A stretch of DNA of 62,649 nucleotides, the filler included, from Basidiobolus ranarum (taxonomy: Eukaryota): the NCBI GenBank assembly GCA_040143965.1. It is 5 parts of 5 records of this genome, joined end to end, with 100 filler letters (N's around TTAATTAATTAA, not from the genome) between each part and the next. Parts side by side here need not be neighbours in the genome. Positions count along the whole stretch, not along the records: positions 25,141 to 37,592 come from JASJQH010000543.1; 4 more parts are not named here. The stretch is one strand, 5' to 3'. The position numbers and the translations under genes were made by a program. The notes under the pieces are model-generated. The model was not told the DNA's origin. It saw nothing but the letters and a program-made list of their open reading frames with translations, and made no database searches. Each line of letters opens with the position of its first letter. Position 1 is the first letter of the stretch. This document shows, piece by piece, positions 1 through 62,649 of the stretch.

Positions 1-233
<233 letters not shown>

Positions 234-1549
234 TTACTCGGATTAGTAAAGCACCAAAGATCTTCTAATGACCAGTATCTTTACAAATGACACCATATCT
301 TAGCGATATTTGATATTATTTCGAATATTGCGTGCTTAATTTTAAGAACAAATTGATATAAAAATGATTGTCCCTCACTACTACCGTATTAGTAAGGAAA
401 AGAAAAATTGATTGGTTCATAGTCATCTTGCGCAATTTGATCATTGTATCCTCTCATATTTCGACATGAGTTGCTCTCCTTGTCAGCGCCTAAAGGGATA
501 ATGGTCGTTGTCAATAAGCACAGAAGATATGGTTATAGTACTCGAGTACTCACATAGCCGCGCTATCCTCAGGTAGAGTTACCAACTATGGCAGCTATAT
601 ATAGTGGAATATAAATCTTTCACTCCTCAACTCCGTACGGAAAAGCAAGTAATATTGTAGAACGCAAGAACGGCAAAATGACGAGCTTTTACTAAATAGT
701 AGAAACCGGAAAAAAGGTCACCCCTAGTGTAACTCGGCTTGATACTTCCTTTCACCCAAAGTTTAATCAAGTAAACTTCACCGACTATTCATCATACCTT
801 TACGATACCAGTGGTGCATCGATTGGCTAGGGTCCATATGAATACTACATTTTATTGAGTTGAGATGAATATTATTGATTACCAATGTTTACTCATTGCA
901 AGTCCAAGCCCCGTGCCGGCTGAGTCATGTGATCGATTTTATATTTATTTCTTTCCAATAACAGATTGTCAAACATTCGCTCTACACCAGAAATATGCAA
1001 TTAACCAAGATGCTCATGAAATAGGATGATTTTTCTCGGGATGAGAAGGAGTTATAAATCTAGATTCTATGAAATTTGTACCAATTTCCTTCATTTGGTA
1101 GTCTTTTAGAAAGTAAACAAGAAAAATGATTTTGCGAACATTTCTAGACTTTAATCAATGAATGAACAGGATTACAGTATGATAAATCCTTGCTTGGTTT
1201 TGATGAAAATAATCACCCCCCTCCCCTCTGTCAATGATGATATCTAAGTTGGAAATAGAAACAGTGATTTTTATGGAGATAATTTCAATTGGAACTAAGT
1301 TGAATTTGCTGAGTAAAATAAAAATAATAATAGAAAAGCAAGCAAGTGGAGGTTTCCTTTCCATAGCCGAAGTGATGTCGGCGGAAGTATTGAGAATATG
1401 AAAGTTTACTATACAGAAAAAGTCCCCTCCGTCTCCTCCAATTACTGTGAAATAACGTTGGTTTGGAAAGAGGTGGACATACAGTAACAGATATAATGAA
1501 CGGATAAAAGAGATCGGAAGGTGCACTAAGGTATATTCGTGTTATCGAA

Positions 1550-4105
1550 TTACGAGCGCGACTTCCCTTTGGCTTCATTCCTATCACCAGTGCCCCACCT
1601 ACATAGACATCTATTAGTAATGCAAAAATAGTTGCTAAAAATCCCCTACTTACAGTCTAATTGTGTGATCATCACTAGCGGACACAAACATGTATGGATT
1701 GACAGGGTTCCAGTGTACACAGTTGACTGTTGCTGAGTGACCAACCAGTGTTTCGATTAGAGCACCGTGATCCCTATGCCAAACATAAATACTTCCATCT
1801 AAATAGAGAACAATAGTCGGGTTACCAATTATTCAACATACGAAATCAACCGTTTAAACTGACCTTCGCTTCCACTCGCAATGAATGTCTGACCATGCCC
1901 ACCCATACATGATCTGATTATGAAGCGACCTTGTTTAAATCCAACAAATTGCCGGACCAACTTTTTCTCTAAGATATCCCAAAGATGGATCTCCTGAATG
2001 GTTCCCAGATTAACAATAGCGTATCTTCCGTCATCAGATAGTCTTATAGTAGACATATCTCCATCTTCAAGAATGTGACTGGAAAGTAGAAATTCTGTGA
2101 GTTTCTTGGATAGACTGAATATCATTTCTAGAGCTTACTATAATTCGGTTTTACTCTCCATATCATAGACATGGATTTTCTTTTCGTGACAGATGGTGAC
2201 CATTCGTGATCCATCTTTGCTGATGGCCAAGCCATTAATTCTATCTCCAATCCATTTATGCAATATGCGACCATGAATATCCTAGAGAAAAGAAACCTGC
2301 GATGAGTGCACAAGAACATACACCATCACTAAAACCCTAGTTTACCCAAAGAAATAGATTCTTATCGCAGCTACCAGTGACGAAATGCTCGTTGTCTGGT
2401 AACCATCCACAAGCGGCAACATCGGTGTGGTCTCCAAATGAACGTATGCACTTACCAATCTATATAATAAGTGTTAGAATACATCAAGTCCCAAATTCCA
2501 ACTCACTTGGCGTTACCTTGGTATTCCATAGAGTTACTTCGCCGTCATTGTAGCAAGCTATCAGCATGGTATCATCAGGTGACCAAGCTAGATAGCACAC
2601 GGAGTCATCGTGGCCCGATAGGATATGAACCACACTTTTTTTCTAGTCAGGGATAACCGATTGATATTTGTTGGACAAGGGCAGAAAAATAACTACAATA
2701 AAACTACCTCTACACTCCAGATAATGGTGGTTTTGTCTTTGGATGCTGATGCGATGTATTTCCCATCATGTGAGAATGTTACGTACCAGACTTCATCGTG
2801 ATGCCCCTCAAAGACGTGTTTAGTAACACCGGGGAACTGAGTTCTAATCCAAATGGGTCAGTATTTTCCTATACAACAGTCCATTCGATGAATTACCTAT
2901 CACACATGTGATCCGCATAGAGTGTTACGAAGTTATCGCCAGAGTCATGATAGAGGCAGTTGGAACGTTGATAGGCCACTGCCTGATCAAACAACGATTT
3001 TAAGCGATGGCTTGGGATCATGATTGAAGAGGAAACGTAGTCTATGCGAAAGAGAAGGTCAGATATATTGTATTGAGACTGATCAAAAATACTGGGAAAT
3101 CCACCAACTTTGTAGTTGAACTAACAACTGCTCTCTGGATTCACGATTAGCACCGGACCAATCTGCTTGCTTTCTCAAATCATCAACATCCGTGCACATC
3201 AATAAGCTTGATAGCTTGTGCAGCTTTTCGGTGTCATAGCTTAACGGAGCCAATTCATTTCTCAACACAGTCAATGCCTGTGTGATGCTTCTGGACTCCA
3301 GCAACTCCAGGAATTTTTGTTGTTTCACCAGAAATTGCACCTTCTGAGCATCTTTCTTTTGATCAAGCTCTAATACTGGTATTAAATTTTCTACCAACAC
3401 CCAATCTCCCTCCAACACTCCTTTACGGAATTGGGTTACCTTCGGGTGTTCTAAATTAAATCCAGACTCTTCTTCTAGCAATTCCGCAGTTTGACTAAGG
3501 AGATGAACAGGCTTAGTAATGGTTCATGAAATCGAGCATGCAAAGATACATCTCATTAGCAGCAAAGTAGGAACTAACCCATATCCCAAATCTTGGAGTG
3601 CTTGTATAGCTATTCTTACGATTTCTTCTTTTTTATACTTTCCATCTTCTGTAGTGTCGCTATTATTACTATTATCATGATTGCTAATATTATTTGAATG
3701 TCCGTTTAATCCGTTCATGCCGTTTTGTTCGGTTCTCATTTCTTTGGGGGAACCCTTAAGAATATTATTCGGTAATCTAATCCGTTTTCGAGGAGGTAGT
3801 GGGGAAAGAGTAGTTTCTTCGTTAGGGTTAATCGAACTATCGGAATTCGAAGTACCAACGTTTTCTTCAGTTAACGTATGAAATGAAGGTAAACTTGGGA
3901 CTTGATTCGTAGTATTGGTTTCTATACTGGTTACTGAGTTTTCGGGGTTCTCAGGAGGAGTAGGAGCAGCCTCGCTTGGTTCTGAAGTATTTGAATTACT
4001 TGGAGTAATACTACCACGTGTCCTCCTGTTACTCTCTTCAAGCCACGAGTCCAGTGTAAATCGAGAGTGAAAACGTTGACGCACTTGAGAAAGGTACGTC
4101 AACAA
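1550..4105 (-). CDS. GID7: WD40 protein WDR26/Gid7 (CTLH E3 ligase subunit), multi-exon; start uncertain
   Basis: LisH (EEIVRIAIQALQDLGY), CTLH (LEEESG..LEHP...FRKGVLEGDW; QQKFLELLE), WD40 repeats (GHHDEVWYVTFSHDG; FIIRSCMGG..FIASGSEDG; GHSATVNCVHWNP..SASDDHTIRLWG). Stop at 1550-1552; GT-AG introns; first in-frame ATG only at 3739. Confidence 0.88.
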
Positions 4106-5295
4106 ATAAAAGGGCGGTTTATGGGATATAAAAAAGGAGAAGGGGGCAGGCTAGTGTTTTATTTCCAGTTAAATCAAGATTGATACTCAAACTTCTGTTG
4201 GATTTTAGTTGAGAAAAAGCCCCTCTTCATCAGTAAACTTGCTTCAAATATATATATATATATTCCTACAAACCTCTAAAGCAACGTTATGTTTGGACAC
4301 CCTTTTGTCTTTCTATATCTAAAACGAACTTGGTCAGTTATTTGAATGATTTCAAATTTATAAGATCGGACTTTTAATGGAGTATTTTGTAAGGTGAAAG
4401 AAAAAAGTATTTGGGAAAAGAAAGGGAAGAGAAGATTTCTACCGAATGGTCAAGTTTAATAATTGGTAGATGGGCTTACCTTTCTACTGAAAAATAGTAT
4501 ACTTATAGCAAGATCAGTTAAAAGTTGAGAAAACAGGCAAGCAAGGAAGATTTCCCTTGAGTCAGTTAAACAAAGAAAGGGTATGTATTACTGTAGCATG
4601 TAATGCTGTTAAATTTACCACAATCTAGATAGATTGTTAACCTCGTTGTGACTTCAAAATTAAGCTATTAAATGATACGATATCTGGTTAATATTCATAA
4701 TTTATCTATTCATCGTTATTTAAGTGGCGATTTTAATCAAGTTGGATATTATTATGGCAGTGTTCTCTCAAATAAAAAATATCCAGATGTGCTCAGTTAC
4801 AACCCCCTTAAAAGTTGACATAACACGAGTATAAATAGATCGGTAGATACGTCGTAACCCAACCTGTACAAATACCGATGTTCCACTTACGTCAGCAAAG
4901 TATATTACTCAGATGAGACCACATCCAACAGCAATTGCGATAGGAAGCGATAGGAAGCCATGGGCTCTAATACTAGATTCAACTTGGTTGGTTTATGAAA
5001 CTTAATAAATGCTACGTGAAATACATGCACATTTCAAATAACTATGATGGATGCGATCGGTTATTGTGATCGTTCCCATCAAACGTAACTTGTAATAGTA
5101 TTGTCCAAAAGGGTGCTAACAACTTGCTATTAAACTTGTGTACTTTCGTGACAGATTAAGATCGAGGTGTTGGGGTCCAGGATTTACAAGAGATTCGAGA
5201 TAGATTGCGAGAAGCTGGGAGGGGGTGGTAGGAGAAGAGAGGGGAGGGTGAGATAGGGTGAATAACGGCCAGTAGTCATGTTAGAATATGCTAAA

Positions 5296-6227
5296 TTAAC
5301 AGCAACCACCGCCAGATTGGGCAGGAACAGAGCTGCCTTGGCTGATCTTGATGTTCTGCTTGTTGGCAGGTGCCATGGTGTTGGTTCCCATACGATCTTT
5401 GATTTGTTTAGCCATGGTTAAGAAAGCTTGCTCAACGTTGGTAGAGTCTTTGGCAGAGGTTTCCAAGAATGGGATATTGGTTGTGTTGGCGAATTCCTAG
5501 TAGCAAACAAGTTGTAATTAAACTGCTCTCACTCTATGTTTAATAAAATGACATACCTCAGCGGCTGTGTAATCAACTACTTTCTTTGAAGTCAAGTCAC
5601 TCTTATTACCAACAAGAAGCTTGTTGACTCCTTCGGAGGCATAACGATCAATTTCTTGTAACCACTGCTTTACATTAGTGAAAGTGTCTTGATCAGTCAC
5701 ATCGTACACAACAATAATTCCATGGGCTCCACGATAATAGGAGGAGGTGATGGTACGGAAACGCTCTTGCCCGGCTGTGTCCCACTAAAAGATGACTTTG
5801 CATTAGTTCGATTCATATATAGCTAGAGACAAATGAGCTTACAATTTGAAGCTTGATGGTTTTGCCCTCCAATTCAATAGTACGGATTTTCTATTAAATA
5901 CAAAAAGGCATATTTTGTTAATGGCTGTCATATAATTGAGCATAGATATACTTATTGGATTTAGAATTATACGCTACTTACGAAATCAACACCAATAGTA
6001 CTTATGTAACTTTCCGTGTAAGTGTCATCAGCAAAACGAAGCAAAAGACAGGATTTACCGACACCGGAGTCACCGATAAGTAAAAGTTTAAACAAGTAAT
6101 CGCTAATGAAAACAGTCCATAAGTCTCTCAATTATATTGTGGCAGTAAAAATGATAGAAGCGCAAATACACGACAACAAAACCCAGTGTGGATGAAAGGA
6201 AAGCTTTACTTACTATTCAGGGTTCAT
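5296..6227 (-). CDS. YPT1: Rab1/Ypt1 small GTPase, multi-exon
   Basis: [78 protein letters not shown]-terminal GGGCC prenylation motif. Confidence 0.96.
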
Positions 6228-7029
6228 TCTTAAAAGGACTAAAGGAGATGAGCACTAAACGAACAAGCAATAAGGGAGTTATATTATGAACAAAATATAA
6301 GTCGGGGGTATATTATTATAAAGGGAGGGGTAATACTCAATTAAAGATGAGGATTAGCTCACCCAGTAAACAAGATAATTTAGCATGTACGTCGTTGAAT
6401 TTCGATAATAAATTGAGCAAACAATCCCAATTATCTTTCAATCACTAGTAGTATCTCTAGATCTAAATTGGCCGCATGCTCGCTAACATGTGTTGTGTAA
6501 TGAATCAGTAACCAATAAAACATGTATGAAATTTCAAGGAGCTAGGCTAGCAATATGCTCCTGAACTGGGTATGGGTACTATGATGATGTTGCTCCGAAG
6601 TAAATAAATAAATGGTAACTGATAACGACCACCATAGTTTAATCCATTCTTCGGAATTTATTGATGATTAGCATTTTCTTCAGAATCTATTAATGAAGAT
6701 CATTCTCTTCAGAACGTACTTGCCTTACCAAGTAGTATGATCAGCTAGGTTTACCGCCAATTATACAACAGTGGAATAAGAACCAAGTTATGACAGTGAG
6801 GTCAAGGTACCACAGATTCTAGGCTGTAACTTGCCAGGAAACATGTGATAAGCCGAGAAATGGGCTAGTAATGGTTTGCCCAATAAAATTGCTGACATTT
6901 TTGGCGATTTTTAGACTATCGCAGTCAAAATACACTTAAAAATAACCACTATCGTTTTGAACGAAACTCCATTAGACTTGCAATATAGACAAAAGCAAAC
7001 GTGAGGAATTCACTAAAGCTTTGGAAATA

Positions 7030-9396
7030 ATGGATCGGAAAAGCTTCAGCTCATTACCTACTGAGCATTTTATAATCATTGCTTCTGTCTTCTACGTACT
7101 TTGCAAAGCATATCAGTATTTAACAATAGACACAACTGTATTATGTATTGGTTAGTATCTACAAGCCTAATTTTGCAACATTATATTCAATTAACACTCA
7201 ACCCTATGATTGATAGCTTTAGGCTTACTCTCAATATTATCCTGGTCCGTAACTCAGATGTCTGAGTTAGGCCACATTAAGCTATGGAGAACTCAGAGCA
7301 CATGGTATCGGTCAGTAACATTCTAGATACAGATATGAAAGGGATTTTGAAATTGATTCTCTACCTCAGCCCGCGAGCAGACGAAGGTTTCCTATACGGC
7401 TGCTTATTTGTACCTTTTGTATTGTTAGCAAAAATATTAGACCTACAATCCACGGGACATCGTTCGGATGTCTTTTTAGGTATATTTCCTTTCATTGTCC
7501 TTCGTTATGTTTTGAAGGTCTTAATATCTTCCTAATTCAGAATATTACCTCTCTCTCTTGGAATTGAGCGTTGTTTTTGGCTATTCAGTGCTAATGCACA
7601 GCATAACTGGGTTTATCCACCAAAAGAATCTTGGTTTTGGGGTTCTATTTTCCGGTCTATTAGCTATTGCGTTCTTGGCTAAAGAGATATTCCCTCATTT
7701 AGGAGGTATTGGCTTTTCTTATTATATTGGTGTAAATATCTTGGGGATTGGACTAAAACCATTTTAGCATTTTCTGCTATGCATGTTTTTATTTCTGTAT
7801 GTGTCTATCAAATTTCAATGTATTTGATCACTGGCGTTTTGCGTAGGAGTTTCACTTTCGGAGAAATGGCAGTAGTTTCCCAAGGAATTACTTTAGTATT
7901 TTTGGATGCCTTGGCTATTGCCATAAAAAAGGTAAATTCTTTTTCTTCATATTGGCCAGAACCTTAGTCCGTTATATTTACCTGACATTGACGTTTAAAG
8001 CTCGACCTCGGATATCTGCCTGAATTTGTGAGTTCTGAACAGGATCCATTTTACTCGTGGCTACAGGGTCTTTTACTGGGAATGGCTTTTCTAGGCTTAA
8101 CCCTATCTCCCAGTTTATTCATTTTGAGAAAGAATAGCAATATACCTGAAAACGAAACCAGAGATTGGCAAGTTTTGATAAGTTCAGTCGTTTTTTATTT
8201 CGGGACTGTAGCAGTGGTGCTAGCGGTAATCCTCCCTTGGATTTCTCTAGTACTAGGCCAGAATGCGATATATTGGTATAGTTAGACACATTCGAATATT
8301 CATATCTGAATGACAAACTCAACTCTTTATACTATTAGGGTTCTTTCATTTATTTTCTCCAAGTGGGGTCATCTGGGACTTTGCCTTTACTGGGTTTCCA
8401 TCCTAGGAATAGCCGTGGCGTTTATCGCTCAATTCACCTACAGTGTCACTACTTCGGCTGGTCTAAATTTAAAGCGAAAATATTTCCATGGATTGGCCGT
8501 CCTTATGTTTGCACCAGGCTACTTGTATGAGGTAAATGCAACCTTGAGAGAACATTTTTATTTCCACGTTAACTTACGATCATTTACTCTTAAGAAAACG
8601 TTCATGCACTTGGCTTTCACTGTGGCTCTGTGTGCGATTATTTATGTTGAATATTTGAGATCCTTTACAATACCACCTTTTGGTAGAACGCTGCATAGTT
8701 TCTTAGTCACCTTCTTGGATCATCGTGATTCAGGACCAGTGATCTTGTCACACATGTACTTGCTGCTAGGATGTGCTACTCCGATATGGTTGAATGGGTA
8801 ACTATCAGAAGGAATATCTAGATAAAAGATATACTGATTTGATGTTCTGAATGTATATTGTAGGCGTTTTGCCATTGCGAATCTTTCTGGTGTTTTTACC
8901 TTGGGCCTAGGCGATGCTATGGTAAGTAATCCGTTGGTGTCTAAAGACAGACAATGTAACATATAATGTACCTATGTACTTAACTGCATACTGTAGGCCT
9001 CTATAGTCGGGAAGCGTTTTGGTAAAACCCGCTGGCCAGGGACATCAAAGACTATCGAAGGGACTGTGGCCTTCATCTTGTCCATGATGGCTGGCTCATT
9101 TGTGGTGGGATTGTTAAGTGAGTCTGCTGCTCTGTCACAGTGGGAGGTGAGTTACAGATGTAATTTCTCGGTAAAAATGTAAAGAATCTAATCAGCCATT
9201 CTTGAATTTAGCTGTGGAGATACTTTACCGTTGTTTGTGTGACTGGTAAGGATTCAAGCGTAACTAGAATCTATACACATACTGACATCTAGTTATTTGA
9301 CTATTAGGCTTACTAGAGGCAGTTTCGTTACAAAATGATAACCTCATCATCCCGTTATATACATTTGCATTAATTTCGACTCGATTGATCTCATAA
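7030..9396 (+). CDS. SEC59: Dolichol kinase, about 12 exons
   Basis: [77 protein letters not shown] and QNDNLIIP motifs across GT-AG exons. Confidence 0.9.
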
Positions 9397-9755
9397 GCCA
9401 TGCTCCCTGTATTCTATTTCTCATTTTTGAACCACTCGTAACTTTACCAAGCAGTGATGTCCACAATTATTACCGGTGATGGCGTCCAGATTGTCCTACT
9501 AAAGTACTTTTATCTTACATAAAAAATCTTGCGACTTATCCCCAACTACTCGAGCATACAAGATATGTAATCATCAGTTCCATTGTCGGTGATTTCTAGT
9601 AGATTATTTGATAAACTAATTATATATAATAATAATATTGATCCCAATAGTTGAGTTATTGCATGAGTACACAACCTTCTATATATTCCAAATTTAACCG
9701 AAATTGATCTGGAGTATTTAGACTCAACAAATCCCCTCGTTTACATACACTTTCA

Positions 9756-9986
9756 ATGCCTTCGACCAACATGACTGAAAGTGAATTTACACCAGAAAAG
9801 TACCCTGGTCTCATTGAAACCGACGAAACTGGCAAAAAATATGTTATCTATGGAGAAGGTAAAATTCCAATATTTAGAACAGTAGACGAGTGTATAACTG
9901 GTACTCCAGGATTCTCTGAGTGCGACCAAGGTGGCCCATACTTAAAGAATGCCTTAGAGGAGGAAAAAAAGCGTCGAGAGCTTTAA
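9756..9986 (+). CDS. Small hypothetical protein (76 aa), single exon
   Basis: Clean ATG-TAA ORF with natural soluble-protein composition; TATA-like TATATA about 75 bp upstream; pyrimidine-rich 3' flank. No family recognised. Confidence 0.55.
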   Translation: MPSTNMTESEFTPEKYPGLIETDETGKKYVIYGEGKIPIFRTVDECITGTPGFSECDQGGPYLKNALEEEKKRREL

Positions 9987-10564
9987 TGGTCTTCTGGCCG
10001 GCCCAAAGTTACCAACCAGAATATATGCTTCTCCTCTTCCAAACGTTCATTTTCACCCCACTTCAAAGGATATATACTCTTTTAAATATTATTGCCTTCC
10101 TTGTAAATCCTAACGAGAATGTTCCTTCTTTTCCCTCGATAATCTCGGTGTACTTACTCTAGTATCAACTCTACGTCCTTCATTATATAAATGTACCTTT
10201 TCTTCATATTTATTTATACTTTACTATTCCCTATGGACGTTCCTTGTCTACCAAGCGTACAGTTATAGATTAAATAATAAGGATATAATATATATAAGAT
10301 TCCAATAAAATCGAATCTCGAAACAAATTATTGGTTAAATCTATATGTATTGTAGCTATATAAAATACCCATTATTACATTGTGAAAGCTAAGGAAGTAG
10401 ACCTCAGTTTAATACCAACTGAACAAAGTTCTACTATTGCAGTCACTGTACACTAGTTGTTAGTTTGACATGTGGCCTATTCTGAAATCACGTGAAAATA
10501 ATGGTTGAGAGCTGGGAAACTTGGGACTATTTTGTCTACTCATATTGTTCGTGCTGATCTCAGC

Positions 10565-10935
10565 AGCTACTTCTGACAAGAGTACACATCATATCTTCTA
10601 CTATAGTCTCTTTCGTGGCGACAATAGCTTCGTTAGTGTCTCTGTAATAGCTCCTGCTGTCTCGGGTGTAACAATAGAGTTTACTATGGATTCCCCATCA
10701 GCTGCGATATCGGAAGTATTATCAGGATTGGCCGTATCCTTAGTGTCGGGTCTGTCAATATTAGGTTCATCAGTGAGTTGAATATCAGATACCTTCTCGC
10801 CACCATTCAACTCTTCAGATCCTAGATAGACACTTGATTGGCTTACACCTATGTAAGAAGTTGTTCTCTGTGGCGTTAGAAAGCCTGAGTACGAGTTCTT
10901 AATGAAAAGACACTTTCTATATGAATTTCACATCA
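10565..10935 (-). pseudogene. Decayed paralog of the neighbouring secreted Arg/Tyr-rich precursor
   Basis: Minus-strand pieces in changing frames match 11128..11499: VSQSSVSRI ~ VASASVSGI; KDTANPDNTSDIAADGESIVNSIVTPE ~ KDTTTPDDTSNITPDEESEADPNATPE; QEL..H*RSYCRHERDYSRRYDVY ~ TELRR...RYDRYRRFDPY. Stops and frameshifts; no intact signal peptide. Boundaries approximate. Confidence 0.6.
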
Positions 10936-11127
10936 TAGCTACTCTTAAGGTGAAATATTGAGACAAAAACTATTTCTGTGGCCAATAAGATTAACATGTA
11001 GCCATAGCTACATTACAGCTTTATTGAGGAAGCACTATTACGCTAAGGTATAACATGCTACCAATAGCTGAAGCACTGAAATAGGTCTTGGGAAAAATAG
11101 TTCTGTAAACACGAGTACCTACATAGA

Positions 11128-11499
11128 TTAGTACCAGTAGTAGGGTCTGCCATACATTCCATAGTATCCGTAGGGGTCGAATCTTCTGTAACGGTCATAG
11201 CGATATCTCCGATACCTGCCGAATCTACCGAATCTACCAAATCTACGCAATTCTGTCTCTTCGGGAGTGGCATTGGGGTCAGCCTCGGACTCCTCATCAG
11301 GTGTAATGTTGGAAGTATCATCAGGAGTGGTAGTGTCCTTGATGCCATGGCCAAAGTCAAGGAGAGGGTTAAAGCCTATGCCTGACACTGAAGCACTAGC
11401 CACGCTATCGCCAGAGCCATGTTGGGCAAATCGCAAGTGGTTGCCATAGGCCAGAGTGGCCATTAAGAGTGCACAGGTAATAGAGATTCGGGGAAGCAT
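11128..11499 (-). CDS. Secreted precursor: signal peptide, acidic propiece, RR site, Arg/Tyr/Gly-rich cationic C-terminus
   Basis: MLPRISITCALLMATLAYG signal-like start; D/E/T/P-rich middle; ELRR then FGRFGRFGRYRRYRYDRYRRFDPYGYYGMYGRPYYWY; TATAAAA on minus strand near 11580. Confidence 0.75.
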   Translation of the reverse strand: MLPRISITCALLMATLAYGNHLRFAQHGSGDSVASASVSGIGFNPLLDFGHGIKDTTTPDDTSNITPDEESEADPNATPEETELRRFGRFGRFGRYRRYRYDRYRRFDPYGYYGMYGRPYYWY

Positions 11500-12474
11500 T
11501 TTTTGTTAGTTACTCAGGACTTCTTACTGGGGTTTTGGAACGCTTGTGTTTGGTCTCTCAGTGGGTAAGTGATTTTCTTTTATATGTGATTGCATTCTCA
11601 TGGTTGCAGCCTAATTAACGAAATGTTTGTGGCGACTTGGCTTTAGTCGATACTGGTTCAATCGGAGTTACTTTTGCTGAACCCTAATATAAACACCTTG
11701 TCTCTCGCAAATGGCAACCAATTCTATTAGCACTATTCATGTGATCCTTTAATACGGCCAACTAGTCATAGTAATACCTTTCTACCTATTCCAGGTAAAA
11801 GCTAGTTGGTGGGACATTATCAAATATCTGGATAAAATCTCATTACGCATGAAGCTATTCATTCAGAATCCAAAATGCACATATTATGAGCATGAGATAG
11901 GGATTATATGTAGAAGACTTTAGGTATTCACTACAATATGTCAAATAACGAGAAGGGTTTGCAATATATTGGATGTTTCAATAGATTAAATCCCATTGGT
12001 GAAATCTGCTTATCACAAACGATTTTTGATATTAACAAATCAGTGGAATATTTGTAATTATACGATATAATCAAAATACTGAGTTGTAACATTGCTAGAA
12101 GCAGTCAAATTTGCCAACATTGAAACGCATAATCTGATATTGAAACACATAGAAGAAATACTGCAGATATGGTGATTTTTAGCATGCCGCTAGATTGTTC
12201 TTTTCATAAGTTTTTAGTAAAGATTTCATGAGTGAAAGTTAACTTTCTAAACACCTATATTAAATAATTGATATACTACAACATTGCTATAGCTCGATAC
12301 TAGTTTTATTGAGGGAATACTGTCGCTGCTGCGATAGTACACGAAATCAACAATGGAAGAACCTAAATGTATGTAGAATATTGCTCATATGTGGCTATTG
12401 TTAACTACAGCGATTAGTAACGATCCTAGTACAATCTGCCATATCTTCTACCAGAGCCGTATCTTCTGTAGCGG

Positions 12475-12574
12475 NNNNNNNNNNNNNNNNNNNNNNNNNN
12501 NNNNNNNNNNNNNNNNNNTTAATTAATTAANNNNNNNNNNNNNNNNNNNNNNNNNNNNNNNNNNNNNNNNNNNN
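12475..12574. other. Artificial contig spacer (N44-TTAATTAATTAA-N44)
   Basis: 100-nt N run with a six-frame-stop linker; identical spacer occurs four times. Confidence 0.98.
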
Positions 12575-14588
12575 GGAATGACTACCATGACCCATTTAGA
12601 TTAGACTAACAATACAAAATCATTGTACAGGCATAGTCCGTAGAGTATTCTCTACAAATACTTTCAGCTGATCACAGGACGGTTGATATGATTGACATAA
12701 TTGGCAATTTTTGTGACTTATCCTATCGTATTTTTACATCAATCCGATGTTCCATTTATAAGCAGACCACCCGGATTTTTGTCCCTCGGTTACGACCAGG
12801 GTTATGATATTCCCATCTAGTAACCTCCGGACTTCAGTTACTTGCTTTGACTTTTAGAAGAGAGTTATTCCCGGCTCTACTGCATGTTGTTACTTTGAAA
12901 TGATTTTACATCTAGACTTGGTTCCTTATTTCTAGCTGCGTAAAAGATAATTGATGTATGCATATATTCACCTATAAATCCGCAGCCAGCTCGCATGTGC
13001 TATATAAAATTAGATATTCCTCTTTCATTGTTCTAAATTCAAAAGATTTATTGACAGATTTAGCTACACATGTACCTCAATTTATTTCCAATCTCTCCTC
13101 TATTTTCTTTAGCTAATATTTGAGGTTTGCTTTACCAGGAATGATAAGTAGATATATGAAGCTACTAAATATACAAGGTCAACAAGATGAGTTAATCCAA
13201 CTATACTTAGATTAGTGACAGACCATAGCTAGATATCTATTGATGATTTGTGGTTGAAGGTGAAGTAGAGTTAGAAATGAAGCTTTGAACCGGAATAGAA
13301 ATCATTGGTAATTGAGACAAGCTATGACTTGAATTGAGGATTCAGGGTATGTAACTCCAACATGCAGTTTTTAGAACTAATCTGGCTAGTAACTAGCTTC
13401 ATAGTAGTTACTATGAGCTAGCTGAATGTACCTTGGGATTGAAGTTTAGGCGGGGAAAATACTTTACGCAAGAACTTGTTCCAGAATAATAGTTATATTG
13501 AAATTGACCAAGCAGAAAATATCTTTCAGGTTACACTTATCCCGAATTCCGAAACGCGAAATCTAAATCACTCCCAACAGTTAACTTAAACATTGTTTTA
13601 AGCAATACCTCTGAAGCATCATTCTCTGGTGTATACTTGTATGTTTCCACATTTACGCACAACTTACTTCAAAAAGGAGAGCGAAAGGGGTTGCTTGGAA
13701 TCCATTAATTCAATTCCAAATCCTCAAGGGTGATTTGTAAATTCTTTTACCCCAAGACAAGTACACTTAATGATCTCCTTGTTCGATTAACATCAGAGAT
13801 GTGGAATCAAGCCTATTTTGCAACACTTCGTTTAAGAATATTCATATGTAGGGAGGGATAGGGACATCGAGAAATAGGGGTCTATATGGAGAAAGGGGTG
13901 TCTTGGAGGTGGTGCACGCTGGGGAGCACATGCAATTTCCCCAGGACTCTCATCCCGTTGGGTCTATGCTTGGCAATTGCTCCTGCGTGGATTTCGGTTT
14001 TTTTGAACACCTTAGGGTAGTGATTAACAGTCATTTAGTTAGGAACATAAATGACATGGTTCTCCTAGTTTGGTAAAGATGCTCATTCGCTAGGTATAAT
14101 TGGAAAGCTTAATCAAATATTAGAACATATCGGGAAATAAGCATTGATTCATATCTGATAGAAGTCTGTTTATACCGTTTGAGGATCTGATCTATTGTTA
14201 GTTCATAGCTAAGAATACCCTTTATCTATATGGTCCCTAGATTTGTAACATGGCCAAGCAGATGCAAATTAGAATAGATATTTTAAGTATAACGTTTTCC
14301 GTTTTCAAACTGTTAGAAAAGAACATTTCTAGCTGTCTGCTTGTTTCTGACTTTTTCAACCTCTCTTTTACTTTCTATCTCTCTTTCATCAAGACTGCAA
14401 GGTTTTGTTTTTTCAGAGATTTTCCGCTCATAGACTGTAACATGACTATCTTTGCACTCACATTTTTGTATTAAATTTATCTCATAAGCAAGTATCTAAA
14501 AGAATAAGCAGCTTTATTCACTTCACCCGGCCTATTTCTCTTTTAGAATACGGTATATTGGCCGATTCGCTTCCAGAAACTTTTTAAC

Positions 14589-16499
14589 ATGAGCATAGCA
14601 AAGTGCTTGACACCATGGCTACCTCTAGTGTACTTTATGTTCTTGTTTCCTTGTCTAATTCAATCCAAGGTAGTACTTATTAGTGCAAGAAGCAATGTGA
14701 CAATACCCTCACAGAGCGTTCCTTCTTGTGACCCCTTTGGATTGCGTCAAAATTCATTCAATTATTCCGGAGTTTTAGTAAAAACCTCGGTGGATTGTCA
14801 AAAAGGAAAGTTATCCTTTGTAGATATGCCCTCGAAAATTCAATTCGACCGGAATTTAACAAAAACCATACTTCTACTGCCAAGTAGTGTGAGATGTTTG
14901 GACGAGCAGGTTGGTTTAGTATAAACCTCTTGTCTTCAAAGTAACTATTTCATGACCTTGTTTGATTTTCCCACTCTAGCTTGCCACCAACCTTCACAAT
15001 CAATTGCTTGAGAATTTGAGCACACTGGGTCTCCCAAGCTCTGTGATACTTTTATATCCGTTCTCACCCAGTTCTGATGCGTGCATTCGCGTATCAACAC
15101 CACTATTTTCAAACAATTCAATAGTCATCGGACAGGCAATAGTACCTCAAGATTTCAAGATACCTGAATATAATGTAACCTCGGGATTTGTGACGCTACA
15201 AGTGTCTCAAGGTATTTAATTAAGATTTATGACCAGCCTCGTTGGTACTGTATTGACTGTCTTATAATTAGAATTAAATCCGTGGAATATCCTAGTCGGC
15301 TCTCAACTATACAACGCTCAATATTGGGTGTTTTTTGCCCTGGTATGTTATATTTTCTACCGAACAAATCACATCACATTGTTGACAATTATATTGCAGA
15401 AAATGGTGGGAGCATCGATACTTCTTTTTTATATCCTGAAAGCCATCTTCCGAGGATTCTTTGAGAAGAACATACGTACCGCGCTCGCACTCATCATGAT
15501 TGTATATCTAATTGGTATGTGTCTCTGAACTTCTACTGACTCGGGTCACTTCTAATTGAAGCGTCTATTTAGTGACGGCGTTTTTTCCCACCGACGCCTT
15601 GCACGAGATAGTCTTTGTAGATCCGGTCAAGGCGATATTTGACTTTAGTTTGCTGCGACAGGGTTCATTTAAAGTTTATGTGGTGATAGCTTATCTATTG
15701 GGGATAGTCAGCTGCTATCTATTGACAATCACATGGTTAGTGAGTTTCACAAGTTTGACTGGCAATATGTTATTAATGGTCCAAGCAGGTGTCGAATTAT
15801 GCTACTTGTTCACAGCGAGCGTTTATTTCGCGTTTTCCTGATTGTCAGTTGGATATCTTGCGTATGCTACCTGATCTCAACAGTGCTCTGCATCGCGAGC
15901 CATTACGTAGCCGAGAACCTTCTAGACCGTGTCACCTTGGTCGTCCTGTATATAAACCTTAGCTTGTTGTGTATTTGGATCCTGCTAGCTTGTATATCTG
16001 GTAAGTGGTGTTAGTGCTGTCTGATTGGTGATTTGTATTGAGACATGGTCTATCCAAATAGCGGTGAGGTTCATATGGTGTCTAAACCATCCAGACATGT
16101 CAATGGGTGCTCGTAGACGTATGCGACTGGTAAGTGCTTTCAAACCGCCATTGAATCATTGAAATGATTGTTAAGCTAGCTTGGGTTTTCGTGGTTTCTC
16201 AGATCACACTGATTATGCTATTTATGCTGCTAAGCTTCCTGGGACAGCGATTGTCGAATATCTTATTAACAACCAACAATATCTATGCGTTTATCGTTCC
16301 AGCCTTGGTCTATTCAGTTTCGGAGTTGGTGATGTATGGAATTATTATCGGATTCCTGTGCTTGTTAAATTCCGTTGAATCCACAGATGGTGTCTATGTA
16401 GACTATTGGGAGCCGTCATGCTATGTTCATTTTGGTACTGGTCAATCAGAGCTTGACAGATTAACCTCCACTCATACACAGCAAACGATAGCGTATTAG
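14589..16499 (+). CDS. Multi-exon membrane protein: signal peptide, Cys-containing extracellular domain, about 7 TM helices (family unknown)
   Basis: Consecutive plus-strand ORFs joined by GT-AG introns (e.g. about 15735-15788 joining ITW|CRIMLL); N-terminal hydrophobic signal; repeated hydrophobic segments from about 15280 onward. Confidence 0.65.
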
Positions 16500-16930
16500 C
16501 TTACTTGGCATTTAGACTATCCATTCACGTGATATTCATATATACTCACCCACTCCCCTTCCCTTCCCTACTTGTATATCATCCCATTCTCCTCTTTTTT
16601 ACATTCAAAAAGTCTACTTTTTATTTCTAACAAGAACATCCGGCTACGTTACAATGAATTGAGTGAGGTCTTATATTAAAAGGTCTTAAAGGTAGAAATA
16701 TTTAGGAAACAATACGAGTAATCCATATAATGTCCAAAAATCATGGGTAGTAGCATATTTGAATAATGAACTTTTCACCTCCCTCCATTTCTTATATATG
16801 CTACAAGCGGTGCTTACCAGTCTAGTAGCAACAACAATTCATGAAGGTCTAATATAACCAAAATGATGGCCCTTGGGTATATAGCCATGTGTATTAACTG
16901 TGTAAATTGACGGTAAACGTCCATATGGCT

Positions 16931-17894
16931 TTAGCGGCGTTTAAGTAACTCATATACAGTCATTGAAATGACAGCATTGGGAGTGGCCCATATTACTCTA
17001 GCAAACATTCCACGAGTGAATGCTTTGAATCCTCCTTCCTTTAACCACATATGTTTGGCGAGCTGCCAAGAGGACTTGAGCTCTCCTTGTCTATTTGCAA
17101 CTTGCCATCTAGTTTTAACAACATCTAGAGTATTTGAGATAGCAGCGGCAATGCTGCAAGCACCAGCAGAACTTAAAACATAGACCCATGGTGTAAGCGC
17201 TTCCTCAGCTCCTGATATTCCGCGCTGTTTGTAACTAGATATCCAGGTTTTGAGTTTCTCATAAGTTACAAAATAAATCATGGTATGAGGCACGAATACA
17301 CCTAAGGTGATCCAGTAGCCCTGATAGAATCCACGTAAACCATCCCGGCCATATATTTCTCTTGCTAATCGCAATGTATCCGAGCCAGAAAGCTCAGCCG
17401 TCGTGGGTAACATATTTTTTTTTACCGGTAGCTTGGCTCGTTCAATAATTTGAAGTCTATTCTTCATCACTTCCATGGGTGTCCAAAATAAACCAGAAAG
17501 TACTTCAGCACATAAACCAGAAAACATATGATTGGCAGCTTTCTCCTCACCAAACCCTTTTATATGTGAGATGTTTGCCTTCACGAAATCATATGTGGTA
17601 AGATATACAGAAAGACCAGGTACAGAAAACGTTAAAGCTACGGGAAGTCCACGATAAAATGCGGTAAAAGACTCTTTGTGTAAAATATCCTTAGCTGCTC
17701 CCAGCACAGTTACACGGGTACCAAGTGAAACTTGAAGTCGAGTCTTTACAGTATCAACTAAAGTAGTAAAAGATCATCAGTAAAAAGGAAATGGTATAAC
17801 TGTTTAAAACTAAGTATCTACGTGGATGTGTACACACTCTAGCAACCAGCGCTGCCGTGCTAGAAGCGACTACGTTGTATGCATCGAACGGCAT
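16931..17894 (-). CDS. Mitochondrial carrier family (SLC25) protein, 2 exons
   Basis: Three carrier repeats with P-x-[DE]-x-x-K-x-R signatures (HP.DTVKTRLQ, TPMEVMKNRLQ, variant NTLDVVKTRWQ); ATG at 17894, intron about 17759-17821. Confidence 0.9.
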
Positions 17895-18452
17895 AGAACA
17901 AAACTATACTGAGACAAGTTAGGTCTCCATCATCGAATCAATGTAATAAATCACTCGGATGATTGGGAAATTAGTTGACGAATATCTGATGGATTATTTA
18001 TGCAAAAGATTCCAAACTTTGCTAGCATTGTTTATTTATTAGTTTGAGCTGTGTCTAATTAGACAAGTGTTTATCTAAAGATAAAAATCTAAACGTAGAT
18101 CATTTGGATTTTACATTGGCCCTATGTATTCTTATCTTGCAATCTACATGTGTCACTGATAAGGCAAGTCTCGCTTACTTTCATGTTCCAGAATAGAGCA
18201 AGACGGTTGGACTACTAAAATAACTCCAAAATCGATACTTTACATCTGACCGATGATTCGTCACTTGAAAAGGCCAGAAATCTGGCTAGCGTAACTGACT
18301 TAAAAGGTCACTAGTTTGGTTTATATCTAGTATCTGAGCGATTTAATAGAATTTGAGTATTTAGTACGCGTGTGAAGTCACCTATTTATCTCACTCTTAA
18401 AAAGCTTCGAGCCAGCAACGTAGAGTCCACTTTTTAGAAACTGATACACATC

Positions 18453-19803
18453 ATGCGAGATGTACTTTGTTGGGCTTTATCAACTGGTATAATGTTCTAC
18501 CTTGATTTTTGAAAGACCTTTGAATATCTGTGGAGCGTTCATGTAACTGGGTTGTTAATTTTTTTTCTCTTTTTCCTTTTATTACTTGCGTACGAAAGTG
18601 ATTTCAGTGCCGCGCGCCTTAATCAGTTTTGCTCGCAAGGATTGTAGGGTGCGTTCTTGGACCGTATTACAGTATATTATCTCCTCACAAAGTCGTAACA
18701 TCCTTCGTTTCACTTCTCTATCCCACTTACGCCTACTGTTTACTTTGGGAACACGGTTACGCTCTCTCCTATACCAAGTCCCCCATGGAACTGCCATTCG
18801 TGTTAAAGATTTTCACATACCCTCATACTGGATAAGCAACACCCCATTTCTTGCCAAAAATCCACCCAATAACCTTGACTATGTGATACTCTATGCTCAT
18901 GGTATTTTCCCTTATATTCACAACCACTTTATCTGTCTTGGTATAGCACTAAATTGAAGCGATTTCAAGGAGGTGGATTTTGTATTGGGAACGCTACAAT
19001 GCACTTGACTACACATCTTGAATGGCTTGCTCAAATTGAAAAGCAACACCATTTGACCGGCTGCATCTTTTCAATAGAGTATGGTAAGTAAATTTTCTCC
19101 CAAACTATGTCCATAGAGAACAAACGATGCTCATCTTCTTAAACACCGAATATAGACTTAGCACCTGAGTGCACTTTTCCAAAACCTATCTTTCAGATGA
19201 AGGAAGCTTACGAATATTTAATCAATACTTTGAATATCAGTTCCTCTAAAATCTTCCTGGGTATGTATGTCAGCTTGAGTTGAGAGTTCGACCAAAATAT
19301 TAATGGAATTTTTGAATGATATAACAGCTGGTGACTCCGCTGGGGGTAATATCGCTATTTCTAGCGCGGTTCGTATACGAGAAGCGGGGCTACCTATGCC
19401 AGCTGGGATGATATTGGTATCTCCATGGGTGGACCTTGAATCGGAATCGGAATCTGGTCTGCAAAATCAAGATTATGATATCTTGACTTCAGAATCTCTC
19501 ACCAAATGGGCAAACATGTATATGGGGAAGAAGCCCCTTGTTACCGGGTCACCACTGTTTGCAGACCTGGGAGGACTCCCACCGATGATCTTATTTGCAG
19601 GGGGGAAAGAGCTACTTATGGATGATATTTTAGAGTTTGATCGGATGGCTACTCGTTGTGGAATTTACGTAGACTTTGTAATTCTGTCGGATATGGTCCA
19701 TTGTTGGCCATTATTCAAAGAGTTTTCTGGTGATAAACTTCATCAGATGGCCACCGATATGATTGCCAAGTTCGTGAGCACTTCATTAAAAGAAGTGCTT
19801 TAA
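18453..19803 (+). CDS. Alpha/beta hydrolase, hormone-sensitive-lipase (HSL, family IV esterase) type, multi-exon
   Basis: YAH|GGGF oxyanion motif split by an intron, EY.LAPE..FP, GDSAGG nucleophile elbow, SPWVDL, catalytic His in MVHCW. Start position tentative. Confidence 0.85.
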
Positions 19804-20377
19804 CATGACTCGTATTGAATCCCCCACATTCCCATACTATGTTATTTGCTCTACCTCATCTTATTTCTCTATTGGCCATTCAAACCTCCCACATGGAATG
19901 ACCAACGGTAAATACTAGATGGTGGGAATCTACTTGTACCGTGGGTTAAATGTGTATCCCATTTAGCCTACTTACCTGCCCCTTGTAATGTTCAATCCAC
20001 TTTATTTGTTTATAATCATCTCTTTTGTAAATGTCTTTAGAATGGAAACCCTTCCGAATATTCCAGAATGGGGAATCATCCCATTTTTGCTTCATATTCC
20101 GTACTATCTATTCGACTATACTTCTCTAGTTTACATTGGGTTACATTATCCAATTATCACATTATGCCATTATTCTCATTCTCATTATCCCGCAATTGGT
20201 CACCTTATTCACCATAAATGGGGTTCTCTATCGGATCATTAACCTTCAATGAATTTTTAGGATAGAGTAGAAATAGAATATAGATTATCACTGAATCGCT
20301 GGTTCTAGGCTTGATTTTATTGATTGTCAATGGGTAAAAGGTGATATGTATTGGGTGATGGTAATAGGTGGCTAACT

Positions 20378-20935
20378 CTACAAGAGCATCAACAGACCTA
20401 CGGAAAGAATGGACAACATGGGAATGATTTCAGCTTTGTTGGCTCCACTTAGGGTACTACTACTAGGCAAAGCGCTGGGGCTGTGAGAGTTTGATGCTGC
20501 GTCGCTGTGCGATTCAGAACTGTCTGGTTTGGGACTCTCAGTTGATGTCTGAGTGGAAGTGGCGGAAGTAGCTGAAGGAGCGGAAGAGGCAGAAGGAGAA
20601 GCAGCAGAAACAGAAGCAGAAATAGCGGAATTAGCGGAAGTAGAAGTAACAAGTGGACAATACTTCTCTATTTGGGCTGAGATTTCACTAGAGTGACTAT
20701 TGACGTCAGGATCATCTGGGCAGTAGTATACACAATGTTGGAAACCTTGGGCTTGGTTGCAGTTACATTTTGCATCATCATCTGCGCATTGAACCGTAAG
20801 AATGTTGGAAACACATAAATTATATGTATCGGCATAGGAGCAGGATTTGTCAGAAATGCCCACTGGGAGATAGTTTTGGGCTCCGTAGATACTGGAAGCC
20901 AAGGTGGTTATGGCGGTAAGATAAGTGAACTTCAT
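20378..20935 (-). CDS. Secreted Cys-rich, Ser/Thr-rich, probably GPI-anchored surface protein
   Basis: Signal peptide; Cys-rich domain (CSYADTYNLC..QCADDDAKCNC...HCVYYCPDD...YCP); Ser/Ala/Thr stalk; hydrophobic C-terminal tail after SGAN. Confidence 0.85.
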   Translation of the reverse strand: MKFTYLTAITTLASSIYGAQNYLPVGISDKSCSYADTYNLCVSNILTVQCADDDAKCNCNQAQGFQHCVYYCPDDPDVNSHSSEISAQIEKYCPLVTSTSANSAISASVSAASPSASSAPSATSATSTQTSTESPKPDSSESHSDAASNSHSPSALPSSSTLSGANKAEIIPMLSILSVGLLMLL

Positions 20936-21792
20936 GATGTCTTGATGAGAAAAAGTTCGAAACTTCCCCTTATATAGAGATTCAATAGATGGCTTGCTCT
21001 TACTACCACCTATCAGTCAGTTTATATTGGAAAGAAATATATATCCTTATTTGGAGAGTTTACTTATAAAATTTCATGAAAGTTTATTCTTTTTATATTG
21101 CATCGTCCGTTCTGGAACTGTTCTATTGTTGGATATTATCTATTTTGGAAGTAAATTAATGAAATCGATTATTCTAAAATGTCCCGAAGATCATCTAGAA
21201 TACTCTGTGATTTATGGTAGTGTGACCTAGTGGCTCTGCGAGATTGTATCACCTTTAACCGGGCCCTTGATTTCGTATTCTAATGAATGTGAGTATACCA
21301 GGTTTCTTTAACTCAAAGTCTCGACAGGGTGTAAATAACGTTAGGATGCCAATCCAAGGGGCTAATCTCGATTGAAAGCAGAATGGGTAAATGCATTAAT
21401 GAGTAGGTACTTAATCTGAGATCACATAGGATGGTTTATATTTATATACTGTTCTAAAGTAATCTAATCTAATCCGCTATCTAGTAGATCTTTAGATTGG
21501 AGATTTTATAGTGTTATTTTGTTCCAATTTTCTACACAATATTGGTCTCATACCTACATGTTACTTAGAACATAGTATCAGGCACCAATATGAAGAGAAA
21601 GTATGTGGTGGTAGACTAATCAACGGGACCTACTTGAAGGTATTCTTTTGCATTTGAGAGCATATAAGTTGGATCTACAGGAGAGCTATCATTTGCTATT
21701 ACATTAATATACAAATCCAAATCTCCTTCCCACTATTTAAAGATTTTCTTGGCCACATTTTCAAATATTCTTAGGAACATTGAGAGTAACAG

Positions 21793-22685
21793 ATGAATAC
21801 CGCTGAAAACATTGACGATAGTGAGCAGACCTACTCTTACACGGTTGAAGATACAGGTCGTGGAATCAAGCGTCGGAATCGTTTAAATCCACAACAAACA
21901 AGTCGATTGATGCAAATATTTGAACAAACAACGAAACCTAGAACTGAAGTTCGAAGAACATTAGCTAAAGAACTTGGAATGGATCCACGCGCCGTTCAAA
22001 TATGGTTTCAAAATCGCCGACAAAAAGTCAAGAAAATATCTCAGGAATATCCTATGGTGGAATTTCAATGCTCATATAATTTCGTACCTTCTAGTCCTTT
22101 GGAATATATCCATCCAATTCACAAAGTTCCCTCAGGTTATGCTTATCAGCCGTCCGCTTTTGATCACTGTAACAAACTCTTCACTTCATCTTTTATGAAT
22201 ATTCCATCCGTTTCCTTAGACAACAGAGCTCACACACCACCACTGGAATCACCAGCAGATTTGGTGAATCCCAGCCAATACTCAACTTTGACAGGTAAAG
22301 CTAGTACGGTTAATCGGCATTATTGAGTTATTAACTAAATACCCGTGAAGACCATCGGTTGACAAATCACATAGAATTGCCATTTAGCCATTTTAGTTCA
22401 ACTCTCTCTTGGCCAACATATGATCCAACGGAGTTAGACAGGTTGCAGTATTTGGATGCCTCTATCCGCAATGGACATTCAAATCATGAAGAAACCACAC
22501 TAGTAGAAAATTCTAACTTTCTAAACATTCACTCGTCGCAGCAAGCACTCTCAAATGAATATGCACATATGGTAGAGGCTTTGGACACTCAATTATCTAC
22601 CACTCTATATAGTTCCTTGGAAAACTCCAGTGATGTGTCGATTAGAAGATTTTCGGAGAATTCTCAAAAATACTCCGACTCTTAG
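21793..22685 (+). CDS. Homeodomain transcription factor, 2 exons
   Basis: RRNRLNPQQTSRLMQIFEQTTKP...LAKELGMDPRAVQIWFQNRRQK homeodomain; probable intron about 22294-22350 joining to the 22359..22685 frame. Confidence 0.85.
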
Positions 22686-23368
22686 ATAACATCGATGACA
22701 AACCCTAACCCTACGACCCAACTGGGAGATGGGACTTTACAAAATATGCTTGGTTATTAATAATTACTGTCCCTAATTAGATGTGCTTCGCTGAATTCAT
22801 TGCGGTTAGACATCATTTCCATAAAGTTTTGATTTTCTATCGATTTACAAGTTAGTCCGATTCGTGTATTGAGGGGTTAGGGTTACTGTTGTATGAATCA
22901 CTCTTCTAAGACGCCAACCCTTAGGACCCCAACCCTAGCCTTATGATTTCTAGATCCTTCATGAGTAATAAGTGATCTCATACTATGTAACTGTACTATA
23001 AAAAACCAAGCCAATCATCAGTTATGATTAGGGCAATGGAGATTGTCATTCAATCCATTACTGCGATTGTCGTAACACTTGCTCAAGTAAACACTAGTTT
23101 CAAGTGCTTTGACCTGATATAGTCCATAGCCGCTTTAAGATGACACCATTCTTGGGTTGCGAACCTCGACTAGAAATCGTTTAGCATAGTTCGATACCAA
23201 TAGATCAGATATGCTTGGCATTTTGAAAGTTGAAGAGACAGGTCACCCTAAGTCTTGATTTGGTAATGACCATTTAAAGCGAATCATAAAGTGTGACCGG
23301 CTTCGGTGATATATATAAAGGCCGGTCCTTTCATCAGTAACAACCATCAACAAACACTCTACTCCAAC

Positions 23369-24325
23369 ATGAAGTCTCTTGCCATTCTATTAACTACTGC
23401 TCTGACTGTCATTGCTTCCACTTCGGCCTTTCCGGCTCAGGAAACTGATTCAACAGACAGTGCTCCATCAACCTTTGTTGCGACTGCCACTCAAAGCTCA
23501 TCATCTGCTGAGCCAACGCCATCCAACGACTTCCCTGGTCAAGACGTTATAGGACAAATGGGACAAAATATCACCGACCAGTGTTTAAATACTATCAAAG
23601 GCGTTGTTGCTATAGGTAATGTACAGTCTTGCATACCTGCCCAACAACTATTACCAATCTGGAATCAAACCGTATATGATCCAGTCAACATTGCCAATTA
23701 TGTGTCCCAGGGATTGGACGTGATATGTCAAGCACCAGAATGCCCATCGGAGGCGTTAACCATGGCATCTAATCAGTTGGAAAGTAATTGTAACTCTCAA
23801 GATCAACAACAACCCTTGGTACAGGGTGCTACCGCTTTAATCAAAGACTATGGAGCTTGGAGAAAACTGGCATGTGAAAAATTACCAAACAACAGTACCG
23901 ACACTAGTAATGATCAGAATGCTGACACCAATGATAAATATTGCCTTGCCGATGCCACTCAGTTCTACATCAATAAGAGCTTGATCATCCTTACTGGAAA
24001 ATGGAGAGAAAACCCTGAGCAGTTATGCCCTCCTTGTGCTGACACTTGGTATTCAGATATCAAGCAGCTTGAGCCACAATATGCTGACCTAAAAGATTGG
24101 GAGTTTGCTTCGTATCTTGAGGAAGTTTGTCCGAATCTCAAGAATAGTACACAAACCCCTACACCTACCGAATCTCAATCTGGTAGTCCCGCTGATACTA
24201 CTGTTGTCGAGACAGCCACTACCAGTGATCAACCTGAGGCGACTGTTACTCAAAGCACTGCTCCTACCGAGCAACCTAGCCAAGCTGAGTCCACAACCAT
24301 GGTGTACGTTACTACGGCTGAATAA
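23369..24325 (+). CDS. Secreted Cys-rich protein with Ser/Thr-rich linkers
   Basis: ATG at 23369 (MKSLAILLTTALTVIASTSA signal), TATATAAA about 55 bp upstream; central domain with 10 Cys; Thr/Ser/Glu/Pro-rich tail; intronless. Confidence 0.85.
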   Translation: MKSLAILLTTALTVIASTSAFPAQETDSTDSAPSTFVATATQSSSSAEPTPSNDFPGQDVIGQMGQNITDQCLNTIKGVVAIGNVQSCIPAQQLLPIWNQTVYDPVNIANYVSQGLDVICQAPECPSEALTMASNQLESNCNSQDQQQPLVQGATALIKDYGAWRKLACEKLPNNSTDTSNDQNADTNDKYCLADATQFYINKSLIILTGKWRENPEQLCPPCADTWYSDIKQLEPQYADLKDWEFASYLEEVCPNLKNSTQTPTPTESQSGSPADTTVVETATTSDQPEATVTQSTAPTEQPSQAESTTMVYVTTAE

Positions 24326-25040
24326 ATACCAGCCAAGAGTATCATATTTGTAAAAACATGACCAATCTAGTCAAAACAAAATCAAATCACGGTGTAAATT
24401 CATATATAATCATGCTGTATTATCCTTTGCCAAATTTTGAATAAATATGCCATTTATGTTATATATCAGTTGGTTAGTTCCATATTCTTTGGACCAAGAT
24501 GTGAGTTATTTTCGAGTTCATAATGTATATACTAGGACTCTTGTAACAAGATAATATCTGATCTGATCAAGAGACCGCTCAAACACAAGTTAGCGCCAGT
24601 GAATTTCCATAAGAATCGGTTTCTTGGGGCTGAGAATGATTAGATTGAGGTTATGATGTTTTTTGCTGGCGAATATTGGCCTGCCGATTCAAATACTACT
24701 AATCGTCACCTCACGTTACTCACACTATCGGTGCGGATAGAATTGTTTAAATGGTATAGAAATTCTAGTTTTACGTTGTAAGTTAATCAAAATTGACTAA
24801 TTAAATATATAATCATTACTATAAGTAAATAATCAAATAAAAAAGCGAATAGAGAACAATCTAGATTAAAGTAGAAGTCACTAGAAATTACTGGCAGTCG
24901 CTAAGAATCACTAGAATTAACTGGAAATACTAAATCCGTCCAAATATCTACTATAAATACCGAGTTCTCCTGTCAATTTATCAACCATCAGTATATTATT
25001 TATCCACTAAACATTCAACCAAGTAATCAAGCAAACAATG

Positions 25041-25140
25041 NNNNNNNNNNNNNNNNNNNNNNNNNNNNNNNNNNNNNNNNNNNNTTAATTAATTAANNNN
25101 NNNNNNNNNNNNNNNNNNNNNNNNNNNNNNNNNNNNNNNN
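25041..25140. other. Artificial contig spacer
   Basis: Same N44-TTAATTAATTAA-N44 linker. Confidence 0.98.
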
Positions 25141-26116
25141 AGTGGTTTGGAGAATTAGAGGAATTGGTGGTTTTCACTTGTTGATTTATTGAGTAGAAAG
25201 TTAACATTTATAGTTTTGTCAAGATGTAAACAAACTAACGTGTAGAATATGTTAAGGAAGGTCCCAGAAACATGTGTGCAAAGTTTGGGGCTTCTAGCAC
25301 AAGTTTGAAACATCTATATATCTGAGAACTTATAAGTTGGTAAAAATATTCTAAGTAAATTCCGATTGAGAATATTTGATAATATCTTAGTGAGCTATAA
25401 GATAACTAATTACTAAGTTATATATGACTATATAGGTGTTTAGGCAATGCTAATTTCAACATTCCATACCTTCTTGGCAGTTTTAGCTCTTGAACATTTA
25501 ATTAGCAATTTGTCTTTAACATTAAGGCAAATTGTGTTAAAGGTACTTTGTTCTTTTTTAACCTGGAGTAAAACTTTGGTTTTAGATAGTTTTGCATTGT
25601 TTTCTTCTTCTACAACTGTGTCCCAAAGTCCTTTTTCTTGCTGCAGCATTTTCATTTTAATTTTCCAAACTTGATAATTGGTTCCATCCAATTTTTCAGA
25701 AGAAAGAAAAGTTCCATAAATTTGAGAAGTAGACATTACAGAGAGTGCAAGCTCGGGGCTCATAACCTGTTAAAGTATTTGGGAGCCTGTTGGAAGTGGT
25801 TTGGAGAATCAGAGAAATTGATGGTTTCACTTGTTGATTTATTGCATAGAAAGTTGATATTTAGAGTTTTGTCAAGATGTAAACAAACTAACATGTAGAA
25901 TGTGTTAAGAAAGGTCCCAGGAACATGTGTGCCAAGTTTGGGGCTTCTAGCAAAAGTTTGAAAAGTCTATATATCTGAGAACTTCTAAGTTGGTAAAAAT
26001 ATTCCAAGTAAATTCCTCATGAGAATAATGGGTGATATCTTAGTGGAATATAGGATAATTAAATACTAAGCTATACAAATGACTATATAGGTGTTTAGGC
26101 AATGCTAATTTCAACA
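25141..26116 (-). mobile_element. Ty1/copia LTR-retrotransposon remnant (LTR - PBS - truncated gag - LTR)
   Basis: Diverged direct repeats 25768..26116 (minus strand TGTTGAAA...TTTAACA) and 25141..25461 (cut by contig end). PBS GGTTATGAGCCC follows the right LTR. The 306-bp interior encodes a copia gag N-terminus (EKLDGTNYQVWKIKMKML..EKGLWDTV...KTAKKVW). Confidence 0.88.
25768..26116 (-). repeat. LTR (349 bp, TG...CA termini)
   Basis: Begins TGTTG and ends TTAACA on the minus strand; homologous copy at 25141..25461. Confidence 0.85.
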
Positions 26117-26407
26117 ATCTCAATCAAAATCATAATCTCACTCAGGTTTTCTCTCACAAGTCTGGTTATTGAGGCAACTTGAAACCACTTTTTCAAGTTT
26201 CTCTTGGACATAACATATAGAATTAGTTGACAATTATGACAGGCATCCGGTTGCAAATGGCGTTTGCTTTGTAAGACATATAACTGTTAACTGGTAATTT
26301 CGTGAATAGGTTAGGAACATCAACTTAGGAGAATTATTTACTTTGCAAGTTTCTGCACAAAGAAGAGTTGTTGCAAACTATTTGATACATAATTCAATTG
26401 GTGCGCT

Positions 26408-26606
26408 TTCACCTCGAGTATATATATCTTCTATTCGGCATCTCATAGTTCTTGACATTTCGCATACATCCTCCCATATATTAAACTTATTAAATAACTC
26501 TGTCACTAAAATAGAATCTTTAAGACAATACTTGCTACATCTCCAATAATTTTTATGTCTCTTGTTCTAAACGCTTTCCACATTAACGTTCATGACAAAT
26601 TATCCA
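26408..26606 (-). pseudogene. Fragment of family-B DNA polymerase (ExoIII region), large-DNA-virus-like
   Basis: Manual translation with one frameshift and one stop: VDNLS*TLMWKAFRTRDIKIIGDVA/KYCLKDSILVTELFNKFNIWEDVCEMSRTMRCRIEDIYTRGE. Matches the PolB YCxxD ExoIII motif followed by the EM.R......TRG[QE] segment. Confidence 0.7.
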
Positions 26607-27968
26607 CGATCGGGACCAAGCATATTTCTTAGGTTAGCCATGCAGACTGCTCAAATCACCAGTATACCAAGCTAGCTATTGATACTCATTCAGTGGAAGC
26701 AGAAGAAACTTTCCGAAATTGGAGAGTGGTTATTTCAGTTAGATTGAACTAGTAGTAAGAACTTAAATTGCGATAAATAATGGGGCAGTGATTGATAAAG
26801 TAACAACGCAAATTCGAATCATTAATCATCCACTCATTATATTATATGGAAGGCGTAACCATGCAAATATAGATAATGAAATATTTTGGTAACTTGGCTC
26901 CTGTGGGTGAATTCACCATTGATTGGTCGGAAACTTCCAATCTCAGGGTAAGATTCAGATCCCCATTCGTCATTCAAATTAGGTTTCAACAATAATGATA
27001 GTAACCCTTTGATCAGGTTTTTTCTCCCACACAATGATGCTTGGATACTCCTCCAATCGAGAGATCACGAAGTTCCTCCTCTTAGCACGCATCAAGTAGC
27101 AGCTGAGTTTTAACAGCATTCAGGTTCGAATCGCTCTGTTAGCTAGTTGAGTTTGCGAATTACGAAGTTAGTGCGGAGCTAGGCAACTAGTATGCATGTA
27201 GACCAGTATACTTTTATGGAATTCTGGGGGGGGTTTCGCAAAAGTGTGTATGTATTTCAAAGGCGTATATATGTTTGTGACATGGGAGTTTGGTGAACAA
27301 GTCACGCCAGAATTCTCAATGGAGTCTGGGTAAGTTGCACGAAGCATGGCTCAGTTTACTATGGACAGATTGTAGAGCGCATACAGAGACCAAGACACAG
27401 GCAGAATGAAGCCATGGATGGTGTTCTTGAGTTACCAAATACCCACAAAACGGTGCTCAATTTGCCTTAATCAAGAGTTGATGATATACGGCCCCTGCTA
27501 CTACGAAGTGTGTACTTGTCAATTTGAGACAACTCCCAATCTTCAATCAAATCTGAACGCACCTGCAACGCGATAAGAAGGTACCGTTGACACACATGGT
27601 GTCGCCCAATCATACGATGAGCCAGTGATATTACAAATGGGAATGTTTCAGGAGATGACGAATGATCCTTCGCTTCCATATTGGGTAACATTAGAGATCG
27701 AACGGAAGTGTAGATAAGTGTAGGTACCTGGAACAAGTGATAAATGCCCCTAATTGCTAGTTTTAATAATAAGTTACGCAGTAACAGCAGTTGAGAAAAG
27801 ACATTCATGTTTTGGGAATGACAAGTAAAGAAATCAAAATAGACTACATTAACCATGTCGTGAGAAACATAATCAAGTAAACAATAGCTGATTAAATAAT
27901 GGTTGGGATTTTGTAAAATTGATCAAATAGAAAAACTCTGATAGATTTCAAAAAAAGGTGAAGGTTCC

Positions 27969-29259
27969 TTAAGATTGTGGCTCAAAATTGATTACACGGC
28001 TGTCATTGATGGCGCCAACTACCTTGTTGTTCTTGATGAAAGCATCAAAGTTATGACAATCATTGGACACCTTGATCTTAGGAACTGGAACACATTTGCC
28101 GATAACTTCTGAGGTGATATTCAACTTCGCATACACGTTGGCATACTTGCCTTGGTTTTTGGAAGCGAAGGCCTGTTGAGCATAGTATACTTGGGTAAGA
28201 GCGAAGCGAGTAGGGTAGTTAGGATCTTCAACGAAGGGAAGGGAAGTATTGGTGGAGTCCTTGAACTCCATATGACCCCATAAATCAGGATTAGTAGGAT
28301 CATTGGAATACTGAGGAGTCCATGAGAATTGATATCTGGGGGTAACTTGGTGGCGTCTTCTGAGAGCGGCGGAGTTAGATACTGGTGGGATTCCGAAGAA
28401 GAGTGAGGCAGTACTGGTGGTGTTTGCCTGGTTGGGTAAGGGATAGACAGATGTGGGGTTATAACCAGTACGCAAAAAGTTCATGTTTTGGTAGGCTGGA
28501 ACACCCTGAACATCACGCTTACTGGTGGCCTTGTTGGATAGAAGACTCTTGTGGAGTTTCCACTCAACTGACCAAAATCCTCCTTTAACCTTGGTCCAGT
28601 TAGGATCGTTGACCTTGCCATTGGTGTATACCTTGAATTCAAATTTGGATTTGATATCCCAAGTCTTACCGACTCCTTTGTTGGAGGGTGGTTTATCATA
28701 AATTAGAGCCTCGTAAAGTCCCAAAGCATTCATTTTAATAACTTTAAGATTGGTGTTGGTACGATCGGCATCGAGGTAGAATTGAAAATCGTTATCATCC
28801 CACACTGTGTAAAATTGATTAGTCTATGATACTAGAAGGAGTAGTGTTGTATATGAAGCATACCTTTGCCGGCACAGTAAGACTTCTTGGCACGGATGAC
28901 TTCCTCGTCGATTTGGGCTCCAACATAAATGTACTCTTCATCAAACATGATCTACATCCGAAAGAGTTTAGCTATAAATAAATGATGTTGATACGAATTA
29001 AAGATAGTATTACCTTGACACGAGTGTTCATCATTGAGGGAGGGGTTATACCAGAAGGGCCTTGAATATTGCCGAAGTTCTGGGTCCATGGGACCTTTTG
29101 CCATGCTTCATCATCAAGCTTACCATCAAGGACAATGGAGCCAGAAGAGCGATAAGATACATGGGTTTTGGGAGAAGGAACGTTGCATGTACTATGAACG
29201 AACGAAGGAGCAGATAAACCCAAGACTACGAAAGACTGGACAATTTGAGATAACTTCAT
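27969..29259 (-). CDS. Secreted CBM9-like (DOMON-type sugar-binding) protein, 3 exons
   Basis: Signal peptide; IVLDGKLDDEAWQKVPWTQNFGNIQG..TRVK|IMFDEEYIYVGA; VWDDNDFQFYLDAD; WSVEW; MNFLR; WTPQ....PDLWGHMEF. Introns about 28952-29012 and 28807-28863. Confidence 0.8.
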
Positions 29260-32200
29260 GATATACTAACAAAATGAATGATGCAGTAAGATCAAAACTA
29301 TTGACTGATGCTTTGTTTTCGAGAAGCTGTAAAGAGAACAAACACCTATGTTGAAGATATGTGATTATTCAGAAGTGCAGCAAATTTAGAATGAGTATGG
29401 ACGGCCAAGCGTCTAATGAAGAAAAGATGAATAGGGGGAAGATGAATGGTGAGGAATGACGGGTTGCTGATACATATTTATGTTCAAAATCAGTAGCACT
29501 GAAATCCTCATTTTTCTAGAATTGAGCCCCCGCTTTTGTCCCCAAACCAGTTCAATTTACGCTGTGGAACCTGAGGAGGTACATGGGCCATTGTTGGCTG
29601 AGAAAGCCATCATAATCTCACACTGTGCTATTAATAGTTCTCAAGCTTTGCTGATCCCCTAACTAGGGAAGATATTGTATTCATTTGTGGTCTGTGAATA
29701 AATTGGGTCTCGAGTATCAAATTAGAACGATTTACTCACCTGCAAGTGATTGAATATTCTAATAAAGTCTGCTGAAGATCTAACAACTGATATCACTCGA
29801 GACATGACCTCATACTGCTTCGGCGCATAACACACTGGGTATATTTGTAGGACAATACTCCGTTAGATATGAGATCAGTCAACTTGAACCTCATCTCATT
29901 TCGCTACAGTCACGAACCATTAGATACAGATTTCACGATGCTGTACATGCACGATTCATTCAGCCTTACAATGAAATGCTTTGTGTCCAATCAATCACAG
30001 GGTCACTGGAGAGCGCATGAACTACGTTCCCAGATACGCTTTCTTTGTATGGCAATATGGGCCTATTCTAAAGATAGATCATAGAGATTATAGCCCGTGT
30101 ACCAGTTCATCTATGCCCAAGATTGTGTTGATCATCATCCGTTTTGAGCAGCGAGATCGCTAAAACAACGCACTAAAGAAGCAATGGGTAGTGACCCTTT
30201 GGTCAAGCGTGAAGGAAGTCTATTTGGGTAATGTATGAACAGTCATAAGTTACGAAGCACCCCTATAATGTGGCCACTCGAATTCTATTTTGCCGTTGGG
30301 CAGTGTATTCGACTTCTGAATGAAGCAACATATGCATGGAGGCCGGACTAAACAATTACCTTATTGAATGCTTAGTTAACATCTGGGACAGAGATACGTC
30401 TCATTATTCGTTTAATATGTAGAATTTCATCAATGCTGAATCCAATTGCAAGTTTCATCGAGCGCATTAATGAAAAATCAACACCCGTCTTACTAACTAG
30501 CAAAGTTTTATTGCAATGCCAAGCAGTATTTCCGACAATGTTCTGCGTGTCGACCGGCACTTCCTATATAGATACTACACTAGATACGGTAATTACATTA
30601 AGAACAGAGTAGTTTTAGCCGCATGCTTCTATATATTCTACAATATATACCTAGAAGCTCCCAACTGGAGTAGCCATACGCAGAAAAGCTATATTTCCCT
30701 AGCTTTGCGAGAATTGTTCTATCATGGCCTGTATAGCTGCAACATGGGCCTACAAAGTGGCGATAAACTCATTGGTTGTGTGTGAATTCATACCGCAATT
30801 ACGGCTGGCTCTTTAGTTGCCGAATTTATTTCAGATCACGAAGAGTATTAGGGAATAGCCAAGGCCAAGCGTATTCTATAACGAGCAAGCATGCACTTTC
30901 TGATGTAAATCGCTCAATTCTTGATTACTGAGTCACCAATAATGCACTTGCTTTCTGATTTAGAAATCGTTGTGTTCACTATTGCAGGGATTGTTCCGCT
31001 CCAGTGGCAATTGAACTGTGCCTTATTAATCCTAACAACAACGTATGTCCACTGCTCTTCATTGGCTCATTAACCTTTCCTCATCTTTCAGGGTATATTT
31101 GACCAAAGCACCGTTTGCTAGCTCCACTGAAGCTGAAGAAGTCTAACAAATTGATTCGTAGTGGTTTCATTTTGAGTGTTGGATACCACCAATGAGGCGA
31201 CCAATTCGCTCTTTTGGAGTATGGTGTGATAAGAAGAACCGTTGTGTTGAGAAATGAGATCAACATGCAAAAATTAGATACATCAACGTCAGTCTCATTG
31301 GCGAGCGATAAATGCTCCATAAGATATGCATTTCTCTTTGTAAACACTTTTGTCCCAATTGGTAAATTATGAATGTATTAAACGCCTCTGAAATATCCAA
31401 ATAAGCTCCCTACATGTAGGATCATATTTGGCACGGGGTTGCCTACATCGAGATATCAATATACAACTACCGAATCAATAGCACGTAAAGAATCATTACT
31501 GAAGGGCGCAAATTAATTTAAAAAATATAGATTGCTTCCGATCAGCTCTATTAAGAAAAATCCGGTAAAATATACTAACCAAAACCAAGGAAAATGATGT
31601 GGTAACCTCTTCCTTAATTTTCGATATCTGCGCTACCGTTTTTGTTATTGATATCAAATGCAAGCACCCAATCGATCACCCCAATTGATAGTACAAATTT
31701 GCTTATTAGGCTTGCAAGCTTTCACCTCAAATGCTACACTTTGGCCGCCATCTATAGTTTCTATGACCCTGCATTGAGCCGTACCAGGACCATTGAAGGT
31801 CCCATTATCACCACCGCTCCTTTGATGATGGTGTTACAATCATTCGTATTTCTGCTTAATGTGTTGTTAATGCTTTCATTGCCAAGACTACAGCGCCCAG
31901 TTTATGGATGCTATTATCATACTCTGGAACTGCTATACTTGGAGCTTTTTACGATCACAGGACAAGCTAAACCAGAGTAATTTGTTGACTTCTTTGTTCT
32001 ACCAGATTTCCTGACAGGAATCAAGCACTTCCTGAGGCACATATCATTTTGATGAATTGGATTCAGCAATAGCCCTACACCTATAGACGTATAGTGGCCC
32101 TACACCGTCAACATGAGTTGCTATCAGAGTTATCAAGTAGCTTCACAAACCTAAATGGATATTAGATAGAGGTCATCACAACGGCAAAATTTTCCACTGC

Positions 32201-33471
32201 GTGATTGCAAAGAATTCGTGGACTCGCCTCTTATAGATAGTTCAGTTTGACTAACCAATTACGTGTGTATCACCCGCTGCAAGTTAAGCCAGCCGGGTAA
32301 CTGTTTCGACTGTATTGGGCTCAAGCATTTTTTCTCTGACAACCAATAAAACATAATTAGATTCAGGATAGGCTAACCTCATTTATTCACCACCTACACA
32401 CAGCCAATGGAACCAATACTATACCTGGTTTAATAGTAACGAAGTAATGTGACTAAATTCAACGTATAGTAGCCATATGATGACAACAGAATCTTAACCA
32501 CAAGTATCACTTGAGCTCCAGATCTTTCCTGCTCTAGAAGTTGAGTTACTTAGAAGCATTAGTCATGCGCGCAGATTCCTAACCATATGTGTAGGGGTTA
32601 GTACTATATGTAACTACTTTCCGCTTCATTTGGGAAGAGCTATAATTGGAATTCTCACAGCAGTAATAGCGCCCAGCAACTAGTGGAAAACAAATGAGAT
32701 TTGTACTTCAGCGTCCATAGAACCAGTTCATTACAGAAACTGTAAAAACTGGGTTTAAGTGAAGGATAAATTGTGAAAGACCAGAAAGGTGAAAACTATT
32801 GAACCACAATATCTGGAATAGCTATATATTGCCAGTATTTAGAAGAGATAGAAAGTAAGTAAAAACTTATACTGCAGTTCTAGACACAAAGAAATGTGTC
32901 AGTTTATCTTGTACAATTCAAAGGCATCAATAACAGAGATGCATTTCACTTCTCCCATTCTATGCAAATACTCTTCCACTACATCTGCTAGAAAAGATAT
33001 TCAAAATGCATAACTCTTGGAGTAAATGAGGTTCAACCAAGAATATTTTTTTTCAAAGCCTTTTTATGACTGCAAGCGATTTTTGCTAATGAATATTAGT
33101 AATATTTTGCAAAACCTTATGTGTCGCTGAAGGCATTGACTATAGTTGATGTTTTTAGAAGACTCAAGCATACACTAAATACAAGCCAAACATTAGCATT
33201 TCATTCAATACTCAGTAGTCAGAGATGTTCGTGTATTTCATTTAATCATGTTCAAGATTTGAAGAACTGTGATTTTTAATGGAAAGTTTTAGAATTCTCT
33301 GTTAAAGAACAGAAGTTACACCTCTTGAGCTAGTGGAATACATCAACAAAAGACTAGGGTAGACAAGAGAAATATTTATATTAAGAACTAGACTATTCAC
33401 ATGCCAATTCCAACGTGGTATGCACGAGGGAAATTGCTATTTTGAAAAACGAAAAACATCCTTATGGATGT

Positions 33472-34625
<1,154 letters not shown>

Positions 34626-34837
34626 TATAGGAAGGTAAAAATGAAAAGAGCTCTATAGAGTAGTATCGAGTGCTTTTGTGATGTTTAAATTTCACTATCG
34701 ATCTGGGGAAATCAGCAGGCTTATTATATATTAGCAAGGTGGGATAGCGTGGTCTTCAGCCATCTGGAACGATAGTCGATGATGAAGAAAAAAAGGCTAC
34801 AACAGATAAATCACGCTTCACTGAGGAAGATATAGAA

Positions 34838-34853
34838 TTAGTCATAGAGTCAT
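34838..34853 (-). promoter_or_regulatory. Tandem Gcn4/CpcA-like sites upstream of DAHP synthase
   Basis: Minus strand ATGACTCTATGACTAA about 215-230 bp upstream of the ATG; ARO3/ARO4 are known general-control targets in yeast. Confidence 0.4.
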
Positions 34854-36718
34854 GGCCAATGGCCATCTGCTTTAAGATGGATTAGGAAAATGATACAGTG
34901 GAGGTGATTAGATCTTCTGAATAACCGGGCAAATATGTTACACCAAAAAGAAGCCCCTGAATTGCCTAAATCTGTAAAATCTTGTCCAATACTACAAATA
35001 GTGTTTCGAGGAGAATCGAAGTGTAACAAACCACTGAAATTATGCTTCAATAATGCTAATTACGACAATTTCCGCCAACCGTGTGGGCTTCGATGACATG
35101 ATTCGCTGCAGTTGGGTTGAGAGGGAACGGAAATGCAATGATTGGTATCAAAGAGGTCAAATTGATTTACTAAAAGCAGTCATTTGAGCCTTGACGGGTC
35201 TGTGTTAGTAATCGTTTATATCAATCGTGGGGTACTTCGCTTAATCTTAGGTTAAATAATGACTAGCAAGCCTTGGTATAACCAGGTTTGCACCTGGCTA
35301 TTGGATGAAGCAAAGATACCAAGCCGATATTCTGTACATTGCTCAATATGTCAATGTATTCCTGCTTCCCTCACGGATAATTCACAGACACAAGCCCTTT
35401 CTGTCTCAGGTATCTTACTGCGGCTCTTGCTAACGAACTTTTTGTTGATTGAAGACTGGGCATCCGCCCGGACAATAACTATGCCATCATTCAATACATC
35501 TAAGCCACTCGCTCTGTCTTCAATGTGTTGAGGTTGAATGAAACGTCATGGCACTTCTAATGGACACTACAAGGCGAGGTTGGTATGATTTCTCAACTGG
35601 TTTGAAACACGCAGTACCCAGACATCCAGCGTGCTAGCATATGAAAATCCCACCGTGGTACGTGCCTTGTAAGCCATCCTCCTATAATTAAATCAAAGCA
35701 GGTAATACAAGGAAAAGGAATTAGGCAGCACAAGCTTTCGGTGTAATGGTTGATTATCAAGACTCCGACCACTGATCGTACTTCATGGGTAATCGTGCAC
35801 ACTGATTGGATTTATTTGGTGGCTGTACTTTCTCTCCTTTTTAAGTCAATGACTGAAGAGTGAACCGCATATGGAACATTGATTCAGTAGAAATGGATTA
35901 CGTCGATATATTTTCATGTAAGATTCTCTAGATACGCTTCTTTCTGTATGAACAACTGTTTTGTTACGAGAAAAACTGGCTTTTCAAATTCACTTTTATA
36001 AAAGAACCGGGAAACAAAGAGCCAAAAGCAGAGTGCGAGGTATCTTATAAAAATAAAATATAACCAACTACCTTCATAATAGTAAAGTGCATATAAGGTC
36101 TTGGTAAAGGCGATAGTTTATCATTAGTTCTAGCACTGGAATATAATCTGATTGAGAATGTTCTTACCCTAATTCATTTTAAAAGTTCATTGGGATAGAT
36201 TTTTTCAATGCTTAAGAAAACATCACTTTGAAAAAGGCAAGGTCAGATTAAAGGCAACGACTTTACTTAGCCGGGATGGCGATAAGCTGGAATAAAAGTG
36301 GCATTTTGAGCACCTTCAGCTACAATAGTATCTTCAAAAATTGCTATTACTCCTGCCTTATGGACTTAGTTTCCACTAAAAATCATAACTCCTGCTCTAG
36401 TAAAAGGTGTTGTAACGAGAGGTGAAGCTGATAGACACGAATGAAGGACTCTTGGACAGTTCAGCGTTTTTCTTCAGCTTGAGAAACTAAACAAATACTG
36501 CTCCATTCTCGAAATAATTAAATCTAATATACATATCGTCAGTAGCTGAATGATTCTCATAGGTAAAGTTGAATATATCTAGCTTGAAAAGACGCTTCTG
36601 TATTATTAAGCTGAATCAGTAATTTATTTGTTACAAAAAAAAGAACGAAAAATCTATATATAATAATTGACAAGAAAGTCGAAATAGTACAAAATTCGAA
36701 TTCAACAAAGTGAAGTCG

Positions 36719-37592
36719 TCATGACTCCATCGCAGTTATCATACTCTTGATTTTGTCTGCTTCCTGAATAAATTGAGCTATCTTCGCTTCACTCTCCACC
36801 TGCAATTTCTTTACTTGCTTATCAATCAGAGAACGCACGAATTTTTCTACCGTCATACTTTTTTCCTCTTCGTTAAGTACTCCGTTTACTGGAGTTTCTT
36901 CATCTCTGACATCTTGCGTCTCATCATTAGCCAAAACTGGATTCTGGGTTGAATCATTTGGTGTTGGGATTTGATCTTCGTCTTCTTGAGCCTGAACAGC
37001 CGAAGACCATACCTCAGCAGTGCTAACCTCAGGCTCCCCTGAGGATACAGCATCTGTTTCAGGCTCCTCTGGAACCTCTGATTCATTCAACTTGTCACTA
37101 CCTTGTACTTCAACTTCAGAGTTATTGTGTTCCATCAAATTTTTTGCGATGAATTCAAAATGTTGAGCAACAGAGCCAAAGAATTCAGTAGATTTTTCTT
37201 GGATAGGATCATTAGGTTCGGTATCTAAAGCATCATCTTGCTTGGAATTTTCAATATTACTGTTTTCCATTCCCTTAGATTTTTTATAAATGGGGGTATG
37301 CTCTTCCTCGAACTGATTCTCATCAGAATGCAATGCTTGTACCTCCATCGGGTCCATCTCATTATGAGCGGTTGCATCAGTAGCGAATTCTTGCTCTTCT
37401 GTATCCACATCCTTCTTTCTCTTTCGCCCATCACGTACATTCTGAACGGGTGAAATGGGTGAGAATTCCTCACGTGACTCCGAAGCAACATCTATCACTT
37501 CTTTCTCTTCCAGTTGCTCAAGTTCCTTCTGTCTTTTAGTACCCTTTCGCTTTTTGAGCTCTGGTTGAGTTTGGGAAGCCTCGATACCAGCA
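36719..37592 (-). CDS. C-terminal part of an acidic, low-complexity protein with a terminal coiled coil; 5' end lost at contig edge
   Basis: Long minus-strand ORF (36719..37498 in the track) apparently continuing toward the contig end; basic NLS-like patches (KKRKG, RKRKK), Glu/Asp-rich region, ending MTVEKFVRSLIDKQVKKLQ...MES*. Confidence 0.75.
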
Positions 37593-37692
37593 NNNNNNNN
37601 NNNNNNNNNNNNNNNNNNNNNNNNNNNNNNNNNNNNTTAATTAATTAANNNNNNNNNNNNNNNNNNNNNNNNNNNNNNNNNNNNNNNNNNNN
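37593..37692. other. Artificial contig spacer
   Basis: Same linker. Confidence 0.98.
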
Positions 37693-37766
37693 CGAAGTTC
37701 CATGACGACACGGCCAAGGGGTTGAGAGTCAGCAGAAAGATCGAAGTAGACACGGGGGTTGGACAT
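37693..37766 (-). CDS. CPR1: Cyclophilin A (peptidyl-prolyl isomerase), N-terminal fragment
   Basis: MSNPRVYFDLSADSQPLGRVVMELR from ATG at 37766; strongly biased codons; TATAAAAA about 60 bp upstream. Confidence 0.88.
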
Positions 37767-38189
37767 GTTGAAAGAAGCCTGAAGTAAAGACTGATTGAGT
37801 CACCCAATAGGGATCTGCATTATTTTTATATTGCATTCAATCGTTCGAGAAGAAAAAAAAACAATGCACCCTCGAATTTCCAGGAAAAAAGTGGGAATTT
37901 TTGAATAACTCTCTTGCTATCTAGCACGTCATTGGTTCAATGGCAATGACGCGTCATTCAATTCATTGATGTAAATATTAAGATATACTTCTTGTGTAAG
38001 CTAAAAAGAATCATGAAGAATGTTGTCGAATATTCATGTCCCCTGATCATTTCTCAAATCCATGGATTTCTTGCCAATTTATTCACTCATACTTAACTAC
38101 CCTTTTCATTGGATTGTTTGTTTATTTGTGAGATAAACAAATATCATGATTTAGAACAGCCAACTATTCTACTATAGTGACTTCTGAAA

Positions 38190-39180
38190 ATTTACTGCTC
38201 AAAGTAGCAGGTGGTTACCTACCGGCTCAGATACATGGACCTTCGATAGTTTCGAATTCTTCAAATGCTTAGAATCTCGAAAAGTTACACTCCAAGCCTC
38301 CAATTTACTAAACTCAATCTCGTTAAACTTTGCAAGAATTGATGGGGTAACTCCATATATGGCTGAACCACCGAGCTGTTCGAATTTACTCTTCTGAAAT
38401 CCAACCTCATTTCTATCATATGTGCGTTGAAGTAAAGTGCTTCACAAGTTTCCGAAATTTTTCAGTTTAGAGACGGATCGCTATATACATGTATATTTTT
38501 CATTTTGAAATGAGTCAATCTCATTCACTATTGTCGCAACTTCATCGGGGATAGTGTAACAGACTATTGTGAATGTCTGAATATAAGGTTCTGCGGATAT
38601 AACTGCTTGTAGAAATTCGCGCTTTAATTTTCCCCTCGGTTTGAGTCTAATTTCCTCCGTGATTTTTAATCGTTGCAACTGTTTGGCCACGTGAATATGT
38701 TTGACTGGCGCATCTAATGAAGTGCTACTGGATACTTTACTTTCTTCTACTTTGTATGGCAATGTCCTCAAGTAAAGGGCGTTTCGCAATCAGTTGGTAG
38801 AGAAGGTGTATTCCTACGTCTGATTGTTCAGTTGAAAAGTGCTCTAGTAGACGCCCATTTTGAAAAGCAAACGATTCATTGGATATCCGTGAACATGTAA
38901 GACATCCCACTGAAAATTTCAATACACACAGGCTTTGAAGTCGTAAGATCCACGAGAGAATCATAGCAAGGTTTTCAAACGGACAATAAGACGTCTCGAT
39001 CTTCTGTATTAACAAAATTACTGATTCTATACGGAGTTTATGTCAGAACCGAATGAAATGTTTACCAATTAAGAGAGTAAAGACTTATATGCTGATGGTA
39101 ATATGTACAACTGGATTCTTTTTGTTGGCCACAAATAGCTACTTATATACTTGAGAAGATCAATGAGGCGAAATCAAGTC
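38190..39180 (-). pseudogene. Possible decayed gene (F-box/LRR-like composition)
   Basis: Chain of same-strand open stretches (38737..39015, 38481..38789, about 38200..38430) with Leu-periodic segments (LRLQSLCVLKF, LQRLKI, FSKLEAWSV), broken by stops and frameshifts. No firm family match. Confidence 0.3.
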
Positions 39181-39601
39181 GTGAGTGGCACTGCTTAAGG
39201 ATGGCAACTAAATCTATTTCCACCTTGTTCCACCCAAGTTTTCCCCAAGAAATATAATATTCCCAGCATACCCATCGGTTCATTTATTCCACATATGCAG
39301 CATCTCAATCAGAGCCCACCAACATCACTCAGAAGCGGCCATCAACTGGAGTACTCCAAATTATTCGAACCAGATACAGTATGTAGTAACACTCTATATT
39401 GCTGTTTCGGAATAAGAAATCTCCGAAATCGTTGGTTAATCTTGGCTTTTATTGGCACTTCATGGCCATTTGATTGCGAACCTGAAGAAAGGTTCAATGA
39501 ATGGAAGATATTCAAATTATATACATGATTAGTTTAAAATGGGTTTGGGTTCAACAACGGAACAATGATGAGCTATGTCAAACAGACCAAGAATCTACAC
39601 T

Positions 39602-41996
39602 TCAATATACAGTTCTTGAGGGAGTTTCCAAAGAGTTTGTTGCTTCCATACAACTTCTCAGCTCTCTTAATAGCGCTTTAGCTTCTTCCTTTTCCTATTT
39701 GGAGAGAAGGTTAGTTCATTTCGAGGGCTTAGGGATCTCTCTGTAACATACCGGTCCATTGTATTGAAGCACTTCCGTGACATATTCTTCAGCTTCCTTG
39801 AAGTTCCCTCTTTTCTTTTCATAATAGGCTAGAAACAGGCAGGTCTCCACAAGATCAAGACTGTGATTCTGGGAGAGGAGATTGACAGGTTAGCTTGGCA
39901 AAGGATAGGGAGGAAGAAATTAAATGTGTGACTTTACATCTTGTATTTTTCTTTGTTTCAGACTGAGGTGATAATAATACGCAGCCGTATCTTGTTGTTC
40001 TAATTTTCTATAGAGGTTTCCTAACTTGTTCAAGGCAATTACTTCATTCTCTGAGCCCAACAAGGCTCTTTTGTAGCATTTGATTGCTTCTACATCCTGA
40101 TTCAAAATTTCGTAGCATCCAGCCAGTGCGCACCACATGCGTGCATCATACGGTCTATGAATGAAGAGCGTTAAATATCGATAGTTTCAGGGTATTAGCA
40201 ACGGGGCTTCTTACCTTAGCGCTGTTGCTCTTTGATAGTAATACAAACTATAGTACGGCATACGTAATACTTCATATGTCTGACCAAGCCCGTACCACGC
40301 GCGATAATCTTTCGTATTGATATCTAAAACCCAATTAGCGGTAACTGATTAACAACCAAATAATTCTAAAGCACATGATCTTTGCACTGTGGCTTACCAA
40401 CAGCTCTACGATATGCCTCAATGGCTGCATGGGTGTTTTTCATTTCCACATATTCATGACCCATCAAAGTCCAAGCAGAGAGGTATTTCCGATTCAGCTT
40501 TAAAGCCCGTTTAAAGTGAATCACCGCCTTTTCATGTTCTCCTTTCAAACTAAAATAGTTTCCTGCACGTAATATTGAAAGTTAGGATTTCGAATATCAA
40601 CAAGATTCTAGATTTATCACCTATAATACAGCATGTTTCAGGTCGATATTTATCCACACAAGCACTGTTGTGAGCTAAGAAGCTTAGTTTAGCTTTCTTT
40701 TCCATGACATAGAGCACATTGGAGTAAGTATCTAGATTATCCAGTCGGAAAGGGTCGTTTTCGATAAGTTCATCAAAAATAGCTTCTGCTTCGTCAAACT
40801 CTAAATCAGAAATGCCTGTCATGATCTAAGCTTTAAGATGCCAAGGATTTTTTAAGAGTTACCTCTGGTATTGTAAAAATTCATTGCCTTCTGAGTTTTC
40901 AAATAACCACTACCCGGGAATAGACAAAGCAAGAGCTCAAGGTCTTGCTGTATTAATTCGGAGTTAAAATGTAGCTCATTGGCTGTATGGGTGACGAAGA
41001 ACTTGGTCATGAAATGGTTGTTAAGTTGAGGGAGGACTTTCTCGAGCTGTTAAATACAGGTTGGTAGTATTAGAAGAGATGAGTGTCTGTAACTAAGTGA
41101 GATTCATTGGACTTACAGCATCTTGGTTCGCCATACATCCAGAAAGCTCAAGCCATGCGCTCCAATTGTAAGGATACTTGTTTAAGGATTTAACTAGAGC
41201 ATCCACAGCCTTTTGTTCCAAATTCTTCTTCAGAAGAATAAGAGCATATCTGAACAATAGTAAAGGGCAGCTTAGTAAATCTATGCGGCAGTGTTTAGCT
41301 ACACGAATGGGTGACATACAAATACAAACAAAAAGAATCTAGCTCGTCTACAAGGTATAATGGCTCCAAGTCCTCCAAAATTTCCGAGATATTTTCATTC
41401 AAAATTCGTTTCTCATCGGCTAAACCTGCAAATATAATAGTCTGAATACAAAACATTCTCAAATAGAGTATAGAAAGCTTTACATACCCATAATGTCTTG
41501 GTTTTTCTCTTCTTTTTTCTTTTCACCAGACTTTACTCCCGTCAAATCAATTGAGTTACATTATATGTATTTAAGTATTTAAGGAGTCCTTAACTTACCA
41601 AATATTTGGCATAGAGTTTCAAAAATCTTGACTTGTTATCAGATCCGTTTCTTAGTGCGTAACTGCACCTATCGAATTCCCTCAAGTCAAAGAATGACTT
41701 TGCTAACATATACTTATCCATCACCTCTGGTTCTTGGAAAATTTCATTCTCAGTTAGTTTTAAGGTAATCATATCAAGAAAAGGATAATCTCCAATATTG
41801 ATGGATTCGGTTTCTTCAAGACCACTCAAAGTTTCGGAAACCCTAGAAGAAGGTCGAAAAAGAACGTCACTCGCTAGTCTATATGTTAATAGAAGCTGTT
41901 GTTTTATACATACCATTTTGTACTATGAAATAAGCCCCTGTCACTGCAACGTCTCACTCCCTCTCGTAATTGTTCTCGAATTATGGCTTGAGTCAT
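39602..41996 (-). CDS. CDC23: Anaphase-promoting complex subunit 8 (Cdc23/APC8), multi-exon
   Basis: [108 protein letters not shown] motifs. Confidence 0.95.
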
Positions 41997-42312
41997 GTTG
42001 CGATTAATATTATTTCTTCTACAAGAAAAAAAGGAATATTCAAAAAAATGTATTATTCTTTTCCTTTCAAACCCAGGCAACCTTCTGGGTTTATTTACAA
42101 GTATATCAAACAAACCTGAACGCCTATGTTATTTATGCAATTAACAAAAAATCATTCCCAGTCACGTGCTGACGAATTGTAAATAAACAAATACCAGGAG
42201 AACAATGGATGGATATTTTTCGATTCAATTTGAAGTTCCCAATATTACTTTAACCTGATACTCTAACTCGTTGACTAAAGGGTCAACGTTATTTGTAACT
42301 TTTACCAATAAT

Positions 42313-45293
42313 ATGTTACCACCAGAAGACACCTTTCGTATATTGATTGCCACTGATAACCATCTTGGTTATATGGAAAAAGATCCAATACGTGGAAAAG
42401 ATTCATTTATCGCGTTCGAAGAGATATTGAAGTTGGCACGTAGGGAGGAGGTTGGATACATACTTACATATCTCTAAATACGAAGTGCCGGTTTTGAGAC
42501 TTCTATTATTAATGGACACTTTTGACTTATTATAAATCCTTTTTCTTTTGAACCAAAAAAAGGTAGACTTTATTTTACTGGGTGGTGATTTATTTCATGA
42601 AAACAAACCTTCAAGAAAAACTTTGTATCAAACAATGGCTCTACTTCGTGAATATTGTATGGGGGATAAGCCTTGTAAGATGGAGTATCTTAGTGACCAA
42701 TCAGTTAATTTCCCTGACAGGTTGGTTTTTTACCACCATGTACTATATATGAATGTAGTGGCGAATTCCAGCCATTTATTAGTAACTTTCTGAATATACA
42801 ATAATCATTTCAAGGTTTGCCTCAGTGAATTATCAGGATCCCAACTATAATGTTAGCATCCCGGTCTTTTCCATTCATGGAAACCACGATGATCCATCTG
42901 GAGTAAGTTCGACCTACCTGAAGAAAAATATGAATGATTTGTAGAGAAACTCATCAGTTCCTTATTATAGGATGGTAATCTAGCGGCTCTAGATCTCCTC
43001 TCAGTCTCGGGACTAGTGAATTATTTTGGAAGAGCTAAAGAGGTAGATGAGATTACAATTAGTCCCATTTTACTTCGTAAAGGTAATAGTAGATTGGCTC
43101 TATATGGACTGGGAAACATAAGGGACGAGAGACTTCATCGTACATTCATTCAAAAGAAAGTGAAAATATTACGTCCACGTAAATCGTCGGACGTCTGGTT
43201 CAATTTAATGGTATTACATCAAAACAGGTAGAACGTGAATATGTCGAAATAGCTCCTTGTTCCTTATCATTGATAGATTTCTGAATACATCTAGAATCGC
43301 ACACGGTGCAACTAATTACATCCCAGAATCGTTCTTGGACGAGTTTCTGGATTTGATCCTTTGGGGCCATGAACATGAATGCTTGATAGATCCCACTATG
43401 AATCAACAACAGCAGTTTTACATCACTCAGCCGGGTTCTTCTGTTGCTACATCACTTTGTGAAGGCGAGTCACAGCCCAAGTAAGCATATGGATTGACTA
43501 TCAATACTGAATTTGCACTTACTAACGCTTAACCCAAGACATGTGGCTATCTTGAATATTTGTAACAACGAGTTCGAAATGGAGAAATACCCGTTAAGGA
43601 GCGTTCGGCCATTTGTGATTGAAGACTTGATACTTTCGGAGATTGAGGGACTTCGTCCTACCGATTCCAAAGGAGTCATAAAGCACCTTAATAGCAAAAT
43701 CACCGATCTCGTAAGACAAGCCAAAGAGAATTGGAAACAGAGAATGGTAGAGACCGGAGAGCCAGTTGATGCGAATACTGAATTCCCCAAGCCTCTGATT
43801 AGATTAAGGGTATAGGAATTCACTATATAATTTCTCGATGGATTGCTAACACTTTTTATATGCAAAACTAGGTCGAGTATAGTGGCGGATTTAATTCCTT
43901 CAATCCGCAAAGGTTTGGCCAGCAATTTGTTGAACAAGTTGCCAACCCTAAAGACATCATTCATTTCTACCGTCGACGAACCTATACTGGTACGTACGAA
44001 AGGACTCTTGACATAGTGGCGAGACTAATATTGACCATTAACCACAGACAAAAAGAAAGTGACTGCAATTACCGACGAGCAGCTTGCTAGAATTATACCA
44101 GAGCGGCTTGATCACTTCAAAGTGGAGGATTTAATCGAAGAGTTTTTAAATACTCAGAAGTTGGACGTGTTGCCCGAAACTGAGCTAATTGATGCTGTTC
44201 GTATTTTTGTTGAAAAAGACGACCGAGATGCCATCAAAGAGTAAGTGGATTGTTACTGAATGTCGCACCACCAAATCGCTTTCTAAAGCTGAAATCTAAG
44301 GTTTGTGGCGGGCTCATTAGACCAAACTCGGGGGTATCTCAATAATGAAGTTTCTACAACCGACGATTCGGAATTGCGAAGAGAGGTGTGTAGCAGTACC
44401 AGTACTATGCAAAATTCACTTCGATAAGGTCCATTAACCCGAATACTTCACCTTTAGGCCTCTAATGAAAAGAAAAGAAGATTGGAGCGCTATCTTCAAA
44501 CCCACACCAACAGAGAGACTGTTGTTATCGATCATAAGGTATTTCTTTTGTTTATTCTTCTTGCATGGGAATGATGACTTCAACTTATCATTTACTCTGA
44601 ATTAGCCAACCAAGGAACGAAGTGAAAATGCGTCGGATGTTCAGTCTAGTTCAGAGAATGAGATTGCTGCGCCACTTAAGATTCGGAAAACAGGAACTGC
44701 TAGCAAACGAGGTGGCAGAAAAGCTGCTGCCACCACTAGTCGTCCTAAGGTTGTTGCAAAAAGCACAAGGACGGCCCGAAGTCGGACCAAGATTGTTCCG
44801 TCTGAATCTGTAACGTGTACAAGCATAACTTCGCTGCACGTTGGATTAATAAGCTAACGTTAGATCCAACCTTTTAGGAAATTAGTGAGGATGATGTACT
44901 AGTCGAAGCGACCCCATCCGAGAACGATGATGTTGAAGAGGAAGTAATCCCTAGTACTTCTACCCGGGGCAGGAAGCGAAAAGCAACAACGTAAGTGACC
45001 CTTGTATTCTAATAACAATATAGATGCTAATCATTATCATTAGTACTGAACCCACTCAGTCAAGTAATCGTTCAGCTGGTGTTCTTTCTAGAGGTGGGCG
45101 GCAGTCAAAACTGAATTTTTTAAGTTCACAAGCTGATAACGTAAGCAAATCCAGTACTCCAAATGCACGGATGATCTCCTATTAATCATAAAGGCCATAT
45201 ATGTAGAATGCCGGTGAAGAAGATACCTTTGCCAGTTTCACTTCTGGAGCAGGTAATCAAGGACGTAGAAATCTCAGAAGAACCAGAGGCTAA
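42313..45293 (+). CDS. MRE11: Double-strand break repair nuclease Mre11, multi-exon
   Basis: [92 protein letters not shown]; stop TAA 45291-45293. Confidence 0.96.
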
Positions 45294-45582
45294 GCTCGTT
45301 ATATTGAGTTACACTATCCATTTATGAATCTTGGCAGTGTATGAAAGCAAATCATCCATTAACACCACACGGACTTACTGAATAAGCATGAGTAGAAAGA
45401 TTTTTGTAAAGATCCCAGATCCCCCTCAAAGAAACCTATATTTTCAGCTACATTTGCTTTCCTTTATCTCTTCAAATATTCTATTCTATGTGCTTTGCGT
45501 GAACTAAAGGAAACCCCATGTTCTATGTAAAATTGGCTTGATGATTTATTGCATTTTCACCATGGCAGGCGATCAAAACTAA

Positions 45583-46628
45583 TTATGTCATATAGTGAAC
45601 GATAGCCCACATGATCAAGACTGATATAATTACACCAGCATAAAAGATCCATTTATCCTGTGACGATCTGCGTTCGATAAACTGAATTACTGCACGGGAT
45701 AATCCCAAGGTATTCGCAGTATCCAATATTTTTTTGTGAGCACCCTTCATGAAGCAATTGGTGAGTAGATTGTATATTAGCATACAGGACAGGTGTAGAT
45801 AGGAAAGAATATCATAGTACAAATGTAAAAGAATATTATAATACAGATGCAAGAGAATACTCCCATTTAATTACCTTTAGCGTTCCACGTTGATGTACGA
45901 GATTTTGCAATGCTGCTTGCCCTTGCGCTATAAATTCGTCTAATCGTTGTTCTGTTGAATTCATGAAATCATGCTCTCTATGTATATGTTGCTCTAGGGA
46001 GACGCCCGTAGCCTCGGATGCTTGTTTGTACTAGTATAGGATAAACAGTTAACAATCAGAAGGTCTCTTCATTCTAGTGCAGCCATTTACCGCTGTTTGA
46101 TCAAAACCGTTAAACAACTCTTCTCGACTGTGTAGTTGTTCAATCTAAAAATGGTCGTAAAGTTCAGTTAGTAACAAATTTAAACATAGACTTCGCTTAA
46201 CCTCTAGAACATACTTTGTTCTCTTCCTTCCGCTTGGCAAGCTCAAAGGAATTTCGGAAATGCTTGGAATCTTCCCTGAATTTCATGATACGCCTGATAG
46301 TTTCAAAGAATTGTTTCTTTAGTTCATAAGATCAAAGGATTGAACTCGACTGAGCAACTTACTCCTCAGCCTTCTGCTTTTTGGCAGGAATCAGTTCTTT
46401 TTTCGATAAGTATTCGTAGTCATCAATAGACCTACTAAGAGCACTTAAACTAACGGCAATCTGACCTACATTTAAATTTACTGATGAGTAACTTCACCAG
46501 CAGCAGAGATAACAATAGATTCAGCTACCTTGTAATGCATTTGATCTATCCTCACCACTCTCAAATAAGTTTAAATCACGTCTAATTGCGTGAGATTGCT
46601 TTAGTGCATTATTATATAATGAATTCAT
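45583..46628 (-). CDS. BOS1: Qb-SNARE Bos1/membrin (GOSR2), multi-exon
   Basis: MNSLYNNALKQ N-terminus; EFIAQGQAALQNLVHQRGTLK|GAHKKILDTANTLGLSRAVIQFIERRSSQDKWIF plus C-terminal TM. Confidence 0.92.
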
Positions 46629-46982
46629 CTTCCAATAATGGTTGCAACGACGCTACTCTAGTGATGCTATTCTTTGAGAATGTTATGTATACAATTAAAA
46701 GAAACTTCGTCAAAGTTGCTATTGTCTACAACCAAGAGAGCGTCACTTAAGAGCAATTTAGCGTTAGTAAATACAACGCTTGATATCTTGGAAAATCGAG
46801 CGACTACACAGCAAAAAGAGATTCGCAAGATCTCGAATTGTCTATGATTTTGAATCTGGAGATTGTTTATCTTCCTTAGATAGGACTGAGCTGATTGGCT
46901 ATGTCTGGGTTTTTTGTTTATTGATCGAGTTAAATCCATATAATAAAATGATTATGTAGTAATATTGAATATTATGACTAGT

Positions 46983-49548
46983 CTAGTGATACTGAAGAGA
47001 CCACATCTTGAGGGCAGCATCTTGACCTACGGTGGCGATGGTTTCCTCATCTACAAATACAACCCCTGTGACAGCAACTTGGTGAGCACCTAGTAAATAA
47101 ATAAATGGGTTATTTCAGCTAGCTCGGCGCAAATATACCTAGCAATCCATAGCATACCATAAATAGTGATTTTCTTCATGGGAGACTCAACGCTCCAAAC
47201 ATAAACATTAGTATCTAGTGAGCCACTCACTAGGTGTAAACCATCGGGTGACCAAGCAACACTGTTCACACGGGCAGTATGGAAAACCCAACGTGAAATT
47301 TTCACCTGTGAGAATAGAAAGGGTAAGGAGAGCTGGCCCTGTGTGCCACTGGGATGTTTCACTATACCTGCTTGGTAGCAACATCATAAACCATGATTTT
47401 CCCACGAGAATCACCTGCAGCGAGTAACGAGCCATCTGGAGAGAATGCTAGTGAATAGACAGCTCCACGATTATTACTTAACACCCCGTCCTCAACCAAT
47501 TCTTCTCCCGTCAACTTGTACAGATAAACCTTCTCTGTCTAAATATTCATTCTAGTTTAGAATTCTTCCTATTCAAGAAACGAAGAGGTTGGAATAGAAT
47601 ATCTTACATCATCTCCAACTGCAACCAAATCATTATCGGGGTTAATGGCGATGGAGTTTGGAACGTAGTTGATTGATAACTGACTAACAGACTTCCCATC
47701 TCTAATCAAGGCAATTCCTTCTGTGGAAACGACTACTGATGTTTCATCAGTTGTGACGGAGACACCCTTAGGGAGTACCCCAGTTGCAACAGGGACAGAG
47801 CTACAGAATTTGGTTAAAGACGGGCAGATTAAACGACATAATCAAGAACATACCTGAATTTGCCATCGGTGATGGAAGCAACACGTAGATGATCATCCAT
47901 ACCTACTGAAATCATTTTATCACCAACGGTGGTAATACCGGTGATCTGATTAGTATGAGCATCCCCACTGATAGGAGTTGCGATCCCCTCATTTGACCAA
48001 GAGCGTTAGAAGTGAGTTAAGGAGTGGATTGAAATGTGAATGCATATCTGTCTAGAGTAACTGTATCACAAAAGATGTAAAGGATATAAATCTTGCCGTC
48101 ATAACTGCCGGTTAGAAGTGTACCGTCAGTAGCACGGGCAAACGCGGTGATAGCTTTGCTATGGCCCTGAAAGCAAATGAATGTTAGAAAGGTCACCCAC
48201 TAGAGGGATTTCAGCAGGATTACCTTAACTACACGGATAGGCTTTGAAGAACTCATGTCCAAATAGTTGATATCACCAGAGAGTGAGAAACTTAGGATGT
48301 TTTCTCCCTGCCATAAATTGGCAATTTGCTGATCCTCAATGCTTGGTTTCTCAGAGAACTGGACAGTACTAGGTAACAAAGGACGTACATATTGTTTGGT
48401 TACCAAATCTACCTACGCAACTACAGAGATTGAGTGACTATTACGTACTTGATAACCTTCTTGCTTTGTATATCCCAGATTTTAGCAGTCATATCTGCCG
48501 ACGATGTGACAATATGGGTGCTATCGGGGCTCCAGGAAACAGCAAATATACCACCGGCATGGCCCTCAGATAGGTCACTTAGTTCATCGAGTTTTTCTCC
48601 GGTTTTGCCGTCGTACAAGAAAATCTAGATAGGCATCAGGAAGTATGCTTAATCATTACATGCTTCAAAGTAGTAGCACTCTAAAGACAACATCATCCTT
48701 ACCTTAGAATCAGCCCCAACACTGACAAAATATTCGCCGTTGGGTGAAAACTTGACGTCTTGAACGAATCGAGAGTGATCGTTAATTGAGCATTGGAATT
48801 TGTATGGTGCACCGTGATAAAAGTTGACTGACATATCATCCGAGCAAGTCACAGCACGGAAAGGTCTTTGTAAACGGAAGTCACACGCATTTATCACTTT
48901 ACTATGACCACTCACTTCACCAACGGAGCTGCCGGTGTCAATAGCAAATACATGGCCAAATCTCTCTTTCCCTTCGCCTACTACCATCAATCTCTTACTT
49001 TCAGAATCCCAGGCAATAGCATTAACACGTCCATTTAAAATCTTGTATTCACTTTTCAAGATATGTTCTTCTTGGGTGGTATCCCAGATGCGGATATTGC
49101 CCTGAATATCTAAAGTGGCAAGATAATTAAATATACCGATATTTGAGCTTGTCAAAACGATGGATCTTACCTCCTGAAGCTATATAATATCCACTTGGGG
49201 ACCAACTAGCAGCAGATGTTTGACAAGTATGCTGAGTGTATTCCGAAGCTATCTCAGGATTCTATAAATAAGCATTGCACATCAGCTTCAAGAATGCAAG
49301 ATTATATTTAACGACTGGATCAAGTAAGAAACAAAAGATACCCTAATATTACGAATGAAGATGCTTTTGCCATTGGGGTAAACAAGGGTTTCTCCTTTAG
49401 GATCCACACCTATCTGAAGTGGAGTACCACGAATTGGGGCAGGATTGGGTGCATAAATACTTTCTTTGGTAGATTAAAAACTTTAGTTAAAAGATGGACA
49501 TCAATAGCGGTGCTGTTCGTTGGAAAACTTACTTTTGGTATATGACAT
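46983..49548 (-). CDS. AIP1: Actin-interacting protein 1 (Aip1/WDR1), multi-exon including one AT-AC intron
   Basis: P.P.RG start, IAWDSESKRLMVVGEGKERFGH, QRPFRAVTCSDD, FYHGAPYKF, HSRFVQDVKFSPNG, WVFHTARVNSVAWSPDG..SGSLDTNVYVWSVE. Confidence 0.93.
48005..48087 (-). other. U12-type (minor spliceosome) AT-AC intron in AIP1
   Basis: 5' end ATATCCTTT, branch TCCTTAAC near the 3' end, terminal AC; removal restores GSYDGKIC-SWSNEG in frame. Confidence 0.9.
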
Positions 49549-50135
49549 ATTGAAGTAGGATAGTCAAGCTGCTTGAAAACAAACTGTCGAAGAAGTTAAC
49601 AGATAGACCTTCCCCGTGTCGCTGTGACGTACACTAATCATCTCCGAGTATTGGTGGATTTTACTATTTAGGAAACAATATATTCAAATATGTATGTTCA
49701 TACGAAATCAGTGATGGATTTTACTTCAGGTCAAAATTCCCGTTCTACTAAAGAGTCTTATCATTCTCAACAAATGCGAGAAATCGATGGTCTAAACCCA
49801 GACCTAGTACCTCTCAATAATGTGGGAAAACACATTGACAAGGATTCAATTAAATATAATTTATTTTCGTGTAAAGAGAAATTTGTCATTTCAAAATCAA
49901 TGAAACACAGCAACTGAATTCCATGTGTTTTGTATAAAGAAAAGAGAGGACATGACTGACTTGGCACATACCAATTTAATAGTTAGGGTTAACAACATTA
50001 ACATGCTCATACTTGTAAACACAGCCGCATTCAGGGCAACGATCGATATCGTGACCCTTCTCTACGGTAATCCAGATGTTTTCATGTGTATCAGAGGGGA
50101 AACCGGAGCATCCAATAAAACGGAAATCATCACAG

Positions 50136-50235
50136 NNNNNNNNNNNNNNNNNNNNNNNNNNNNNNNNNNNNNNNNNNNNTTAATTAATTAANNNNNNNNN
50201 NNNNNNNNNNNNNNNNNNNNNNNNNNNNNNNNNNN
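50136..50235. other. Artificial contig spacer
   Basis: Same linker. Confidence 0.98.
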
Positions 50236-50662
50236 AGGGAATCGATTGTGTCTCATTCATTTTCATCCAAATCTGGAAACTCATTTTTGCTTCAATCCAC
50301 CCCATTTTTTCACACTTAATTTCAGTTTACTCAAAACTGGTGTTAGCTTCATCTTATTTCGATTAACCTCCAAGCTCTTCTTTGACCTCTCTTTTTAGTA
50401 TTTTTTTATCTTGTTCTTCTCTACTTGTCACAGTTCAACATCTCTCGCTTATATTACATATTAGCTATAGTGTAACAGTATTTTAGATTGCCCCTATAAT
50501 TATCCTTAACACAGGTACACTTTTAATCTATCGACTTGTGCAGGAATTTTTCATTTGAACTTTACGATATGATTGTTCGATTCATCTCAACTTGCATAGT
50601 TTAAAATCAATTTTGTTCTTGTTCTTACTCTTATTTCCCATTTGTAAATAGACATTCACAAG

Positions 50663-51880
50663 ATGAGTGATATCGCTGAAAGAATAGCGGTGGCCAGGAG
50701 AGATGCTGAACAGCTTAAAGAAAGAATCAAGCAAAAGAAAGAAAGTTTAGCTGATACAACTCGTAAGTGTTAAGAAATATTATATACGCCTCTGAATGTC
50801 TATCTTATTTCATTGTTAAAAAAATTAGTTAGAGCTGTTGCTGCTGAACTGGAACCTCTTCCTAGAATTGTGATGAAAGTTCGACGAACACTAAAAGGCC
50901 ATCTTGCCAAAATTTATGCCATGCATTGGGCAAACGATGAACGTCATCTGGTATCTGCTTCTCAAGATGGCAAGCTCATAGTCTGGGACGCGTACACTAC
51001 GAACAAAATTCATGCCATTCCCCTTCGTTCGTCTTGGGTCATGACCTGTGCATATGCTCCTTCAGGGAACTATGTAGCCTGTGGTGGCCTGGATAATATT
51101 TGCTCTATCTATAATCTTAAAACTAAAGAAGGCTCGGTGAAGGTGGCCAGGGAACTCAGTGCTCATACTGGTTATCTTTCTTGCTGTAGGTTCTTAAGTG
51201 ATCGTCAAATCATCACAAGTTCAGGAGATATGTCTTGTATGCTCTGGGACATTGATGCTGGCGTAAAGTTGATGGAGTTTGCGGACCATACTGGAGATGT
51301 GATGAGGTAAATCAATATTTTTAGTATTACATATAAAGATAGACCCTCAACCTAATTACTTTTCAGTTTGTCTCTTGCCCCCGAAAAGAATATATTTGTT
51401 TCCGGTGCTTGTGATGCTACTGCTAAAGTATGGGACATCCGAACTGGAAAATGTGTGCAGACCTTTACCGGACACGAGTCCGACATCAATGCTGTTCAAT
51501 TCTTCCCTAACGGCGATGCTTTCGGAACCGGTTCTGATGACACTACTAGTCGTCTATTTGATTTGAGAGCTGATCGTGAGCTGAGCCAATATGCACACGA
51601 TAACATACTCTGCGGAATCACATCGGTTGGTTTCTCGGTCTCCGGAAGACTGCTTTTTGCTGGCTACGATGATTTCAATTGCAATGTATGGGACACTATG
51701 AGAGGCGATCGTGTTGGCGTCTTGGCTGCTCATGAGAATCGTGTTAGTTGTCTGGGCGTGTCTGCTGATGGCATGGCGCTTTGCACTGGTAGTTGGGATA
51801 GTTTACTCAAGGTACATTCATTTCGATTTGACCAATACAGCTGACCGGTACTAAAGTTATTTTCTTAGATTTGGGCCTGA
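50663..51880 (+). CDS. GPB1: Heterotrimeric G-protein beta subunit, 4 coding exons
   Basis: [20 protein letters not shown] coiled coil; [58 protein letters not shown]. Confidence 0.96.
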
Positions 51881-54128
51881 TTCCTCGATATTATTTCATT
51901 GTGCTTCACGTAATCTTACTTATTTTTTAATGCATACATGTGCACGTTTTAGGATGTACTCTATTAGCATCTTGCGTCATTGTTTTGTTCTATCCCTACT
52001 TCTCCACTGTTGTTCTATTCATCGTGCACCGGTGACTTTAACCATTTTCAATCCTAGCTACCATTAATTTCTTAAACTGTTAGTGGAGGGGTGGAGGAGA
52101 GAAGTGGCATTGATTGATCATTATTTATACAGACCTTCTTCGTCCTTTAATAACTCCTATACAATGTTGTGCAATTCATAGCATTCTATCTTTTCACTTC
52201 TTGAACTTACATTCCTCCATTAACTCACTTTTTGTCTTTCACTTCTTACTTTCTTAATAAACCAAGTTACCCCCTCTAATAGAACCTATTCAGCGAGCAT
52301 ATTCAGCGAACCTTCTTAATTATCCTAGAATTCTTAATTTTTAACTGGATATGGTTCGTCATCATTTAGCCGTGTTTGTATCACAATATATATTAGTATT
52401 CCAGTTAAATTTAGTCTGAAATTATTCAAAATATCGCACTTGATCCATGGTACTTTAGTTAAAGATTATTATGTCACTTTCTTTAGTAGCGCAAAGAACT
52501 TCCCAAAATCCTCAAGATTCTGTATCAGAAGCACTTTTAAAGATCGCACGTCGACATCAAAAACGAAGTACGCCAAATCTACACTTACTTTAAACAGAAA
52601 GAAGAGGAAAAAAGTATCAAGAAGTTCCTAATGGATTTATTTTATTTTTTAGTTTCACAAGTCAAGTCACGTCTAAACAGTGTGTGTACAAGATTAAATT
52701 GAAGAATTTTTATTTCCTTACTAAATATATCCTACGTTGAAAGGATGAAACAGTACTATCTTCTTGTCAACAGATATTACTCTCTTTATATTATACTACC
52801 ACTTTTTTGGAGAACAATAAAAACTTGAATAGGTAAGTAGTTTATTCCACAAAAACCACAGTGGAGGATATTCAACTTGGAGCATCTTTTGTAGAGTTGA
52901 CGAATTACCTGGAAGTGTGTTCCATTGGCTTATTACCGTATGTTGGGGTTGTGCTTCCAGCTCGTACAGTTGCTTGTCGGAAGGTTCAAAGTTAGCTTTT
53001 CAAGATGAATCAAGTTGGCTTGGGCTTACGGGAAGCCGTGGGGTAGCTCGTGGGAGTTTTTTCGATAGAACCTGGAGTAAAGGAAGGTATATGGAGGTGT
53101 ATATTTCGGATTTTACATGTCAATAACGCATTAACCTTTCTGGATATTCATGATAGATCTCACTTTGAAGGTAGCGCTTTCTTGAGTATATCTTGAACCG
53201 TTTATTTGGATATTAAGTTGGCTGCATTATTAGCACATTATATATTTCGATTAGCATTTGAGGAAATATTCAGTACCATGAGAAAGATGCTTAAATTCTC
53301 ATCCTCAGGTATGCATAATTAACGTTGGTTTATACAAGTGTATATATAAGGATGCTAATAATGATAATGGGGCAGGAGCTGATCGCTACAAAAAACAGCT
53401 CGAATCTCTTGCTGATACACTTGTAGGACTTGCGGCCGAAAGCGAGGCTTTGATTCAAAATTCAGGCTCAACTCGCTGACACGTGAATATTAGGATTCGT
53501 GTGAAGGTATACTTTACAAATCACGAGTTAGTCAGATATATTAAATTAGATACAATCTTCGAGGTCAGTCTATCTAAATAAACGACATATTGAGCTTGTG
53601 TGCAACAGTTCTTTTAGGTCACACCTTTCAGTAAGAGAAATCCATCGACTGTACCAGTGTACACTAGAAAGCTTTTTACTACAGAAGTTCTCACAATCTA
53701 TAAGTGTTACCTCCTTGATACCACCAATTACGGTATCGAATTGTCACTCTTACTTTCGACTAATGAGCCATTTGAACAAACACTAACACAAAGAAAGTCC
53801 ACGCGCATTATAAATCTCTGGTACACGAAGTAATCATCAACTCGTCTGCATTTGTAGTTTAGGTGGCATCAACCCCACGAGCTCTTGTTCTTGCTATATC
53901 TCTCTGATCAGGTGTTAAGCCTCAATTGTATTATACAACCCATCTATATAATCTATATACTGGTATCATTGTCATCCAGATGTTGGAATGAAATCAATTT
54001 GAATCATTTGGATTGGCTAATTCAGTCAGACTGCTGATTTAGCCTTGATTAATATCAAATTAGTCATTATATGCACACGAGACAAACCACACTCACTAGA
54101 TTCGTGATCCAAAGTTTAAATCGTTAAC

Positions 54129-54202
54129 CTTGAATGCTAAGGAGTCACTCGAACTATATGGAGAACTTGAATGCTAAGGAGTCACTCGAACTATATGGAG
54201 AA
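54129..54202. repeat. Perfect tandem duplication, 2 x 37 bp
   Basis: CTTGAATGCTAAGGAGTCACTCGAACTATATGGAGAA twice, about 415 bp upstream of the GPCR ATG. Confidence 0.9.
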
Positions 54203-54615
54203 AGTCAACATCAGCTACCAAAGAGAGGATGGGCGATATCATATATCAAGAACATATTGTTCATTATCACATATCTGCAAAACCTGTACTATAACTTTGC
54301 AAGCAATGAATGACCATTTCCTTTAAAGGTTATCCGTCTTTGCCATATCGGACCCCACTCAAATCTAAAGTTGGAAATTGGTCGAACAACTATTCAAATC
54401 TCACACAGATTAGCCGACCAACTAAAGTTATCCAAAGTATCTTGATCTGATCTCCATCGAGGCTTATTTAAGATATATACAAGGCTTTGGCAAACTATGG
54501 TATAAAACCGCCTTTACTCCCGTACATGTAGAAAGATTTGCTCGACAAATCCACGCAAGAAAAGCTTTTCTGAGCCGCTTCGACTATCACAACCTACCTC
54601 ATATTTCACATTGCT

Positions 54616-55893
54616 ATGTCTTCAGCCGATGTAATAAATGATGTCTCCCCTGAACAGATAGTGATCAAGTCGTTAGTATCTGAAATAATGAGTGTCCTAT
54701 CTTTGCTAGGAGCCTGCTTCATAGTTATCACAATCATATTCACGAGAATCTATAAGCCGCATATTGCCAACCGTGTGTCCATCTCGCTCACGCTCTGGAA
54801 AGCCTTTGCTGATCTGGCCTACAGTATTATTTACCTTATATCTCAGAAATCATCGATGAATCTGGCTACCTGTAAATTCGTTCTTTGGGGCTATGTAGAG
54901 TTCACGCTTCTCTCAATATTTCTGACTTGTACGATCGCTTTCAATATTCAAGCAATATTTGTAAGCGAACTCAGTCAAATATTTTTTATTCAGCGTTTCT
55001 ATCTCCCAGTGTCTTTAGTTGTTTCCTTAACAATCAGCCTAATCCCATTACTTGCTGATCAGTTTACCTATGATCCTTTAGTAGGTAACTGTTGGTATCG
55101 CGATCAATACACTACTCCAACAATGATCTGGGAAATGTGCACATATTATGGATGGATATTCCTCGGTATCGTATACTGCTCTATCGTCGTTATTTTAGTT
55201 ACCATTCGACTGATTAGAAACGAAAGACAGTTTCGACAAAACATCTCACCTACCACTACCAAGCTTCATCGAAATATTAACAAAATTGTCGGTCGTATTA
55301 TTCTGTATCCGATAATTCCTATTATCGCTCAAAGTTTCAACTTCATTACTGAAATAGTAACCTTCTACAGTCGTCGCCTTACGTTTTCTTTATACCTCCT
55401 TTCTGCAGTTGGCCCAGCAAGTATTGGCTTTTTGAATTTTTTGGTGTTCTTATTCGATCCGGCTTTTCAGAAACTAGTCAAGGAGCTTAGATATGGTGCT
55501 TCTTCCACTAGCAACCCCACGGACCATCATGATATGGATTTGAAATCCACTGAGATCTTCGGTTCTTCCTTCCATATTCATTCATTGTCTAAAGATGGGG
55601 GAAGTTTTGGCAATGGGAATAATGTCAAAATTCAGACCAATTCAACAGTAGATGCTATCAAGCTTCAAAATCTAACTAATGGTCACCGACGTCAAGACAC
55701 GACCGCTTCGGAATGTGACTCCACGCCGCTATCTCCTGCGAATCAAAACCCATTCTCTGGCCAGAATAGCTCCTTAGAATTAATACTCGATTCTTCTGAA
55801 AGTAGTGCAGTCATCACACATTCGAATAATAATCTCCCCTCTTATCAAGCACCCGAGGGCGGTTCGAGGTTCAATATAGTCAAGTATATGTAA
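54616..55893 (+). CDS. 7-TM G-protein-coupled receptor, cAMP-receptor/Git3-like class, intronless
   Basis: Seven hydrophobic helices; SLLGACFIV, ADL, C in TM3 and CWY in ECL2, RIILYPII, GFLNFLVFLFDP; Ser/Asn-rich cytoplasmic tail. Confidence 0.85.
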   Translation: MSSADVINDVSPEQIVIKSLVSEIMSVLSLLGACFIVITIIFTRIYKPHIANRVSISLTLWKAFADLAYSIIYLISQKSSMNLATCKFVLWGYVEFTLLSIFLTCTIAFNIQAIFVSELSQIFFIQRFYLPVSLVVSLTISLIPLLADQFTYDPLVGNCWYRDQYTTPTMIWEMCTYYGWIFLGIVYCSIVVILVTIRLIRNERQFRQNISPTTTKLHRNINKIVGRIILYPIIPIIAQSFNFITEIVTFYSRRLTFSLYLLSAVGPASIGFLNFLVFLFDPAFQKLVKELRYGASSTSNPTDHHDMDLKSTEIFGSSFHIHSLSKDGGSFGNGNNVKIQTNSTVDAIKLQNLTNGHRRQDTTASECDSTPLSPANQNPFSGQNSSLELILDSSESSAVITHSNNNLPSYQAPEGGSRFNIVKYM

Positions 55894-56779
55894 CTTAGTA
55901 CGTCATTACATAGACCTCATTAATAACCAGAATGAGATTACTCTAATACATTTTCATCCAGCAACGTAGAAGCGTGGTGTATATAAGTGTCTAGAATATA
56001 GCGCATTAATTCTAATATCAAAAGAAATAAACTTTATATACCTCTGTGACTGCTATTGTCATTATATATATGGCTCAAATTTAAAGCAGTAATACAATTA
56101 GCCCCTTATGACTCTTTCAGACAAGATGCTCCTCCAATTCTTACATATTTACACTGAGCATGTGCAAAGTGTGGTGTTAGCTATACCTCAGAGGTTAGGC
56201 TCACAAGACAACCAGCTCGACTCCAACACTTAATTATTTCTCCATTAGGGAATAATTATATATTTACATGAATCTAATGACTCTCCTATTATATTAACTT
56301 TGAAACTGGACTTCTAAAGGGAGCTGTTTACTGTTGCCTGAATCTGAGTTTCTGGAAGCGATGCATAATCTCATTATTTCCAAATTCAGTCTCTGTAGTA
56401 ATTGGTGAATTCTCAGGAATTTATGGTATATAGGGGAGGACCAGTACCGTACAAATAGAGTCTCTCTTGGGTCAGACCTCAGTACCTCAACAGCTTAAAG
56501 AGGATTTATCCGTCGCGTGATGATGGCATAAAATTCGGCACTTTTAAGAGAGTTGCTCTGTCACGTCTTGGATCTCCCTTTAAGCAGTGTTGAGGCAAGC
56601 AACTGAAACACGTCTCTTCCATTCCGGAATCGTCAATGAAAGCAACGTAGACCAATTGAGTATGTTGAATGACTGTTCCAACAGTTACCAATTAAATTAA
56701 AGAATCAAAAACAAAAAGTACATAAAGTGATGATTCCACCTCGGCTTCTCATCTTTTCACCTCCCTCTGAATTTTCAGT

Positions 56780-58147
56780 ATGGAATCTCCAAACTTTGCC
56801 AACACTTCACGTCACTTTATACATAAGGCTTGGAGGTTTGTTACAAGGATAAATATCACATTCTGGATCATACTATTTCTATTACTAGGAATTCTACTTG
56901 GTTCTCTCGCTCCAGACTTTTCTTCACATCTAACCCCCATCTCAAATATTTTCATATACATGGTGAAATGCCTGGTTGTTCCCCTTATATTTTCCACACT
57001 CACCGTAGGTATCGCCGGTCATGGAGCTGATCTTAAAAAGATTGGAGTGATGGCCATCAAAGCCTTTGTATACTTTGAAATTGCTACTACCATCGCCCTT
57101 GCCATTGGACTGATCGCGGTCAACATCATCAAGCCAGGTGTAGGAGTGAACCTCAATGCCTTCGGTACAGGAAATACCACGGATGTGGTCCAGAAGGAGA
57201 TCACTTGGGAGACAGAACTTTATGGGATTATACCTGAAAGTTTCTTCAAAGCAGCAGCAGATAATGTCATATTACAAATCGTATTTTGCAGTGTCATGTT
57301 TTCGGTGGCAATGATACGAGTTGATAATGTGAAATATACAGGACCAGTATTGGCATTTCTGGATGGATTATCCCATATCATGTTCAAGGTAACTGGACTG
57401 GTCATGAACTTTGCTCCGTTTGGAGTACTCGCTTCTATGGCAGTAACCGTTAGTAAATCGGGATTGGGGATTTTGATAAATCTTGGAAAACTGATTGGCA
57501 CCCTTTATGTAGCACTCTTCGTGTTCATGTTGGTTACATTCATTCCAATATTACTCTTATTAAAAGTACCAATTGGTGAATTTGCTCGGGCAGTGGCTCG
57601 TCCAGCATTAATCACCTTCAGTACATCTAGTTCGGAAGCAGCATTACCAATTGCCATGGAAAATATGGAAAAATTCGGTGTACCAAAGCAAATCGTCGCA
57701 TTTGTCGTTCCAACTGGATACTCATTCAATTTAGATGGGTCTACTTTGTATTTGGCTGTTGCTAGTGTTTTTGTTGCTCAAGCAGCTGGTCAGTCACTAG
57801 GTATAGGGGATCAATTGTTGATGATGTTGATCCTTATGTTGACCTCCAAAGGGGTCGCAGCCGTTCCCAGAGGTGCGATTGTGGTATTGGCTGCCGCTTT
57901 AAATAGCTTCAATCTTCCACAACAAGCTATCTCAGTAATCCTTGGTGTCGATCAATTGATGAATATGGCCCGAGCAGGGGTAAACGTCATTGGTAACTGT
58001 TTGTCTTGTGTCGTTGTTGCTAAATGGCAAGGGGAATTTCGTCAGTCTGGATGGGAGCTTGAGTTGGACCAAGAAGATTCACATGCTCTAAATCATGATA
58101 TTGAGAGTCAAGAAGTCAAACCAAATTATGTAGAAGTTTATCACTAA
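56780..58147 (+). CDS. Dicarboxylate/amino acid:cation symporter (DAACS), bacterial GltP/DctA-like, intronless
   Basis: VVPLIFSTL..GIA, YFEIATTIAL, FSTSSSEAALP, VVPTGYSFNLDGSTLY, LMLTSKGVAAVPR, ILGVDQLMNMAR..VNVIGN. Confidence 0.92.
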   Translation: MESPNFANTSRHFIHKAWRFVTRINITFWIILFLLLGILLGSLAPDFSSHLTPISNIFIYMVKCLVVPLIFSTLTVGIAGHGADLKKIGVMAIKAFVYFEIATTIALAIGLIAVNIIKPGVGVNLNAFGTGNTTDVVQKEITWETELYGIIPESFFKAAADNVILQIVFCSVMFSVAMIRVDNVKYTGPVLAFLDGLSHIMFKVTGLVMNFAPFGVLASMAVTVSKSGLGILINLGKLIGTLYVALFVFMLVTFIPILLLLKVPIGEFARAVARPALITFSTSSSEAALPIAMENMEKFGVPKQIVAFVVPTGYSFNLDGSTLYLAVASVFVAQAAGQSLGIGDQLLMMLILMLTSKGVAAVPRGAIVVLAAALNSFNLPQQAISVILGVDQLMNMARAGVNVIGNCLSCVVVAKWQGEFRQSGWELELDQEDSHALNHDIESQEVKPNYVEVYH

Positions 58148-59549
58148 ATTTTCATTGTAAATATTATGTAATCCATGAGTTATCGTGGATATGGTTGTTT
58201 CTCTATATCACTTGTTCATATCCGATTCTGTGGGTGGTCAGTTAGCACCTACTTTGATATCTCCACTAATAAATAATTTACATTTTGTAACGTTTGACTC
58301 TTCCTACATGTTATTGGAACCTATTCTTCGGTAACATTCCCATTCGTAGTAGTGCCTTGTTGCCTATCCTGTCTAATTTAAAAATTTTAAATGTATGCAC
58401 TTGACTGTATTTCCATTTCTGGTCATTCTATCCTGCTCTCACTGGTTGATAATTATGGGATAATCCTAATCCAATTTCATAACACTTCAGGTTCGTCAAA
58501 AAAAACCTCCATTCGAGTTCACGTAAGAATAGGGAATTTATTAAAATTGAAAATCAATCAAGAAGGATACGTAACCTGAGTTAGGTGAAACATTTAACCT
58601 TCCAATGACTATCAACATTACTGAAGATGATCAACTATTTCACACTTCTATAATTAGATCTTAAAAGATGTCTAATAAATCGGAAGTTCATTGGCGACAC
58701 GTAATCCAAGTGAACTCTCTCACTAATCCCATGAACACCCAATCTAGTAACAATAATACCAGAAAAAGGTATAAATGGACATTTTTACATGTGGATGAAC
58801 TAATTTGTGATGCGATCGCCGAACTGCGCTAGGCGAAGATATACAGAAATTCAGTTCATTAACTGTATCCGTAGTTAGAGTAGGACGGATGGTGATTACA
58901 CCAGTTTAGGTTGAAATGAAAAATGTCCCTACGTATCTTCGTTATCGTATCATGTAGCAGTATAATATTCGTTTATCTAAAAATCCACCAAATGGGGTTT
59001 TGGTATGTGGAGGTCAATTTCGATACCACTTTTCTTTCTTTCAGAGTGACCTTTCCTGGACTTGAGTTCTTCAAAGTTCTCAGTGATACAACCATTTCCC
59101 AATCATTTTACACCCTACTTGGCATTCTCATTCATTACTATGCTATCACGTTACCCTTGGGAAAAAGTTCTCCGATGACCGTAATTTCTACAATAAGAAA
59201 CCAAGAGCACAATGCGTAAAATCTACGCCAATGGTTAAACAGTTCTTGATCGTCATATGCCAAGTGAAATGCATGACGATAACACTTTTTACTACTCCAA
59301 TCGTCACGGATAATATCTTATCGAACCACTACCAGATAACCTGCTTTGTAAGAACGCTTTTAAGGGTGGGAATGAATGAATGGATTTCCTTATAGAATCG
59401 AATCATTGTGGATATGTTAAACCATTCATCATGAAGGTTGTACAGACCATCTCGGGAAAATACTCATGCGCCGGTAATATCCCAACTATAAAATCACCCT
59501 CATGGAGAAATCAAACAACAATTCTCTAGCTTTCTAATTCAACTTGTCA

Positions 59550-61028
59550 ATGAAGACTTCACTCTTACTAATAGCCCTGCTACCTTTGACTTGGGGTTAC
59601 AATTACCAGGCCATACCGGGCTTCAAAAAATCCTCGGATGTTCTAGAGAAATCATCTCAAGTACTTCTTACTCGAGATGTTACATCCACCAATAACCAAA
59701 CTCTTGGCGTGAAGCAACCAAAGATCTGCGATCCTAGTGTCAAACAGGTATATAATTAGAAAAATTAATTCCATTGAACAATCCATTTTTACTCACTCAT
59801 TTATGTAAAGTACGCTGGTTACCTTGATATTGCCGCTGATAAACATCTCTACTACTGGTTCTTTGAATCTCGGAACAAACCTGCGACTGATCCTGTAGTG
59901 CTTTGGTTAAATGGTGGACCTGGTTGTAGTTCCTTCACTGGGATTCTAATGGAATTAGGCCCTTGTAGAGTCAGGGCAGATGGCTCTGGAGTGGATCGCA
60001 ATCCCTATTCATGGAATAACAATGCGAATGTGATATTCTTAGATCAACCAACAAATGTAGGATTCTCTTGGGGTGCCAATGTTTCCACTACGGTACAAAG
60101 CGGCAAAGACGTGGATTCTTTCCTAAGATTATTCTTTAAAACTTACCCTCAATATGCCAATCATGATTTTCATATATTTGGTGAATCTTATGGTGGACAT
60201 TACATACCAGAAATCGCTAAAGATGTAGTGGAAAATAATTCTAATTCCACACAGAAAATTAACTTGAAAAGTGTGGGCATTGGCAATGGTTGGATCGATC
60301 CACGTCTTCAAGAGAAATATTACGCTCCTCAGGCTTGTAATGGTCCCTACGGAGCTGTCCTTAGCAAAGAAACTTGTAAAAAAATGTACGCTGCTGTCCC
60401 TCAATGCTACCAACTAGCCACTAAATGCTATCAAAAGCCTACCTTCAAGAATTGTGACGCGGCCACCACTTATTGCTCAAATCATATCGAAAATCTCTAC
60501 TATCAATCCGGTTTGAATCCTTATGATGTCCGTAAGAAATGTGATCCCAATAGTTCACTTTGTTACGATATCGAAGCAGGTATCGATATATGGTTGAATC
60601 GTCCGGAGATCAGAAGTGAGTTGGGTGTTGCCAAAGAAGTGGGTAAATTCGAATCATGTAGTAATGCGGTTGGTGATAACTTCTCTAAAACTCCCGATAA
60701 TATGTTAAATTTCGCCGATCGGTTACCTGTACTACTCAAAGCTGGAATTCGTGTATTGTTATACGCTGGTGATGCTGATTTTATCTGTAATTGGATGGGT
60801 AACAAGGCAGTAGCATTGGGTATTCAATGGTCTGGTACACAGAATTTCAATGGCGCTAATGACACTCTTTGGAGAGTTAACGGAACTGATGCTGGTGAAG
60901 TTAGAACCTACGATAAGTTGACTTTTGCTCGTGTCTTCAAGGCTGGTCATATGGTTCCTTTTGATCAACCAGAGGCTGCTTTAAATCTACTCAACACCTG
61001 GGTCACTGGTGAAACTTTTGCTCAGTAG
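59550..61028 (+). CDS. Secreted serine carboxypeptidase, family S10 (carboxypeptidase Y-like), 2 exons
   Basis: Signal peptide; ICDPSVKQ|YAGYLD, WFFESR..P..DP..LWLNGGPGCSS, GESYGGHY, YAGDADFICNW, AGHMVPFDQP; intron 59748-59810. Confidence 0.95.
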
Positions 61029-61263
61029 CTTTCTAATCAGAAAATAGTTTTGATACACACTTGCAAATGTCCTCAAATAATTCGCATTTCAATTCAATAA
61101 AATACACTAACCATATTAATACAGAAGATCTTAATGAAAGCTATTAAGGAAGAGTAGTTTCCTGATTTATGATAAACAATTAGATACGTGAAGGAATGCT
61201 GTAAACTATATCCTTGATTGCCATAATTTAGTTGGACTGGTTTGGTTGAGCAACCCACGTGAC

Positions 61264-61703
61264 TTAGTTAAAATTGATTCCAAACATATGAACCAAGAAA
61301 ACGATCATAGTAGCCATTAATACTCCTTTACTAACAGAGAGGTAAACGCTATCGTTTTTTGTGGAAGTAGGTGAGCCTCTTGGAGTACGAGTAGTTGCAG
61401 ATGGTTGACCGCCAGGAGATACAGGACTGATGGTATGAGAGGAGGTTTTCCCTGAATAGGTACTGCCCATTGACACGTGGTGGATATTCCGATGGTGGGC
61501 TGGTTTTTGCTTTGTTCAACAGCAGTGGTTGCTGTTATGGATGTTGATGATACACTAGCACTCTGAGTACTATTGATGGAAGATACCGATCTAGTTTCTG
61601 AGGTGCTTTGATTCACTGTTTGTGCAAGCACAAGAGATATTATAAAGATAATTAGAAAGACAATGGCGATGAATCCGTTGGTTCGAATACTATTATTGCT
61701 CAT
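61264..61703 (-). pseudogene. Ser/Thr-rich GPI-type surface protein with a 1-nt frameshift (pseudogene or assembly error)
   Basis: ORF 61317..61703 gives the signal peptide and S/T stalk; overlapping frame 61264..61476 gives the S/T/P stalk and hydrophobic GPI-like tail. Switch near 61478; no plausible intron. Confidence 0.6.
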
Positions 61704-62109
61704 ATCAAATCCACTTTTCTTTTACTGCTTTCCAGTTGGTAGGCGGTAGGGTTAGGTGCAGAGCACATAGACTGCTTAAATACAATGTAGATGATTGGTG
61801 AAACTATGGCTGTAGCATCAACAGAGTAACCAATAATTTGTGTAGTAGCCTACTTCAGTCACGACAAAAGATATTACACTTCCCAATCAACTGTTCCTGC
61901 TACTCTGATGATTTTAAGATTGAATAGTTAGGTTCAATCGATGTGGATAGTTCGATACACTTCAGCATTCTAAACGATTCACTAGATTTTATCTAGAGAA
62001 CAATGGAACGAGTTACTAGCCCACATGAGTCAAAGTGAATATGATCCGATCAGGTTTATTTGAGATTGAGATGAGTGTAGTAGAAATTGACATAATTTGA
62101 TGGTAGCAT

Positions 62110-62142
62110 GCTATTCACTAAATAACGCTATTCACTAAATAA
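62110..62142. repeat. Tandem duplication, 2 x 17 bp
   Basis: GCTATTCACTAAATAAC followed by GCTATTCACTAAATAA. Confidence 0.8.
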
Positions 62143-62171
62143 AACAAATGCAATGATTATTCTGGTGACTT

Positions 62172-62239
62172 GGAATATCATAGTTGACAAGTACCTATAG
62201 CCAACGGAATATCATAGTTGACAAGTACCTATAGCCAAC
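62172..62239. repeat. Perfect tandem duplication, 2 x 34 bp, copying the last codons and stop of the adjacent gene
   Basis: GGAATATCATAGTTGACAAGTACCTATAGCCAAC twice. Confidence 0.9.
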
Positions 62240-62649
62240 ATCAGTGAGATCAATAAACCAATTCCAATTTGTACATGACTCGCTTTACTGGGAAAAGCGG
62301 TTGGTGCTGGATTGTTGGTCACCGCGGTACCCACTGAGGGCAAAAGACCGACACTAGCACTGGATCCGGCACTAGGAGTGGGACCTGTACTACCTGATAG
62401 CGAGTGCGAGGTGGCTGCTGAAGATGGAAGTGCTATTGGTACACCTGGTGGAACTGAGTTGATCATGGTGGCACTGGCATCGGCACGGGTCGAGGCTCTT
62501 GAGCCAATACCTCTTGAACCTGGTACTCCAGTAGCAATGCTCGCTCCTCCTCCTGATTGACTCCTACTCGCATTCACAGGAGACTGTGGTTTACCAGAGG
62601 GTGGTGATGGCTCCCTCAATTCACTTGTAACTGAGCGAGGAGATCCCTT
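62212..62649 (-). CDS. C-terminal part of a Ser/Pro/Gly/Ala-rich, probably GPI-anchored protein (5' end outside window)
   Basis: Low-complexity stalk followed by SKASHVQIGIGLLISLMLAIGTCQL* hydrophobic tail. Confidence 0.75.
   Translation of the reverse strand, partial: KGSPRSVTSELREPSPPSGKPQSPVNASRSQSGGGASIATGVPGSRGIGSRASTRADASATMINSVPPGVPIALPSSAATSHSLSGSTGPTPSAGSSASVGLLPSVGTAVTNNPAPTAFPSKASHVQIGIGLLISLMLAIGTCQL

Follow-up and report, generated by a model that had tools for sequence, protein, structure and literature searches.

We identified the remnant of a family-B DNA polymerase gene in an assembly of the early-diverging fungus Basidiobolus ranarum (GCA_040143965.1). This remnant is very probably an inert endogenous fragment of a Nucleocytoviricota-type large DNA virus residing in a Basidiobolus chromosome. 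It lies in the stretch of DNA analyzed here (62,649 nucleotides; hereafter, the window), which joins five parts from five records of the assembly end to end, and it falls within the part taken from record JASJQH010000543.1 (positions 25141 to 37592). The remnant was delimited by homology with P0001, an intact polymerase of 820 aa, and by a profile of the family to which P0001 belongs, and it contains the following features:

26408..26604, minus strand, remnant of a family-B DNA polymerase gene (≈66 codons, ≈200 bp; P0001 homology and family profile)
26590..26592, minus strand, in-frame TGA stop within the remnant, at the position of P0001 Y342 (from the sequence read, the frames and the alignment)
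26531..26535, minus strand, single one-base frameshift between ...GDVA and KYCLKD...

An earlier interpretation made from the DNA alone (the sequence-only reading) had described peptides in two minus-strand frames, separated by one frameshift and preceded by an upstream stop. Both frames were reread, and the peptides, their coordinates, the frameshift and the stop were as claimed. From 26604 to 26533, the minus strand encodes DNLS*TLMWKAFRTRDIKIIGDVA, and from 26533 to 26402 it encodes KYCLKDSILVTELFNKFNIWEDVCEMSRTMRCRIEDIYTRGESA. The frames have one base in common (26533), which implies a single frameshift at 26531-26535. Thus, the open reading frame is broken by both a TGA and a frameshift inside 66 codons. 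The region is also AT-rich, as had been noted, with a GC content of 33.3% for positions 26378-26620 compared to 38.5% for the whole window.

The remnant spans residues 338-403 of P0001 and positions 331-397 of the 813 positions in the family profile. It contains the ExoIII motif as YCLKD, which aligns with the invariant residues Y363, C364, and D367 in a 36-sequence alignment of the family. Searches of the window by tblastn with P0001 and with the family profile did not find ExoI, ExoII, or polymerase motifs A, B, and C, and the strongly conserved text Q-x-K-V-L-N-Q that follows RGE in the family is missing from every frame at the fossil. With 66 of ≈813 positions left and ExoIII as its sole motif, the remnant cannot encode a polymerase. 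Similarity ends abruptly at both edges of the remnant, implying that the rest of the polymerase gene was cut away instead of being gradually eroded.

The assignment to family-B polymerases, which the sequence-only reading had based on the ExoIII region, was borne out by several homology searches. In a search of long proteins covering 5.8 billion sequences, P0001 was the sole match (82% identity over 44 residues; E 5e-17). In the reverse direction, tblastn of P0001 against the 62.6-kb window gave an E value of 1e-23, with 36/44 and 16/29 identities in the two frames, such that the frameshifted upstream piece was also recovered. A profile built from 36 family members, whose polymerases are ≈800 aa long, scored 67.9 bits (i-E 1.5e-22) against the six-frame translation of the window (125,294 residues). 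This similarity is far beyond chance. Over the whole fragment, 50 of 63 aligned positions (79%) are identical to P0001 and 43 of 63 to a second protein, P0002, which is encoded on an 8.8-kb contig.

The 62-aa ORF alone gave no polymerase match in Pfam, PHROGs, or PDB sequences (phmmer, E up to 10). The blank Pfam result is explained by the position of the fragment: in P0001, the first Pfam polymerase model (exonuclease) ends at residue 328 and the second (polymerase) starts at residue 396, so that the fragment (338-403) falls between the two models. Very short relics of this kind escape standard domain scans but can be retrieved by a lineage-specific profile.

Neither P0001 tblastn nor the family profile detected a second polymerase-like site in the 62.6-kb window. 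We also compared the window with 3775 ORFs (minimum length, 100 aa) taken from 160 viral and metagenome loci. The 24 resulting matches all lay at 26396-26536 and came from polymerase ORFs only. Hence, no other viral gene was found beside the fossil in the window with P0001, the family profile, or these 3775 ORFs.

P0001 is known only from a single 19.8-kb contig assembled in a public run and retains all of the exonuclease and polymerase motifs, as judged from invariant alignment columns. Pfam (E up to 0.01) gave two matches on P0001, PF03104 and PF00136. Against PDB chains, P0001 scored 1.5e-64 for human Pol delta, 4.8e-63 for yeast Pol delta, and 7e-62 for archaeal PolB, and these near-equal values imply that P0001 is equally distant from Pol delta and archaeal PolB. 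A total of 168 proteins are related to P0001 at an E value of 1e-10 or better, and those listed (120) are 35-52% identical to it. In the exhaustive search, the ≈800-aa set scored ≈340-630 bits, compared to ≈250-330 bits for the bulk of polymerases of 900-1200 aa. Most of the ≈800-aa relatives listed are from metagenome contigs of up to 95 kb. The named relatives among the 120 listed are from Linnemannia elongata, Mortierella sp., Podila clonocystis, Bifiguratus adelaidae, Ramaria rubella, and Clydaea vesicula, together with two EukProt entries; in summary, among the relatives listed, the sources of named members are Mortierellomycota, Bifiguratus, and one chytrid. An intein domain (PF14890) was present in 8 of the 120 listed relatives (P0021, P0061, P0067, P0070, P0076, P0085, P0088, and P0095), which are 1001-1189 aa long compared to ≈800 aa for the others listed.

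Close members of this family were rare among the viral and metagenome loci. In the IMG/VR scan (80 loci kept), the best identity was 32% over the best segment, compared to 40-52% within the family. In the metagenome scan (80 loci kept), only L081 (38%) and L123 (42% over a 218-residue tail) belonged to the close family. On L081, a metagenome contig (1-11662), tightly packed, intronless genes lie upstream of the polymerase. The L081 genes recognized were as follows:

L081, Rpb2-like protein of 823 aa (1.7e-81)
L081, separate C-terminal part of Rpb1 in a 321-aa ORF (Rpb1 domain 5)
L081, uracil-DNA glycosylase (UDG)
L081, D5-like primase-helicase of 686 aa (DUF5906)

Five of the 10 L081 ORFs scanned had no Pfam match. 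Together, the sequence comparisons support the view that the ≈800-aa family is of virus type and not cellular, with a viral-type gene context seen in one relative, capsid genes aside.

Two phylogenetic analyses were made, one of the family and one that included the fragment. The full-length tree (85 rows, 859 columns; IQ-TREE quick, LG+G4) recovered the ≈800-aa family as a 40-row clade with an SH-aLRT support of 99. Its sister is a 37-row clade (97) that contains polymerases translated from IMG/VR giant-virus contigs, and P0001 pairs with P0002 (99). In a tree made from 261 columns around the fragment (84 rows; the long-branched L074 and the partial P0245 were dropped), the fragment groups with P0001 (SH-aLRT 91) and then with P0002 (96), inside a 39-row family clade (96). 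A tree with the fragment outside the family clade, whose log-likelihood was 35.1 lower, was not rejected by an AU test (p value of 0.188); with 66 columns, this is a weak formal test. These trees comprise polymerases other than labelled cellular Pol delta, zeta, and alpha and other than those of named giant-virus orders, and for this reason virus and cell are told apart here by the scores, the L081 gene context, and the literature.

Identities and profile scores agree with the placement of the fragment. Its identity to the 119 other family members has a median of 52% (range 43-68%), compared to a median of 32% and a maximum of 52% for 122 other polymerase representatives (of 125, three of which had too few aligned columns and were left out). 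When P0001 and P0002 were withheld from the family profile, it still scored 92.9 bits against the fragment, compared to 55.7 bits for a profile made from 46 polymerases outside the family. These comparisons support the conclusion that the fragment probably belongs in the ≈800-aa family. Within that family, the sub-branch of P0001 and P0002 has no named member in the present data. A cluster look-up gave neither protein a name; of the 10 clusters, 3 had named members, two with generic polymerase names only and one with an archaeal MAG label.

A decayed pseudogene fragment of a host replicative polymerase (Pol delta or zeta) is one alternative source of such a remnant. The fragment does resemble the catalytic subunit of cellular Pol delta in that it belongs to the same fold family, and both its YCLKD motif, which is identical in the alignment of human and yeast Pol delta, and its spacing to RG(Q/E) are shared. 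Outside YCLKD, however, the fragment tracks the ≈800-aa family: by hand count, only ≈14 of 62 positions are identical to human Pol delta, mostly in YCLKD, EM-R, and RG, compared to the 50 of 63 for P0001. In this respect, the earlier claim that the sequence departs from cellular Pol delta and is nearer to viral-type PolB is well founded. The same reading had named TRGQ as the text that follows in Pol delta-like enzymes; the terminal RGE of the fragment is not a decayed RGQ, since RGEQ is itself invariant in the family (R401, G402, E403, and Q404). Texts of the RGEQ type and CEMS, which are invariant in the family, are present in the fragment and common to P0001. Moreover, phmmer found no PDB polymerase for the fragment at E values up to 10, although the library includes yeast and human Pol delta, zeta, and alpha. 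P0001 itself, at 820 aa, is shorter than full-length Pol delta chains, such as the human chain of 1107 aa. The low similarity to cellular Pol delta and zeta nearly refutes a host pseudogene, and we give this origin only the slightest credence.

A different kind of alternative is that the polymerase came from another class of element or virus, such as a polinton, a linear plasmid, or a mirusvirus-like or herpes-like virus, and not from Nucleocytoviricota. The virus status of the ≈800-aa family is read from the polymerase and its neighboring genes with no capsid gene linked, and close family members are absent from the 80 IMG/VR loci kept. Mirusvirus-type elements likewise carry RNA polymerase subunits and PolB. 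However, the two Pfam domains of P0001 (PF03104 and PF00136) are Pol delta-like, and PF03175, the protein-primed type of polintons and plasmids, is not among its matches; a protein-primed polymerase of a polinton or plasmid was rejected on this ground. Herpesvirus polymerases score far below Pol delta against P0001 (1.7e-42 vs. 1.5e-64). In addition, the D5-like primase-helicase, split Rpb1, and Rpb2 of L081 occur as in NCLDV-like elements of fungi, the other genes of which group with NCLDVs (PMC7017919). We therefore regard an origin from one of these other classes as improbable, and a Nucleocytoviricota-type source remains the reading that we favor.

The setting of the fossil is that of an ordinary eukaryotic chromosome. 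Other genes in the window encode an SDF (sodium:dicarboxylate) symporter, an S10 carboxypeptidase, DAHP synthase, a mitochondrial carrier, a G-beta protein, and a WDR26-like protein. The symporter ORF (56771-58147, plus strand) shares 86% identity with proteins from Basidiobolus ranarum and B. meristosporus. It has many Basidiobolus paralogues, which are 52-86% identical; apart from a few other fungi, an amoebozoan, and unnamed metagenome proteins, its relatives with names are bacterial (MAGs labelled Gemmatimonadota, 55-59%). The window also contains paired runs of N at 12475-12574, 25041-25140, 37593-37692, and 50136-50235, each with 44 + 44 bases around 12 bases. These runs are evenly placed, ≈12.55 kb apart, and represent the filler between the joined parts. 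The fossil lies within an AT-rich stretch (29-36% GC) at roughly 24.3-27.1 kb, which includes the N run at 25041-25140. The features that flank it are as follows:

25141..25464, minus strand, second LTR of the same copia element as the LTR at 25795..26119 (LTR self-alignment); its outer edge adjoins the N run
25440..25769, minus strand, N-terminal part of a copia gag, an internal remnant of 330 bp (Pfam DUF4219, 2e-07; Retrotran_gag_2, 1.2e-05)
25795..26119, minus strand, upstream LTR (in the minus-strand reading) of a decayed copia-type retrotransposon (326-nt alignment, 88.65% identical to 25141-25464)
27969..28823, minus strand, CBM9-like carbohydrate-binding protein, the nearest long ORF on the high-coordinate side (nearest Atlas clusters are CBM9, score 0.95)
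23297..24325, plus strand, Ser/Thr-rich protein, the nearest long ORF on the low-coordinate side, beyond the N run at 25041-25140 (Atlas scores of 0.82-0.83 to fungal clusters)

The copia element is an old, heavily deleted insertion that consists of two ≈325-bp LTRs and the gag remnant. Its target-site duplication is unreadable because of the N run at the outer edge of the LTR. The fossil and the element are both on the minus strand and are separated by 283-289 bp, the nearer LTR ending at 26119; the distance of ≈290 bp reported earlier is thus accurate. Apart from the LTR pair, self-comparison revealed no repeat in the window, and there were no tRNA genes or tandem repeats. A Pfam scan of 10 small ORFs within or near the flanks gave the copia gag remnant as the sole match.

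Neither long ORF flanking the fossil matched Pfam. The ORF at 27969-28823 also had no match among the 3775 viral-locus ORFs. Its 10 best Atlas clusters are of one family or clan, the three rows listed are mostly or wholly bacterial, and a likely first exon lies within 28972-29265 (minus strand). As a lead only, this CBM9-type gene may be of bacterial origin in the fungus. On the other side, the Atlas comparison offers a lead that the ORF at 23297-24325 resembles a fungal secreted protein and not a viral gene.

The assembly contains no N from 25141 to 37592, and in it the putatively integrated fossil is contiguous with host genes. This bears on whether the similarity could reflect chance resemblance, contamination, or an assembly chimera. 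The segment is very short, and integration is read from the assembly, which would leave some room for such an artifact. Against this, an E value of 1e-23 in a 62.6-kb target led us to reject a chance match, a free viral contaminant would lack the stop and the frameshift, and the N-free sequence at 25141-37592 reaches host genes. We consider an artifact of any of these kinds extremely unlikely.

It could also be proposed that the remnant has been retained for use by the host, for example by templating small RNAs that target related viruses or by forming a portion of a neighboring transcript. The fossil does lie on the same strand as the gene at 27969-28823 and downstream of it. However, the stop and the frameshift within 66 codons and the location in an AT-rich intergenic stretch adjoining a decayed retrotransposon speak against retention, and we judge a present role for the host to be very improbable. 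We infer instead that the viral fragment most likely has no function today.

Large DNA virus sequences in early-diverging fungi, to which the sequence-only reading had alluded, are well documented. [quoted passage not shown] The polymerase group that they call 'fundsalphavirus' is present in 14 fungal species of six phyla, and these hosts include Basidiobolus meristosporus, B. heterosporus, Mortierella elongata, and Bifiguratus adelaidae (PMC7017919). The fundsalphavirus polymerases are flanked by genes for D5, SNF2 helicase, methyltransferase, Rpb2, Rpb5, and split Rpb1; the copies often carry stops and frameshifts and are sometimes near retrotransposons, whose activity was suggested to have aided the insertion of such copies (PMC7017919). 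In that study, fundsalphaviruses were placed near Pithovirus, with sequences from the moss Physcomitrella nested inside. Gallot-Lavallée and Blanc (2017; PMC5294986) list three fungi and label the moss polymerase 'Pitho'.

The B. ranarum remnant resembles the published copies in several respects. It is a family-B polymerase fossil with a stop and a frameshift in an early-diverging fungus, with a retrotransposon nearby; the ≈800-aa family includes proteins of Linnemannia elongata and Bifiguratus adelaidae; and the genes flanking the L081 polymerase (D5-like, Rpb2, and the C-terminal part of Rpb1) match the published set. From these shared host names and this shared gene context, and not from accessions, we infer that the ≈800-aa family is likely the fundsalphavirus group. 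Unlike the published copies, the fossil is only ≈66 codons long and solitary, as no further viral gene was found in the 62.6-kb window, and the published screen (PMC7017919) may have missed so short a piece. The earlier proposal of a past infection by a possibly undescribed lineage is supported as regards the viral fossil, whereas at the family level the lineage had probably already been described (PMC7017919). A full-text search of the literature on a Basidiobolus giant virus or fundsalphavirus returned nothing relevant beyond this paper.

Other cases of Nucleocytoviricota DNA in fungal genomes differ from the one here. A 1.5-Mb endogenous viral region is present in Rhizophagus irregularis (PMC10640383), and DNA derived from Nucleocytoviricota is likewise present in fungal genomes in the case of the Mycodnaviridae of zoosporic fungi (PMC13533422). 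These cases involve either extensive regions with many genes or active infections by other viral lineages, in contrast to the single 200-bp relic in B. ranarum. According to Myers et al. (2026; PMC13533422), the giant-virus polymerases associated with fungi fall into at least five distinct clades.

These comparisons are consistent with the following course of events. DNA of a large DNA virus would have joined a Basidiobolus chromosome during a past infection, and the source virus would have belonged to a lineage with compact polymerases of ≈800 aa, presumably the fundsalphaviruses of Gong et al. (PMC7017919). All but ≈200 bp of the polymerase gene would then have been lost, or may never have been inserted, through deletion, rearrangement, or insertion of a short piece. 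The viral DNA may have been inserted by end-joining as a short piece, or as a larger piece that was later pared down, possibly aided by nearby retrotransposon activity. The surviving piece would later have acquired one stop and one frameshift.

Such polymerase fossils are already published for Basidiobolus, and what is new here is a short, solitary, and broken relic. For this reason, the fossil alone leaves the overall picture unchanged and serves as a further record that a large DNA virus and a Basidiobolus fungus were once in contact. Its main use is as a pointer to the sub-branch of P0001 and P0002, which is worth seeking in Basidiobolus assemblies and cultures. The fragment resembles P0001 in its identity of 50 of 63 positions, in its RGEQ and CEMS texts, and in its pairing in the tree, whereas P0001, unlike the fragment, is intact with all polymerase motifs. 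It is conceivable, but rather doubtful, that the fossil and the intact P0001 and P0002 form a separate branch within the giant-virus-like lineage of fungi, one linked to Basidiobolus and perhaps still circulating. If this were true, Basidiobolus could offer a large DNA virus host that is a non-zoosporic fungus and can be cultured.
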